DNA of 63,416 nt, the filler included, from Ministeria vibrans ATCC 50519 (Eukaryota; Protista; Filasterea): assembly GCA_943704425.1 (NCBI GenBank). It is 10 parts of 10 records of this genome, joined end to end, with 100 filler letters (N's around TTAATTAATTAA, not from the genome) between each part and the next. Parts side by side here need not be neighbours in the genome. Positions count along the whole stretch, not along the records: positions 10,628 to 30,687 come from CALSCP010001943.1; 9 more parts are not named here. One strand, 5' to 3'. Numbering within the stretch: position 1 is the first letter of the stretch; the number at the start of each line of letters is the position of its first letter. Below the pieces are notes generated by a model. The model ran no database searches, was not told the DNA's origin, and saw nothing but the letters and a program-made list of their open reading frames with translations. The translations under genes were made by a program, and so were the position numbers. This document shows, piece by piece, positions 1-63,416 of this stretch.

Positions 1-12
1 TTTTTTTTGCAG

Positions 13-180
13 GATATCTATCACAAGGCCTACTCGATGATTGAACGGTTCTTCTCGGTGGGCGAGGGTGGCGATGGAGATGTCGTGCCAACACAAGACA
101 ATCGATTTGTCTTTGACCCGTCTGCCAACTATGACAGTGCCCCCCCGTCCGACGACCCGCGCCCCAACTTCAACTTTTGA
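13..180 (+). CDS. Importin-alpha (karyopherin alpha), last exon
   Basis: After a ttttgcag acceptor it reads DIYHKAYSMIERFFS...PTQDNRFVFD...PNFNF*, matching the importin-alpha C-terminus (IYxKAxxxIExxF ... FxF). Not in the ORF track. Confidence 0.8.
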   Translation, partial: DIYHKAYSMIERFFSVGEGGDGDVVPTQDNRFVFDPSANYDSAPPSDDPRPNFNF

Positions 181-387
181 TACGGCTTCGTCCATTTTCA
201 AGTTTGAGCCCCAACCCCGTCCCCTCCCTTCCCTGCCCCGAATTGTCCCATTCCCAATCGACCTAACCCAAGCCAACCAACCAACCAACCAACCAACCGA
301 CCCCATGCAACCCCAATAAAAGAATTCCTTTTCCGATTCCCTCCCACCAACAAAAGATTCAGAAATACAAGTATGTGTACATGTGCT

Positions 388-2892
388 TTACAAGGCATCC
401 AAGAGACCCTCCGCGCCAATCACAAGTGAATGAGACCAGCTAGTGGTGGGAGAGCGACGGGCGCGGTCAAGGATAAGGGTACGATGTGGCGTGTGGGGGC
501 CGGTGGACGGGGCAAGGGAAAGACGCACATGCGCAACGGATGCCCACACAGCACCCAGGGCAGGCTTCCATGGCACTGTACCACCGATCTGCACCTCACC
601 TGCGCCCGGCTGCATTGATCGAAGAACTGTACTATTCGTCATCTACGATTTGAAGAGCACGTGAGAGAGTGCGAGCAGGACCACGCGTGTGCGACTTTCG
701 TACAAAGACGGCAAGGTGCTTGTCGACGGCGAGTGAGCGCACAAGACGCCCTAGTTGTGCTACAAGGGCGTGACCTGAGTGAAGATGGGGTTTGAGAAGA
801 CGTATGAATAAAGGTCACGGGAAAGGAATACCATGGGAACGTGCACTGCCCACCACCGAGCGTAAGACTGACGATGGTGAGTCGACCACAAGCACATGGG
901 GCACGTCCGAGAGAGAGTCCTACAACAAACATGTCGATCAGGTCTTCAATAACACAGGGAGAAGAAAGCACGAACGGGGTCTTCAAGCTGGGCAACAAGA
1001 CTCTCGAGAGTAGCAATCATGCAAAAGGCGTCGTAGCAAGGAATCACGTGCACTCGCCCAAGTGCCTCCGCCATTGCCTACGGAAAAACACACAAAGAGA
1101 ATCAATGCAACAAAGAACATTATTATTATGATTAATCATTTGTTCTCACTGCCGCTTCAATAGGGTGCCCATGTCCGTCGGTGACACTCTGTCGCATTAT
1201 TTCTGTGAGACGAGAGACGGAAAAAGCACTGCCGGTGTCGAGCCAGTGGACACGTAGAGGTCGTGGAGCACAGATGGCGCGCACGGTTAAGTCATGGCAC
1301 AGTTGCGTTTTACCTGCAGCACTGGGACCAACTACTTCGACTACCTCGCCCGCATAAATCCCACCGGCGAGTGCGTCATTAAGACTAAAAGAAAAAACAA
1401 AGCAAAAATAACAAAAAAATAATTAACATTAACTACTGATAAGAGGTGAAATAGAAGAACAGTGATGAATTCACGCCGATTAATGAGATTCATCAATATA
1501 ATTACTATAATATTATTACGCCTTGTATTTTTTTTGCCATACGCACAAAACAAAGCACACCCAAAGACGAGTTAACAAAGAGATACAAATACTGTCATAA
1601 GAGTCTTTCAAATGTATTAACTATTAACGCAGAACACTGACATTAACAATTAGAAGAATAAGAAGAATACAACCCATTTAGTAATGACATTAACAATTAG
1701 AAGAAGAAGAAACCCATCAACATGAGCCTTTTGATGACATTTACAATTAGAGGAACAATACAGCCCATCAACAATTAGAAAAAGACCCGTCATGCATGAC
1801 TTTCAATTCGCTTTTGCAACAAGTTTGTTGAAAACATGAGCCTTTTGATGACATTTACAATTAGAGGAACAATACAGCCCATCAACAATTAGAAAAAGAC
1901 CCGTCATGCATGACTTTCAATTCGCTTTTGCAACAAGTTTGTTGAAAACATGAGCCTTTTGATGACATTTACAATTAGAGGAACAATACAGCCCATCAAC
2001 AATTAGAAAAAGACCCGTCATGCATGACTTTCAATTCGCTTTTGCAACAAGTTTGTTGAAAACATGAGCCTTTTGATGACATTTACAATTAGAGGAACAA
2101 TACAGCCCATCAACAATTAGAAAAAGACTCAACATTCATGACTTTCAATTCGCTTTTGCAACAAGCTTGTTGAAAAACATGAGCCTTTTGGTATCCATTT
2201 CTGAAAACACTCAAACCAGCAATTGACGCAAATTCATCCTAACCGATATCATGGCTTGACTGGCATCATTATGAATAGTATTGAAGACAAAGAATACAGC
2301 ATTTCTCGGCTCAGGAGAAAAGAGTCGAAGTGCAGCACATACAATAACAATAAAACATTCTATCCTTAATATGAGAAAGAATACAAGCCCAATCCCCTTA
2401 GGAGAAACCCGTATCATTGTTATGCTTATATGGTTTGAGGCGTGAGTGGCCTTTGCGTGACGGGCACTACAACAAATGACTCCTCTCTGTGCAAGTCGTA
2501 CCCATTGCTGGCAAACGAGAGGAGGGCGACGTCCTGTTGAAGGCTGGTATCGTCGTCGTAGAGACTTGCAGCGGTCTGAAAGAGGGCGCTGTGGTCGCGC
2601 AATAGAACGGTAAGAATTGCGTCGAGATCCTGCAAAAAAGAAAAAGAAAATGAAGAGAAATAATCGACCGGTGTGACGATAGAAGCGGCCTGCCTTAGTG
2701 CCAAGACCAGTGGAGCGAATTAACCCATCGCGATCGGCGCAGACGAAGTCTTCCACTGCAAGAGAACGCGTTGGGTTGAGTGACGCGAAACAGAACGAGA
2801 GCAAGAATGAAACCAGATTTGATTCCTGCCGCTTTCACGCGATGCAAAAACTGTGCGCAAGGGGTTTGACCAAGGCCGCTGGCTATTCTCAT
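388..2892 (-). CDS. RAD51D: RAD51 paralog D, multi-exon
   Basis: Spliced N-terminus GIKS|VEDFVCADRDGLIRSTGLGTK|DLDAILTVLLRDHSA. The exon at ~1150-1384 reads LNDALAGGIYAGEVVEVVGPSAAGKTQLC (Walker A)...WLDTGSAFSVSRL. C-terminal KPALGAVWASVAHVRLSL matches RAD51D KPALGRSW. Confidence 0.85.
1721..2190. repeat. 114-bp tandem repeat, about 4 copies, inside the large RAD51D intron
   Basis: The unit catgagccttttgatgacatttacaattagagg...gtttgttgaaaa recurs at 1721, 1835, 1949 and 2063, with a partial copy at ~2178. Confidence 0.95.
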
Positions 2893-3668
2893 GATAAGTA
2901 ACTAAAAAATGTGCAAATCGATTAAATAATCGGAGAAGAAGACTGAGACTGAAGACATAATTTCAATCACAAACGAAAAGCGACAACACAAACCGATCAG
3001 AACTCAGAAGACATATTCACTTTCTTAGCTAAGTTAACTGACTACCGATCAACCAAAACTCTAGGCTGAACATGATTTCTGGGCCTGGTACAAAGTGACC
3101 CCCGATTCATAGCGAACATTTGACTGTTTCACAGTTTGTTTCAACTTACTCACACAATTTCTCTGACTGTTCCCGCCACAGTTGACAGTAAGCAATCAAC
3201 TAGGAGCCGTGGTCCGGCGCTGTATTGTTCGGTGTGTAATTGATGTATATCGCTGCATTATCTGAACGCGATTATTCCTTTTAAGTCGCTTACGAGTTAG
3301 TTTCCTGCCAACCAGGTGCTTACTTTAGCACACAGTGAACGCCTGTGACCTGTCTATGATCTGCGTTAATGTCTGTTACTTTGCATTTGCTGGCTTGTTC
3401 GCGCAAGGCATTCTCGCCTATTTTGTTAAAAATTAGAAAAAGAAGATTTTAATTCTACACATCTTTCCAACAACAAAAATGATAGTATATGTCTGTCGCC
3501 AATGTAGCACCGTACGACATATAGTGCTAGAGTTAGTCTACTGTAGTTGACTGAACCATGATCGTGGTGATGATGACCGAAATGTGAATGCGGGGACAAT
3601 ATAAGGATGTTGATAATTGTGAATTCTCCGAATTTTCCCAGTAGCGTCTAAGAAGAACGAAAACCACG

Positions 3669-4043
3669 ATGGCTTTCCCGAATCACAACACTCACTTTTG
3701 CGTTAAGAACCTCAACGGGACAAGTGGACCGCGGTATGTGTCGAGCCAGTCAAAGTCGGAGAGCTCTTGGCTGAAGGTATTATTATCTGCCAATTGTTTC
3801 AGTTTGTTTGTTTCCTTAATGGGTTTTCAGGTGTGGCGTACGCATACTAACTCCACCAGGGCAACATGTTGTGTTCGTGGGTGCTCGCGAGATGATTTGG
3901 TCGGCGGACATGTCATCAAGACAGACTCTCGTTCATCCAACGAATGGTGGCTCGCTCCAATTTGCAAGGGACACAACCACTATTCGAATACGGACGGAAT
4001 GTGGATCGATCAGCGTGTTCAGCTCGTAAAGTTGCGTGTTTAA
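3669..4043 (+). CDS. Small Cys/His-rich protein, putative HNH/His-Me finger-like; one 54-nt intron (3777-3830)
   Basis: Removing the in-frame GT..AG intron gives VKNLNGTS...SWLK|VWRTHTNSTRATCCVRGCSRDDLVGGHV...WWLAPICKGHNH. Confidence 0.6.
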   Translation: MAFPNHNTHFCVKNLNGTSGPRYVSSQSKSESSWLKVLLSANCFSLFVSLMGFQVWRTHTNSTRATCCVRGCSRDDLVGGHVIKTDSRSSNEWWLAPICKGHNHYSNTDGMWIDQRVQLVKLRV

Positions 4044-4163
4044 AACAAACATAAAAATCTTGTAGTCCTAGCGTTTCGACATCAATGAGATCGCTGACCT
4101 ACGAATTTCGGTAGTCTTCTTAATCCATGACAAGCACAAGAAGGGTCAAGCAAGGGAAACGAG

Positions 4164-5906
4164 ATGAAAAGTCAAGGGTTTGTCGAATCAATTTTTGAAG
4201 TTGGTGGGCTGTCGTCGTCAAATTCAAAACGACACGTCGCCTTTTTGAGGCGTACAATAGAAATATCAATCGGCATTTCTTCAGGTTTCAGTTGTTTTTA
4301 TACAAGTTACAATCATTTTAAAGACCTCCCAACTCCCCATCATTACTTCAGGAATCACGATACTTCCCAGTTACCACTCACTCACTCACCAGTAGCGAAT
4401 ACAGTCATCGATTATGCGTACTACCCAAAAAATATTCCGCCCTTTCAAGCATTAATAATTGTTGATCAACTTCTTTTTCTTTTTCCAGAGTTCGACTACG
4501 TCTCAGCCAACCCCGTCGACGACGAACTCTTGTGTGGCATCTGTCGTCAACCTCTTGTTGAACCTCGTGAACTCGCGCCATGCAACCACATGTTCTGCGA
4601 CGAGTGTTTGCAGCGAGCGATTGCCGAAAAGCATTCTTGTCCGCTCGATCACCGGCCCATTGAGCCACGCGAAGACATCAAGGACGTGAGCAAACTAGTC
4701 GTCCAACTCTTGTCCAAACCCAAAGTGTACTGTGTCAATCGCAAACACGGGTGTGACTGGAATGGACCGAGGGGACTCCTTTTGCCGGACCATCGTCCTC
4801 AATGCGAACACACTCCGTGCCAGAACGCCACGAAAGGCTGCTCCTGGACGGGGCTTTCTTCTGCCGTGAGTAACCACGTCGACAGAGAGTGCCCTGCGGC
4901 AGTTGTGCGGTGCCAGTTTGCAAGCGTAGGGTGCAGTGAGAGTGTGCGACGAGACGCACTGCCGAGACACGTTACGGAGTGTGCTGTTGGCGCTCGACAC
5001 ACAGCGCAAGAGGCACACGCACGCCGCGTCGAGGCACGCAAGAGCGCCTGTGCACGTCTCAACCCCAAGGCACGCGAGGTGGTTGCTCTCGACGTGGGTG
5101 GTCGTCTGTTCAAAACGACACTGACGACACTGCGAAGCGAACCGCAGTCGCTGCTGGCACAGTTGTTCAACGAAGAGCAGCACAAGCTCGAGACCGACGA
5201 GTTCAATCGCGTGTCTCTTGATTGCGATGGTGACGCCTTTGCACATGTGCTTCAGTGGCTGCGATTCCGTGTCATTCCGAGCGACGGGAACTGCGAGACA
5301 CTCGCGAGTGTGTTTGCTGTGGCGAAAGCGCTCGAGCTCGATGAGCTTTTGGAGGCCATTGGAAACGAGTCAAAAGAGCAAGAGGAAGAGAATGAGGAGG
5401 CGCCTGTGACAGCGCGCAAGGTGAGGCAAGTCGAGTTGCTTCAGCTAGTACGGGACGTGCACCCAAACACGTCTCTGAATCTGTCTGGATTGGACTTGCG
5501 CGGGTGCACATTCTACGGACTCGGTCTGTCGGGCTGTCCAAGATTCGTCGGTGCAAATATGAGTGGAATGGATCTTCGACACCTGAAGTTGAGTAGGGCG
5601 TGGATGCCGAGTGCCGATCTGTCTGGTGCAGATTTGAGTGGCGCAGACCTTTCACGAGCAAATCTCTCAGGCGCAAATCTAATGGGTGCAAACCTGACAG
5701 GAACGGACCTGACAGGGGCAAACGTGAAAAACGCCAGACTGGATGAAGAAGTGGTGGTCCCATCCGAGCCTCAGACGGCCCAACAGCCCCATCCACAACA
5801 ATTCAGACAACCCAGGCAATCAGCTTCATCGACTTGTAAACCCGTTTTCGCATTTGGGACACAGCCAGTTTTCGGTGCTCCTCCATTGAAACACAAAAAA
5901 TTATGA
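4164..5906 (+). CDS. RING-HC + TRAF-type zinc fingers + BTB (KCTD type) + pentapeptide-repeat protein; true start uncertain (acceptor at ~4488)
   Basis: RING CGICRQPLVEP..PCNHMFCDECL..CPLDH; TRAF fingers VYCVNRKHGCDWNG and CQFASVGCSESVRR; BTB VVALDVGGRLFKTTLTTLRSEPQSLL..DCDGDAFAHVLQWLR; repeats ADLSG/ANLSG/ANLTG. Confidence 0.85.
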   Translation: MKSQGFVESIFEVGGLSSSNSKRHVAFLRRTIEISIGISSGFSCFYTSYNHFKDLPTPHHYFRNHDTSQLPLTHSPVANTVIDYAYYPKNIPPFQALIIVDQLLFLFPEFDYVSANPVDDELLCGICRQPLVEPRELAPCNHMFCDECLQRAIAEKHSCPLDHRPIEPREDIKDVSKLVVQLLSKPKVYCVNRKHGCDWNGPRGLLLPDHRPQCEHTPCQNATKGCSWTGLSSAVSNHVDRECPAAVVRCQFASVGCSESVRRDALPRHVTECAVGARHTAQEAHARRVEARKSACARLNPKAREVVALDVGGRLFKTTLTTLRSEPQSLLAQLFNEEQHKLETDEFNRVSLDCDGDAFAHVLQWLRFRVIPSDGNCETLASVFAVAKALELDELLEAIGNESKEQEEENEEAPVTARKVRQVELLQLVRDVHPNTSLNLSGLDLRGCTFYGLGLSGCPRFVGANMSGMDLRHLKLSRAWMPSADLSGADLSGADLSRANLSGANLMGANLTGTDLTGANVKNARLDEEVVVPSEPQTAQQPHPQQFRQPRQSASSTCKPVFAFGTQPVFGAPPLKHKKL

Positions 5907-5934
5907 AAATACAACTTTAATAATTGCTCTGATG

Positions 5935-6640
5935 CCGGTCCAAAGAGTGATTGATGCCGTCCAACAGAGACTGATAGATGGAACAGACTTGGTGGAGATG
6001 GTTTGGGAGTGCAAATCTGAGCGATTATGAGCGAGCGTGTTTGCCCCTCTCACGTACTTCCTTCCAGTCACATACATTGCAATAGTATCTGTTTCTTTTT
6101 CTGACTGACTGTCTCGCTGATTGCGTCCTCTCACTACATTGAAATTAGCTTTTTAATCAAAACAACGAGAATTAATATTGTGTGTATTTTTTTAGATGAA
6201 GCAAGACTTACAGAGAGAGAGAGAGGAGAAGAAGTAGAACGAACATCTTACAACGAGCGAAACACCCTGGACACCCGGGACAACACTGCACGCTGGATGC
6301 TATCTTATTCCTTTGTTTTCCTGTTTTAATATAATTAATTAGGGAATAAATTTAATAATAATTAATAATAATTATAATAATTATATATTTTTATTATTAT
6401 TATCATTATTAACGTGTTATTATAATTATTATTATTATATTCTAGAGTATTGTTTCAGAGAATAAGCAAGTGCGAGAGATTGGGAGTGAGCAAGAGATGT
6501 CAACAGAGAAAAGGCGAGTGACAGGCAAGGAGTGAACGAGAGAGACAAACAGAGGCGGGTAGACATGGAGTGAGTGAGGGTGACTGAGTGACAACAGACG
6601 TATCTAAGAGACAAGTGACATGTAAAACAAATAAGACCAT
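5935..6640. repeat. Copy of a dispersed modular repeat family also present at 30788-34260
   Basis: 5935-6025 is the reverse complement of ~32373-32457; 6040-6150 matches 33741-33850 directly; 6250-6630 is an inverted copy of ~30820-31140. Confidence 0.8.
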
Positions 6641-6757
6641 GCGGGGGTGAAGCGGACATTCCGAGATAAGATTGATACTGTCGGTTGTGTCGGGATTGCG
6701 CTGCGATTATTCATGTTGACGAGTGCACACAGTAGACAGTGTTGCATAAATTGCGAC

Positions 6758-6857
6758 NNNNNNNNNNNNNNNNNNNNNNNNNNNNNNNNNNNNNNNNNNN
6801 NTTAATTAATTAANNNNNNNNNNNNNNNNNNNNNNNNNNNNNNNNNNNNNNNNNNNN
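6758..6857. other. Artificial contig-joining spacer (N44-TTAATTAATTAA-N44). Others at 9044, 10528, 30688, 35469, 54134, 55757, 58955 and 61108
   Basis: Identical 100-nt spacers whose core has stop codons in all six frames. Confidence 0.98.
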
Positions 6858-7814
6858 CGACTGGAGCCGAAGAGGGGAAGGGATGTGTCTGTGCATGCAG
6901 AGATGGATCGACTGGAGCCGAAGAGGGGAAGGGATGTGTCTGTGCATGCAGAGATGGATCGACTGGCGGCGGATGTGGTTGCACGGGCGCGAGAACGACT
7001 GGCGAAGGTTCGGGCGAATGCAGAAGAGGAACGGAGGCAACGGAGTGCGTATGAGGAAATTGATGGAGAGTGTGAGGAAGAGGAAGAAAGTGAAAGAAGC
7101 ACCCATGTTAGTAATGAGGAAGAAGTGGATGCGGATGCGATGCTGATGGGAATGCTTGGACTGAGCGTGCGGCAGAGTCGAGATGACATGGTGGAAGAGG
7201 AAGTGTCGGAGGAAGAGGAGACGGAGGAAGAGCGCACTGAGCGGTTGTTTCAGCTGTCATTTGTGGCCGATCCAACCGCTCCGAGTGTGTCAGGACCATT
7301 CAATGTTGCTGACATGCTTGGACGCACTCCGAAACGGAGCACGCGCGAGATGCTGCTGGATCTACTGACCCCCGCGCCCATGCAGGAGTCGTCTTTTTTG
7401 ATGTCACAGTCGCCAACCAACGACGATGAGATCTGTGTGACGCCTGTTGCGTCACCTTCTGCATCCACATCAACGCACGACCAGGGCACGCAGCGCAAGT
7501 CATCGCGTCTGAGCAAGAGTCGCACGTGTAGCACTCGAAAGCGAACGGACGCGAGTGGGGCGCGACGTAGTGGCAGTCGCACGATGACAGTGCCCTCGTA
7601 CGAAGGATACCCCGAGTCAGTCGAAGGGAGCAGTAGTGGTGAGGGAGACACGCAGAAGAAGGTTCCAGTGGGCGACACCAAGCGACGACTTATTTTTACG
7701 GAAGGCGAGCACGCCGAGACGACCACCAGTCGTCTGAGCTCGCCCGACAACAGTCTCAACGAGTTGCTCTTTCAGTCCAATGCGGATGATGCTGATGACT
7801 GGCGTCTCGTCTAA
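6858..7814 (+). CDS. 3' part of an acidic, disordered protein of unknown function; begins with a 51-bp tandem duplication
   Basis: Open frame from the contig edge; LEPKRGRDVSVHAEMDR repeated; E-rich, S/TP sites and a KRRLIF motif. Confidence 0.5.
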   Translation, partial: RLEPKRGRDVSVHAEMDRLEPKRGRDVSVHAEMDRLAADVVARARERLAKVRANAEEERRQRSAYEEIDGECEEEEESERSTHVSNEEEVDADAMLMGMLGLSVRQSRDDMVEEEVSEEEETEEERTERLFQLSFVADPTAPSVSGPFNVADMLGRTPKRSTREMLLDLLTPAPMQESSFLMSQSPTNDDEICVTPVASPSASTSTHDQGTQRKSSRLSKSRTCSTRKRTDASGARRSGSRTMTVPSYEGYPESVEGSSSGEGDTQKKVPVGDTKRRLIFTEGEHAETTTSRLSSPDNSLNELLFQSNADDADDWRLV

Positions 7815-8133
7815 TCCATTATAATTTCTGAACCCGTCGAAGTATCTCAAAAAAGTAAATAAACAATGTAGACACAATAGTAACAAATAATAAAAAAAAT
7901 TTAATAATAACAATAATAATAACGATAATAACAATAATAATATAAAAATAATAATAATGATAATAATAATTAATCGTTTCATTTCATGGATATGGTAACG
8001 TACAATACTCTTTTATTTCTCGCTGATTTACGTTTTCTTCTCTCTCCCTCTCGCTCAAAAAAGCCAAAACAAAGATTGCTCGCAGCAAAGGAAAAAGGGA
8101 TAACTGTTACGACGTGTGTAGGAGGAGCGCACC

Positions 8134-8935
8134 TCACATGCGGGGAGGACCGCGGTCACGGAAGGACATGAACTTGTTGCGGCGAATGAGATCGTCGAGG
8201 GCGCCGTCGTAGATCTGGTCAATCTTCTGGTTGACGAGCGCCTCGGGTGCCTCGTCTTCTTCGTCACTTTCAGCACCCTCTGCCCCCTGATCAGCCAGGT
8301 GGGCGACGCTCTTGGCATGCATCGCCCCTTGCTTGGCCGCTGCAACCGACGCAACACTCGCTCCGATCATGTTCGCCTCGCTCTTCATGGGGTCCTTGCC
8401 CGCACCAGCCCCGGCCGCGCCAGACGCCCCGCCGCCCCCTTTGCCCTTGTGCAGCTCTTGTAGCGCCTGCAGTGCCTGTGCTTTGGCAAGTGCCTTGTCT
8501 GCCTTGGCATTTTCCAACACAGCTTTCTACAAATGTATTTGTCAGCATTGGCGGATCAAATTTGAGAGAGAGTGCATCACGTACGTCCCAGTTCTCCATA
8601 AATCGCGTAAAGCACGAGAAGAACTCGTTTGCATCGAGTTTTTGAGGATCATCCCCAAAGTGGCGCACAACACGCGAATACATTTCCATCATTTGCTGAT
8701 GATCCGCTTCCAAATCAAGCACCTTTTGAAGGTTTGCCTCGTAGAAATGCTGAAAGGAACAACAAAAAAAAGAAATGATTACTTCAACATACACATCAAA
8801 TTGGTGTGAGCTTGTACGTTGATTCGAGTGTTCTCGCGCTGCAAATCACGCTCCTTTCCGACAAGCCCAAGTCCCCGACGCAGATCAGCAACGGCCGACG
8901 ACAAAATCGGAAGAGACACTGTAGAAACCATTTTT
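8134..8935 (-). CDS. Formin, C-terminal FH2 region plus DAD-like tail (partial)
   Basis: Exons VSLPILSSAVADLRRGLGLV and FYEANLQKVLDLE..MYSRVVRHFGDDPQKLDANEFFSCFTRFMENW, ending with DAD-like DGALDDLIRRNKFMSFRDR. Confidence 0.8.
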
Positions 8936-9143
8936 AGTTGCAAAACAAGTAACAGAGTAAATTTTCATGGCACACACACTAACACGAAGCACACACACAA
9001 ACAAAAAAAAACAAAAAAAAACAAAAAAAAAAACAAAAAAAAANNNNNNNNNNNNNNNNNNNNNNNNNNNNNNNNNNNNNNNNNNNNTTAATTAATTAAN
9101 NNNNNNNNNNNNNNNNNNNNNNNNNNNNNNNNNNNNNNNNNNN

Positions 9144-10111
9144 GCACATGGCTGTCTCTTCCACGAAGAAGAAGCTGAAGGAAGCGTTCTCTCAGAAGCT
9201 CGCTGCCACCATGTATGAAACCCACCTTGCCGAGATCGAGAGGCTCAACGCCACCACTACCGAACATCTCGTCCGCGCACCCATGATCGAGGACCCCGAA
9301 ACGAAGGAGTACCACGCAACAGCGACGAGCATTCTCGACGATGTGTTGTCAGCGCCCATCACCGGTGACATTGCCGATCATTTCAAGCAGCGCGCCAAGA
9401 AACGACAACTCGAGACAATCAACTGCACAACAACAACAGCTGCTGGCGATGACACCGATGGCGACGCGTGCCCAAAGCGCTCGAGGACTGCCAACTCTAC
9501 ACCCTTCAACGACTTTTCAGGACTCGAGCAGGCGGAGTGGCTGGGCAAGGCGAAGGTGGCGCTTGACGACGAGGTGGACAAGTACTTCAAAGACAAGCGC
9601 CCAGACATTGTACGCGCCGGCTACAACGTTGCTGCTGCTGATATGGCCCTGGAGTGGTGGTGGCAGAACCGCACCGTGTATCCCCACCTTTGCCAGCTCG
9701 CCTATGCGTACCTCTGTATGCCAGCCAGCAGTTTGATGGGCGGGCGCTTGTTCAGTAGCGGAGGGCGCGTCGCGACACCCTTCCGCGCTGGTCGCCTGTC
9801 CGACCGAACGCTACGCGCCTTGGTGTACTTGCGCAGCAACGGATGGCGTTTCCGTGACGTCGACAGCGAGACTGCGGCGACAGAATGAGGCGGACTTTTT
9901 ATTATTATTATTAAGAAGAAATTTTACGACTTTTTTTTTCGACACTTGATCAGAACACAATCAGTACACAATCAGAACACAATCAGTCATGAGCATCCGA
10001 CCAGAACCAAACCACACATTTGGGCAATCAGATCAGTCACTCAAGCAATCAGACCAGACATCTGGGCAATCAGATCAGAACGACTGTTCTGGTCTGATCG
10101 GGCAAACCCTA
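9144..10111 (+). mobile_element. 3' end of a hAT DNA transposon (transposase dimerisation domain to 9888, subterminal repeats, probable TIR ending ...GCAAACCCTA)
   Basis: EVDKYF..ALEWWWQNRTVYPHLCQLAYAYLCMPASSLMGGRLFSSGG..RLSDRTLRALVYLRSN is the hAT dimerisation motif. Repeated (gc)aatcaga motifs lie at 9950-10080, and the terminal CCCTA is the complement of the TAGGG start of many hAT TIRs. Confidence 0.85.
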
Positions 10112-10153
10112 CCTCTGGTAAATCGAATCTTCAAATCTTCGAATTTTCGAATC

Positions 10154-10179
10154 TTAGGGTTAGGGTTAGGGTTGGGGTT
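10154..10179 (+). repeat. Interstitial telomere-type repeat (TTAGGG)3 TTGGGG TT
   Basis: Read directly from the sequence. Confidence 0.9.
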
Positions 10180-10527
10180 CACCAGGGCAAGGTCGACCGG
10201 GAGTCTGGCCATGAGTGGGTCAGGAGTGTGACAAGTAAGGTGGAGTGGAACGTCCGTCGTTTTCTTGTGCGTCTATGCTGTGGTCAATTGCCATGCGTTG
10301 CGGTGCAAAAGGAGCGGAAGCTACGGGACTCAGCGTTGTGTCCCGAATGTGGCGACGAAGATGAAGATGTGGACCACATGTTTGCGTGCACTGCGTCTGG
10401 GGTTAGTGCTATAGAGCTCGCCCTGGACGTACTACAGGCAGGCTTTCAAGAATGGTTGAAGGATGCGTCACAGGATGGTGCGAATGCGCAGGTTGCACTG
10501 TGGCTTGTGCCGTTTCAAGTGATGCGT
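10180..10527 (+). mobile_element. Non-LTR retrotransposon fragment (zf-RVT-like CCHC domain)
   Basis: RRFLVRLCCGQLPC...CPECGDEDEDVDHMFAC fits the C-x2-C..E...H..C motif found downstream of LINE reverse transcriptases. Confidence 0.65.
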
Positions 10528-10631
10528 NNNNNNNNNNNNNNNNNNNNNNNNNNNNNNNNNNNNNNNNNNNNTTAATTAATTAANNNNNNNNNNNNNNNNN
10601 NNNNNNNNNNNNNNNNNNNNNNNNNNNAAAG

Positions 10632-10683
<52 letters not shown>

Positions 10684-10744
10684 TGATAGAGAAAGTATGT
10701 GTGATAGATAGAGAGAGACGTGACTCATACGTATGTGTGTGTAG

Positions 10745-11224
10745 GCGGTGCACCGCACTCTGGTTGACGCATGCCGCACTCTCATTGTGTGGGTTGTGTC
10801 CCTCCTCATTTACTACACCGTCAGCGAGAGCTTTGGCGAAGAATGGACCAAATACTCTCCCCTCCAACGTACGACAGTTGCTCTAATCGCCTCTTCACAC
10901 ACCCACTTTCGCTCTATTCAAATGTGCACTCTGTCTTATCACCTTGGTCGTTCAATTTGTTTTTTTTCCATTATGTCTCTGTCTGTCTTTCTCTTCTATC
11001 TCTGACTGTACTCACCTCTGTCTTTCCTTTCTCTGACACTGTGCATTGTTTGAGTAGTTGCTGGATTTCTTTTCCTCGCGGTTGGGACGTTCGTGTACAA
11101 CAATGTGATCCGTCTGCCGTGTCTGACATACAGCACTGTACCGTCCGAGGCCGACGGGACGTATACGGCCGAGAAGGTAGGCGGAGACGACCTTGAATCC
11201 AAGGCGCTACTCAGCCCAGAGTAA
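10745..11224 (+). CDS. SLC35F6-like nucleotide-sugar/drug-metabolite transporter, last two exons
   Basis: VHRTLVDACRTLIVWVVSL...WTKYSPLQ|LAGFLFLAVGTFVYNNVI. Confidence 0.75.
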
Positions 11225-11295
11225 GCCACTTAGTTCGGTTTGTTGTTGTATTTGAGAATTACAAATTAGTAATGTGTTTGTGTGTGTCAGTCAAG

Positions 11296-12406
11296 TCAGT
11301 CAGTCAGCTCCTCTTCCTCTCCTTGCTCTGACTGATCATTATTATCGATTTCGGTCTCTGTCTCATCTTCATCTTCCTTCTCTGTTTCTTCGCGTTTCTT
11401 CTCAGCTCTCTCCCGCTCCTCCTGCTCCTACATACGCATACACATACGCATTAGCATCACATTTATATCATCATTGCATTTCCCTGCTCCAATGGCAATG
11501 CTTTTTACCTTGTCAAGACGGCTCTGCTCCTCCCGGTCGTTGCGCAACTGCGCTGCCTCTATGCGGTCCTCCTCGCACACCTGCTCTTTGTCAACCTGTT
11601 GTAGCTGCCTTACCCAAGATACCACTCCCACCGCATCCTCTCCGTCCATTGCGCCGTTTCCCTGCACACTCAGTCGCGCCAGGCGCGGCAGTCCTTCCAG
11701 TGCACGTAAACCCTCCAACTCCTCAATCGCATTCCCCCTACACAACCATCCCAATCGCATGTCAGCAGTCATTACTTTTTGTGTCACTCCACCAACCTGA
11801 TGTTAAGGTTGACCAGTCCAACAAGAGACTCGCATCCACTGAGTGTGCGGATGTCGTTGTCGCGCAAGTGGAGTGTTTCAACGCCACTCAGTGTCGACAC
11901 AATAGGCGTGGTGAGTCGCGTCAGTTGGCTCTCCGCCGCATAGAGTGTTCGCAGAGATGACGGTACAACGAGGGACTCGAGTTGATTTCCGCGCAAACAC
12001 AATTCCCTTAGTTTGGGTGTATTTGTGTCCAACAGGTTCACTGACTTCACTTCATTTCCTGGGAAAATGAAAATTTTGAGTATCATTCCGCAAAACATAA
12101 AAAAATAATTATATATATATATATATATATATAAACAAGCATTGAACTTATGCAGGCGCGTACGAGAAAGATCGAGGGACTCGAGGGCAGGCAAACTTAG
12201 ACCAGACACCGTTTGAAGTCGGTTTTCCTTGAGCGACAGACGTTGCAAATGGTCAAAGGATGAAATAGAGGACACGTCCCTCAACCGATTTTTGTCAGCG
12301 CTCAACACCAAGAGGTGCTTGGCGACGGACAGGGGCGACAAGTCTTCCAAAAAGTTATTGTTTAAATTCTACGTATAAAAAGGGACAATATATATTATGT
12401 GTCATA

Positions 12407-12442
<36 letters not shown>

Positions 12443-12875
12443 TGTGTGTGTGTGTGTGTGGTGCGTGTTCCTTTAATCTGTGGCGTGTGTGTGTGTGTGT
12501 TTTGTGTCTTTGTGGTGTGTGTGTGTGTCCTTCTCGCGTGTGATATTAGTACCACAAAGCGCAAATGTGCGTAATTTGTCAAAATATCACAGCGTGTAGC
12601 TCCTAGAGATGTCACAGCAAGTCTCACTAAAGCATATCCCTGTACAACTTCGGTGAGATGCGAGAGACCCGCGGAGACGGCCTCTTTTGTCAAGGCAAAC
12701 TAAAATAAAAAACATGGTTGTCAAGGAGACGATTGTACTATAAACTTGGTCAAACCTCAGGAACAAATTCTGACGGTTCGACTCGATCAGTAGCAGGAGT
12801 CACATGCGGAAATCTCACAGAGAGACCCTTTTCCTCGCGAGAGGAGTCATTCTCGTCGCTGATACCAGCAGTCAT
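11296..12875 (-). CDS. LRRC23: LRRC23-like leucine-rich repeat flagellar protein
   Basis: LTKEAVSAGLSHL..YALVRL..DILTNYAHLRFV|..DLSPLSVAKHLLVLSADKNRL, further LRRs (LETLHLRDNDI, LVNLNIR|GNAIEELE) and an acidic tail. LRGUK is the alternative assignment. Confidence 0.7.
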
Positions 12876-13147
12876 TTGTTATGGGATGTGTGAGTGAACC
12901 CTCCAAATTGGAAGCGAGTTTGAAGCTTTCAATCAGACGCAATGATAGGAAAATGATGCAATTCGGTATAATCGCAAAAAGAGGTAAATATTGAAACAGA
13001 TTGATTGTAAATTTGTGATTTAATTCGCGATGCATTATTCAATATCCATTGATTTATTTCATTGATTATCTTTTTCTTTCATCTTTCACCTTTCACACAC
13101 TTTTTTTTCAGTTACGCCTATCAATTATCAATTATTTGACCTGTAAA

Positions 13148-13627
13148 ATGCAGGCACCTTCGGACTACCAGAAGCCTAAGGGGGTATACGTCCAACGCGC
13201 GCGACAAAGCATGAAACACCCTAATTTATGAAAATGAATATTGCAGGTTTGCCACGCCTATGTGCGCAAAGGACAGTGCCGCAAGGGCTCTGATTGTGAG
13301 TACAGGCATCTGCCGCCCGGCCACCCGGATGTGCTGGCGTTTTTTGAGCAGCAAGAGCGGGACAAGCACTTGGAAGAGGAGCGGGCACGGCAGATGAAAG
13401 ACGCCGTCGTCGAGTACGCCGACTACCTGTTGACGCAGTCGGCCGCCATGCTGCGCGAGGCGACCTTCACCCGCAAGGAGCGTCTGACGGCGGCTGCCTT
13501 GCGCGAGGGCAAGCCGACGCCCGACGACTACGGGCAGCCGGTCGTCTCGCACGACGACGCCGACTGGGACTCGTCCGAGCCCGAAGCGAAGCGCTACCGA
13601 ATGTCGAGCGACAACGACGTTCTCTGA
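13148..13627 (+). CDS. Small CCCH zinc-finger protein
   Basis: VCHAYVRKGQCRKGSDCEYRH (C-x8-C-x5-C-x3-H) after a short first exon MQAPSDYQKPKG. Confidence 0.7.
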
Positions 13628-13745
13628 AGGCCGAAACTGAAACGTACGGTGTGTCTGTCACGACGGAACTACCTGATCCAATGTGTCAATTGTATAATAT
13701 TGAGTCATGAGTAAAATAATCAATTTTTTGTTCACTTTACCTTTG

Positions 13746-14088
13746 ATGACAACTGCTGTTGCCGCTGACACCACGGTGGCCACCGATGCGACAAAGAGCA
13801 GCCCAGACGCGACTGTAGAAGATTTCAGCGACATTGCTCGTTGGAACATATTCAACAGCGGAGGTACACACACAGTGACCCTCTCCCGCCCGATTCCCTG
13901 CAGCGTCTGACACAGACACCCCGCCCGTGCTGTCTGCGTGCCCTGGGACGACCCTCCGGCGGCCCCTCCTCACGCCTCTCGTCGTTTGGTGTGTAGGTGT
14001 CGACAAAGAGAGTCGACCAGTCATTGTCTTCTCTGCATGCAACATCCCAACACCCCCCGATTCCATCAGCATGGACAAATTGCTTCGG
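13746..14088 (+). CDS. 5' part of a BCH/CRAL-TRIO domain protein (ARHGAP1/8-like), truncated
   Basis: Spliced EDFSDIARWNIFNSG|GVDKESRPVIVFSACNIPTPPDSISMDKLLR; the next intron runs into a poly-T tract. Confidence 0.65.
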
Positions 14089-14239
14089 TACACTCTTTGA
14101 CACAGTTTCAATCTTATCCATTCTCATTTACTCGATATGTTTCACATTTCTGTTTTTTTTTTTTTTTTTTTTTTTTTTTTTCGATCATCGCGTCATTGGA
14201 GTGCGCAGCGTGAAACACCGGGGCCGAATGGGCGGCTTA

Positions 14240-14577
14240 CGTTTCTTTGGACGGCGTACCGCGCCGGTGGCCGGGAACAGATTCGACAGCTGTAAGATGG
14301 CATCGCCCACAATTTTTTCCTCTCGTCTGAGTCGATTTCCAGTCGCTCCGTCGCTCGATGTAGACATTGCCGTGGCCGACTGGGCGGCCGCCGGCGCCCC
14401 AGCTGCGTCACTGCCACCTATCGCATCACTCTGCGCAAAGAGGTCGGCCGGCTGGGCCGCCTCAGCTTCGAGATAGGTGTCGGAGAAAGAGTCGGGCATA
14501 TTTTGCAGTGCATCGTCAAATGCATCCATTTCCACGTCGACATCCATCAACGACGGATTCTCCAGTGGGTGCGACAT
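14240..14577 (-). CDS. First exon of an unidentified gene (acidic N-terminus, basic RRPKK), truncated
   Basis: ORF MSHPLENPSLMDVD... ends at a GTAAG donor near 14240; no downstream exon is visible. Confidence 0.4.
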
Positions 14578-14683
14578 CAAGCCCGGTTATTTCACGGGAG
14601 GCGAGGAAACGCGAACCGTTCTATGTTAGTTGAATAAAATTGAACTCGAAAAAAAATTATATTATTATAATTATATTTTTTTG

Positions 14684-15249
14684 ATGTCGGAAGTTGAGGA
14701 GACTGTCAAGCGAATTCAGGGTCACAAGGGGGTGGTTGGGATTATTGTGATCAATTCGGAAGGTGCGTGTGTATATGTGTGTGTGTGTTTTTTTTTTCTC
14801 GTATTGTCTTGGCAACCGTTGCTCTCGTCCATCGTTCGTGTTGCGTGTGCCGTAGTTTTTGGCGCGCATGCGTTTGTATCAGACTGTGATGGTCATTGGG
14901 GGGAGCGAGAGGAGAGATGCATGCGGCCTTGTCCGTTTGCGGACATGAGCTGTGCTGACAAGATGGTTTCTCGTAGGAATCCCGATCAGAACGACCTTGG
15001 ACAACGCGCAGACGGTGCAGTATGCAGCGTTGATGACGCAGTTGACGGCGAAGGCACGAAGCACCGTGCGCGACTTGGACCCGCAGGTATGGAGAGAGAG
15101 GGAGAGAGAGGGAGAAAGAGAGAGAGTGTGTGTTGACGAGCCTTTGCATTGCCCCACTCAGAACGACTTGACATTTTTGAGAATTCGTTCCAAGAAGCAC
15201 GAGATTATGATTGCTCCTGGTAAGTGTACATTGGCGTGTGGACATGCTC

Positions 15250-15326
<77 letters not shown>

Positions 15327-15437
15327 TAGTGGGTATTCTATACAACTGTGATGCACTCACAACTGAACCGTTCTTCTCTTTGTGTGTGTGTAGACAAAGA
15401 TTATGTTCTCATTGTCGTACAAAACCCGACCGAGTAA
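14684..15437 (+). CDS. DYNLRB: Dynein light chain roadblock-type, 4 exons
   Basis: [27 protein letters not shown]|IPIRTTLD...[11 protein letters not shown]|[19 protein letters not shown]|[14 protein letters not shown]. Confidence 0.97.
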
Positions 15438-15586
15438 ACGAGCAGCTATAGTTGCATGATGTGGGAGAGCGGAATGGGTGTGGGGGAGATATGAAGAGAG
15501 GGAGTCTCAATACAGCGTGTCAAATACATTAGTCAATTTATTCATTGATATATTTTGATCATTCATTATTACATGTTGATGGTCTG

Positions 15587-16562
15587 ATGCTATGCGCCTA
15601 TCGCTTAGAAGATTATACACAGGACGAGCATCGAGGTGGGTGAAGGACACCCGGCTGCTTGTGGAGCTCATGTCTCAAACACTGTTTCTGTTTAGAAAAC
15701 TTCGAGCGGTACCTTCTCGAGAAGCACGCAGACGACGTGGACGCCCTGCTCCACGTTGAAGATCCCTCCGAACATGTCTCCATCACTATCAAGTGAGTGT
15801 CTTCTTCTTCTTCTTCTTTTTTTTTTTTTTTATTTTTTCTTTTGGTATTTGTTTCATTCGCGTCTGATTTGCGAAACGCACTCGATTCTCCCGTTTCTAC
15901 AGTGTCCTCGAACTCATTGATTGGAACACCGAACTGGGCACACTTTTGCTTGCGTACCCGACGACGCTCTTGCCGCTGTTTGACCGGAGTGCCCGAGCAG
16001 TTCAGGTGAAGATGTACCGTCAACACGAAGACACGGAACGGCCCATTGGACACCTGTCGATTAAGGAGAATGTCCACATCCGACTGAGCAATCTACCGCA
16101 GTGCCCCGAAGTGAGCAAGGCCCAGATTCCGCGCTCGGCCGACTTTGGCTTGTTCCTCTCCATTTCGGGCACGGTGATTCGTACGGGCGCCGTCAAGTCA
16201 CTCGAGTTTGAGCGCGACTACTCCTGTATGACGTGCCATCAGAGCTTTCGAGTACAGGCCGAATTTGAACAGTACAACATTGCGCCCAAGCCGACGCGCT
16301 GTCCACTCATGAAGAATGGCCAACAATGTAAGGGCACGTCGTTCAGCGAGCTCAACGCACGTCCCACCGACCCAACGGGTCTCCATGGTGCCACACCCGG
16401 TGCAGGAGCTGGTCCTGCTGCTGCTGCTGTTGGTGGTGGTGGTGGTGGCACAGGCATTGTCACAGGCCTTCCCGAAATGTGCCGGGACTACCAAGAAATC
16501 AAAATTCAAGAGCAGGTAAACCCAAAGAGAAACGAAAAAATTAATAATGATAAAAATTAATA

Positions 16563-16611
<49 letters not shown>

Positions 16612-18947
16612 TATTATTATTATTATATTATTATTATTATTATATTATTATTATAATATTATTATATTATTATTATTATTTTCTTTTACTTCTTTTCACC
16701 TCTCAGATTCAAAAACTGGCTGTGGGCTCGATTCCTCGCTCGATGGTCGTGGTGTTAGAGGACGACCTGGTGGACATGTGCAAGGCGGGCGACGATGTCA
16801 TCATCAGTGGCATTGTGCGTCACCGCTGGCGTCCCGTTGTCAACGACCGTCGCTGCGACTTGGAGACAGTGATTCAGGCAAACCATGTACGCGTCAACAA
16901 CGATCAGCGAACACAACAAGAGATTACAGAAGAGCTCCGCGAGGAGTTTCGCCAGCTGTGGGAACGCGATAGAGACACCCCTTTTCGCGCACGCAATCAC
17001 ATCGTGTCAAGCCTGTGTCCTCAAGTGTACGGTCTATATGTCATCAAGTTGGCCGTCACGCTGGTGTTGGTTGGTGGCGTGCAGCGTGTAGAGCCCAGTG
17101 GAACCCGTATTCGCGGCGAGTCGCACATTCTGTTGGTGGGCGATCCGGGTACGGGCAAGTCCCAAGTGCTCAAGTTTGCGGCAAAACTGATGCCTCGCTC
17201 GGTGCTGACAACGGGTGTGGGCACCAGCTCGGCAGGACTGACCGTGACTGCTGTCAAGGATTCGGGTGAGTGGCAGCTCGAGGCGGGAGCCCTTGTACTT
17301 GCAGACGGTGGTGTGTGTTGCATCGATGAGTTTGGTGGCATTCGTGAACACGATCGGGGTTCCATTCACGAGGCGATGGAGCAGCAGACACTGAGCGTGG
17401 CCAAGGCGGGCCTCGTTTGCAAATTAAACACACGCACCACCGTGATCGCGGCCACCAATCCCAAGGGTACCTTTGACCCGCAGGAGTCCATTGCGGTCAA
17501 CGTCGCCATTGCCAGTCCACTGCTCAGTCGCTTCGATTTGGTCATGGTGCTCCTTGACTCTCGCGACGAAGCCTGGGATCGCGTCGTTTCGTCGTTTATT
17601 CTGGAAAAGCGCGACAAGATTGGTTCGCGACGTCCGACGACTTTGAGGCACGACCACCGTGGAAAGCGAAAGACGAAAAGGGGACCAGTGCAGGGTGATG
17701 GAAATGGTGGGAATGAACATGCTGATGAAGCGAGCGAGGTCGACGTCGACGACGACGACGACGATGATGATGACGCCGACGAAGATGAGGAGGAGGAGGA
17801 TGCTGCGGATGGCAACGAGGCGGCTGCGGATCCCAATGAGCCGGCGAACCCTTGGTCGATTGAGAAGCTTCAGGCATACCTGTGTTATGTCAAAGCCAAC
17901 TTCCATCCAACTATGTCTCCCGACGCAGAGATGATTTTGAGTCGCTACTACCAAATCCAGCGTCTTTCGGACCAACGCAACGCCGCTCGAACCACCATTC
18001 GCATGCTTGAAAGCCTTGTGCGCATAGCACAGGCGCACGCGCGACTCATGTGTCACACGAGCGTTGCCATTGAGGACGCCGTCGTGGCCGTGACGCTCGT
18101 CGAGTCGTCCATGCAAGGTGGTGCGTTGCTCGGCATCACCGACGCTATGCGTGCGCTCTTTCCCGACGACCCCGACGCCCAGTTTGCCCAGCAGCAAGAG
18201 ATTGTTCTGCAGCGGCTGTCATTTGCCTACCGGCCTAACAACAATGGTGATGGCGACAGTCAGTCTCCTGTTCGTGGTGGTAGCGACCGTGGTAGTGACC
18301 GTGGCCACTCTGCCACACCGGAAGGCTCGCCAGTGCGACGTAGATTGCCACTGCGAGAACAAGCGAGCCCCTCGCGCCAGCTCACAGTCGAAAAGAGCCT
18401 CGATGGTATCCGCTGCGATCTTGCCATGCGCCAAGTTCGTGATCAGCACCAAATCGAAGACTGCGAAGCAATGATACGCCAAGAGGTGGAAATGGCCATG
18501 CGTAGCAATGGACCTGCACCTGTCAGTGCCACGGGTGCCGCTAACCGGCCCGCCCACGAGAAACGGCCACATCCCGACCCCGCTCCCAATGGGTCCGCGT
18601 CACCGAGGCGGGTGCGTGTGCCGGCCTTTGTCTCAGCCGTAGATCGGCCCAGCGACGGTGAAGACGATGACGGGATGGACTTGGAGCTGGATATGGATGA
18701 AGATGATCTCATTTTGACCGAACACAGAGAGCGACACAAACAACTGCTGCAACAACAACAGCAACAACCAGTTTCGGATGCAGCTCCTCACTCTACCAAC
18801 AACAACAACGACAACAACAACAACAACAACGTCAACAACAATGACAACAACAACAATAACGATGACGATGACGACGACGGCATGTCGTGGAGCCTGTCTC
18901 CACCCGAGTTCCCTGTGGCCAAGCGACGCTTTGTCGAAGATGTATAG
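15587..18947 (+). CDS. MCM9: DNA helicase MCM9
   Basis: [79 protein letters not shown] and [14 protein letters not shown]; OB/zinc-finger N-terminus. Confidence 0.93.
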
Positions 18948-18982
18948 AATAATTAATCATCATAGTAATTTTTAATCTTTGA

Positions 18983-20350
18983 TCAGAACTCCAGAGCAAT
19001 TGTCCAATCGCCGCCGATGGACAGGCCGGGTTTCTTGATGTCGATGCGTTTGGTGGCGGGGTCCTGAGTGAAGGGCAGGGTGGTCTGGCGCAGGCCGCCG
19101 CCCAGGGTAACACGCTGCAACAGGCGCTGCTCGCCCACAATGACCACTCGCTCCACGTACTCTTGCGTGTTGTAGCTACCCGCGAGCAGAGCAGAGCTTG
19201 TCAACTGTACAACGCAAGAGTTTTTGTTACGCAACGAACGTCTTCACTTGATTTGGTTGGCTTACCTTTGAGTCATGGTAGACAAAGTTACGGAGAAGGT
19301 ACTCGCCGTCCATGAAGCGCAGTGAGTCACGGTCGTCAAGGTAAAGACTGCCTGAGGCATTGTGTGCAGCGTTGAGCGCAACAAAGAGAGTATATGGGTC
19401 GTTGGTCATGACATGCGACGACCGACGCACGCGCATCTTGCGGGGAATGATGGAGCCGGCGCGCTGGAAGGCGACCGTCTTGCTGAGCGGACAGGCGACG
19501 GTGACAGTGCCAGGGGCAGTTGCCTTGAGCGTGTCCATGTCGTACCACACCTCAGATCCCGGAAGGTAGGTACTCACTGAGTGTGTTCCGGACTGAGAAA
19601 AGAAAACAAAAATAAATCATAGATAATATTATGAAAGAGTAAGAGAATGAGAATAAGAAAGAAAATGAGAAAGAGAATGAGAAAGAAAATGAGAAAGAAG
19701 AAAGAGAAAAACACAAAGTGATAGAGAGAGGGAGAGAGAGACGCGGGCGTCAAAGACAACTTTACACAGAACAAGGAGGCAACAAACAAAGTAATTATTA
19801 TTATAATAAAACTACCTTTGAGACGGGATGAACAAGAATGTCGGCGCCCAGGAGGAAGGCATTGTCGAGGGTGAAAGTGCGAACGTCCGTGGGATACTCC
19901 ATCCAGAGGGGCCGCATGACAGGCAAGGCCGTGGTATTGGCAAAGTGGAAGAGTGTGTAGAGGTAGGGAAGAAGCTGGTAGCGACGACGGATGCTGTCGC
20001 GGATTGGCTTCTGGTAAAGAGGCTCGAACAGGTAGGGTTCGCGACGCTTGGCGTCGAGATGGGCGTGAGCGCGGAAGAAGGGCTGGTAGGCGCCTGCCTG
20101 GTACCAGCGCACCATGAGCTCGGCGTCAGGGTTGCCAAAAAAGCCGCCCACGTCAGCTCCGACAAAGGGCAGGCCCGCCAGAGAGGTGCCCAGCAGCATC
20201 GGCACCGACGCCTCCAGATGATCCCATGCTGCCGTATTGTCTCCTGTCCAGATCGCCCCAAACCGCTGTGACCCGGCAAAGTAGGCGCGCGACAGAACAA
20301 AAGGACGGCGCAGTCCCTGCGAACGGTCCAACAGTCCTTCATAAGTCGCC
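18983..20350 (-). CDS. GANAB: GH31 glucosidase II alpha subunit, C-terminal half only
   Basis: [77 protein letters not shown] and [12 protein letters not shown]. The WxDMNE nucleophile region is not found upstream. Confidence 0.9.
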
Positions 20351-20412
20351 TGCAAAAAAAAAAAGGGAGAAAACACAATTGCTGGGAGTCGTTCGGAGGG
20401 AGTGAGCGGGTA

Positions 20413-20620
20413 CCGAGGCAAGCCCAAGGTCAGCAAAGGGGTTGACGCTGATGAGAACGGCCTCGCCAATCCAGGTGAAGAGGGTGTTCGCTTCAAAGCG
20501 CTCCGCAAGCACTGTCGTCATGGCGTCCGACGTGCCCGCCCGCATGATGCGCAGGTCGCCCGCTGCCTGTGCGTTGAAGAACGACAGCCCCGACGAGGGT
20601 CCTTCTGCGTCTCTGTTCAT
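20413..20620 (-). CDS. Myosin motor-domain N-terminal exon (isolated)
   Basis: [45 protein letters not shown] fits the myosin DL..L..RF...YT.IG..LISVNPF motif. Confidence 0.8.
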
Positions 20621-21271
20621 AATAATATTTTGAACTTTGAAATTTTGAAATGAATCAATAATGGGAACCAATCAACCAAATAAGCTGACAATGTATGAAG
20701 CCCCTAGGGCGCCAGTGGAGACAATTCAATTATTTCAAACCGCTGTATGAAGGCATTCTGACTCTCTAAACCTCTTGAGTCTTGAGAGAGGCTCAATCAC
20801 CGACCCGGCTCGGCGCCCATTGAATTAGTATTGCACATCAGAGGATTAGTTCGTCGTAATAAATCAACTAAATCAATACTCCGGTGAGTCCGATCTGTCT
20901 CCGTAATTCGTACGGAAGTAACGGAACGAAGTACGAAGTACGGACTCACTCACTACGGAGTGGTCAGCTGTCAGTACTCTAACCAGTCGTTTTTAATTTT
21001 AATCCCAAGAGGGCATGTTTAGTCTACGATTAAAATCAAATCAATTCCACCAGTTGACAATTCTCCGACCCAATTGAATGAATTGATATAGATAATAGAT
21101 TCCTGTCTTTCTGGATTAAATATCATGTCTTTGATATTTTTGTCATTTCAGATTGTTTAATGTTTCTTAGATTTATCTGTCATTTTTTCAAACAAACATG
21201 AAAACTCTTTTTTCGAATTCGAACGGTCTCTCATAGTCTCATCTCTGAAAAATCCAATTTAATTTAATTTT

Positions 21272-24200
21272 ATGCCCATCGTCAAGACACTCGTCTGGTA
21301 CGTGGACGACCGTGACTTTTGGTCGAGGAAGTTGATCACCTCTCAGGCGTCCGCGTCAATCGAGATCAACACTGCGGAGAACGTCTCTGTTGCCGTAGCG
21401 GCCGCTTGTCACGCTCTCGATGCGCCCCATTGCGCTCACGAGAGTACCCTTGTTCTAAATGACGGCATTTTTTCCTCGGGAAAATCGTCCGAGCGTATCT
21501 TCTTGGATGCGGACCAATCTTTTGACGACCAGTTTCGCACACAGTTTGACGGCACTCTGCCCAAGGTGAGTTTCCATCTTTCTCGGCCAGCGGTCAGCGC
21601 CTCTGTACGATATCGTGAACGAAATTCATTTTGTGCACACGTTCGCGCCTGAAGCGAACCTGAAGCATTGTCTATTTCTCGAAGTTGGAAATTTTTTAGT
21701 GTTGTTTTTTGGCGATATATCCCGAAACCGTCTCGATTTTTGCTCACACTTTGTCCAGTATTATTGTATTGTTCAACTGGGTTTCGCTTCGTTGTGCAAA
21801 ACTGCAAATGCAGGACGCGAATCAATGCCGAAGACTAACAAACATTATTGTTGTTGTTTTCTTCCCAGCTTGACTCGCTCTCGCTGCGCACCAAATTGTC
21901 GGTGCGTGTCGAGCGGTGTCTCGATAGCCTCCGCGGCAATCCGCACTCCTTTTTGCGGCTCACCCGCTCGCTGCGCCATGTTATCGAGAAAGAGACCGAC
22001 TTTGCGCAGAATTTCATTGTCTCTGGCGGACTTGTGTGTCTGTTGCGTATCAGCATCGAATACAATGCCACGGCACAGTGCCACGCCTTGCGCGTTCTGA
22101 GTGCTTCTATTCGCTATGTCGACGGCATGAAGATGGCCCTCGAGAGCGAAGCTCTCGTGGCGCTCATCTATGCGATCCTGGTGAATACGACAGGTGAAAA
22201 TTCGATGCTGGCTGCCCTCGAAGTCCTTGAGACCATGGTAGGCCATGCGCGGCGCGCGCGAAACCCTTCCTTCACCATGTCCATTGTGCGCTGCGCCAAA
22301 CAGAATGCTATTGAGGACGGCAATCCCGTCTTCTCGTCGCTTGTCGCGCTGCTCAAAGAGTCTCTTCACAACGAGACTCTCGCGGCGCGTCTCATGGCCT
22401 TTGTGTCGGCCATTATAAGCAGCTTTGTCGACTTTGAAGAGAGTGATCCTGTCAAAGAGGCACAACTATCAGCGCAATTTATTGAGACGTGCGCGCTGCT
22501 CGCGAAGGCGGGACTGCAGGCAGTCGCAGAGACGGTCATGGCGAAGGAGGTGTCGTCGGATGTCACAAAGAGCCGCGCAGCCGAGTACCAAGCGCTGGTG
22601 GAGGATGCACGGGCGCGCGAAGCGGAGTGCATAAAGACGCGTGCAGCATCAACGGTGTCAGTGCAGCAATCGGAGGAGGCTCTGCTGCTGAGCACGCCGA
22701 CAGAGGCAACTGTGTCCGCAGTGCGCTTGGCTCGTCTGGACAAATCTCGGGCACAAATTGTAGAAGAGCGCGATCAGATTGAGTTGACTCTACGACCCGG
22801 TGTGTTCTTTCCCGAGGGAACCGCAGACAGCACCGCAGCCACAAGCACAACAACAGAAACACGGCCGACAGTGATTGTCACTGATTCGTCTGTGGCATCT
22901 CAGAAGCACGCTGGCGAGGCACAGAAACAGGGAGAGCCGTCGGTGTCAGTCTCACAGTCGCCAGGTGGAACAGCCGCGCGCGAAAACGATGGACACTGTC
23001 GGAGAACAATGAGTGAGAAGAAGCGGTCGCGCAAATTGCGCCAAAAGAGTCTCGAGATGCAACGAGCGCAACTGTCGTCGATCCTGCTTAAGAGTAGAGC
23101 AGCAAGTGGAATTCGTACTGGTGATGGTGCTGGTAGAGCGAGTGAGGTGGAAATTTTTTCCGCATCAGAAGCCAACCTGGACTCGTCTGAGGTCGCGGCT
23201 CAACTTGATTCGTCTGCGAGGCAAGGCAGCAGCAGCTCCGAGTCGCACAGCGCGTCGCCTCTCAGTACGACACTGAAGAACCTGGAACTGTGTCGTGTGG
23301 TGAGTGAGGTTGAACCCCCACGCACGAGACTTCTCAGAGATAGGCAAGAGGTGTGTGGCAACGACATTGAATCAGCTCTGTCGAAGACTGCGAGTGCGAA
23401 TTGTGAGAGTGCGGCAGCACGGGACTCGCTGAAACCGCCATCGTCGCAGCGCCCAGCCTCGGCATTGCGTTCAAGAAGCCTTTTGGACAGTTCAACGTTG
23501 GTGCATGAGCGAGCAGCTTCTGCGCGAAAGACGACTGTGTCACAGAACAGCATGTCGCAGACGGACAGGAAGAGTGACCCTACAATGGCCAGTGAAGGGA
23601 ATGTGGGCCTATTTGAGGAAGATGTTCGTCGGTATGTGCGTACGCAGAAGGGCACTGTCACGGAGAGTGCCTTGCAGCAGATGACCCAAGTCGTGAACTG
23701 GAGTTCGAACGCGCAGGACGGAATGGATATCATTGCGTATGTGGATGGGAAAAGGGTCTGTTTGTTCCAACAGACCGAGTTTGGTGATGAAGTGCTCGAT
23801 GGGCCAGTGGTGACTCTTGGCGGGCATTTGAGGGGTGTCACCAGTCTGGCGTTGTCATCCGATGGCAAATGGCTTCTCAGTGCTTCGTGGGACAGGTCAG
23901 TCAAAGTGTGGAATGCGAAACGGTTCGTTCTGTCGCGTACGATTCACACTGATCATTGGAGGTATTCTACTTGCAACCGCACAGTTTCTTTTAACACTTG
24001 TGTGTCCATCTTCCCTCTTGCTTTTTTTTTCCAGTGGAATTCATTGTCTATCACTTTTTGCCGATGGAAAGAAAATTCTCACTGGCTCAGCGGATCGCAC
24101 GTTGAAAATCATCTCGTTTGAGACTGGCGCACGCCTTTTGACTTTTAGAGGACACGAAGAGTACGAGTCGCACAATTTTTTTTTGTGTGTGTACCTGTGG

Positions 24201-25352
24201 CATACCGAGACTTTCTGTGTCTCTGTTTCTGCCTATCCATGGTGCTTCTCACTTTCTTCCCTATATCAATCTGCCTCTGATTTTTTCTTTCTGTGCGAAT
24301 GGTAGGTCAGTGATTAGCTGCGATGTGTCTCCTGATGGACTCACTGTTGTCAGTGGCTCATCGGACTGTACGCTCAAGGTTTGGAATGCTCTCTCAGGAG
24401 AATGTAATTTTACCTTCTCTGAACACGCTCAGTATGTTAATATTTAATATTGTTTTACGTCTTGGGATGAATTCCTTTAAGCTTATATTATTGCTCTCTC
24501 ATCTGAACTTTTGTTTAGCTGGGTTGGTGCTGTGAAGTACTCTTGCTTTTCTAGCTTCCTGAGCGGGTCGTACGATGGAACACTGAAGTTGAGAACGGCG
24601 AATGCACGAACGTGGCGGGTGTTGTTTCAAGGACATGAGAGGTACAACAAAAGACTCACCTATTATTGGTTCTTATTATTGTGTTTTTGTTCTCGTTTCG
24701 AGTTGATTTAAAAACAAACATGCTCTGTCACTCATTTTCTGTGAAACTTGAAGAAGCGCTCAAAATACTGTCATTATCGTTGTTTTTTCCCACATTCTCT
24801 GTTTAGTGTTGTGTCCTCGGTTGACTTTTCTCCCAATGGTCACACAATTCTCAGTGGCTCGCACGATTGTACAATCAAACATTGGTCCATTTATGGCGGT
24901 GTATGTCGCTTCACTTTTAAAGGTCACTGCGAGTAAGTCGTACACTGAACGGAGTATAGAAAATGTGAAGTCAGCTGATGTTAATAATTATATTAATTTT
25001 ATTTTTGTATTATTTGTAGTGCCGTTCTCTGTGTGAAATTCTCACCGACTGGAAAGTCGTGTATCAGTGGTTCTGCCGATCAGACTGTCAAAATGTGGTG
25101 TTTGCGAAGTGGAGAGTGTGACCGCACTTTTTTGGGGCACAAGAAGTGAGATTGCCGCGAACAGAAAATCAATTGTGTGTGAGATGGATCTAACATTATG
25201 CATTATTCAACACACATAGGCCAATCACATCTGTTCAGTTTTCACTCGATGGTCTGACCATCTTTAGCGCCTCTAGCGATATGACTATTCGAGTGTGGTC
25301 TTGTGCCAAAGGTGCTCACATTGCCATGCACACCATCACAACCTCAGCGTAA
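21272..25352 (+). CDS. FHOD-type GBD/FH3 domain + linker + WD40 beta-propeller protein
   Basis: The N-terminus VWYVDDRDF..HALDAP..FLDADQSFDDQ..LSLRTKLSVRV..F..SGGLVCLLRI..ALRVL..YVDGM resembles FHOD1/3. The C-terminus has about 7 WD repeats (GHLRGVTSL..SASWDRSVKVWN, SGSSDCTLKVWN, SGSHDCTIKHW, SGSADQTVKMW). Confidence 0.8.
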
Positions 25353-25398
25353 AAAGCATAATAATCATAAATAAATTTCCCCCTCTCTCTTTCTGTAT

Positions 25399-25522
<124 letters not shown>

Positions 25523-25587
25523 TTTGTTTTGTGTCCCTCCATTCTCTCGCTCTCTCTTTCGTTCTCTTCCTCACTGTGCTTGCGTAC

Positions 25588-26398
25588 CTTGAGAATATCC
25601 ATTTGTGGATAGGGTTCGGGTAGTCCTTTTTTCAGTGCGCGTGGATTGATTTCAAAAAGGGCGTCGCAGTCAATGGCACACTGCACATTGCGACGCACAC
25701 GCTCCAGTGTTGAGTGTGGCAGCGCAAAAGATTGGCGAAACATCCGAATCAGATCAAAATGACCCACAATGGTCGGTCGTAATCGCTCAATGACAGCATA
25801 TCTGCAACAACAAACCAACACAGACGCATGAGAATGAAGCTGTGGTGGTGCGTAAGACACACACGACAACAGTCGTACTGGTGATCGAGATAGTCGTTGA
25901 AACAGGCTTCGGTGCTTCCACTCAGCGCCTCGGCCTTGTCGTACAGGTCGGCTGAGAAGTCGCACGGGACACTGCGAACATGATGGACGGCACCCACAAC
26001 AAAGTCGAGACGGAAGCGCTCCTTCAAGACCTTCACTCGCTCAATGTCCGCCTCTCGAATGTACTCCGTCTCCATGCCCACCGTGATATAGATGACACCG
26101 GCATACTTGGCCTGTAGACGACGTGCCTCGCCCACGTATGCGGCAAACTGCGCGTCCAGCTCGACCGGAGTCATATTCAACTGCAACGCGTTGGATGAGA
26201 CGAGAGGGCTTTTCCCCTCTCCTCTGCCCTTACCTCCACCTCTTCGGGATACAGATCTTCCTGGAGCTCGCGAGGTGCATGTTCGGAGAGTCCGAGGTGC
26301 GAGAAGTCAAGTGCGATGGCGCGCTGCACGATCGACTCGAGAGTGCCCGTCGCATGTTTGCAAAACTCACCCGAGTGGCAATGGAAGGTGAAAGGCAT
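25588..26398 (-). CDS. PHP-family histidinol-phosphatase (HIS2/HisK type); last exon not seen
   Basis: FHCHSGEFCKHA..LGLSEHAPR..DLYPEE, VGMETEYI, DFVVGAVHHV, VGHFDLIR and FEIN..ALKKGLPEPYP. Confidence 0.88.
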
Positions 26399-26693
26399 CA
26401 CGATCAATCACAACAGTAGTTTGAGCCGCGAAGACCTCTGACCAGTTTGAAAACCAAGTGAAGAACTCTCAACTGATCAAGTCATCAAGAACAAGTGTGT
26501 TATATAGACTTATAGTACAATGATGAATGAAGAGAAATATAAATATACAATGCTTCCGTCATAGACTAGTCCCAAGAAGATGGAGCAGCAAAAGCACCCG
26601 TAAGCCCACAAATGTCAAATACACTCTTGCAGCAAGCGCACGAAGAATTGGAATACTTAAATACGAGAACATTGGTCGAAAAAAACGACGTCT

Positions 26694-29600
26694 TCATTTG
26701 ACCCAAAACTCTTGACCAGAGAGCGCAGGAAGATACTCACGAGCCACAACAGCCACCATATCCGCAACAGTGGAAGGATCAAGCAAATCAGCATCCTCGC
26801 CCTATCCCCAAGTGCAAGCCCCAGAGGTTGCTCAGTGTCAAAAAGTACAAACGCTCGACACACATATCACACACAGACACACACAACATACAGACACAAC
26901 ACAGCACACAAGGAGTTTGGGGGTTTTTTCTCTTTCTTTTCTTTACCTCATCCGGATACAATGTTTGCCTAAGCTGGGTTCGTGTGCGTCGGGGCACAAC
27001 AGAATACGCAAAGATGTTCCAAGGTTTCCCTTCCAGTGCCAGTGTCTCCGTCAGCGAGGCAAGACCCGCCTTACTCGCCGCATACGCTCCCTCTCCTACG
27101 CGCACCCAATCCATACAAAACAAGAATTTAGTGTGTAAACTGAAAAAAAAAGAGAGAGGGAAAAACAAAGTGATAGGTTGAAAGACACACAAAATAATAT
27201 TAACATAATAACAATTGCAAGAAGGGTGAGACATTATACCTTCGCGCCCTCCTCGTACCGCACTCGACGTGACATTGATTATGACTCCCCCTCTCTTTTT
27301 CATACATTCCATTGCCTGTGAAAATTCCATCAGCACAAATGAAACATGTACAGGCGTTAAATGAAGACGAAAACGATTCATATTATATAAAATATAATAA
27401 TTATAATAATAATAATAATTAATTATATACATAATTATTATAATATTATATACATATAATTATATATATATCACCTCGCGAGCAGCGTAAAAGGACCCTG
27501 ACAGATTCACAGCAACGTGTTCAGCCCATACATCATCACTCTACATACACAAGCACAGTCAGTCAGTCCTTTCTTGTTTATGTACAGTCACTCATATTAA
27601 AGCAGGACATAAGAGAGGGAAAGAGGAAATGTTACACCAATAATAATTAATCATTATTTTAAGTAAGACGTAACTGTGTCTGTGATGAGAGTGCGCTGGG
27701 CCATTGCTGCGTTGTTCACCAGCACATCCACTTGCCCATACACCTCAATCACTCGCTGAAACACCATTTGCACATTCTCGCTCTACAAAAATAAAAAGAC
27801 GTCTTAGTAATAATTATAAATAATAAAACAAAAAATAGTAATAATAATAATTATTATTTTTACTCTAGTGTTCTTATGTGTTATCTTAAAATTAATCAAA
27901 ATAATATTACATGAATATTTTGTGATCCGACATTTATAATTAATATTACCCGACTGACATCCGCAACCACTGCCAATCCCCCGACACTCTGTGCGACGGA
28001 CTCTGTCTCCTCCTTATTCCGTCCCACCACTGCAACCTATAATGTTATTTCATACACAAACGGGAACACTAATCAGTGCAGTCAATTGTGTCGAAGGGAG
28101 ATATGCATATACTCAATCAAACCTCAAATGAAAACACACGCACACGGCACACGATAATTAATTTGTAATTTATTATTGTTATTATCATCATTAATATTAG
28201 TAAAACATATTCACAACAACAGCAATATCAGCATAAATCTAAACATAATGAGAATAGAACAATGCTGCTTCTGATCAGATCCGATCCATAAGTGGTATCG
28301 CGGCCGCTCACTTGGTACTCTCCTTAATTAATGCGGTTCAACTCACCTTCATCCCGAGCGCACTGAGTTTCCCCGCCACTGCCGCACCAATCCCCCGACT
28401 CCCGCCCGTCACTATCGCAACCCGACGCAACCGCTCTACGTGACGCAATCAATCATTTACATCAATAATGGTCGGTTTAAGATGTATACGTCGTACCTCT
28501 GATCATTTGTTCTGCTGCGTAAACATCAGGTTTGTACGTCACCTACACACACAATCAAACACAACGTAGATAAGTATATTATATTCAATACGTCATATTA
28601 ACGCAACGTACGCGTTAACACTGATCCAAAATAACGCGGTTGAATTTGTCGTATCTTTGTATCGGTGTACCTTCCAGAGATCAAGGGGTCCGTCCAGAAG
28701 TCGCGCACGCACTCCCGAGTGAGTGTGCGCCAAGTGAAGACACTCAGTGCCAAACTCAAAATCGTGTTCTGTACACTAGAATCAAACCATGGACATTATG
28801 ATACATTTGTTTCTTCTTCGCCTTCAGCTAAATTGCCATTGTGATTGATCGTATCGTACTTTGTCGTATGCCAATTTGATGACACTGTACCAAAACGCCT
28901 GCGGAGTTTGGCTGGCACGGTAGAGCGACCGGTCGAGTGACTGGTCGAGAAACCCGTTGGAATCCACTGAAATGACAGTGGACACGAGCGGACGAATCAT
29001 GCCTGCTGCCTATGTACGCAGTCGATGATCAATTGCAACCATCCTCCTTTTAATTTAATTTGACGATATCGATGCATAGTATAGTGTAACCGACACCTTG
29101 TGCTCGTGTGCTGACTGTGTGACACGTCGAAGAGTCGGCTCGTCGACAAAGGGACGCACCACATCATGGATGATCACCTACAGGTAAGAGAACACAATAA
29201 TTAGTACGTTCCTATTTTTTTTTCACTATATATCATACCACATCGTCTTCGTGCGCTTCGTGACGCAGAAAATTGACACCGCTTTGAAGTGATCTGTGGC
29301 GTGTCGAGCCTCCCACGGCACAGACGACTCGCTCAGAGAACTCCCAAGATTTCAGCGCCTGTCCATCGTCTCAGTTAACATTTGCCTTCACACGCCAGAA
29401 CGTCACACACACATACACACACCTCTTCCATTGCATTCAATTCTTCAGCGGCAACCACAAGAACAGTCTTGTCGATCCACGGAATCCTACAAAATTCATA
29501 TTGTGTGACACTGAGTGATTTTGCTTTGTGATTCTCATTCTCTCGTGAGTTGCACATCACGTACCTTGCAAACACCTCAATAGTATAGTACATCAAAGGA

Positions 29601-29771
29601 CGGTCGTAGATAACCCAGTGCTGCTTCGGCAGCGGCATTCCAGCGCGTGTTCCTGCGTAAACAACAAAAACCCATTTCCGTTTGAGCATATAACTTTGGA
29701 ACTTCCATCAAACCTGTTCCGCCCGCCGGCAGCACAGCATACACCTTCCCTTTAATAGGTCGATCCGACAT
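26694..29771 (-). CDS. ISPD/CRPPA-type cytidylyltransferase fused to a complete classical SDR (putative bifunctional CDP-ribitol synthase), about 14 exons
   Basis: ISPD part: VLPAGGTG|TRAGMPLPKQHW..RPLMYYT, GGSTRHRSL, IIHDVVRPFVDE, AAGMIRPLVSTV, RASQTPQAF, DFEFGTECLHLA, DLWK|VTYKPDVYAAE. SDR part: VAIVTGGSRGIG, VVGRN, ADVS, VDVLVNNAA, VNLSG, IINVTSS, YAASK, PRRTRTQLR, LLDPSTVA..SGQEFWVK*. Confidence 0.9.
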
Positions 29772-29898
29772 CGAAAAAGAAAATAAGAATGCGATTACGA
29801 GTGGGTTACGACGAACCCCGAAAGGTAATCAACAAAATAATTTTCAAGATCAAAATTAATTTTCTTGATCTTTATCCCTTGCTCTTTTCTTTGGTTCA

Positions 29899-30568
29899 AT
29901 GGATCCACCAACATTACCGCCGTCAAGCGAAGCCGGCGCAGAGACCACGAAAACCGGTGTGGATGGCACGATTTACGATTACAACCCGGTTCGCTGTCGC
30001 TTGTGCTCAGCGCGTCCCTCTCACCCACGGCTGACTGTAGGTGGCGCGAGCATGGCTTCCGCGTGTGGACGAGTCCGTCATTTTGGCGTATCAAGCAAAC
30101 TACGGAGGTGTGTTGAGTTGTGCTCTGAGTGTGTCGTTCGTCGTCTCATCTGCTTCTCTGTCAGGCCCTCCCGTTGAAGACAGCGAACCCCCGATGCAGC
30201 CCTCTCGAGCTCCACCCTTGCCACAGTCCGATGCATCCGCCAGTGGATCGTCCGCAAAAGCATCCAGAAAGAGAAAACGAAAGGTTTGTTTTTTGAGACA
30301 TTACCGTTCTGTTTCTCAGCGTTTCGTTTTGTTGACGTTTGTAGGAAGAATCAACAGTTGGCGAAGATGGAATGGTGCACATTGGAGGTAGACACACCTA
30401 CCACACATATATACACACACATGCATACAATACTGACTAAACGGTGTCCTTTTCAGACTCGGTGAATCCTCATGTGTATGTGACGGGTCTTCCGGCCGAC
30501 GTCACCGTTGAAGAGCTCGCTGCCTTCATGGGTCGTTGTGGGATTCTCCGGAAAGTGGATGACTCAGA
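29899..30568 (+). CDS. HTATSF1: HIV Tat-SF1/Cus2-like splicing factor, 5' part
   Basis: DGTIYDYNP|VARAWLPRVDESVILAYQANYG and RRM start NPHVYVTGLPADVTVEELAAFMGRCGIL. Confidence 0.85.
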
Positions 30569-30579
30569 GTAAGAACATA

Positions 30580-30687
<108 letters not shown>

Positions 30688-30787
30688 NNNNNNNNNNNNN
30701 NNNNNNNNNNNNNNNNNNNNNNNNNNNNNNNTTAATTAATTAANNNNNNNNNNNNNNNNNNNNNNNNNNNNNNNNNNNNNNNNNNNN

Positions 30788-33700
30788 CCCCCCAGCGCTA
30801 TCTCCCCTCTCTCTCTCTTTATTTGCTTACCCATCACCTGTCTCTCAGGTACCTCCGTACTCCCTGTCTGTCACTCAGTCACTCACTCACTCACTCCATG
30901 TCTACCCCTCTCTGTTTGTCCCTCTCACTCACTCCTTGGCTGTCACTCGCTCCCTCTCTGCTGACATCTCTTACTCACTCCCAGTCTCTCTCACTCGCTC
31001 ATTCTCTGTAACAATACACTAGATATAATAAATCATTTATTCCTTAGATATAATAAAACATGAAAATAAAAGAATAAGATAGAATCCAGCGTGTTCCGTT
31101 GTCCCGGGTGTCCAGCGTGTCCAGGGTGTTTCATTCGTTGGAAGATATTCACTTTTTTCTTCTCCCCTCTCTCTCTTTATTTGCTTACCTGTCACCTGTC
31201 TCTCACGTACCTCCATACTCCGTGTCTGTCACTCAGTCACTCACTCACTCCATGTCTACCCTCTCTGTTTGTCCCGGGTGTCCAGCGTGTCCAGGGTGTT
31301 TCATTCGTTGGAAGATGTTTGTTTCTACTCCTTCAAAAAATTGGTGACGACTGGATTTGTAAATTTTGGATTTGCAAAGGAGACATTTTGGGCGTCTCTC
31401 ATGAGCGGTTGTGGGCTCGTCGCTGCCGGCATGCTCATGGCCTACTTCATGTCGGTGAGTGTATATATAAGCATGTTGGCGTTGTTAAAATCATACGGGA
31501 CTTCAATCTCGTTACAGCCGAGGCAAAAGGATCGTGTTTTCAGCGGAAATGAACCCAGATTCGCTCAGATTCGCTCAAAATTGAATGTCGGTTAGCACCT
31601 TTCAAAGGTGTATCTGGGTGTCTATTTTTAGCTCCCAGCGCAATCCCTCTGCCCAAATTCGAGCAGAGAAGGTCCTCCCCAGCCCTATCTCCCTATAATA
31701 ACACATTTATTCCTTAGATATAATAAAACAGGAAAATAAAAAAGAATAAGATAGAATCCAGCGTGTCCTGTTGTCCCGGGTGTCCAGCGTGTCCAGGCTA
31801 ACCGAGACATGAACTTTACGATCGTATTCAGACGTTTATCACATACTCAAGCAGCTTATGAGGCCCGCTCAGGATATATCGCGCCCTCTCCTCTCTAACT
31901 CTCTACTCCCAATTCTCTCTCACTCTTACAAGAGGGTCTACAATCTGGGCTCGGAGGTGTGCTTGCCTGGGTGCACCTTTTTGAGCGCATGCAAGTCTCG
32001 ATCTGATTACCGTTCGGCCCATGCGGGGGAGCAGCCGCTTCGGAGGGCTAGATTGTCTTGTACAATGAAGCTTTCATCCTAGGTTTTCCAAAAAAAAACA
32101 AAAAAAAAAACAAACATATTTCTCTCATTCCACCGCAACGCCAGTCTACTCATGACAGCCAACACCACACCACCCCTCCCAAGGTGAATACAACACGCAA
32201 GCCACAAACAAAACCATCGCTGTAAGCTCACACCCTAACCCCTCTCACCTGGTTCTGAGGTTGTCTCTTAGAAGGTAACTCGCTTACGCACCCGTCACTT
32301 CTCAGCAACAGGAGCAGCGATCCACGACACTGATTGACAAGAAGGTGTAGATTCGCCCAGTTTCGCTCAGATTCGCTCAGATTCGCACTCCCAAACGATC
32401 TCCACCAAGACTGCTCCATCTGTCAATCTCTGTCAAAAGGCATCACTCTCTGGACCCGTACAGCTCGCATTCTCTGTCAAATCCTCCCTTAACCTCTTGC
32501 CTGCACGCATGACATCGCTTGGAGTAGTCAGGCCTGGTATGTTGAAGAGAATCAAGAGATTTTCTTTTGGTCTAGGGTGTTTCATTCGTTGTTTTCTTCT
32601 TCTGCCCTCTCTCTATTTATTTGTTTACCTGTCTCTCACGTAACCCTTGTCTGTCACTCAGTCACTCTCACGCACTCCATATCTTTTTTTGTTTTTTTTT
32701 TGAAAACCTAGGATGAAAGCTTCATTGTACAAGACAATTTCCATATCTACCTCTCTTACTCACTCCCAGTCTCTCTCACTCGCTCCTTCTCTACAACAAT
32801 ATACTAGATAATTATAATAAAACAGGAAAATATAAAGAAAAAGACAGAACGAGAAATTTTTCAGAGTGTCCTCGATCCCGGGTGTCCAGCGTGTCCAGGG
32901 TGTTTCATTCGTTGAAAATCACATACATGTAATTGTATCTGTTTCTTTTTCTGTCTGATTTGTCTCGCATTGCCTCCTCTCTCACTAGATTGAATTTAAC
33001 ATTTTAATCCCTCTCCCAGCCCTATCTGCGCAAACCCTCTGCCCAAATTCGAGCAGAGAAGGTCCTCCCCAACCCTGTCTCCCCTCCCCAGCCCTATCTC
33101 CCTTCCCAGCGCAATTGCTCTCTCCAGCCCTATCTCCCTTCCCAGCGCAATCGCTCTCCCCAGCCCTATCTCCCTCCCCAGCCTTATCTCCCCTTCCCAG
33201 CGCGATATCTCTGCCCAAATTCGAGCAGAGAAGGTCCTCCACAGCACTATCTCTCCCCTATCTCCCCTCCGCAGCCCTATCTCCCCCTCCCAGCGCAAAC
33301 CCTCTGCCCAAATTCGAGCAGAGAAGTTCCTCCCCAGCCCTATCTCCCCTCCCCAGCCCTATCTTCCTTTCTCAGCGCAATCGCTCTCCCCAGCCCTATC
33401 TCCCTCCCCAGCTCTATCCCCCCCTTCCCAGTGCAATTCCTCTGCCCAAATTCGAGCAGAGAAGGTCCTCCCCAGCCCTATCTCCCCTCCCCAGCCCTAT
33501 CTCCCCTTCCCAGCGCAATCTCTCTGCCCAAATTCAAGCAGAGAAGGTCCTCCCCAGCCCTATCTCTCTCACTCGCTCATTCTCTGTAACAATACACTAG
33601 ATAGATAAATAAAACAGGCAAAAAAAAAAGAATAAGATAGAATTCAGCGTGTTCTGTTGTCCCGGGTGTCCAGCGTGTCCAGGGTGTTTCGTTCGTTGCA

Positions 33701-33850
33701 AGATGTTTGTTTTTGTTTCTACTCCTTCTCCCCTCTCTGTGTTTGCCCCTCTCACGTACTCCCTGCTTGTCACATACATGTAATTTTATATGTTTCTTTT
33801 TCTGTCTGATTGTCTCCCTGATTGCGTCCTCTGATTGAATTTAACATTTT
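30788..33850. repeat. Modular dispersed repeat built around CCCGGGTGTCCAGCGTGTCCAGGGTGTTTCATTCGTTG
   Basis: Core motif at ~31102, 31272, 31774, 32877 and 33660, with shared flanking modules; inverted copy at ~6255-6300. Confidence 0.85.
31798..32115 (+). mobile_element. Probable 3' end of a poly(A)-tailed retroelement; short second copy inverted at 32684-32739
   Basis: Ends ...ttgtcttgtacaatgaagctttcatcctaggttttcc plus an A-rich tail. The same terminus with tail occurs on the minus strand at 32684-32739. Confidence 0.5.
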
Positions 33851-34085
33851 TAATCCCTCTCCCAGCCCTATCTCCCCTCCGCAGCCCTATCTCCCCCTCC
33901 CAGCGCAATCCCTCTGCCCAAATTCGAGCAGAGAAGGTCCTCCCCAGCCCTATCTCCCCTTCCCAGCGCAATCCCTCTGCCCAAATTCGAGCAGAGAAGG
34001 TCCTCCCCAGCCCTATCTCCCCTTCCCAGCGCAATCCCTCTGCCCAAATTCGAGCAGAGAAGGTCCTCCCCAGCCCTATCTCCTC
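33008..34085. repeat. Pyrimidine-rich satellite, about 63-bp unit (ctctgcccaaattcgagcagagaaggtcctccccagccctatctccccttcccagcgcaatcc) with nested cagccctatctcccc subrepeats
   Basis: Two arrays (33008-33570 and 33850-34085) and a single copy at ~31635-31693. Confidence 0.92.
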
Positions 34086-34307
34086 TTCCCACTCCTCTCC
34101 ACCCCTCGGCCAGTCGCCCCATTCCCACTAAGGCCTTAAAACAGTTTATATATATCAATATACTTAGATAAAAAAAAGAGAGAGAACAAGAAGGAATTTA
34201 GATGAAGCGAGATTTACAGGGCCGTTTCAAGACGAAATTATTATGATCAATACAACAAAAAAACAACAGGAAAGTAGAAGAAGAAGAATATCTAGGCTCC
34301 ATCACGC

Positions 34308-34975
34308 CATCAGTAAGACTGGTTTTTGTTCGCCAGACAAAGTGCTCGATTTTCCCTAGACACGCTGGACACCCCAGACAGTCGAGTAAGCCAACCATCA
34401 GTAAGACTTCAGTAAGACTTGATTTCTGCTCGCCAGACAAAGTGTTCGATTTTCCCTAGACACACTGGACAGCCCAGACAGTCGAGTGAGCCAATCATCA
34501 GTAAGCCTGATTTCTGCTCGCCAGACAAAGTGCTCGATTTTCCCTAGACACCCTGGACAGCCCAGACAGTCAAGTGAGCCAATCATCAGTAAGCCTGATT
34601 ATGCTTGCCAGACAAAGAGCTCGATTTTCCCTAGACACCCTGGACAGCCCAGACAGTCTACGGAGTAGGGAGCCAACCATCAGCAAGACTGATTTCTGTT
34701 CGCCAGACGAAGTGCTCGATTTTCCCGAGACACCCTGGACAGCCCGGACATTCAATTGAGCCAACCATCAATAAGACTGATTTCTGCTAGCCAGACGAAG
34801 TGCTCGATTTTCCCGAGACACCCTGGACAGCCCGGACATTCAATTGAGTCAACCATCAATAAGACTGATTTCTGCTAGCCAGACGAAGTGCTCGATTTTC
34901 CCTAGGACACGCTGGACAGCCCGGACAGTCTAGTGAGCCAACCATCAGAAAGACTGATTTCTGTTCGCCATCAGC
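34308..34975. repeat. Tandem repeat of about 88-90 bp, about 7 copies
   Basis: Unit ccatcagtaagactgatttctgctcgccagacaaagtgctcgattttccctagacaccctggacagcccagacagtcgagtgagccaa. Confidence 0.92.
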
Positions 34976-35568
34976 TTGGATTTCTGCGTGTTTGTCAGAC
35001 GAAAGTCTTCTTGCGCCACCCCTCTCACCTGGTTCTGAAGTTTTCTCTTAGAAGGTAACTCGCTTACTCACCCGTCACTTCTCAGCAACAGGAGCAGCGA
35101 TCCATGACTTATTTGAAGGATAGGAAGATTACGGAGTACAACCACAGCCACCACAATGACAACGTAAGCCTTGGGCTCAATGCCGCCCATCGCCGCACTC
35201 TGGAGCAGGGCGAAGGTAGTAGAGAGTGCAGGCAAGAAAAAGAATAATACAGGAGAAAAGAGTGTTTATGTAAAGGCTGGCGTGCGGATTTGCCAATCAA
35301 TCTTGCGCCACACACGAAACATAGCATCGAGGACCGAGCTCTTGTCGCACAGGCCAACAATTGTCTTGGTCGCATGCTCGACGCCAATGGAGTGGATGGA
35401 TTGCCAGGGTGTGCGCAGATCGCAGTAGCGCTTGTGTCTGTGCCGAGTGCGGTGGACTATCTCGAGTGNNNNNNNNNNNNNNNNNNNNNNNNNNNNNNNN
35501 NNNNNNNNNNNNTTAATTAATTAANNNNNNNNNNNNNNNNNNNNNNNNNNNNNNNNNNNNNNNNNNNN

Positions 35569-35648
<80 letters not shown>

Positions 35649-36074
35649 GGGAGAAAGAAACAAAGTGATAGAGAGAGAAGGGAGAAAGAAACAAAGTGAT
35701 AGAGAGAGAAGGGAGAAAAAAACAAAGTGATAGAGAGAGAAGGGAGAAAGAAACAAAGTGATAGAGAGAGAAGGGAGAAAAAAACAAAGTGATAGAGAGA
35801 GAGAGAAGGGAGAAAGAAACAAAGTGATAGAGAGAGAGGAGGGAGAAAGAAACAAAGTGATAGAGAGAGAGAGAAACAAAGTGATAGAGAGAGAGAGAAA
35901 CAAAGTGATAGAGAGAGAGAGGAGAGAATGGAGATGGACTGAGAGAGAGACCATAATGATAGAGAGAAACCTTAGTGATCGAGAGAGCATATGGATAGAG
36001 AGATAGTGATGGAAAGAGAACTAAATATCTGTTTTTTACTTCTCACTCTTATATTTTGTGTTGTTCTGCTTCAG

Positions 36075-36168
36075 TTGTCCAATCACTTTTCACTACTGGG
36101 CGTGCGCACATCCATGTTTGCTTCACAGTGGTTTCTTACGCTCTTCGCGTCGACTCTTCCCCTTCCCG
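36075..36168 (+). CDS. Isolated TBC/RabGAP (EVI5/RABGAP1-like) internal exon
   Basis: LSNHFSLLGVRTSMFASQWFLTLFASTLPLP between an AG acceptor and a GT donor. Confidence 0.75.
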
Positions 36169-36234
36169 GTACCTTTTTTTTTTTTTTTTTTTTTAACTTT
36201 AATTTTAATTTTCGTTAATGTTCTCTTTGTATAG

Positions 36235-38062
36235 TCTGACGACTCGAGTGGATCATTTACGTACTCCATCACGGGCGGCACTGGCTCGGCGATCTTTTCC
36301 ATTGATGGTTCGAGTGTGCGCACCGTTTCCCTGCTTGATTTTGAGGTAATCAATTGATGGAAACGCAAATGCGCGAACTGTACTAATTGTGTGTATGCGT
36401 GTGTTATTGCAGACCACTTCGTCGTACACAATCATCGTCAAGTCAACTGATTCTGGGGGACTCTTTTACTCGAAGACACTTACGATTTCTGTGACTGGTA
36501 AAGGAAACTTTTCTGTGTCGTCAACATGATTCATTCTAATTTTTCATTATTACTGAATCTCAGATGTGAACGAGCCAGGCACTGCGTTATCACTCACTTC
36601 CAGTGCTGACGGCTCTGACATTGATCTTTCGTCGGTGTACATTCTGGCGTATTCCAAGTCGCCTAACAGTGCCATTGGACAGGTAACCAAAAAAAAAAAG
36701 TGAATTTGGAAAGTAGTGAGCGTTATTCTCATCTGAACTTGACCACGTTTGTTAGTTGGGTGTTGTCAACGATCCCGAGTCGTCAGTCTACACGTGTTCG
36801 ATTCTCTCAGGTGCTGGTTCACCTGCTGTGTTTAGCGTTGGCGCCAACAACGTTCTGACGTACAACAATGTGTCGCGGGTGCTCCCGCGCTCGTATTCGC
36901 TACAGCTGTCATGCACTGATTCGGTCAACACGCTTACCAAAGTGTTTGGAGTGTTCTTGCCCTCCGCCGGACAGTCGCTCACAACATCGGTGACCCTGGA
37001 CACGGCAACCTTTGTGTTGAGCACCTGGCTGCAGGAATTTGCCACTGTCATGAACATTGACTTTAGTCGACTGACCGTACGTCTCAATTATTTGCTCAAA
37101 TTATTATTCATATTACTTATTTGCAATCATTATTAATTCATTACTATTATTATTCATTTACATCAAATTATTTATTTAGGCAACCTTCAATGGGGTTACG
37201 GTGCCGACGCCATCAGGGCGACGGCGTGCGAATACCGCAGGCAATAACATTGATATCCACATTGGAGACATCCCGACTGAGTCGGGCTCAGCGGCTGGCT
37301 CGCGCGTCGTGAACATTGTGGGCAACGGACCGCCGTCGGCCGATGTGCTTCATATTGACTCGTAAGAAAGACAAAGAGAGGGGAGAGAAAGAAACAAAGT
37401 GATGGAGTCAGAAACAGAGTCGGGGGAGAGACGCCAGTTTGTGCAACGATTTATTGTATTGCTTTTTTTTTTTGTAGGGTGACCATGAGTGGCCAAACGA
37501 CCGAGTTTGGTGGGTCGCCCACCTCAAGTGGATGTAAGTGTTTTAAATAAGAATAATAATAAAAAAAATAATATGTTTTTCCTTTTGTAGCGACCTCGAG
37601 TGCCACCTCGACGACTATCGGCATTGCTGTGGGGGCTGTGGGAGTGATTTTGCTGATCGTTGTTGCGGGTGTGGTCTATGTTAGGTACGTGGGTGTATAA
37701 TTCTATGCTCAGCGAGCTCAATGATCAAGAATATTAATTTTGTATTGATGTGTGTGTGTAGGCATTCACGTTCGTCGCGCAAGAGCAATGTTCAACAGGC
37801 GTTCCGCGACAGCGAAGGACTCACCCAGGAGGTTCTTGCGGCTGCGGAGATGTTGGGCATGTACCGATCGCAAGACTCGCGAGTGAGTGCGTTTGGTGGC
37901 TTGGGCGACGATTTCTCGGTTTCGGTCGATCGCATGCCCGATGGCACCGAGGTGGAGGTGCCCGACTTCAAGAACCCCGTTTTTGAAGGTGCCTCGGATG
38001 CCGACGATTCGCTTGACCACCTCTACAACAACCTGAACTTTGATTCAGGAAGCACGAACTGA
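36235..38062 (+). CDS. Cadherin-domain single-pass membrane protein, 3' part
   Basis: FTYSITGGTGSAIFSIDGSSVRTVSLLDFE|TTSSYTIIVKSTDSGG..ISVT|DVNEP; TM segment IGIAVGAVGVILLIVVAGVVYVR; tail ..DFKNPVFEG..LYNNLNF. Confidence 0.85.
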
Positions 38063-38119
38063 AACCGGCAAGAGAGGAGAGGGAGAGGGAGAGAGACAAC
38101 GAGTCAGAGAGACAGTCAG

Positions 38120-38690
38120 TGAACATTTGAAATGCACGAAAAGTTATAGAAACGAATATTACGCTCGCCCTTTTTACATTATATCGGATACGAGATATTT
38201 TGAGAGAGATATTGAAGATATTTTGGAGTGAATATCTTCACGCGTGACGTTGACGTTGCTGTGGTGGTACCGCCGACCTTCAAATCCACCTTGACTCAAG
38301 AACGCTACCACGAAAACCGTCCCCTCTCCCGAGTAGTCTATTGGATGTCTCACGGCGTCCCCACTATCTTCGTGGGGAGTCCGTCGTACCGCGAGGAATG
38401 GATGCCCTCAATCTGACGCGCGAGCTTTTTTTTCGTCGAGACACCAGATGAGCTTGAGCGCAGTCTGACGCGTCTCATGCTTGACCCGCAGCTGCGCCAT
38501 CACATCTCGACCACCTTTCTTGCAGCTTCTTCTCGCTTCTCTTTTTCTGCTCTCGCCAACGTCTACCCTTCGTCTACCCCCCTGCTCTTTGCACTCTTGT
38601 TCACAGTTCTACGAACGTTTTGGTCAATTTGTAAATACAATAATACATTATTCGCAATGTTCAGCAAGGAGAAGAAAGGAAAGTAACTCA
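38120..38690 (+). pseudogene. GT-B (GT4-like) glycosyltransferase C-terminal fragment with a disrupted frame
   Basis: DVDVAVVVP..ENRPLSRVVYWMSHGVPTI..SYRE then TGA at 38414, followed by FFVETPDELERSLTRLMLDPQLR. Confidence 0.45.
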
Positions 38691-38722
38691 CGTGACTTGT
38701 GTGGTATCGGGATTATTAAGTT

Positions 38723-40187
38723 CTATTCAATGGGCATCGTCTCGTCGTCCTTACGCGCAAGATTTTTGAGGTGCGCCAATAGAGCGCGCTGCACTCGCGA
38801 AAGCGCCCCTCCTGGATTCTTACGCGTCGCAAAACTTGCAAGCGTCGCGCACGGCGCACACGTCGTCCTTACACCGCGCACCAATCTTGCTTTGCTGACG
38901 CTGTTGACACAATTGTTGGAGCGCATATACTCTCGTGGATATTCCTTCCCATCCCAGTCGATGAGGTTGTCCGCAACGCACAATAAGAACGTAAAACTGC
39001 CCGCCCTGTCGGAAAATGCGTGCGAGAGGAGCGCACGTCCCTCGTCGCCCTTGTAGTCGTGAAGAGCAACCCGCAGCTGAGCACCGTCGGCTCCCTTGCA
39101 AACTTGTTCAAGCGACACGCCCAGGCAACGCTGCTCGTCCGGCTTCGTCATTGCCGTTGACATGGTCCGTGGCAAAGGTGATGATGCTGTTGCACTCGAA
39201 TCTGCCGCTGCTGAAGCTGTCGATGATGTTGACGTCGGAGATTTTGCTCCAGCAAAGTAGCTGGAGAACAGCTGCTGTTGCTGCTGAAGCGCCTTGTTTG
39301 GTTTTTCTTCGTGCTTTCCTTCACAGTGTCGCTTGACGCGACCCAGCGCGAGTGCGTGTTGCCCGCCGTGCCGATTTGCATGGAACTTTTGGGCGCACTC
39401 GCCACAGGTGATGTAGACGGAGTCGGCAGTGACAGTGACGGTCGGGGCCCGCACACAGCAGCCCGCGAGCAGTCGTGCGAGGTGATCCAGCAGATCTTGC
39501 TGAAGGAGCTGCCGCTCGTGCGTATCGTCCTCGTCGTCGTCCTCCATGTGGTCCGATTCATGCTCATCAATGAGGATGACGGGCCCATCGAGCAACTCCC
39601 CCTGCTCGACACCGCTGCCGGTGCTGCTCGGCGACATCATCGGCGCCACATCGCCCTCGCCACTGGGGCTCACGTTGCCGCCAGTGCCTCCGTCGCCATC
39701 GTCACTGGCGGCTGAGTCGCATGGTCGCTTCGGCTCTTGCGCGTCGTCGGGTTCGGGTTCGGTGTCGGATTTTCGTTTTCGCCCGACGACACAGTCGATC
39801 TCTTGTAGCGCGAAAATCAGCGAGAGCGCAGGTACCTGCAGCTCCATGCACCCAGATAACCAACGATGGACTGTCGTAGTGTTGATTGCAGTGAGGGAGA
39901 CCTTGCGTGCGGGCGGTGGAACCGTGAGAAACACAGCCTTAATCTTTGCACGCTCGCCGTGCTCCCGTTGCACAATATCGGAAAGGTCCTCCAGGGCGTG
40001 CTCCGGTCGTATCGTCTCCTCAAGGACACCTGTATGACCTCACAGGGCATCAATGCCTGTACGGAGGGAACCATCGTCAGTTAGCCCGAAATAGTAGATT
40101 TTGCTTTGTTCTTACCAGCACTGCCAGCAGAAGGCTCATATCTGAGCTCCAAGAGCACGTTCACATAGGTTGAATCACTATCCCGCG
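38723..40187 (-). CDS. Unknown protein with a BED/C2H2-like zinc finger, possibly transposon-derived
   Basis: 416-aa open frame with CGEC..(x)..KRHCEGKH, a KRK NLS-like motif and a second Cys cluster (CLG..C..CAPC); probable short first exon at ~40113-40187. Confidence 0.5.
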
Positions 40188-41141
40188 ACATTTGCGAAGA
40201 AAGAAACACCTTTAACATTTATCATCCCAAGGATGCTGATCCAAAAGCAAAAATTTATGATCAAGAAATCGAACGTTTAATATTCGTAAAAACGTTAGAC
40301 GCAGTCTTTTTTTACTGCATGAACGGCTCCATTGCTCTTAGGGACTCAGTTATGAGTTAGGCACCACTGAAGGCAATATGGAGGCCATGTAGCGGTTTTT
40401 TGTTCGGTAGTAGAAAGTGACCGAAGTCAGAAAAATTGTTGGTTGTTGGTAATATGAACATTGTGACTTTGCCGAAGTTACCCAAAAACATAGAGAGTTG
40501 TGGCCCCTTCGGGCATCCACCGCGTTCGGCATGCATGGTGGTCACATACTTGGTAGTCTCAATTTATATATTTGTTTGTTTGTGTCTATGTCTTATGTGT
40601 TGTGTGTGTGTCGAAGTCGTATATATATATAATATAATTATAATTATTACTGCCACTGCTCTCCCATGATACCTCTAGAGTTTCGGTCGAGTTTGCAAGG
40701 CGGTCTGGCTGTGTCTTCGCGTGGTGACTGTATCATTAATAAATGGGTTGTATTCTTCTTCTTTCTTCTTTAATTATTATAAGTGTGTGTGTTGTGTGTG
40801 TGTGTGTGTGTGTGTCTATGTGTTGTGTGTGTGTGTGTGTTGTCACTGTTGTGTATGCGTGTGTATGTAGACTGAGTGTGTGTGATGAAATGCGGGAGGC
40901 TCTTGATATGAGGAGAAGGTGAGGAATATAATTATATTACTTTCCCCTTTTACGTCGGACACTGACCGCTCATAGTAGAAAAATGTACTGTCAGTCTGTC
41001 AGTCGCTCATTGACTATTGAGTGAGTTCCTGTAACTTGTAACTTGTAAGTTCAAAGTTGTGAGTTGTGGCAAAAGCGACAACTCATCAGTCGACTACTCG
41101 ACTTGACGACTTCTCTCAAAAATTTATTTCTTTTCTTTTAA

Positions 41142-44100
41142 ATGTCGACCAAGGAAAACCACTCCAATGATGTGGTGGTGTCACCAGGAAACGTGGACAA
41201 AAAGAAGTACAACGCTCTGATTGTAACGGCGCGGGAATTTGAATCGGTTCGGCAAACCAATGAATTTGAATTTTCCTGAAATAGGGATTTGAACTCTCTT
41301 TGAGAGATTCAACCGCTTGATGTTATGATGTGCATGTATTTTATTGTGAAAATGTGGGATTTGACGAAGCAGCGTGTGTTGTATGTTGTTTTTTTTTTCA
41401 GGCGAAAGAGTACTCAGATGCAATTCGAATTTACGAACGCGCCACGACGCTGTTTGCGCATCCGAAGGTCCTTGTGAAGCTGGAGAAGCTGCGAAAGGTA
41501 ACTAGTTGTAGATTAAGAGACTACACTGTGTTGGTTTGGAAGTCTCAGACGATGCGTAGAAGACGGCAGCGACGACGGCAGAGTGCGCCAAGGCGAGCAC
41601 TGTCGCCACGACAACTGCTGCCGCCTCAGTCGCCACGAAAGCCTCGGTTGCTACGGCGCATTTAGTGACGACGAAGGAGGCGGCAGCAAATGGCGGCCAA
41701 CCGACAGACAGTGGAGAAGTGCAGTGCGGCAACGGGTGGGTGCGCTTTCCGGATGGGAGTTACGGTGTTGCAGACGACGAAGAGGACGGAGCGTTTGCAC
41801 TGCCTGGCGAGACATATAACAAGCTGTACGACCATCAGCGTGCGGGTATTTTGTGGATGCACAGTCTGCATCTTCAAGGGGCTGGCATTGGTGGGATCCT
41901 CGCCGACGACATGGGCTTGGGAAAGGTATCATTGTGGAGTAGGAAGTGTCGCTTCTGTTGTTGACACGGTGTTTGCTGCAGACCATTCAAGTGAGTGCAT
42001 TTTTGGAGGGAGTCCTCGCGACCGGCATGGCACGCACGGCACTGCTTGTGTTGCCACTGTCTGTGGTGCCCAATTGGGGGCGTGAGCTGGGCAAGTGGGC
42101 CCCGGGCATCCCAGTGCGTGTCTTTCACGACATCAGCAACAAGAATGCAGAGGCGATGTTGGCACAGACACGATCGACCGGGGGCATTGTGCTGACCACC
42201 TATGGCATGCTGGTGTCGATCAGGCGCAAGGAGCAGCTGCATACAGTCGAGTGGGACTACGTCGTGCTAGACGAGGGTCACAAGATCAAGAATCCCGCGT
42301 GCAAGGTGAGCAAGTCGCTGCGTGAACTTCCGGCTAAGCACCGTCTGCTGCTCACGGGCACTCCCGTCCAAAACAACCTCGGCGAAATGTGGGCACTCTA
42401 CGACTTTTGCATGGATGGCGTGCTCTTTGGCACGAAACTACAATTCCAGCGTCGCTATGCGTCACACATCATTCTCGCAAGCGATCGTCTTGCAACGCAA
42501 GAAGAACGCGAGCGCGGTGCAGCCGTGGCTGCCGAACTTCGACATGTCATTGCTCCTTACTTTCTGCGCCGCGAGAAGCAGGAAGTGCTGAGTATCACGC
42601 CGGCAAGTTCGCGAGTGCGCAAGGTGCGCTCAAAGTGGGATCTAGCAAAGGGAGTGGACGACGACGGCGGGGACGAGGAGGAAGAGGACGATGGCGGGCC
42701 TCCTGCTTCACCCTCGATGGCCCTCTTGCGGCAGCCCACGACATCACCCTCGCTCGCACGCACCACGGTCACCACAACGACGACGACGACGACATCGCTC
42801 ACTCGCAAAAACGATCTCATCGTGTGGATTCCGCTGACGGCACTGCAAAAGCAACTGTACCAAGACTTTGTGAACTCGGAGGATGTGCAGACATTGCTAT
42901 ACAACTCGGGCAGTCCCCTTGTGGCCCTGATTGTGCTCAAAAAGCTGTGCGATCATCCCCGTTTGGTGGCACGCAGTGCGCAGTTTTACGCAGCCATTGA
43001 CCAGATTGCGCAGCGTCAGGAGCCCGTGCCAAGCGACGCGCTTGAGAGTGGCAATGCAAGCATAGCGACGACGATGGAAGCTGCTGGCGCTACTTGTGCT
43101 GCTACAGACGGCGCGGATCTAGATTTGGATGAGGGCAGTGAGGTGGCGCAGCTCGCAGCCGAGGTGCCAAACAAGCAGGACCTGAAAGTGACGCTGGAGT
43201 TTTTCAAGCGTCTTGAATCAAAGGAGGGACCCGCATCGTTAGGCGAAGTCATTGCCGAGTCGGTCAAGATGATCTTTTTGGTGAAACTGATGGAGAACCT
43301 GCATGCCGAGGGACATCGGGTACTCTTCTTCAGTCAAAGTCGCAAGATGCTCGATGTGGTCGAAGCGGTACTGCTGGAGCGCAACTACGGCATGGTGCGC
43401 ATCGATGGCCGTGTCAAGGTGGGTGAGCGCGAGCGACTTGTGCAGGCCTTCAACAACGAACCCGAGACGTACTTTTGCTGTTTGCTGACAGTACAAGTCG
43501 GTGGCGTGGGCCTGACGCTGACAGGCGCCGACCGCGTCATCATCTACGATCCAAGCTGGAACCCCGCAACGGACAACCAGGCGGTGGACCGTGCCTATCG
43601 CATTGGCCAAACGCGCGACGTGACCGTGTACCGTCTCATCACTTGCGGCACTGTCGAGGAGAAAATCTACCGACGTCAAGTGTTCAAGTCGGCGCTCTCA
43701 CGTGCGGCCACCAACCAGTGCGATCCGCTGCGCTACTTTAGCAAGCAGGAGTTGCGCGAGTTGTTCATTCTGGACGACACCCATCAGTCAAAGACGCAGC
43801 AGCAGCTGAGTGAGTTGCACTCGTCCAGGCGTGCCACCGATAAGCACCTTGAAGCGCACATTGCGTACCTGCAGACACTGGGCATTGTTGGCCTGAGCGA
43901 TCACGACCTGCTCTTTAGCGAAGCGGGCGTCTCGGCGCTGGCCGAGGGCGACCGACGCGAACGTGAAGCGCAGCGTATCAAGCTTCCGCCGTCCATTCAG
44001 CGTGCCATTACTCTGGTGCAAAAGGCAGAGGGAGAAGAGGGGAAGGACGAGAGGGGGGATAATGCACCAACACGGAGAGTACAGGTGAGTGTGGCGGAGA

Positions 44101-44197
44101 CGACTGAAGACTGCCACACTAGCACCGCTATTAGCGATTACGAGAAGCTGCTGGAGACGATCAGGTGAGCACTATATATTACAGGATAGTAATCATT

Positions 44198-44228
<31 letters not shown>

Positions 44229-44428
44229 ATTTTTTGTTGAAAATTTTTCATATTCTTTTTATCAATTATTTTGGCACTCAACATAAATGTTTTCGTTTTG
44301 GCAGGACAAGTGAGCGCACCGAAGACGTACTAGAAGCGTGTTTGGCAGCTCTTCGGCTTGACGACAGTGATACGGCACTTCACTTACTAGCATATCGATG
44401 CGGATCAGAGTTGTTTGCGGAGTCGTAG
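41142..44428 (+). CDS. ERCC6L: SNF2-family translocase ERCC6L/PICH
   Basis: N-terminal TPR-like exons, GGILADDMGLGK|T, WDYVVLDEGHKIKN, LLTGTPVQNNL, DPSWNPATDNQAVDRAYRIGQ, PICH-type RYFSKQELRELF and GLSDHDLLF; C-terminal TPR-like exon. Confidence 0.9.
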
Positions 44429-44643
44429 GGTAGATTGATTTATTGATTTAAGAAAGGAGTGTAAACATTAATATTGATAATAATTTCAAATCGCAAAACG
44501 TTATTCTTCAAGAGTTCAACAAATCAATACTATCATTTTCATTCTTTTTTTTTCGAATTCTGCCAAGAGACAGGATTTTGTCAAAGACGTGGTGTTGAAT
44601 CGAATCGACGCTACGGTGGTTTGGAGTTGGAGTCAAGTTCACT

Positions 44644-44799
44644 ATGAAGCGCGCGTATCCCTTTGAGAATCCCGTCGACCAGGCGCAGCGGCAGCAGCAG
44701 TACGCCGCACACTTGCAGCAGCAAGCCCAACAACAACAGCAGAGCAGTGTAGCGAAGAAGGCAAAGCCCGACAAAGCCGTTGCCAAGATCCTCGCAAAG
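44644..44799 (+). CDS. First exon of an unidentified Q-rich gene, truncated
   Basis: MKRAYPFENPVDQAQRQQQ...KILAK, then a GTAAC donor running into poly-T. Confidence 0.5.
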
Positions 44800-45562
44800 G
44801 TAACGTCTTTTTTTTTTTTTTTTTTTTTTTTTCAAAAAAGGACTAAAAAACCGAGAGTGGGGATGAAGAGGTCGTCAGAGTCACTTACCATGTCGGGAGA
44901 CAAGCCCTAACAGTTTAGCTCCCTTGCTCTTCTGTTGTGGCCTGCAAATGACAATACGACAAAAGTCATTAGTATTTTTTTTTCTGTGTCTTTATGTTTT
45001 CGCATCATGCAAAAACAAGAAGAGACTGGCAGGACGAGCGCCGACGGGGATCCAAAGGGGACACTTGGGAGTAGAATGGGAGCGTCGTTTGCATGCATCT
45101 TACGCAGACATGGAAACCCTGCAGGAAAAAAAAAAAGAGAAAAAAGGGCAACGTCAGCACTGCTCAAAACACACCATTCGGACTGTCCTGGGGCGTACCG
45201 CGCGGAGGAGGACCCGAGGAGTTGCTTATTAAGTACACACAAGGGAACCGCTCGACAAAGAGAGGGGGGAGAGGGTATTTATTTGAATTTTTGATGAGAA
45301 TATTGATAGTGCTATGTCGAGATGGTCAGTTTTTGAATTTTCGAGGAGAGCTGAGATCGCTACAGTGCCAAGCTGTGACTTAGGTTCCGGTACGAGATTA
45401 GCTGTCAATCTGTCACAGTGTCGTTAGCATTGAGCGGTGCCCGTATGTACGTACGGATCACTGTAAAATAAAATCAATCAATAGTAGTCACGACTAACTC
45501 AACTTGACTCACTTGTCAGTTTGTTTTCTTTTCTTTCGACGTAATACGCTTCTAAATTTCCC

Positions 45563-46753
45563 ATGAAGCGGTCTGCAAACGTCTTGGGGGACGGCGAAGC
45601 GGATGAGGCTGCAAACGAGCGAGCCGCGTCACGTTCGCGTCTGGGCAACATGTCGACCCTTTCACCGGCACAACAGGCGCAAGCGGCTCTTCTTTCGGGT
45701 CTCCCGCTGATGAGTACACAGCCTGAAGCAATGGGTCACTCGTCAGTCGGTATGTATCTGTCCCTTTTTCTTCCTGCAACATAATACCATTAGAACTGAC
45801 GACGAGTTGTATTCTATTCTGACAGCGACACCTCACATTTCACACACTTTGCTGCGCGAGCACATTGTTCGACATGCCGCTCAGACGACTGCTGCCTCTA
45901 CTCCTACTCCCGCTGCTGTTGCTGCTGTTGCGGCTGCGGCTGCCCCCACCGCCACCAACACGGCTTCTGCTCCTCTGGCCTACGCGCCACGACCTGCTGC
46001 GGCACGCGCAACAGCAACCGCAACAACATCCGCCTCTCTTGCTCTCTACCAGCCGTCCACGCCGGTGCAGTCGGTATCTTGCCATGCCGGCGTACCTGCA
46101 CCTGCTCCCATCACGCCTGTTGTTCCATCCAACCTGGGGCCCATGCAAAGGTAGAAAAAGAATGGAGGTGGTTGTGCCTTACTGAGGCGTACACCACCTA
46201 TATTGCAGTACCTCTCCAGTAGCGACACTTCCCCGCGAGCCAAACACCGATCCTTTACAGTAACCCAACCAACCGAAGCAACAGGTTTTTATTTCATCTT
46301 GGTTCACTCTTCAGGGGCGCCGTGCAGAGTTACCTGAACGACCGCCAAAATATCTTTAAAGTGACCATTATGAGTGCGCGCGTCGCTCAGAAGTCCTACG
46401 GATCGGAGAAGCGGTTTTTTTGTCCACCGCCGTGCGTGTACTTTCACGGCGATGCTTGGACGGCGCATCTGCGTCTGCTGCGCGTCTTCATTGGCGTCGA
46501 CGACAACGGCGCCGACTTCCAGCCGCTGGCCCTTGAGCGCGATCGCCTTTGTGCCGCAAAGACACTCTTCATCAGCGATTCCGATGGCCGAAGGAATATC
46601 TCGTTGAAAGTCAAGGTATGGATCAGTGCAATCTGTGAGTGAGTGAGTGAGTGAGTGAGTGAGTGAGTGAGTGAGTGAGTGAGTGAGTGAGTGAGTGAGT
46701 GAGTGAGTGAGTGAGTGAGTGAGTGTGTGTGTGTCTGTGAGGATGCTCAAGTT

Positions 46754-46797
<44 letters not shown>

Positions 46798-48259
46798 GGT
46801 CTTCATCGATAAGGGCTTGGACTTTGGGACTTTTTTGTCGCAGCCCATCAAGGTCATTAGCAAACCAAGCAAGAAGAAGCAGAGCCTGAAAAATGTGGAA
46901 CGTACGAAATGAGAATAATTTCTGCGTACTAATAATAATAATGATTAATAATAATATTATTATTATAATTATAATAATAATAATTACACGCTTTATTAGT
47001 GTGTTTCAGTTCTGGCACTGAAATTGCGCTGTTCAACCGATTACGTTCACAAACGCTACACACGAAATATCTTGCAACAAGTGGCGTGGAAATGGTTCCC
47101 GAGTCACTTGCATGGGGCGCATTTGCAATCAATGCCATTGAGCGCAGTAAGACAGAGCAGATAGAGAGACGCACGAAGAGACATACATACAAACAGAGAG
47201 TGAATCTGTGTCTGCGCTTCAACTTTGGTGTGTGGTGTCATGCAGGAGAAACAGGTGGGGAATTCATCCAGTATGGAATGAAAGTGAAGTTGCGGTGCGC
47301 ACTGTCGGGCAAAGAGACAGCGCCTCTGATCATTCGAAAGGTCCCTTTACTACTCTATCGTTTTTTTTTATTCATTCCTTCCTTTCTCTTTCTAATTGTC
47401 ATGTTAGGTTGACAAGAAATCGGTTTTGCTCGATGCAGATGGTACGTGGAAAGCAAGAAAAAAAAGTGGAACCGAGTCACTCCACCTGTGTTCTCGCTTT
47501 CTCTTTATCACTTTATTTTTGTTCTTCCTCCTTTTCATTATTGCTTTGTGTTTTCCTTGTCCCTTTGTTTTCTTTCTCACTTTGTTTCTCGCTTTGTTTC
47601 TCTCCCCTCTTCTCTTTATCACTAATTTATCTTTCTCCATTCTTTTTATTACGTTGTTTCTTTCTCCCATTTTTCAACCCTTTGTTTCTTCTCTCTTCCT
47701 CCCTTTTGCTTCTCTCTCTATATGTGTTGCAGATCCAGTGTCTCAGCTGCACAAGGTGGGGCTGCATCTGGACGGACAGGCTGGTATGTACATGGGCATT
47801 GTGTCCGACACGGTCACGTCTATTCCTGCGTAAGTTTCTCCCACCACCACGTAGAGAGAGACCGACACACGCGCATTAAAATTTATTATACTATTGCGTT
47901 AGGCAAGCGGGTGAGACACGAAACGCTGAGATTGTCGACGAGACTGCTCTCTGGTCCATCATCAGTACAGGTACACATTACTTTCTTTCATCCCTCTTCG
48001 TTCTACGATCTTCCCTCTAACTCTCTCTCTCTCTCGTCTCCATCATTTTATTATTTTCTCTCTATCACTTTGTCTCTGTCTCTCTATCTCTTTGTTCTAG
48101 CGCGCATTGAATATGCGTTTCACATTCCAACGGGTCTCGCTTGTGCGCCTGTTACTCCCGTCCCTGTCGTTGATGCAATCAAAGTCCGCAATCGCACTCT
48201 GGTTGAAATCACTGGCCATAATCTCAGTGCACGTCTCACTGTAACAGCACAGAGAGAGA

Positions 48260-48314
<55 letters not shown>

Positions 48315-48495
48315 GGGAGAAAAAAACAAAGTGATAGAGAAAGGAGGGAGGAAGAAGCAAGAGTGATAGAAAAAGAGAGAAATCAGACATATTACTCAGT
48401 CGTGCGTTGGTTGTGCATAGGTCTTTTTTGATGACTGTCGCTCTGTCACAATGTACCGCTGTGCCGAACTAATACTGTGTCATCCTCCCTTGGTA

Positions 48496-48545
<50 letters not shown>

Positions 48546-48738
48546 TATAAAATTGTGTACTAGTAGTATTACTTTCTTTATTATTATTATAATTGACGTC
48601 TTGTCTATTTTGTAGTATGAGGAGCTGAGTGGGCAGCGCACCTGTACTGCGCCCCACCAAGCCCGCCTTTCCCTCGTGCGCAACGATGGCATCGTTTTCC
48701 CCACCACAGGCACCTATGTCTATGACAAGGACCCTTGA
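45563..48738 (+). CDS. RBPJ: CSL (CBF1/RBPJ, Su(H), LAG-1) transcription factor
   Basis: ARVAQKSYGSEKRFFCPPPCVY, AAKTLFISDSD, SQPIKVISKPSKKKQSLKN, ALFNRLRSQT (BTD) and PVTPVPVV..VEITGHN..MYRC (IPT). Confidence 0.93.
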
Positions 48739-48812
48739 ATCCTCTCTATTAATTTACTTTCTTCTTTCAACAATATATAAGTTAAATAAAGAAAATGATT
48801 GTAGGTTATGCA

Positions 48813-49865
48813 TCAACGTTTGAATATGTTCTTGAGACCGTGCGAGGAAGAGCCCATGGCTAACACCCGATCAACAACACCAAGCACAGGGACACTCACG
48901 AGCGTGTCGGTCGAGCACAGAAGATCCATTTCAATGTTCTGACAGCCCGCTTGCTTTGAGTACGCGTCAGCCTTTCACACCACGCAATACGAGAGAACGA
49001 GAGAGTGAGGGGAGGAAACGGTTATTTAATGTCGCTTACGTCTGTAATAGCTACTGTTCGAGGTATTGACGAGTCGACGTGCGTTCCGACAAGAAATACG
49101 GGCGCCTGTGCATAGGGTACAGAAAAAAATTACAAATCGAATTTACGCCACCATGTATACTATACCTCTTTGCCTGACAAGCGAGAAATTTCTTCTCTCA
49201 TAAAGCATACTCGCTCAAAGGACTCCCGTGATCGAGTGTTATATAGTAAAACAAAACCCTGCGTACAGACAAATGGACAGATCGCTTTGAGGGTGGGGCT
49301 GCCTGTCTGGGCAGGGCAGTACGCACTATACCTGCGCTCGCTTCATGTACGAATGAATCATGCCCGGAATGGTTTCCTGTCCAAAATAGAGTGCGCACAT
49401 GTTAAACAACCTCCCCCATGCTCTCCCTCTCTTGGCCCTCGCGCACTCCATCTTACCGCCTCCTACACAATGAAAGGAGAGAGGTGAAAAACAACCATTT
49501 TCAAAATAATCCGATCTATCCGGCTTACCGCTCCCGGCGAGTCCATTAGGTGAATGATTGCCAGCGTGTCGCCTCGTACGACTGATCTTTCATAGATGTC
49601 TTCAATGGTGGGCTCATTCTGTTGCGCAATAGCGTCGTTGGAGACGAAGGAACTTGCCACAATCCTTTTCGATACCTGTGCTAGTCTCTCGTCGTCGATT
49701 TGTCCAAGGGCAAACCTCTCAATGATGGTGGTCTTGCCAACACCTCGGCACCCAAGAAAACACACTCGAATCGACCGAACCTACGCAAGGAGAGGCTGAA
49801 AAGGGCTCGGCGGATGCGGCGGTGCGTACGTCCTTGTACGGGGGGAGGGGCTCGCCGACCGACAT
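48813..49865 (-). CDS. Divergent Ras-superfamily small GTPase
   Basis: G1 FLGCRGVGKTT, effector EPTIEDIY, G3 LMDSPG and G4-position FLVGTHVD; no CAAX. Confidence 0.75.
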
Positions 49866-50012
49866 GCTGCTGGATGGGTAGACAAGGGAACTAACTGTTG
49901 CGAGTTGTCCAGGAGTGACGCACCGCGAACGGAAAGATGTGTGAAATAGATTGAATTATTTATTTGAAGTACAAAGTGTGAATAATTATTTTTCTTTTTG
50001 TAAGTTGACTTG

Positions 50013-52290
50013 TCAGATTAAATCATTTTCAAGATCATGATCATGATTCTCGTGTTCGCCCGTGGTATATGTAGCCGTCGTCGTAGTCGCCAACTCCCGC
50101 TCCTCCGCCTGCCGTACGAGTCGCTTGCGAAATTCTCGCATGGTCTTCAGCAGACGATCTGCAAGATCGTCAACGTCGGTCATGGCCATGCCGACCGCAG
50201 CTGCCACTGTCAGGTAGGCACAGGGGTAGCCTGTGTAGTGCGCGCCGTAACCATCAAAGCAGATTCCGCCGACTTCCTTCGTATCCAACGAACTTACAAC
50301 CCTATTTCACAGGAAGAGGTAAACGATCCGTCAGCCCCAAACCACATTCACACACGTCTCTTGATGTGCGTGTGCATGTTTCACACCTGGCGCCGGAAAC
50401 GTTTCGTGAAAACAACATTGCCCCAAATTGCGACGCACTCTCGCGTGGCACACTCTCCAGAGTCATCGCCAGCGAAATAGGGTTTCCGCGCGTCTCTAAA
50501 AGCCGCTCGCCCATCGTCGAAGCCACACTGACCATCTTCTCACGCAGATACACAAACACTTTCTAACCACGCACAGTAGTATAAGAGAAGCACTCACACT
50601 TGCACACACATGTACCTTGCGCTGTGTCAGAAGCCCCCGCCAGCCATCACGGCCCATCGACAAGAGTGTGACAAACACATCAATGGAGGGTGTTGCACTT
50701 GCGCGACCTTGACCGAAAAAAAACGAAGAAATAAAAAGCACCACGTCAATACATCCACACACATTAGAGAGTGCGACTGCCATACCTGGATAACACTTCC
50801 CCACAGCGTCAATGAAGGCGCGGTCAAACCCCGCCACAACCGCACCGCCCACCGGAACCATGAAGTTCTTATCCGTGCTCTGTACATACGCATCTACTCG
50901 CCCCCGTCGCGCCCCGTCCCGCACCAGCTCCATGCACCGCCCGCTCTGCACTCCATACGCATTATTCACCACATGCCCAATGCCAACCTCACTGCACAGT
51001 TCGCTCACTTCGATAATCCTAATTCACCAACCATCCGTCAGAAACACATCTCTCTATCACTTTGTTCTTGATTGTTTCGCTCTCGTTTTCTTTCTTTCTC
51101 TCTCTATCAATATCATTTTGTTTCGTTTCTTTCTCTCTATCACTGTGTTTCTTTCTCTCTATTACTTTCTTTGTTTCTTTCTCTCTATCACTTTGCTCTG
51201 TCTTTCTCTCTCTCTCTCTTCTATCTATCTAACTCTCTCTCTCTCTCTCTTCTATCTATCTAACTCTCTCTCTCTCACTCTCTAACTCTCTCATTCTCTC
51301 TCTATCTCTAACTCTAACTCTAACTCTATCTCTATCTCTCTCTTGCTAACTCGTACTTGTCGGGAATGCGCGGCGCAAAGCAACTGGTCGTAGTGAGCAC
51401 ACAGAGCACTTGGTCTACGCCCACTCGCTCCACTTCACGCCGCACCGCCCCAACATCCGTTTGCAACTCATCACCCACCAACACATTCTCAACGACAATC
51501 GGCTCACAGCCTGCCGTCAGAATCGCTTTGAGACACGACTTCTGATCGATACGCGGCCATATCACATAGCGTGCTTTCCGACCTCGCTCCGTTTGCTTCA
51601 TCGTAAGCAGCGTCAGAACCAGTGACATTCCCGTGGCCACCGGCAACACAAGACACGCCTCGGTCGCTGGCGCACCTACGGACGAAACACTTGAGAGTTG
51701 AATCGTCGCCCCCACCTCCTTAGACACACCTGAAAGTTTAAGAAGATCCAATGCCAGATAGCGTGTCAAACGAGCCATCAACGACGAGCCGGCGGCTTTG
51801 GGTTGCATCGCCGCAATGTCGCCGGACCGTCCAACGCCGTGGATTAATCTGAAAACGAGTTGATCACCGTGCTTGTCTCTCTCGTACGCCCGTCGTATCA
51901 AACCTAAAATGTCGCCGTGCTACAATGGAAGAGTATACACGCCCTTCTCGCTCGCCGGCACCCACATTGCCTGTAGAATGTCAATGAAACAGATGTGAGC
52001 TCACTCACTCTTTCCTATTCTGCCCATACCAAGAAAATTGTTCGAGTCCATCATTGAAAGCTCGGCCAAGACAAGCTCGATAGTTGCGTCGTCCCATCCG
52101 TGGTCCGGAAGTCGTCTCTAACACACACCCGCAGATATGGCGTGACACGAAAAGGTGTAATCTTGTAAACACAAACCTGTGACAAGAGCTGCTTAAGCAG
52201 ATTGCTTCGCGACCGCAACGATTGGCATCCTTGACGCACATAAAGTGCAGGTACAAGATCGGCCGAGAGCGTTTCGTTCTCCTCATTCAT
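50013..52290 (-). CDS. SEPSECS: O-phosphoseryl-tRNA(Sec) selenium transferase
   Basis: [74 protein letters not shown] and [10 protein letters not shown]. Confidence 0.96.
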
Positions 52291-52420
52291 TCTTACAGCA
52301 ACAATACAACAGAAAAAAATATGATTGATTCTTGATATTAACCCTTGTTCTGATAGTAGTGATCTCACATTTGACATTTCAAAATTCAAATGACTCTGAT
52401 GACACATCAGGTTTTTATTC

Positions 52421-52756
52421 ATGTTGCGAGTATTGACGTCCAGTCGAGCCGTCACGGCTACTACTGCGACAGCAACAGCGGCGGCGCGGATACTTCTCCG
52501 CTGGACGTCTACGTCGAAACCTGCCAAGCTGGCTGTCCCTGTTGATCTCATTCGGAACTGTGGCATTATGGCGCACATTGACGCGGGAAAGACCACGACC
52601 ACCGAGAGAATGCTGCATTACGCGGGCGAAACGAGAGCGATTGGAAACGTAGACGACGGAAACACGGTGACAGATTATCTCATTCAGGAGCGCGAACGAG
52701 GCATCACCATTGTCAGTGCTGCTGTCACATTTGGCTGGAAAGGTTTGCACTGCGTC

Positions 52757-52823
<67 letters not shown>

Positions 52824-52827
52824 CGTG

Positions 52828-52865
<38 letters not shown>

Positions 52866-53972
52866 AAATTCACGTTTTGATCTTTTCAGGACATCGAATC
52901 AACTTGATTGACACGCCGGGCCACGTCGACTTTACCGTCGAAGTTGAGCGAGCAGTGCGCGTCATGGATGGAATGGTTGCAGTGCTGGACGGGGTCAGCG
53001 GTGTCGAGGCACAAACACGTACCGTGTGGGCACAGGCAGTGCGCTACGGCGTCCCTCGCATTGTCTTTGTCAACAAAATGGACCGTGAAGGCGCCAACTT
53101 TGTGCGTTGCGTCAAATCATTACGCGAAACTTTTCAAGGAACTTTCACTCCCATTCAAATGCCGGTTGGTGGCGATGTGGGCGTTTTCAAGGCCATCGTG
53201 GATCTCGTTACCAACGAAGTGCTCACCTGGACCAACGTTGAGGGCACCGAGTTTACTCGTACCCCCTTGGCTGAGTCCTCATTGGCCGCCTCTATCGTGG
53301 CCGATGCACAAGCAGCTCGAGCGTATCTTATTGACGTGAGTCCCACCAGTTTCTACTCTGTCCACCGCCATCCTCCCAAACTCACTCTCCGCGCGTCCCC
53401 GCGTTTCTTTTTAGTCTCTGACGATGGTCGACGACGTCTTCCTGGAAGCAATGCTTGAGCTCGAGGACGACGGCTCAGCGTCGTTCAACGCGCAGGTGGG
53501 CGAGGCAGTGGCACGCAGCACCAAACAGGGTCTGATGCATCCCGTGCTCTGTGGCTCGTCCTTTCGCAACCGTGGTGTGCAGCCCCTTCTCGACGCCATG
53601 GTCGCCTACCTGCCGGATCCCACCGAACGACCCCCCGTTGCTGGGTTTTACCTCGACTCCGACACAACCGACAAGCGCAAGGTGTCGTACACCAAGAAGG
53701 CCAAAACCAAAAACAACCTGCTCGAGCCCATTGACAGCACCGAGTTTGCCATTGTTGCACCCACAGTTGCTCCACCCGACGCCAAGCGGCTCCACATTGC
53801 CAAGAGTGTACGCTCTGGTGACCTCTGCATGCTCGCCTACAAGGTCTCTCACTCGAACCGCCGCGCTGCTATGGTGCACTTCCGCGTGTATCAGGGCGCC
53901 GTGCGAGCCCACGAGCAACTCAAGAACAACACCCGCGGCGGCGCAATTGAGCGCGTCGGTCGTCTTCTTCAG
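52421..53972 (+). CDS. GFM2: Mitochondrial EF-G2/ribosome-releasing factor 2, 5' part
   Basis: Presequence-like N-terminus, [61 protein letters not shown] and [15 protein letters not shown]. Confidence 0.88.
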
Positions 53973-54045
53973 GTAGCAATCACATTCTGCATTAACGTTC
54001 CAATAGACTTAATTTAATAATAATGCTACTACAATAACACTAGTG

Positions 54046-54105
<60 letters not shown>

Positions 54106-54233
54106 TAAATTATTATGTTTTATTTTTATATTANNNNNNNNNNNNNNNNNNNNNNNNNNNNNNNNNNNNNNNNNNNNTTAATTAATTAANNNNNNNNNNN
54201 NNNNNNNNNNNNNNNNNNNNNNNNNNNNNNNNN

Positions 54234-54612
54234 GGCACAAGGAGACTACAGTCGTGCTCTTGAGTACTATGAGCGTGCTCTGACCATCCATGAGAAGTCT
54301 CTTGGTCCCGACCACCCATCCACAGGCACCACATTGAACAACATGGCTATCGTGTTCAAGGAACAAGGAGACTACAGTCGTGCTCTTGAGTACTATGAGC
54401 GTGCTCTGACCATCCATGAGAACTCTCTTGGTCCCGACCACCCATCCACAGGCGACACATTGAACAACATGGCTGGTGTGTTCTGGGCACAAGGAGACTA
54501 CAGTCGTGCTCTTGAGTACTATGAGCGTGCTCTGACCATCAAAGAGAAGTCTGTTGGTCCCGACCATCCATCTACTGTCACTACTCTGAACAGCATGACT
54601 GCCATGTTCTAG
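54234..54612 (+). CDS. C-terminus of a TPR (TPR_10/12, 42-aa) repeat protein, followed by degenerate repeats to ~54960
   Basis: Near-identical 126-bp units encode QGDYSRALEYYERALTIxExxLGPDHPSTxxTLNNMA. Confidence 0.88.
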
Positions 54613-55459
54613 TCTCAACATGCCATATGCACTCGAGTTCTATTTGTCGTCGCCAGCCCAGAGAAGTCTCCCGGTCCCGACCACCCACTCACCAGCCAGA
54701 CACTAGACAACATGGCTATTGCTTATCGGATCCAAGGTGACCTCCCTTGCGCCCCTCGGCTGCCACGAGCGCGCTCTCGCCATTAAAAACCGCACTCTTA
54801 GCCCTTCGCACTCTTCTACGGGCATTACCCTCCTCGACCTGTCTTCCCTCTGTCTCGCCCTCAAACAGTTTCAGTCGTGCTTTTCAATGCAGTGAACGTG
54901 CTCTAGCTATCTTCAAAGAGTCGTTCGGTCCGACCATCCGTTCTCTGCCGAAGCTGAAAATGCCGTTATTTTCATTTTTGAAGATTTTGCTTTTTTTTTT
55001 TTCTTCTCTATGCCTGTGGCAGTCTTTGTGTAGTGCTATTAGCTGTGCTGTAAAGTTTAATTAAATAGTCTAACCAGAATATGAAAACTTAACCAAGAAA
55101 ACAAAGAAAACAACTACTCATTTTACCTTTTCCTCGTTCAAGCAACACGAACAAGGTCAGAGCCCTAAGCCTCCACTGGGGATGTGGCGTACTATTGCGA
55201 TTACCTCACTGGATAGCGATTGCACTTGTGCTTTTGATGTTGATCCTGGTGACTATATCATGAATATATTGCTACTTCTCTTCCAACTGATTATAATAAT
55301 ATTAATATTATTATTATTATTAAATTTATTATCATAATAATTCATAATAATAAAAATATATAATTATTATCGTCGTAATCATAATTCAGTAAATTAACTT
55401 TCTTAGTTCTTCGAAAATCGAATCAATTCTCTTCTTTCACTCCTAACCCCTAAGTTTTA

Positions 55460-55673
55460 ATGGCCACTCGAACTCTCGTCTTGCAAGCATACCGCGACTT
55501 GTTGCGAGCAAGGTACAATTTCTTCATCTTCTCTTGAAACTGCACTTAACGCCAACGCACACAGGAGAGAACTCTTTGCGGGTGACGACCACATGCTGAA
55601 GGGTGCTGTGCTGGAGATTCGAAGTAAATTTCGGGCCAATGTCGACGAAACGGACCCGTTGAAGATTGCAAAG
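55460..55673 (+). CDS. LYRM7: LYR-motif protein (LYRM7/MZM1-like), 5' part
   Basis: MATRTLVLQAYRDLLRAR|RELFAGDDHMLKGAVLEIRSKFRAN. Confidence 0.78.
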
Positions 55674-55708
55674 GTGCTCTCTCCTCTCTCTCTATCACTT
55701 TGTTTCTT

Positions 55709-55756
<48 letters not shown>

Positions 55757-55857
55757 NNNNNNNNNNNNNNNNNNNNNNNNNNNNNNNNNNNNNNNNNNNN
55801 TTAATTAATTAANNNNNNNNNNNNNNNNNNNNNNNNNNNNNNNNNNNNNNNNNNNNC

Positions 55858-56806
55858 GACTCACTGACCTGTCCCTCGGAAGAGGAGTACCGCACCATGG
55901 TCACCCGCAGTACGTTTTCTATTACGTTTGTGTGTCTGTATATGTGTGGTGTATGGTATGTGTGGTGTATGTGTATGTGTGTTTGGTTGATCTGCTCAAG
56001 TCTTACTGTGTCACCAACTGTCTGTTGCAATTTGTCTCACTTGGTACTCTTTAGAGACGGGCGGCTTGTTCCGACTGGGTGTTTCTCTTATGCAGCTCTT
56101 CAGTGATTGCAAACACGACTTCAATCGTCTCATTGACGATTTGGGTCTGTACTTTCAGGTACACTCACGAAACGAACTCAATCACTCAAAGCGACGCATT
56201 TGTCTCTCTTTTCACTCATTGCTAGGTTCGCGATGACTATGCGAATCTTTTGAGTGAGGAATATGCCGACAATAAGGTACACTGACCGACCGACTCACTC
56301 ACTCACTGTCACACACACATTTATTCACTCATTCTGTCTCATTCATTCGCTATCGAATTCACTCACTGTTTCAATTTTTTAGTCTTTTGCTGAGGATTTG
56401 ACGGAGGGAAAGTTCAGTTTTCCCATTATTTACGCTATTACCCACGATCCCTCGTCAAAACTACTCAGTACGTTTGTTGATTAGTATGGTTTGCACATGT
56501 TAATTATAATTATTTGTGTGTGGTTTAGACATTCTTCGACAGAAACCGACGGACATTAACCTGAAAAAGGTAATAAACTGCACTGCTTGTGTGTGTACTG
56601 ATTGGATTGCTATAAATGTGTAGTATTTTATTGAGACGATGTCCAAGTTGGGGGCATTTGAATACACTGAACGAGTGTTGGGGGAGCTGGACGAAGCCAT
56701 TCTGAGTGAGGTTGAGCGTTTGGGGGGCAATGCCGTGCTCGTGACGCTGATGGAGCGACTGCGCAAGGTTCATCGCGAGCGAAGGGCTTCGACCAGTCAG
56801 CATTAA
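55858..56806 (+). CDS. GGPS1: Geranylgeranyl diphosphate synthase, 3' part
   Basis: CPSEEEYRTMV..|KTGGLFRL, GLYFQ|VRDDYANL..YADNK|SFAEDLTEGKFSFPII and ILRQKP..LKK. Confidence 0.92.
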
Positions 56807-57075
56807 GAGAGAGATGTGTGTCCGTGAGTGAGTACAACTGTATGAGATGTTTTTGTTTCCCAATGCCGTGCTCGCCGGCAGTCTCCTACATGCCAGTCAC
56901 AATTTTTGCGTAAGAAGACTCTGTCATCACACGAAAGGCGACGTAAATGCCGGAGCGGCGGGAGCGCATAAACTCCGTGATCACATCGGCGAAATGTCAT
57001 GTATCCTTATTCTTCGGTTTCTTCCTCGGACCTCGATCATTTTATTTTATTTGTCTCGAGCATACCACGTTAGGA

Positions 57076-58590
57076 ATGGAGGAGGACGACGATAACATCT
57101 CCGTTGGCTCAGCGACGGCTCTTGACGTGCTTGCTGAAGCTTCCGATCCGACAACTCCTCTTGTCCTTGCCGACATGTTTGACACATCTTACGCGGAATC
57201 CCCTTCGACAGTCGTTCCTGAGCCACCTGCTCCACCCAACGACGTCTTCCCTGGCTCGGCCTCATGGAACCCCACCAAAGCGAGCAATGCCAAGCGAAAA
57301 AAGCCCGCAGCAAAGCGACGAAAGGTACGAGAGCGGTAGCAAACGCAAAAACGTCACCCACCATCCTCCGCCGGCTGCACAGAGCTCGGCTGCCATGCCC
57401 CATGTAGATCATGTGTCGAGTGTGTCGATTGGGGAGCTCTTGTGGGCGAAGTGGGGCCGCTACCCGTACTGGCCGGCGATTGTGACGGACATGACGGCGA
57501 GCGGCAGCCGCGAAATGCTTCACCGCGTCACCAACGGCAAGTACACGCCCGAGACGCTGCCCGAAGGCACGTACATGATGCGATTCCTTGGCAGTCGCGA
57601 CTCGGCGCTCGTTACGCTCTCTCTCCTCGTCGAATTCGACGCGAACGTCGCGCGCTTTGAGCGGGGCAGCAAATCGCGTCAGTTTCGCACGGGAGTCGAG
57701 CATGCGATGAAGTACCGAGCGACCGGCGAGGTAGACGAAGCCCACATTGGCTTTGTTGTATTTGACGTTGACAGTAACGTTGTGTATGTGTAGCTTCCGC
57801 CAGACCTGTTTGATTATGGATTCGATTCGAGTGAGGACGACGAAGACGACGAAGAAGAGGACGAGGAAGAAGAAGAGACCAAGCCAAAGAGAGTGGCTCG
57901 GTCGCGAAAGAGTGAGCTGCTGTCTACGACGAAGAAGAAGACGGGAAAGGGAAACAGTAGGAAGAAGGAGAAGAAAGAGGAGGAGGACAACGAAGACGAA
58001 GTAGTGGATGTGGAGAAGGATGATGAACCGAGTGAGGAAGAAGAAGAGGATGATGATGATGAGGACGAGGACGAGGACGAGGAGGAAGGGGGACATGTGT
58101 ACTTAAGCGAGGATAGCAGTAGCGTGGATGACGGTGAGGACGAAATGGAGGTGATGCGGTCGCTGATGAACAGTCGAGCTGGCGATGAAGGAGAGGGACG
58201 TAGACGGCGCAAGAGCACGCTGCTGCTGAGGGACACAAATGAGTACTGTGGGGGAGGGGTGCGCACAAAACCACGGAGGGAGAGCACTGTTGTCCGTGGC
58301 GGTAGCACAGGGGGAGGGGGAGGGACGAGTGAGCAGAAGCGATATGATGAAAAGGGGAGTGATGCGAAACCGGCACAGCGCAAGCGACGCAGAGCGGGTC
58401 ATGATGACGATGACGATGACTTTGCAGTGGACGAGGCGGACGAACGCGATGCACTGCTCGAAATGGGAACCATGGAAGGTGATGACAATGTCCGGTTCAG
58501 CGTCGACAAGAAAGGACGCATTGTGAAGCGCAGAAAGAGCACCGCAGCAACAGCACATTCGTCAAGACCACACAAGCAGTCACTTGTCAC

Positions 58591-58631
<41 letters not shown>

Positions 58632-58825
58632 GGCGGCTCAAGGAGGAAAAGGAGGCACTGTTGTCGCCCTTCGATGCTTTCTCCGCGCCCACTGTTATCG
58701 AGTATGATCCCGTTGCGTCCGTCAATTCTCCGCTCACTGCTCAGTACTCTGCCAATCTCAATGGTGAGATTACGGTGCCGGTTCCCTCAGACTTTCCTCG
58801 AAGGGTCTTTGACAAAACCACAGTA
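57076..58825 (+). CDS. PWWP-domain chromatin protein with acidic and Q-rich regions (partial)
   Basis: SIGELLWAKWGRYPYWPAIV...YMMRFLGSRDSALV. Confidence 0.8.
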
Positions 58826-59439
58826 AGAAATTTGAGACGGAGAACACATTGATGTGTCGTTTCGCGATCATTTTGTCTCTCTCTCTTCTTTCTTTATCAC
58901 TTTGTCTCTCTCTCTCTTTTCTTTCACTCTCACTTTGCATCCCCCCCATGGGTTNNNNNNNNNNNNNNNNNNNNNNNNNNNNNNNNNNNNNNNNNNNNTT
59001 AATTAATTAANNNNNNNNNNNNNNNNNNNNNNNNNNNNNNNNNNNNNNNNNNNNTCGAGTTTGATAGGCGGTTGGGAGTCAGCGCTGGTGGCAGCAGCAG
59101 ATGGTGTAGGGAAGACGACACAGCGTTCGCGCACGAGTGTGAAAGGGGTGCCGGGTTGGAAGGTCAAAGCCGACGATGGGGAGACGATGATACTGTGAGT
59201 GCCATTGCCGACATTCCCGTTGGACACACAGAGATTGGAGGTGAAGGAGACTTCCTGGTCAACATAGAGGCGCAAGGTGCGCCAGCAACCTTGAAGTTTC
59301 CAATGGGGTGTGTTGGGTGTGCTTCGATCAGTGACATCGCGCGACTGAAGGGTGAGAAAGACACGTTCAACGTCAACGTCTGCATCCGGTGGGCTCGAAC
59401 AGCAATGCCAGAGCGCTGGGCATCGGCGCTTGTGCAAGG

Positions 59440-59845
59440 CGCGCGTGACGGCGGCAGCGATTGAGCGATGAGGAAAGACGCAAGCTAGAGGTCAGCTTTG
59501 CCGACTTTGTCGTAACGCAGGAGCGTCTTGCCAAGCACGTCGGTCGGGAGCATGGAAATTTCGTCAATGACAAGCAACCACGCGTATGTTGCGGAGAAGT
59601 TGCGGATGCATTGGGCAATGTTCGGAGACAAATTCTTCTGCTCTTGGTCGCGCTTGACACTGCCAATACCCATGTAGGTGTGGACGGTGTCACCCCACTG
59701 TTGATAGTAGCTGAGCCGGTACTGGCGGTGAGAGCAAACGTGTGCATGAAGCAATTCCCCACCTCTCAGCGAAGTAACAACCTCTGTCTCTTACCAGTGC
59801 CACCCTGCCCCTCAATGCTATGCGTAGAGGTTCGTCGCTGACATG
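59440..59845 (-). pseudogene. Frameshifted PIF1-family helicase remnant (Helitron-like)
   Basis: Across frames: IEGQGGTGK (Walker A), LTASTGSATIN/GDTVHTYMGIG (motif Ia/Ib) and LLVIDEISML (Walker B). Confidence 0.7.
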
Positions 59846-60294
59846 CTGAAAGTGCACATCAATACGTTTACAAACGTCGTCGAGGGCTTCACAACGCACA
59901 CGACTTGCATTGACAGGCAAGGTGAGCGAACGGTCCCGTAACATGTGACGAAAGAGTCCCAGCGCGGCCAGAGTAAACGCTCGCCTGGTGCCGCAGCTCG
60001 TTGAGACTGTTGAGAACCGCAACCTCAGCAATAGTGGTGCGGAGTGTGGCCAGCAAGAGCAACCTGCGAGCGAGTGAGTGCACGAGCTGCGGCAACGGAC
60101 GGTAAAGCGCTTCGGGCGGCACCGGCGACAATCGTCCATGGGGCGACCGACACATTTAATAGACTCTCGTTTAGACCATGAAGCGTGACCGCACACAATC
60201 ACACAGTGCAACAGGAGCTCAAAGTCTAGAAGGCACGCTGGCGAAGACGGAATTCAAGCTCAGCAGGCGTGAGGTGGCCGCTCGCTGTTGTGGA

Positions 60295-60677
60295 GGCAAG
60301 GGCCTCGCCTGGCTCGAGCCGAGCGAGTACGGCGACATCCTGAGCGACATTGTCTGCACACGCGTCACCTCCAATGCATGCGAGGCAAGGGCCTCGCCTG
60401 GCTCGAGCACGGCAACATCCTGAGCGACATTGTCTGCACACGCGTCAACTCCAATGCATGCGAGGCAAGGGCCTCGCCTGGCTCGAGCACGGCGACATCC
60501 TGAGCGACATTGTCTGCACACGCGTCAACTCCAATTCATGCGAGGCCCTTGTCACCCTGAGCGACATTGTCTGCACACGCGTCAACTCCAATGCACGCAA
60601 GGCAAGGACCTCGCCTGGCTCGAGCACAGCGACATCTTGAGCGACATTGTCTGCACACGCGTCAACTCCAATGCATG
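60295..60677. repeat. 80-bp tandem repeat, about 4-5 copies
   Basis: cgcgtca(a/c)ctccaat recurs at 60361, 60441 and 60521, plus later partial units. Confidence 0.92.
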
Positions 60678-61489
60678 GTGCTATTGTACAGGCCATTACT
60701 GTGCTCTAGCCACTGAGCAGCAATATTGAAGCAAGGAGCGAAATAGTTTGCATCGATCGGCGTCGTCAACAAGGTAGTGGTCAATGACGCGCCCTGTTCG
60801 AATTCAGTGGCGAAACTGGGAGCAACGGGGGTATCACAAGCACCGGCGGGAGGGACAAATTCAGCTGTGACAGAGGCGTTGGCACTTTGAGCAGCACTGG
60901 AGGAGAGATGGACAAGCATGCGCGGCCGTGGGGTGCACGACCGTACTAGAATATTCCACGCGCGATGTGGGCTTGACGACAAAGGTGCCTGAGGTCGAGT
61001 ACATGGCACCAGTGAAACCGCCTGGGTGAGCAACAATCGAGGCAGCCTGGAGACTGTGTACAGCCTCATAGGCAGCATGGCCGTCGACCAGGTCGTTTGC
61101 ATCCGTGNNNNNNNNNNNNNNNNNNNNNNNNNNNNNNNNNNNNNNNNNNNNTTAATTAATTAANNNNNNNNNNNNNNNNNNNNNNNNNNNNNNNNNNNNN
61201 NNNNNNNTTTCGTTTTTTTTTTTTTTTTTTTTTTGAAAATTGTCAACTACACCTCACACCGAATTCGCTCCTTCCTGCGCACCGTTCGCCCTTGCATTGT
61301 CTGTAATTGATCCTTATTGACTGTCTTGTGGCGCGACAGCGCACCGAGTGAGTAAATATGAGCTGTATGGGGACATTTAATCAATTTTATGCGTCGAATC
61401 TGCCTCCTCCGACGGCATACGCTATTTTCTCTCTCTCTCTCTCTCTCTATTGCTCATCTTTTCTTTTTTCTTTTTTGCATCTTTGACAG

Positions 61490-63098
61490 GGACTTTGCGC
61501 CGAAGTGTGCGGTGCACTTGACAGGATCAAGTCGGATGATGCGACGCAGTTGGCGAAACTTCTGCGGAGCATGCGCATGCAAGCGGGTCTCAGCATTCAC
61601 GATGCCCTGGCCACTGGTAACTTCCCGTCCAAGGCGACGCCGTCTGGCGAGGGGGCTGCCGCACCATCCGAGAAGAAGAAGGAAGATGCTGCGCCTGTGG
61701 CGGCTGCGGTGACGGCGGTTGCAGCAACAACAGCAGCCGCTGTGGCGACCACTGCGGCTGTAACCGAAAGCAAGTCGGAGGCTGAGTCTGCCAAGAAGGC
61801 AGCCGAGGCAACGTCCGCTGCTGCGACCACCACCGCTACCCCCACCACTACTACCCCCACCACTACCACTCCAACCACTACAGAACCGGCCAAAGAAGCG
61901 GCAGCAGCGGCCTCAGCCGCAGCGCCTGCCGCAGCAGCAGCAACAGCTGCCTCTACATCCGCACCGGCCGCGAGCGACGGTAAGTCGGCTGTATCCGTGG
62001 CTGTTCCTTCCGACGGCGTTGTGGTGCGTGAGGTGAACAAGGCAGGCAAGCCTCTGGGCGCGACCATCACACAACGCGACGGCAAAATCTACGTCGCACG
62101 TGTCATCACAGGCGGCGCCGCCTTCAAATCGCAAGCACTCCACGCCGAAGACCAGATTCTCGCCATCAATGGCATTGATCTGTCGCGCAAGTCGGCCGAG
62201 GAGGTTGTCAACATCCTCAAGACCGCCGAGGGCACCATCAAGTTCAAGCTCAAGCTGTCCACTGCCGCCATTGCCGCTCTCAAGACACCCGGCAAGCCTG
62301 TCATCAAAAAGGTACTACTGACTCTCCTTTTCTTTGCCGCGTGTCTGCTCATCCATCACTAACATGCCTTTTTCTGTAGCGATATGTCATGCCCATGTTC
62401 ATGTACAACCCTGGTCGCGATGAGTTCTGTCCATGTCCTCAGGCGGGTCTTGCCTTCAAGCGACGACAGGTTCTGAAGATCATTGACGACTCCGACACCG
62501 ACTGGTGGCAGGCACAGCTCGACACGACCCGTCTGGTTGGTCTTGTGCCGTCGCCTCGCATGCAAGAACGTCGTCCTGCTGCTCGTGCTGCCGCTCTCTC
62601 TGCCCAACAGCAGAAAATTGAACACGATGCGGTAAATACAATTTGTGAAAGAGAGAGACTGGGAGTGAGAACTCACTCTTCTGTGTGCTATTAGGCGAAG
62701 AAGCGTAAGAGTCTGATCAAGCGACTGACCTCGCGCAAGTCATCCAAGCGCAGTGCGACGCAAATGGCTGCCGCTCAGATTGAAGCAGAGGTGCTCAAGA
62801 AGTCGCCGGCAACGGAAGACCCGTACGTGGAGGTGCGCAAGGAGAAGCCTCAGGCGGGCCAGAAGCGTCCTTTGGTACGTCTCATTGTTGAGTGGTTGTA
62901 TGTGTTATGTGTGCGAGAGAGAGACAGACAGACAGAGAGACAGAGTTTGTGTATGTGTCTGTTTTTTATGTGTTGTGTTCTGATTGGATATTTACGCTTT
63001 TTCAGGTTCTTGTGGGTGCGAGTCAGATTAGTGGAAGGAATGAGTTGAAGCAGAAGCTTGTCTCAGACTACCCTTCGCGCTTTGGTGTCACTGTGCCT
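61490..63098 (+). CDS. MPP/p55-subfamily MAGUK (PDZ-SH3-HOOK-GuK), partial
   Basis: PDZ KAGKPLGATI..YVARVITGGAA..DQILAING; SH3 MFMYNPGRDEFCPCPQAGLAFKRRQVLKII..DTDWWQA; GuK start PYVEV..KRPL|VLVGAS..GRNELKQKL..RFGVTVP. Confidence 0.9.
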
Positions 63099-63331
63099 CG
63101 TAAGTTGTCAATTAAAATGAATAGCGAACGTAGCACGCGTGCTGTTCTGTTCCGTCTAAAATTACTCAACATGACACTTCTCCCGTTCTCTCCTATCACT
63201 TTCTTTCTTTCTCCTCTCTCTCTATCACTTTCTTTCTTTCTGCTTTCTCTCTCTATCACTTTGTTTCTTTCTCCTTTCTCTCTCTATCACTTTGTTTCTT
63301 TCTCCTTTCTCCCTCTATCACTTTGTTTCTT

Positions 63332-63416
<85 letters not shown>

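What the first reader, a model, noticed from the sequence alone, without database searches (positions are those of the whole stretch)
26694..29771. Animal-type ISPD/CRPPA fused to an intact SDR reductase: a putative single-enzyme CDP-ribitol pathway in a unicellular eukaryote
Seen: about 14 GT-AG exons splice into one frame. The N-terminal half carries motifs typical of animal ISPD (RPLVSTV, DxEFGTECL, DLWKVTYKxDxYAAE). A clean 61-nt phase-1 intron (28436-28496) with no homopolymer or microsatellite joins it to a complete SDR with TGGSRGIG, basic GRN (NADPH type), NNAA, catalytic S..YAASK and a PxRTxTxxR..E..LLxPxxVA..GQ tail. Established: human ISPD makes CDP-ribitol for alpha-dystroglycan glycosylation (FKTN/FKRP), and its C-terminal domain is a degenerate SDR-like fold. 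Haemophilus Bcs1 is a bifunctional cytidylyltransferase plus ribulose-5-phosphate reductase with this same domain order. Inference: this gene may keep the ancestral bifunctional state from which animal ISPD decayed, implying de novo ribitol-5-P/CDP-ribitol synthesis and ribitol-phosphate glycans in an animal relative. The high intron density argues against bacterial contamination or recent transfer. The ORF track misses the fusion because the exons are tiny.
Basis: partly seen in the sequence, partly recalled or inferred. Interest (0 to 1): 0.88.

Follow-up and report, generated by a model that had tools for sequence, protein, structure and literature searches.

The report
Fused CDP-ribitol synthase gene, protist
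This is a real, intron-rich gene of a unicellular relative of animals that joins an animal-type ribitol-phosphate cytidylyltransferase (ISPD/CRPPA) to an intact reductase; the same fusion already sits uncharacterised in databases for other animal relatives, and it shows that the puzzling tail of human ISPD is a decayed reductase.

Summary
On the minus strand, 29771..26694, 15 GT-AG exons give a 464-aa open frame. Residues 1-237 are an ISPD-type cytidylyltransferase and residues 238-464 a complete classical SDR. Spliced cDNA contigs from four runs confirm 12 of the 14 introns. The domain-joining intron 8 (28496-28436) and intron 5 were not bridged. The joint is supported indirectly: the model aligns in one piece with the fused proteins of Capsaspora and Pigoraptor (57.5% and 58.3% identity) and keeps all 59 columns invariant in 21 fused relatives.

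The fusion is not unique. It is present in filastereans, at least six choanoflagellates and several prokaryotes (Bcs1-like CDP-ribitol synthases, 36-52% identity).

In trees the cytidylyltransferase domain lies apart from MEP-pathway IspD. The window's protein is sister to the animal ISPD clade (97/90). A profile comparison shows that the animal ISPD C-terminal domain is a colinear, degenerate copy of this SDR (score 44.4 against 11.5±1.8 for shuffles).

The same genome encodes an FKRP homologue, LARGE/B4GAT1-type and POMT-type enzymes, but no clear dystroglycan.

Verdict: a new member of a known kind. Enzyme activity is untested.

The parts
26694..29771 (-). Whole coding region of the fused cytidylyltransferase-SDR gene: 15 exons, 14 introns, 464 aa.
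   Evidence: Model built. End-to-end single-HSP alignment with Capsaspora P0166 and Pigoraptor P0039.
29714..29771 (-). Exon 1: start ATG at 29771 and the first part of the LPAGGTGTR nucleotide-binding loop. The 5'UTR reaches at least 29850.
   Evidence: X3 contig covers 29713-29850 and skips intron 1.
29565..29652 (-). Exon 2: ...GTRAGMPLPKQ..., carrying the catalytic Arg and Lys of the IspD fold.
   Evidence: Introns 1 and 2 confirmed.
29423..29486 (-). Exon 3.
   Evidence: Introns 2 and 3 confirmed.
29239..29358 (-). Exon 4: GGSTRHRS motif.
   Evidence: Introns 3 and 4 confirmed.
29097..29177 (-). Exon 5: HDVVRPF motif.
   Evidence: Intron 4 is confirmed. Intron 5 (29096-29010) is not bridged by any contig.
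28860..29009 (-). Exon 6: AAGMIRPLVSTV...SQTPQAF, the most ISPD-specific exon.
   Evidence: Pfam IspD. Human ISPD 4CVH at E 7e-11 against bacterial IspD at 0.02. 212 hits in the representative library.
28671..28775 (-). Exon 7: DFEFGTECL...DLWK.
   Evidence: Introns 6 and 7 confirmed.
28497..28542 (-). Exon 8: VTYKPDVYAAEQMIR plus the first base of a Glu codon. This is the end of the cytidylyltransferase domain.
   Evidence: An X1 contig ends inside this exon at about 28520.
28436..28496 (-). Intron 8: 61 nt, phase 1, GT..AG. It joins the two domains. If retained, the frame stops after six more codons.
   Evidence: No contig bridges it. The spliced linker AAE-xxxx-ER-x-R-x-VA-x-VTGG has exactly the length and conserved residues of 21 fused relatives.
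28347..28435 (-). Exon 9: start of the SDR, with beta1 and the TGGSRGIG cofactor loop.
   Evidence: Pfam adh_short positions 1-26. Intron 9 confirmed.
27950..28036 (-). Exon 10: beta2 VAVVGRN (basic residue, NADP(H)-type) and ADVS.
   Evidence: Introns 9 and 10 confirmed.
27675..27782 (-). Exon 11: NNAA motif.
   Evidence: Pfam adh_short positions 62-92. Introns 10 and 11 confirmed.
27475..27540 (-). Exon 12: VNLSG, carrying the Asn of the SDR catalytic tetrad.
   Evidence: Contig pieces 27474-27540 and 27239-27314 lie in one record.
27240..27315 (-). Exon 13: NVTSS, carrying the catalytic Ser. An alternative donor at 27258/27257, seen in one contig, gives a premature stop.
26947..27095 (-). 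Exon 14: YAASK (catalytic Tyr and Lys) and VVPRRTRTQLR.
   Evidence: Pfam adh_short E 1.7e-8, positions 148-193. Introns 13 and 14 confirmed.
26694..26801 (-). Exon 15: the tail LLDPSTVA...LSGQEFWVK and stop TGA. This tail is the stretch still recognisable in animal ISPD_C.
   Evidence: Contigs reach 26673.

Best explanation
The locus is one nuclear gene of a unicellular holozoan-like eukaryote. It encodes a 464-aa two-domain enzyme.

The N-terminal domain is an ISPD/CRPPA-type cytidylyltransferase. The C-terminal domain is a catalytically complete, NADP(H)-type classical SDR. The order is the same as in the bacterial bifunctional CDP-ribitol synthase Bcs1/Acs1.

The most likely mechanism is as follows. 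The SDR reduces a pentose phosphate (D-ribulose-5-P by analogy with Bcs1) with NADPH to D-ribitol-5-P. The cytidylyltransferase then couples this with CTP to give CDP-ribitol and pyrophosphate. CDP-ribitol would feed LicD-family ribitol-phosphate transferases such as the FKRP homologue encoded elsewhere in the genome.

Shown here: the gene structure, the expression of both halves, the intact motifs, the family relations, and the homology of animal ISPD_C to this SDR. Inferred: the splicing of intron 8 in vivo, the substrates, the order of the two reactions, and the glycan end product.

In evolutionary terms the fused state is shared by filastereans, choanoflagellates and the nearest prokaryotic relatives. 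Animal ISPD is nested among them, so animals most probably inherited the fusion and let the reductase half decay into the ISPD_C domain.
For: Gene model:
- 15 GT-AG exons and one frame. Exon GC is 54% against 33% for introns.
- 12 of 14 introns are confirmed by spliced contigs of four runs. Both halves are covered at similar depth.

Fusion:
- One blastp HSP covers residues 9-464, with Capsaspora P0166 (57.5%) and Pigoraptor P0039 (58.3%).
- All 59 columns invariant among 21 fused relatives are kept, in both domains and in the linker.
- Complete fused ORFs occur in transcriptomes of Salpingoeca helianthica, Savillea parva and Pigoraptor, and fused annotated genes in Capsaspora and S. rosetta.

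Cytidylyltransferase identity:
- Exon 6 scores E 7e-11 against 4CVH and 0.02 against IspD.
- In the careful tree the family is separated from MEP IspD at 100/99, and the window is sister to the animal clade at 97/90.

SDR identity:
- adh_short hits by exon.
- TGGSRGIG, GRN, NNAA, N, S and YAASK are all present.

Function by homology:
- Prokaryotic full-length relatives at 36-52% identity. Sources name two of them 'bifunctional cytidylyltransferase/SDR family oxidoreductase' and 'ribitol-5-phosphate 2-dehydrogenase (NADP+) / D-ribitol-5-phosphate cytidylyltransferase'.
- One of them sits in an operon with a TagF-type polyol-phosphate transferase.
- Bcs1 domain order: PMC4017328. Mouse ISPD makes CDP-ribitol: PMC4873967.

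Pathway context: an FKRP homologue (FKRP_N plus LicD; E 1e-43 against 6KAJ), Glyco_transf_49 and PMT loci in the same genome.

Decay hypothesis:
- hhalign of animal ISPD_C against the fused SDR gives local E 3e-6 and a colinear global alignment with P 1e-7. Column shuffles score 11.5±1.8, maximum 15.6, against 44.4 for the real alignment.
- The Foldseek alignment of the fused model to 4CVH runs over 486 columns, that is through both domains.
Against: - No read or contig spans the exon 8-exon 9 joint or intron 5, so a cytidylyltransferase-only isoform cannot be excluded.
- One contig shows an unproductive alternative donor in exon 13.
- No enzyme assay exists for any eukaryotic fused member, and the substrate of an SDR cannot be read from sequence.
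NCBIfam has no full-length model, and the orthologs score below the curated cut-offs of both the ispD and the ribitol-5-P cytidylyltransferase models.
- Monophyly of all eukaryotic sequences is unresolved in the cytidylyltransferase tree (open polytomy), so the number and direction of transfers between prokaryotes and holozoans is open.
- The joined protein itself was used only in local scripts. It was not sent to the large databases or the folding tools.
Confidence: 0.72

Rival explanations
1. The fused enzyme is real but makes a different CDP-alditol, or works in the reverse order (cytidylyl transfer first, then reduction of the CDP-keto-sugar), as in Campylobacter jejuni CDP-6-D-glucitol synthesis.
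For: SDR substrate specificity cannot be read from sequence. C. jejuni HS5.18/HS5.17 show the alternative order with an IspD-like transferase and an SDR (PMC10918830). No assay exists for this clade.
Against: The cytidylyltransferase domain is sister to animal ISPD, whose best substrate is ribitol-5-P (PMC4873967; tree). The C. jejuni reductase is a separate protein. The genome carries FKRP, a CDP-ribitol user. The prokaryotic relatives are named CDP-ribitol synthases and lie next to a TagF-type transferase.
Confidence: 0.15
2. Two products rather than one: intron 8 is mostly retained, or transcription ends there. This would give a 243-aa cytidylyltransferase, and the SDR exons would belong to a separate transcript.
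For: The joint is the one place, with intron 5, that the contigs do not bridge. Retention would add only six codons before a stop.
Against: Exon 9 has no start codon of its own in frame and begins in phase 1. The spliced linker matches 21 fused relatives residue for residue, with no indel. The intron is 61 nt with GT..AG, like the confirmed introns 1 and 4. Depth is similar on both halves. Complete fused ORFs exist in relatives' transcriptomes.
Confidence: 0.07
3. The SDR half is already a non-catalytic (structural or regulatory) domain, as in animals.
For: In animals the homologous domain has no known activity, yet disease mutations fall in it (PMC4873967). This suggests a structural role that could be older than the loss of catalysis.
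Confidence: 0.04
4. Bacterial contamination or a very recent transfer wrongly assembled into a eukaryotic contig.
For: Prokaryotic relatives reach 50-52% identity.
Against: There are 14 spliceosomal introns, 12 of them confirmed in cDNA contigs. The neighbours are eukaryotic (MCM9, GH31, WD40). The nearest relatives are holozoan proteins at 57.5-58.3% identity.
Confidence: 0.01

Closest known systems
Fused ISPD-SDR proteins of unicellular holozoans: Capsaspora owczarzaki 'notch1-induced protein' (P0166), Pigoraptor vietnamica (P0039), Salpingoeca rosetta PTSG_07710 (P0173), and S. helianthica, Savillea parva and Bicosta minor transcripts.
   Same: Same two domains in the same order and the same linker. 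Identity over the full length is 46-58%. All family-invariant residues are shared.
   Different: The organism is different (best identity only 58%). In the cytidylyltransferase tree the window's protein branches next to animals rather than with Capsaspora and Pigoraptor. None of these proteins has been characterised, as far as the held literature shows.
Haemophilus influenzae Bcs1/Acs1 and related prokaryotic 'bifunctional cytidylyltransferase/SDR family oxidoreductase' proteins (CDP-ribitol synthases).
   Same: An N-terminal IspD-like cytidylyltransferase plus a C-terminal FabG-like reductase (PMC4017328). Full-length colinear homology with prokaryotic members at 36-52% identity. An operon link to polyol-phosphate transferases.
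   Different: This is a eukaryotic, intron-rich gene. The likely acceptors are protein or other eukaryotic glycans made via FKRP-type enzymes, not capsule or teichoic acid.
Animal ISPD/CRPPA (human structure 4CVH).
   Same: The cytidylyltransferase domain is about 50-54% identical, and the two are sister groups in the tree. The C-terminal domains are homologous and colinear.
   Different: The animal C-terminal domain (Pfam ISPD_C) is about 60 residues shorter. It lacks the glycine loop, NNAG and the Ser-Tyr-Lys residues. Here the domain is a complete SDR.
TarI/TarJ of Gram-positive bacteria, and MEP-pathway IspD.
   Same: The same cytidylyltransferase fold. TarI makes the same product.
   Different: TarJ is an unrelated reductase on a separate chain. 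MEP IspD is separated from this family at 100/99 support in the tree and uses a different substrate.

Membership tests
ISPD/CRPPA-type D-ribitol-5-phosphate cytidylyltransferase (N-terminal domain) | IspD-fold domain detected by profile. | tested here: met
   Exon 6 matches Pfam IspD positions 128-172. In the six-frame genome search the score is 31.7 bits with neighbouring pieces, over the cut-off of 27. The joined model was not scanned against Pfam.
ISPD/CRPPA-type D-ribitol-5-phosphate cytidylyltransferase (N-terminal domain) | Closer to animal ISPD than to MEP IspD or TarI. | tested here: met
   4CVH at E 7e-11 against IspD at 0.02 for exon 6. Sister to the animal clade at 97/90, with IspD outgroups split off at 100/99.
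ISPD/CRPPA-type D-ribitol-5-phosphate cytidylyltransferase (N-terminal domain) | Conserved nucleotide-binding and catalytic residues: GxGxR, PKQ, HDxVRPF, SQTPQ, K-x-T-x-x-D. | tested here: met
   All are present, and all invariant columns are kept.
ISPD/CRPPA-type D-ribitol-5-phosphate cytidylyltransferase (N-terminal domain) | Degenerate ISPD_C domain (PF18706) at the C-terminus, as in animals. | tested here: not met
   The C-terminal half is an intact adh_short SDR. It is homologous to ISPD_C but not degenerate.
ISPD/CRPPA-type D-ribitol-5-phosphate cytidylyltransferase (N-terminal domain) | CTP + ribitol-5-P gives CDP-ribitol. | not testable with these tools
   Needs an enzyme assay.
Bcs1/Acs1-type bifunctional CDP-ribitol synthase | One polypeptide with an N-terminal cytidylyltransferase and a C-terminal FabG-like SDR. 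| tested here: met
   The definition comes from PMC4017328. The exon 8-9 joint is supported by colinearity only, not by reads.
Bcs1/Acs1-type bifunctional CDP-ribitol synthase | Full-length homology to prokaryotic members. | tested here: met
   36-52% identity over residues 9-464 to P0169, P0170, P0081, P0176 and P0186. Names as given by the sources.
Bcs1/Acs1-type bifunctional CDP-ribitol synthase | Direct similarity to the biochemically characterised H. influenzae protein. | not tested
NCBIfam holds no full-length model.
Bcs1/Acs1-type bifunctional CDP-ribitol synthase | NADPH-dependent ribulose-5-P reductase activity, with reduction preceding cytidylyl transfer. | not testable with these tools
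   Needs an enzyme assay.
Classical short-chain dehydrogenase/reductase | The TGxxxGxG loop, the NNAG-type motif and the Asn-Ser-Tyr-Lys tetrad. | tested here: met
MEP-pathway IspD | Groups with 2-C-methyl-D-erythritol-4-P cytidylyltransferases and reaches the equivalog score. | tested here: not met
   Separated at 100/99 in the tree. The orthologs score 153-155 bits against a cut-off of 181 for TIGR00453.

The most novel reading that the evidence does not exclude
Unicellular holozoans, this organism included, still run a one-enzyme de novo route from a pentose phosphate to CDP-ribitol. They inherited it as a unit from a Bcs1-like prokaryotic gene before animals arose. Animals then lost the reductase activity on their stem lineage and kept the domain as the ISPD_C relic, which is why the source of ribitol-5-P in mammals became a separate, still debated problem. 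The window's protein, as the fused form branching closest to animals, would be the best living proxy for the last active ancestor.
Probability: 0.55. Interest if true: 0.6.

Novelty: new member of a known kind. Interest (0 to 1): 0.5.

Why it matters
Human ISPD/CRPPA mutations cause dystroglycanopathies. The enzyme's C-terminal half has no assigned function, and the origin of its substrate ribitol-5-P in mammals is unsettled (PMC4873967; PMC8478517 lists it as 'produced by an unknown enzyme').

The intact fused enzymes of animal relatives give a concrete explanation for that domain: it is a decayed ribulose-5-P reductase. They also offer a tractable protein for testing what the ancestral enzyme did. 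With FKRP, LARGE-type and POMT-type genes in the same genome but no clear dystroglycan, they support the view that ribitol-phosphate glycans predate their best-known animal substrate.

This window by itself adds one more ortholog to a set that is already in the databases.

Tried and rejected
- Joined model. The joined 464-aa model was not sent to any search, family, folding or atlas tool. It was searched exon by exon by reference, and the joined sequence was used only in local scripts. Structure was therefore predicted for the Pigoraptor ortholog (58% identical), not for the window's own protein.
- Read evidence for intron 8. They stop at about 28520 and 28391, so the joint stays untested.
- The Riemersma 2015 paper on the ISPD structure and the Follens 1999 paper on Acs1 are not held. 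I could not check whether the SDR-likeness of the human C-terminal domain is already published.
- The search for related loci in bacterial genomes returned mostly stand-alone IspD at 27-36% identity and missed the close fused relatives. I used it only for outgroups.
- NCBIfam gave no family above its curated cut-off.
- The LicD-motif ORF L004 found no homologue at E <= 1e-5, so fukutin could not be identified. L005 matches FKRP only marginally.
- The dystroglycan Pfam model gave one sub-threshold hit (19 bits). I treat this as no evidence of dystroglycan.
- The organism could not be named. The neighbouring MCM9 exon is 68-74% identical to animal and choanoflagellate MCM9, which fits a holozoan but does not place it.
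- VIA-align on the whole two-domain model listed only SDRs, so it gave no separate measure for 4CVH's C-terminal domain.
Full report
**1. What is in the sequence**

The finding lies on the minus strand. Translating the three minus-strand frames between 29800 and 26600, and joining the open stretches at GT..AG borders, gives 15 exons:

- exon 1: 29771-29714
- exon 2: 29652-29565
- exon 3: 29486-29423
- exon 4: 29358-29239
- exon 5: 29177-29097
- exon 6: 29009-28860
- exon 7: 28775-28671
- exon 8: 28542-28497
- exon 9: 28435-28347
- exon 10: 28036-27950
- exon 11: 27782-27675
- exon 12: 27540-27475
- exon 13: 27315-27240
- exon 14: 27095-26947
- exon 15: 26801-26694

The CDS is 1395 nt and encodes 464 aa, with ATG at 29771 and TGA at 26696-26694. 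The introns are 61-310 nt long. Exons are 54.3% G+C and introns 33.0%.

**2. Is it transcribed and spliced as modelled?**

Four runs of one study (X1-X4, kept as assembled contigs) hold pieces of the locus that skip introns. They are therefore cDNA-derived.

- The joints match my introns 1, 2, 3, 4, 6, 7, 9, 10, 11, 12, 13 and 14.
- The contigs run from 29850 (5'UTR) to 26673 (3'UTR).
- Depth is low (about 3-5), so the contigs are short. One ends inside exon 8 at about 28520, and the next begins inside exon 9 at about 28391.
- Intron 8, the joint between the two domains, and intron 5 are therefore not bridged. This is a gap in evidence, not evidence against the model.
- One contig (X4) uses an alternative donor at 27258/27257 in exon 13. 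That shifts the frame to a stop 14 codons into exon 14, so it is an unproductive form.
- If intron 8 were retained, the protein would end six codons after exon 8.

**3. Indirect support for the joint**

- The model aligns in a single blastp segment, residues 9-464, with the fused proteins of Capsaspora owczarzaki (P0166, 57.5% identity) and Pigoraptor vietnamica (P0039, 58.3%). It does the same with some twenty further full-length fused proteins.
- The linker produced by splicing intron 8 (…AAEQMIR-ER-L-R-R-VA-I-VTGG…) has the same length as the family consensus and the same conserved residues (AAExxxxERxRxVAxVTGG).
- All 59 columns that are invariant among 21 fused relatives are kept in the window's protein.
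- Exon 9 starts in phase 1 and has no start codon of its own.
- Complete fused ORFs exist in the transcriptome-derived protein sets of Pigoraptor, Salpingoeca helianthica and Savillea parva.

I put the fused transcript at about 0.9.

**4. What the two halves are**

Searched exon by exon by reference, Pfam finds IspD in exon 6 and adh_short in exons 9, 11 and 14, at successive profile positions.

*Cytidylyltransferase half.*
- Against solved structures, exon 6 matches human ISPD (4CVH) at E 7e-11 and bacterial MEP IspDs only at about 0.02.
- A HMMER scan of 1.84 billion representatives with exon 6 returned 212 proteins. Most are 350-450-aa animal ISPDs without any similarity to the SDR half. 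A handful carry the intact SDR.

*SDR half.*
- It carries TGGSRGIG, a basic residue after beta2 (VAVVGRN), NNAA, and the Asn, Ser and YAASK residues.
- From general knowledge of classical SDRs, the two basic positions indicate NADP(H). This is an inference.

*Structure of the ortholog.*
- The AlphaFold model of the Pigoraptor ortholog, made with an alignment of 21 fused proteins, has pLDDT 90.
- The best Foldseek hit for the whole model is human ISPD (E 1e-30). The alignment covers 486 columns, so it runs through both domains.

**5. Who else has it**

The fusion is not unique to this genome. With Pfam IspD plus adh_short it occurs in:

- Capsaspora (annotated 'notch1-induced protein');
- Salpingoeca rosetta (PTSG_07710);
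- Pigoraptor;
- S. helianthica, Savillea parva, Bicosta minor, Barroeca monosierra and an uncultured choanoflagellate;
- environmental contigs;
- prokaryotes, namely Anaerolineae MAGs at 50-52% identity to the model and a Clostridia MAG named 'bifunctional cytidylyltransferase/SDR family oxidoreductase';
- a protein that JGI names 'ribitol-5-phosphate 2-dehydrogenase (NADP+) / D-ribitol-5-phosphate cytidylyltransferase'.

One prokaryotic copy overlaps by its stop codon a TagF-type polyol-phosphate transferase gene, a teichoic-acid-like operon.

The biochemically studied H. influenzae Bcs1 has the same order: an IspD-like N-terminus and a FabG-like reductase at the C-terminus (PMC4017328). It makes CDP-ribitol from ribulose-5-P. 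I could not obtain its sequence, so the link to Bcs1 runs through its annotated relatives.

**6. Trees**

*Cytidylyltransferase domain (careful tree, 44 rows, rooted on four MEP IspDs).*
- The family (fused proteins plus animal ISPD) is separated from IspD at 100/99.
- Animals form a clade at 100/99.
- The window's protein is sister to the animals at 97/90.
- A larger clade (96/96) adds Capsaspora, Pigoraptor, S. helianthica and two environmental fused proteins.
- The remaining choanoflagellate and prokaryotic groups form an unresolved polytomy. A single eukaryotic clade is therefore neither shown nor rejected.

*SDR domain (quick tree).*
- The holozoan fused proteins form one clade (96), together with P0182/P0183, a long-branch pair of unknown origin. 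The window branches first within it.
- The Anaerolineae-like proteins lie next to this clade in an unresolved fork.

The two halves thus tell a compatible story, so the fusion was inherited as a unit. Since everything around the animal clade is fused, the simplest reading is that the SDR decayed on the animal stem.

One unfused protein of unknown origin (P0014, on a long branch) sits beside S. helianthica. It may mark a second loss.

**7. Is the animal C-terminal domain a decayed SDR?**

Gerin et al. 2016 call it a part 'of unknown function', and I could not read the structure paper, so I tested this directly.

- I compared a profile of 150 animal C-terminal regions with a profile of 23 fused SDR halves.
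- The local alignment has E 3e-6 over 63 columns. It is centred on the family-specific tail (…LTETLALEGKP.I..Y.V…VA…P.LSGQ.FWV).
- The global alignment is colinear from beta1 onward with P 1e-7. The gaps fall where the glycine loop and other SDR elements are missing.
- 150 column shuffles of the SDR alignment scored 11.5±1.8 (maximum 15.6), and the reversed alignment 11.8, against 44.4 for the real one.

The relation is therefore real at the sequence level.

**8. Context in the same genome**

The assembly is 29.7 Mb in 2860 contigs.

- It has only this one IspD-like locus.
- It encodes a clear FKRP homologue with the FKRP stem domain plus LicD (E 1e-43 against human FKRP 6KAJ).
- It has two further LicD-motif ORFs of unclear identity.
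- It has at least four loci with the LARGE/B4GAT1-type Glyco_transf_49 domain.
- It has three POMT-type PMT loci.
- The dystroglycan model gives only a sub-threshold hit.

This agrees with the published finding that choanoflagellates have the matriglycan enzymes but no dystroglycan (PMC8478517). That paper did not analyse ISPD.

The neighbouring genes are ordinary eukaryotic ones: MCM9, a GH31 glucosidase, WD40 and LRR proteins, and a PHP-domain protein. The MCM9 exon is 68-74% identical to animal and choanoflagellate MCM9. This fits a holozoan but does not name it.

**9. Mechanism, and how sure**

*Shown:* one expressed, intron-rich gene, both domains under constraint, and the family relations.

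*Inferred:*
- The SDR reduces ribulose-5-P (or a close pentose phosphate) with NADPH to ribitol-5-P.
- The cytidylyltransferase makes CDP-ribitol.
- FKRP-type transferases use it.

*Rivals:*
- a different alditol or the reverse order, as in C. jejuni CDP-glucitol synthesis, at about 0.15;
- separate products through retention of intron 8, at about 0.07;
- a non-catalytic SDR, at about 0.04;
- contamination, excluded by the spliced contigs.

**10. Novelty**

Searches of the held literature found no paper that links CDP-ribitol or ISPD with Capsaspora, choanoflagellates or holozoans beyond a reference-list coincidence. The library is incomplete, however, and the proteins themselves are public.

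I therefore file the window's gene as a new member of a known kind, the Bcs1-like bifunctional CDP-ribitol synthases and their holozoan branch. The point of wider interest is the evolutionary reading of animal ISPD_C, which applies to the whole holozoan set and not specifically to this window.

**11. Limits**

Only exon references and database orthologs were.

Noticed in passing
window 27240-27315 (exon 13), alternative donor at 27258/27257: One cDNA contig (run X4) splices 19 nt earlier. The frame then stops 14 codons into exon 14, before the catalytic Tyr-Lys. It is probably an unproductive isoform or splicing noise. Run X1 has the canonical joint.
   Followed up: partly
window 29422 and 26868: A contig in X1 joins these two distant places with three letters between them. 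Both places lie in (CA)n-rich sequence, so this looks like an assembly artefact at a microsatellite.
   Followed up: no
window 16722-18947 (+): A long exon of an MCM9 helicase gene. The best database matches are animal and choanoflagellate MCM9 at 68-74% identity over the first 330 residues.
   Followed up: partly
window 19230-20508 (-): Exons of a glycoside hydrolase family 31 (alpha-glucosidase-type) gene: Pfam Glyco_hydro_31 TIM-barrel domain (E 4e-54) and C-terminal domain.
   Followed up: partly
window 26180-26407 (-), about 290 bp downstream of the finding's stop codon: First exon of a PHP-domain protein (histidinol-phosphatase-like) on the same strand. A divergent gene starts about 130 bp upstream of the finding's ATG (29899 onward, + strand).
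   Followed up: partly
window 11787-12350 (-) and 21848-24118 (+): A leucine-rich-repeat protein, and a large ORF with an FH3-like region and WD40 repeats. Function not pursued.
   Followed up: no
L003:1573-2709 (-) = G000:C1674: An FKRP homologue with the FKRP stem domain plus the LicD catalytic domain (E 1e-43 against human FKRP). It is a likely consumer of CDP-ribitol in the same genome.
   Followed up: partly
L004:994-2376 (-) and L005:1066-2004 (-): Two further ORFs with only the N-terminal LicD motif. L004 found no homologue at E <= 1e-5 among 5.8 billion proteins. Whether either is a fukutin counterpart is open.
   Followed up: partly
G000:C1856, C1535, C2497, C716; C481, C2675, C2431: At least four loci with the LARGE/B4GAT1-type Glyco_transf_49 domain and three POMT-type PMT loci. 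Only a sub-threshold dystroglycan hit (C2595).
   Followed up: partly
L001:4245-6790: In an Anaerolineae-like MAG the fused CDP-ribitol-synthase-like gene overlaps by four bases a TagF-type Glyphos_transf gene. A GT4 glycosyltransferase and a PMT_2 protein lie nearby. This looks like a polyol-phosphate glycopolymer cluster in a phylum not known for teichoic acids.
   Followed up: no
protein P0014 (408 aa, one 1.3-kb public contig): An ISPD-like protein without detectable SDR similarity. It sits beside Salpingoeca helianthica on a long branch, outside the animal clade. It may be a second, independent decay of the reductase half.
   Followed up: no
window 27387-27473, 27810-27867, 28166-28203 and 30640-30687: The introns hold long AT-rich trinucleotide and dinucleotide runs ((AAT)n, (AT)n). 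The piece ends in a (GA)n microsatellite. (CA)n tracts flank several exons.
   Followed up: no
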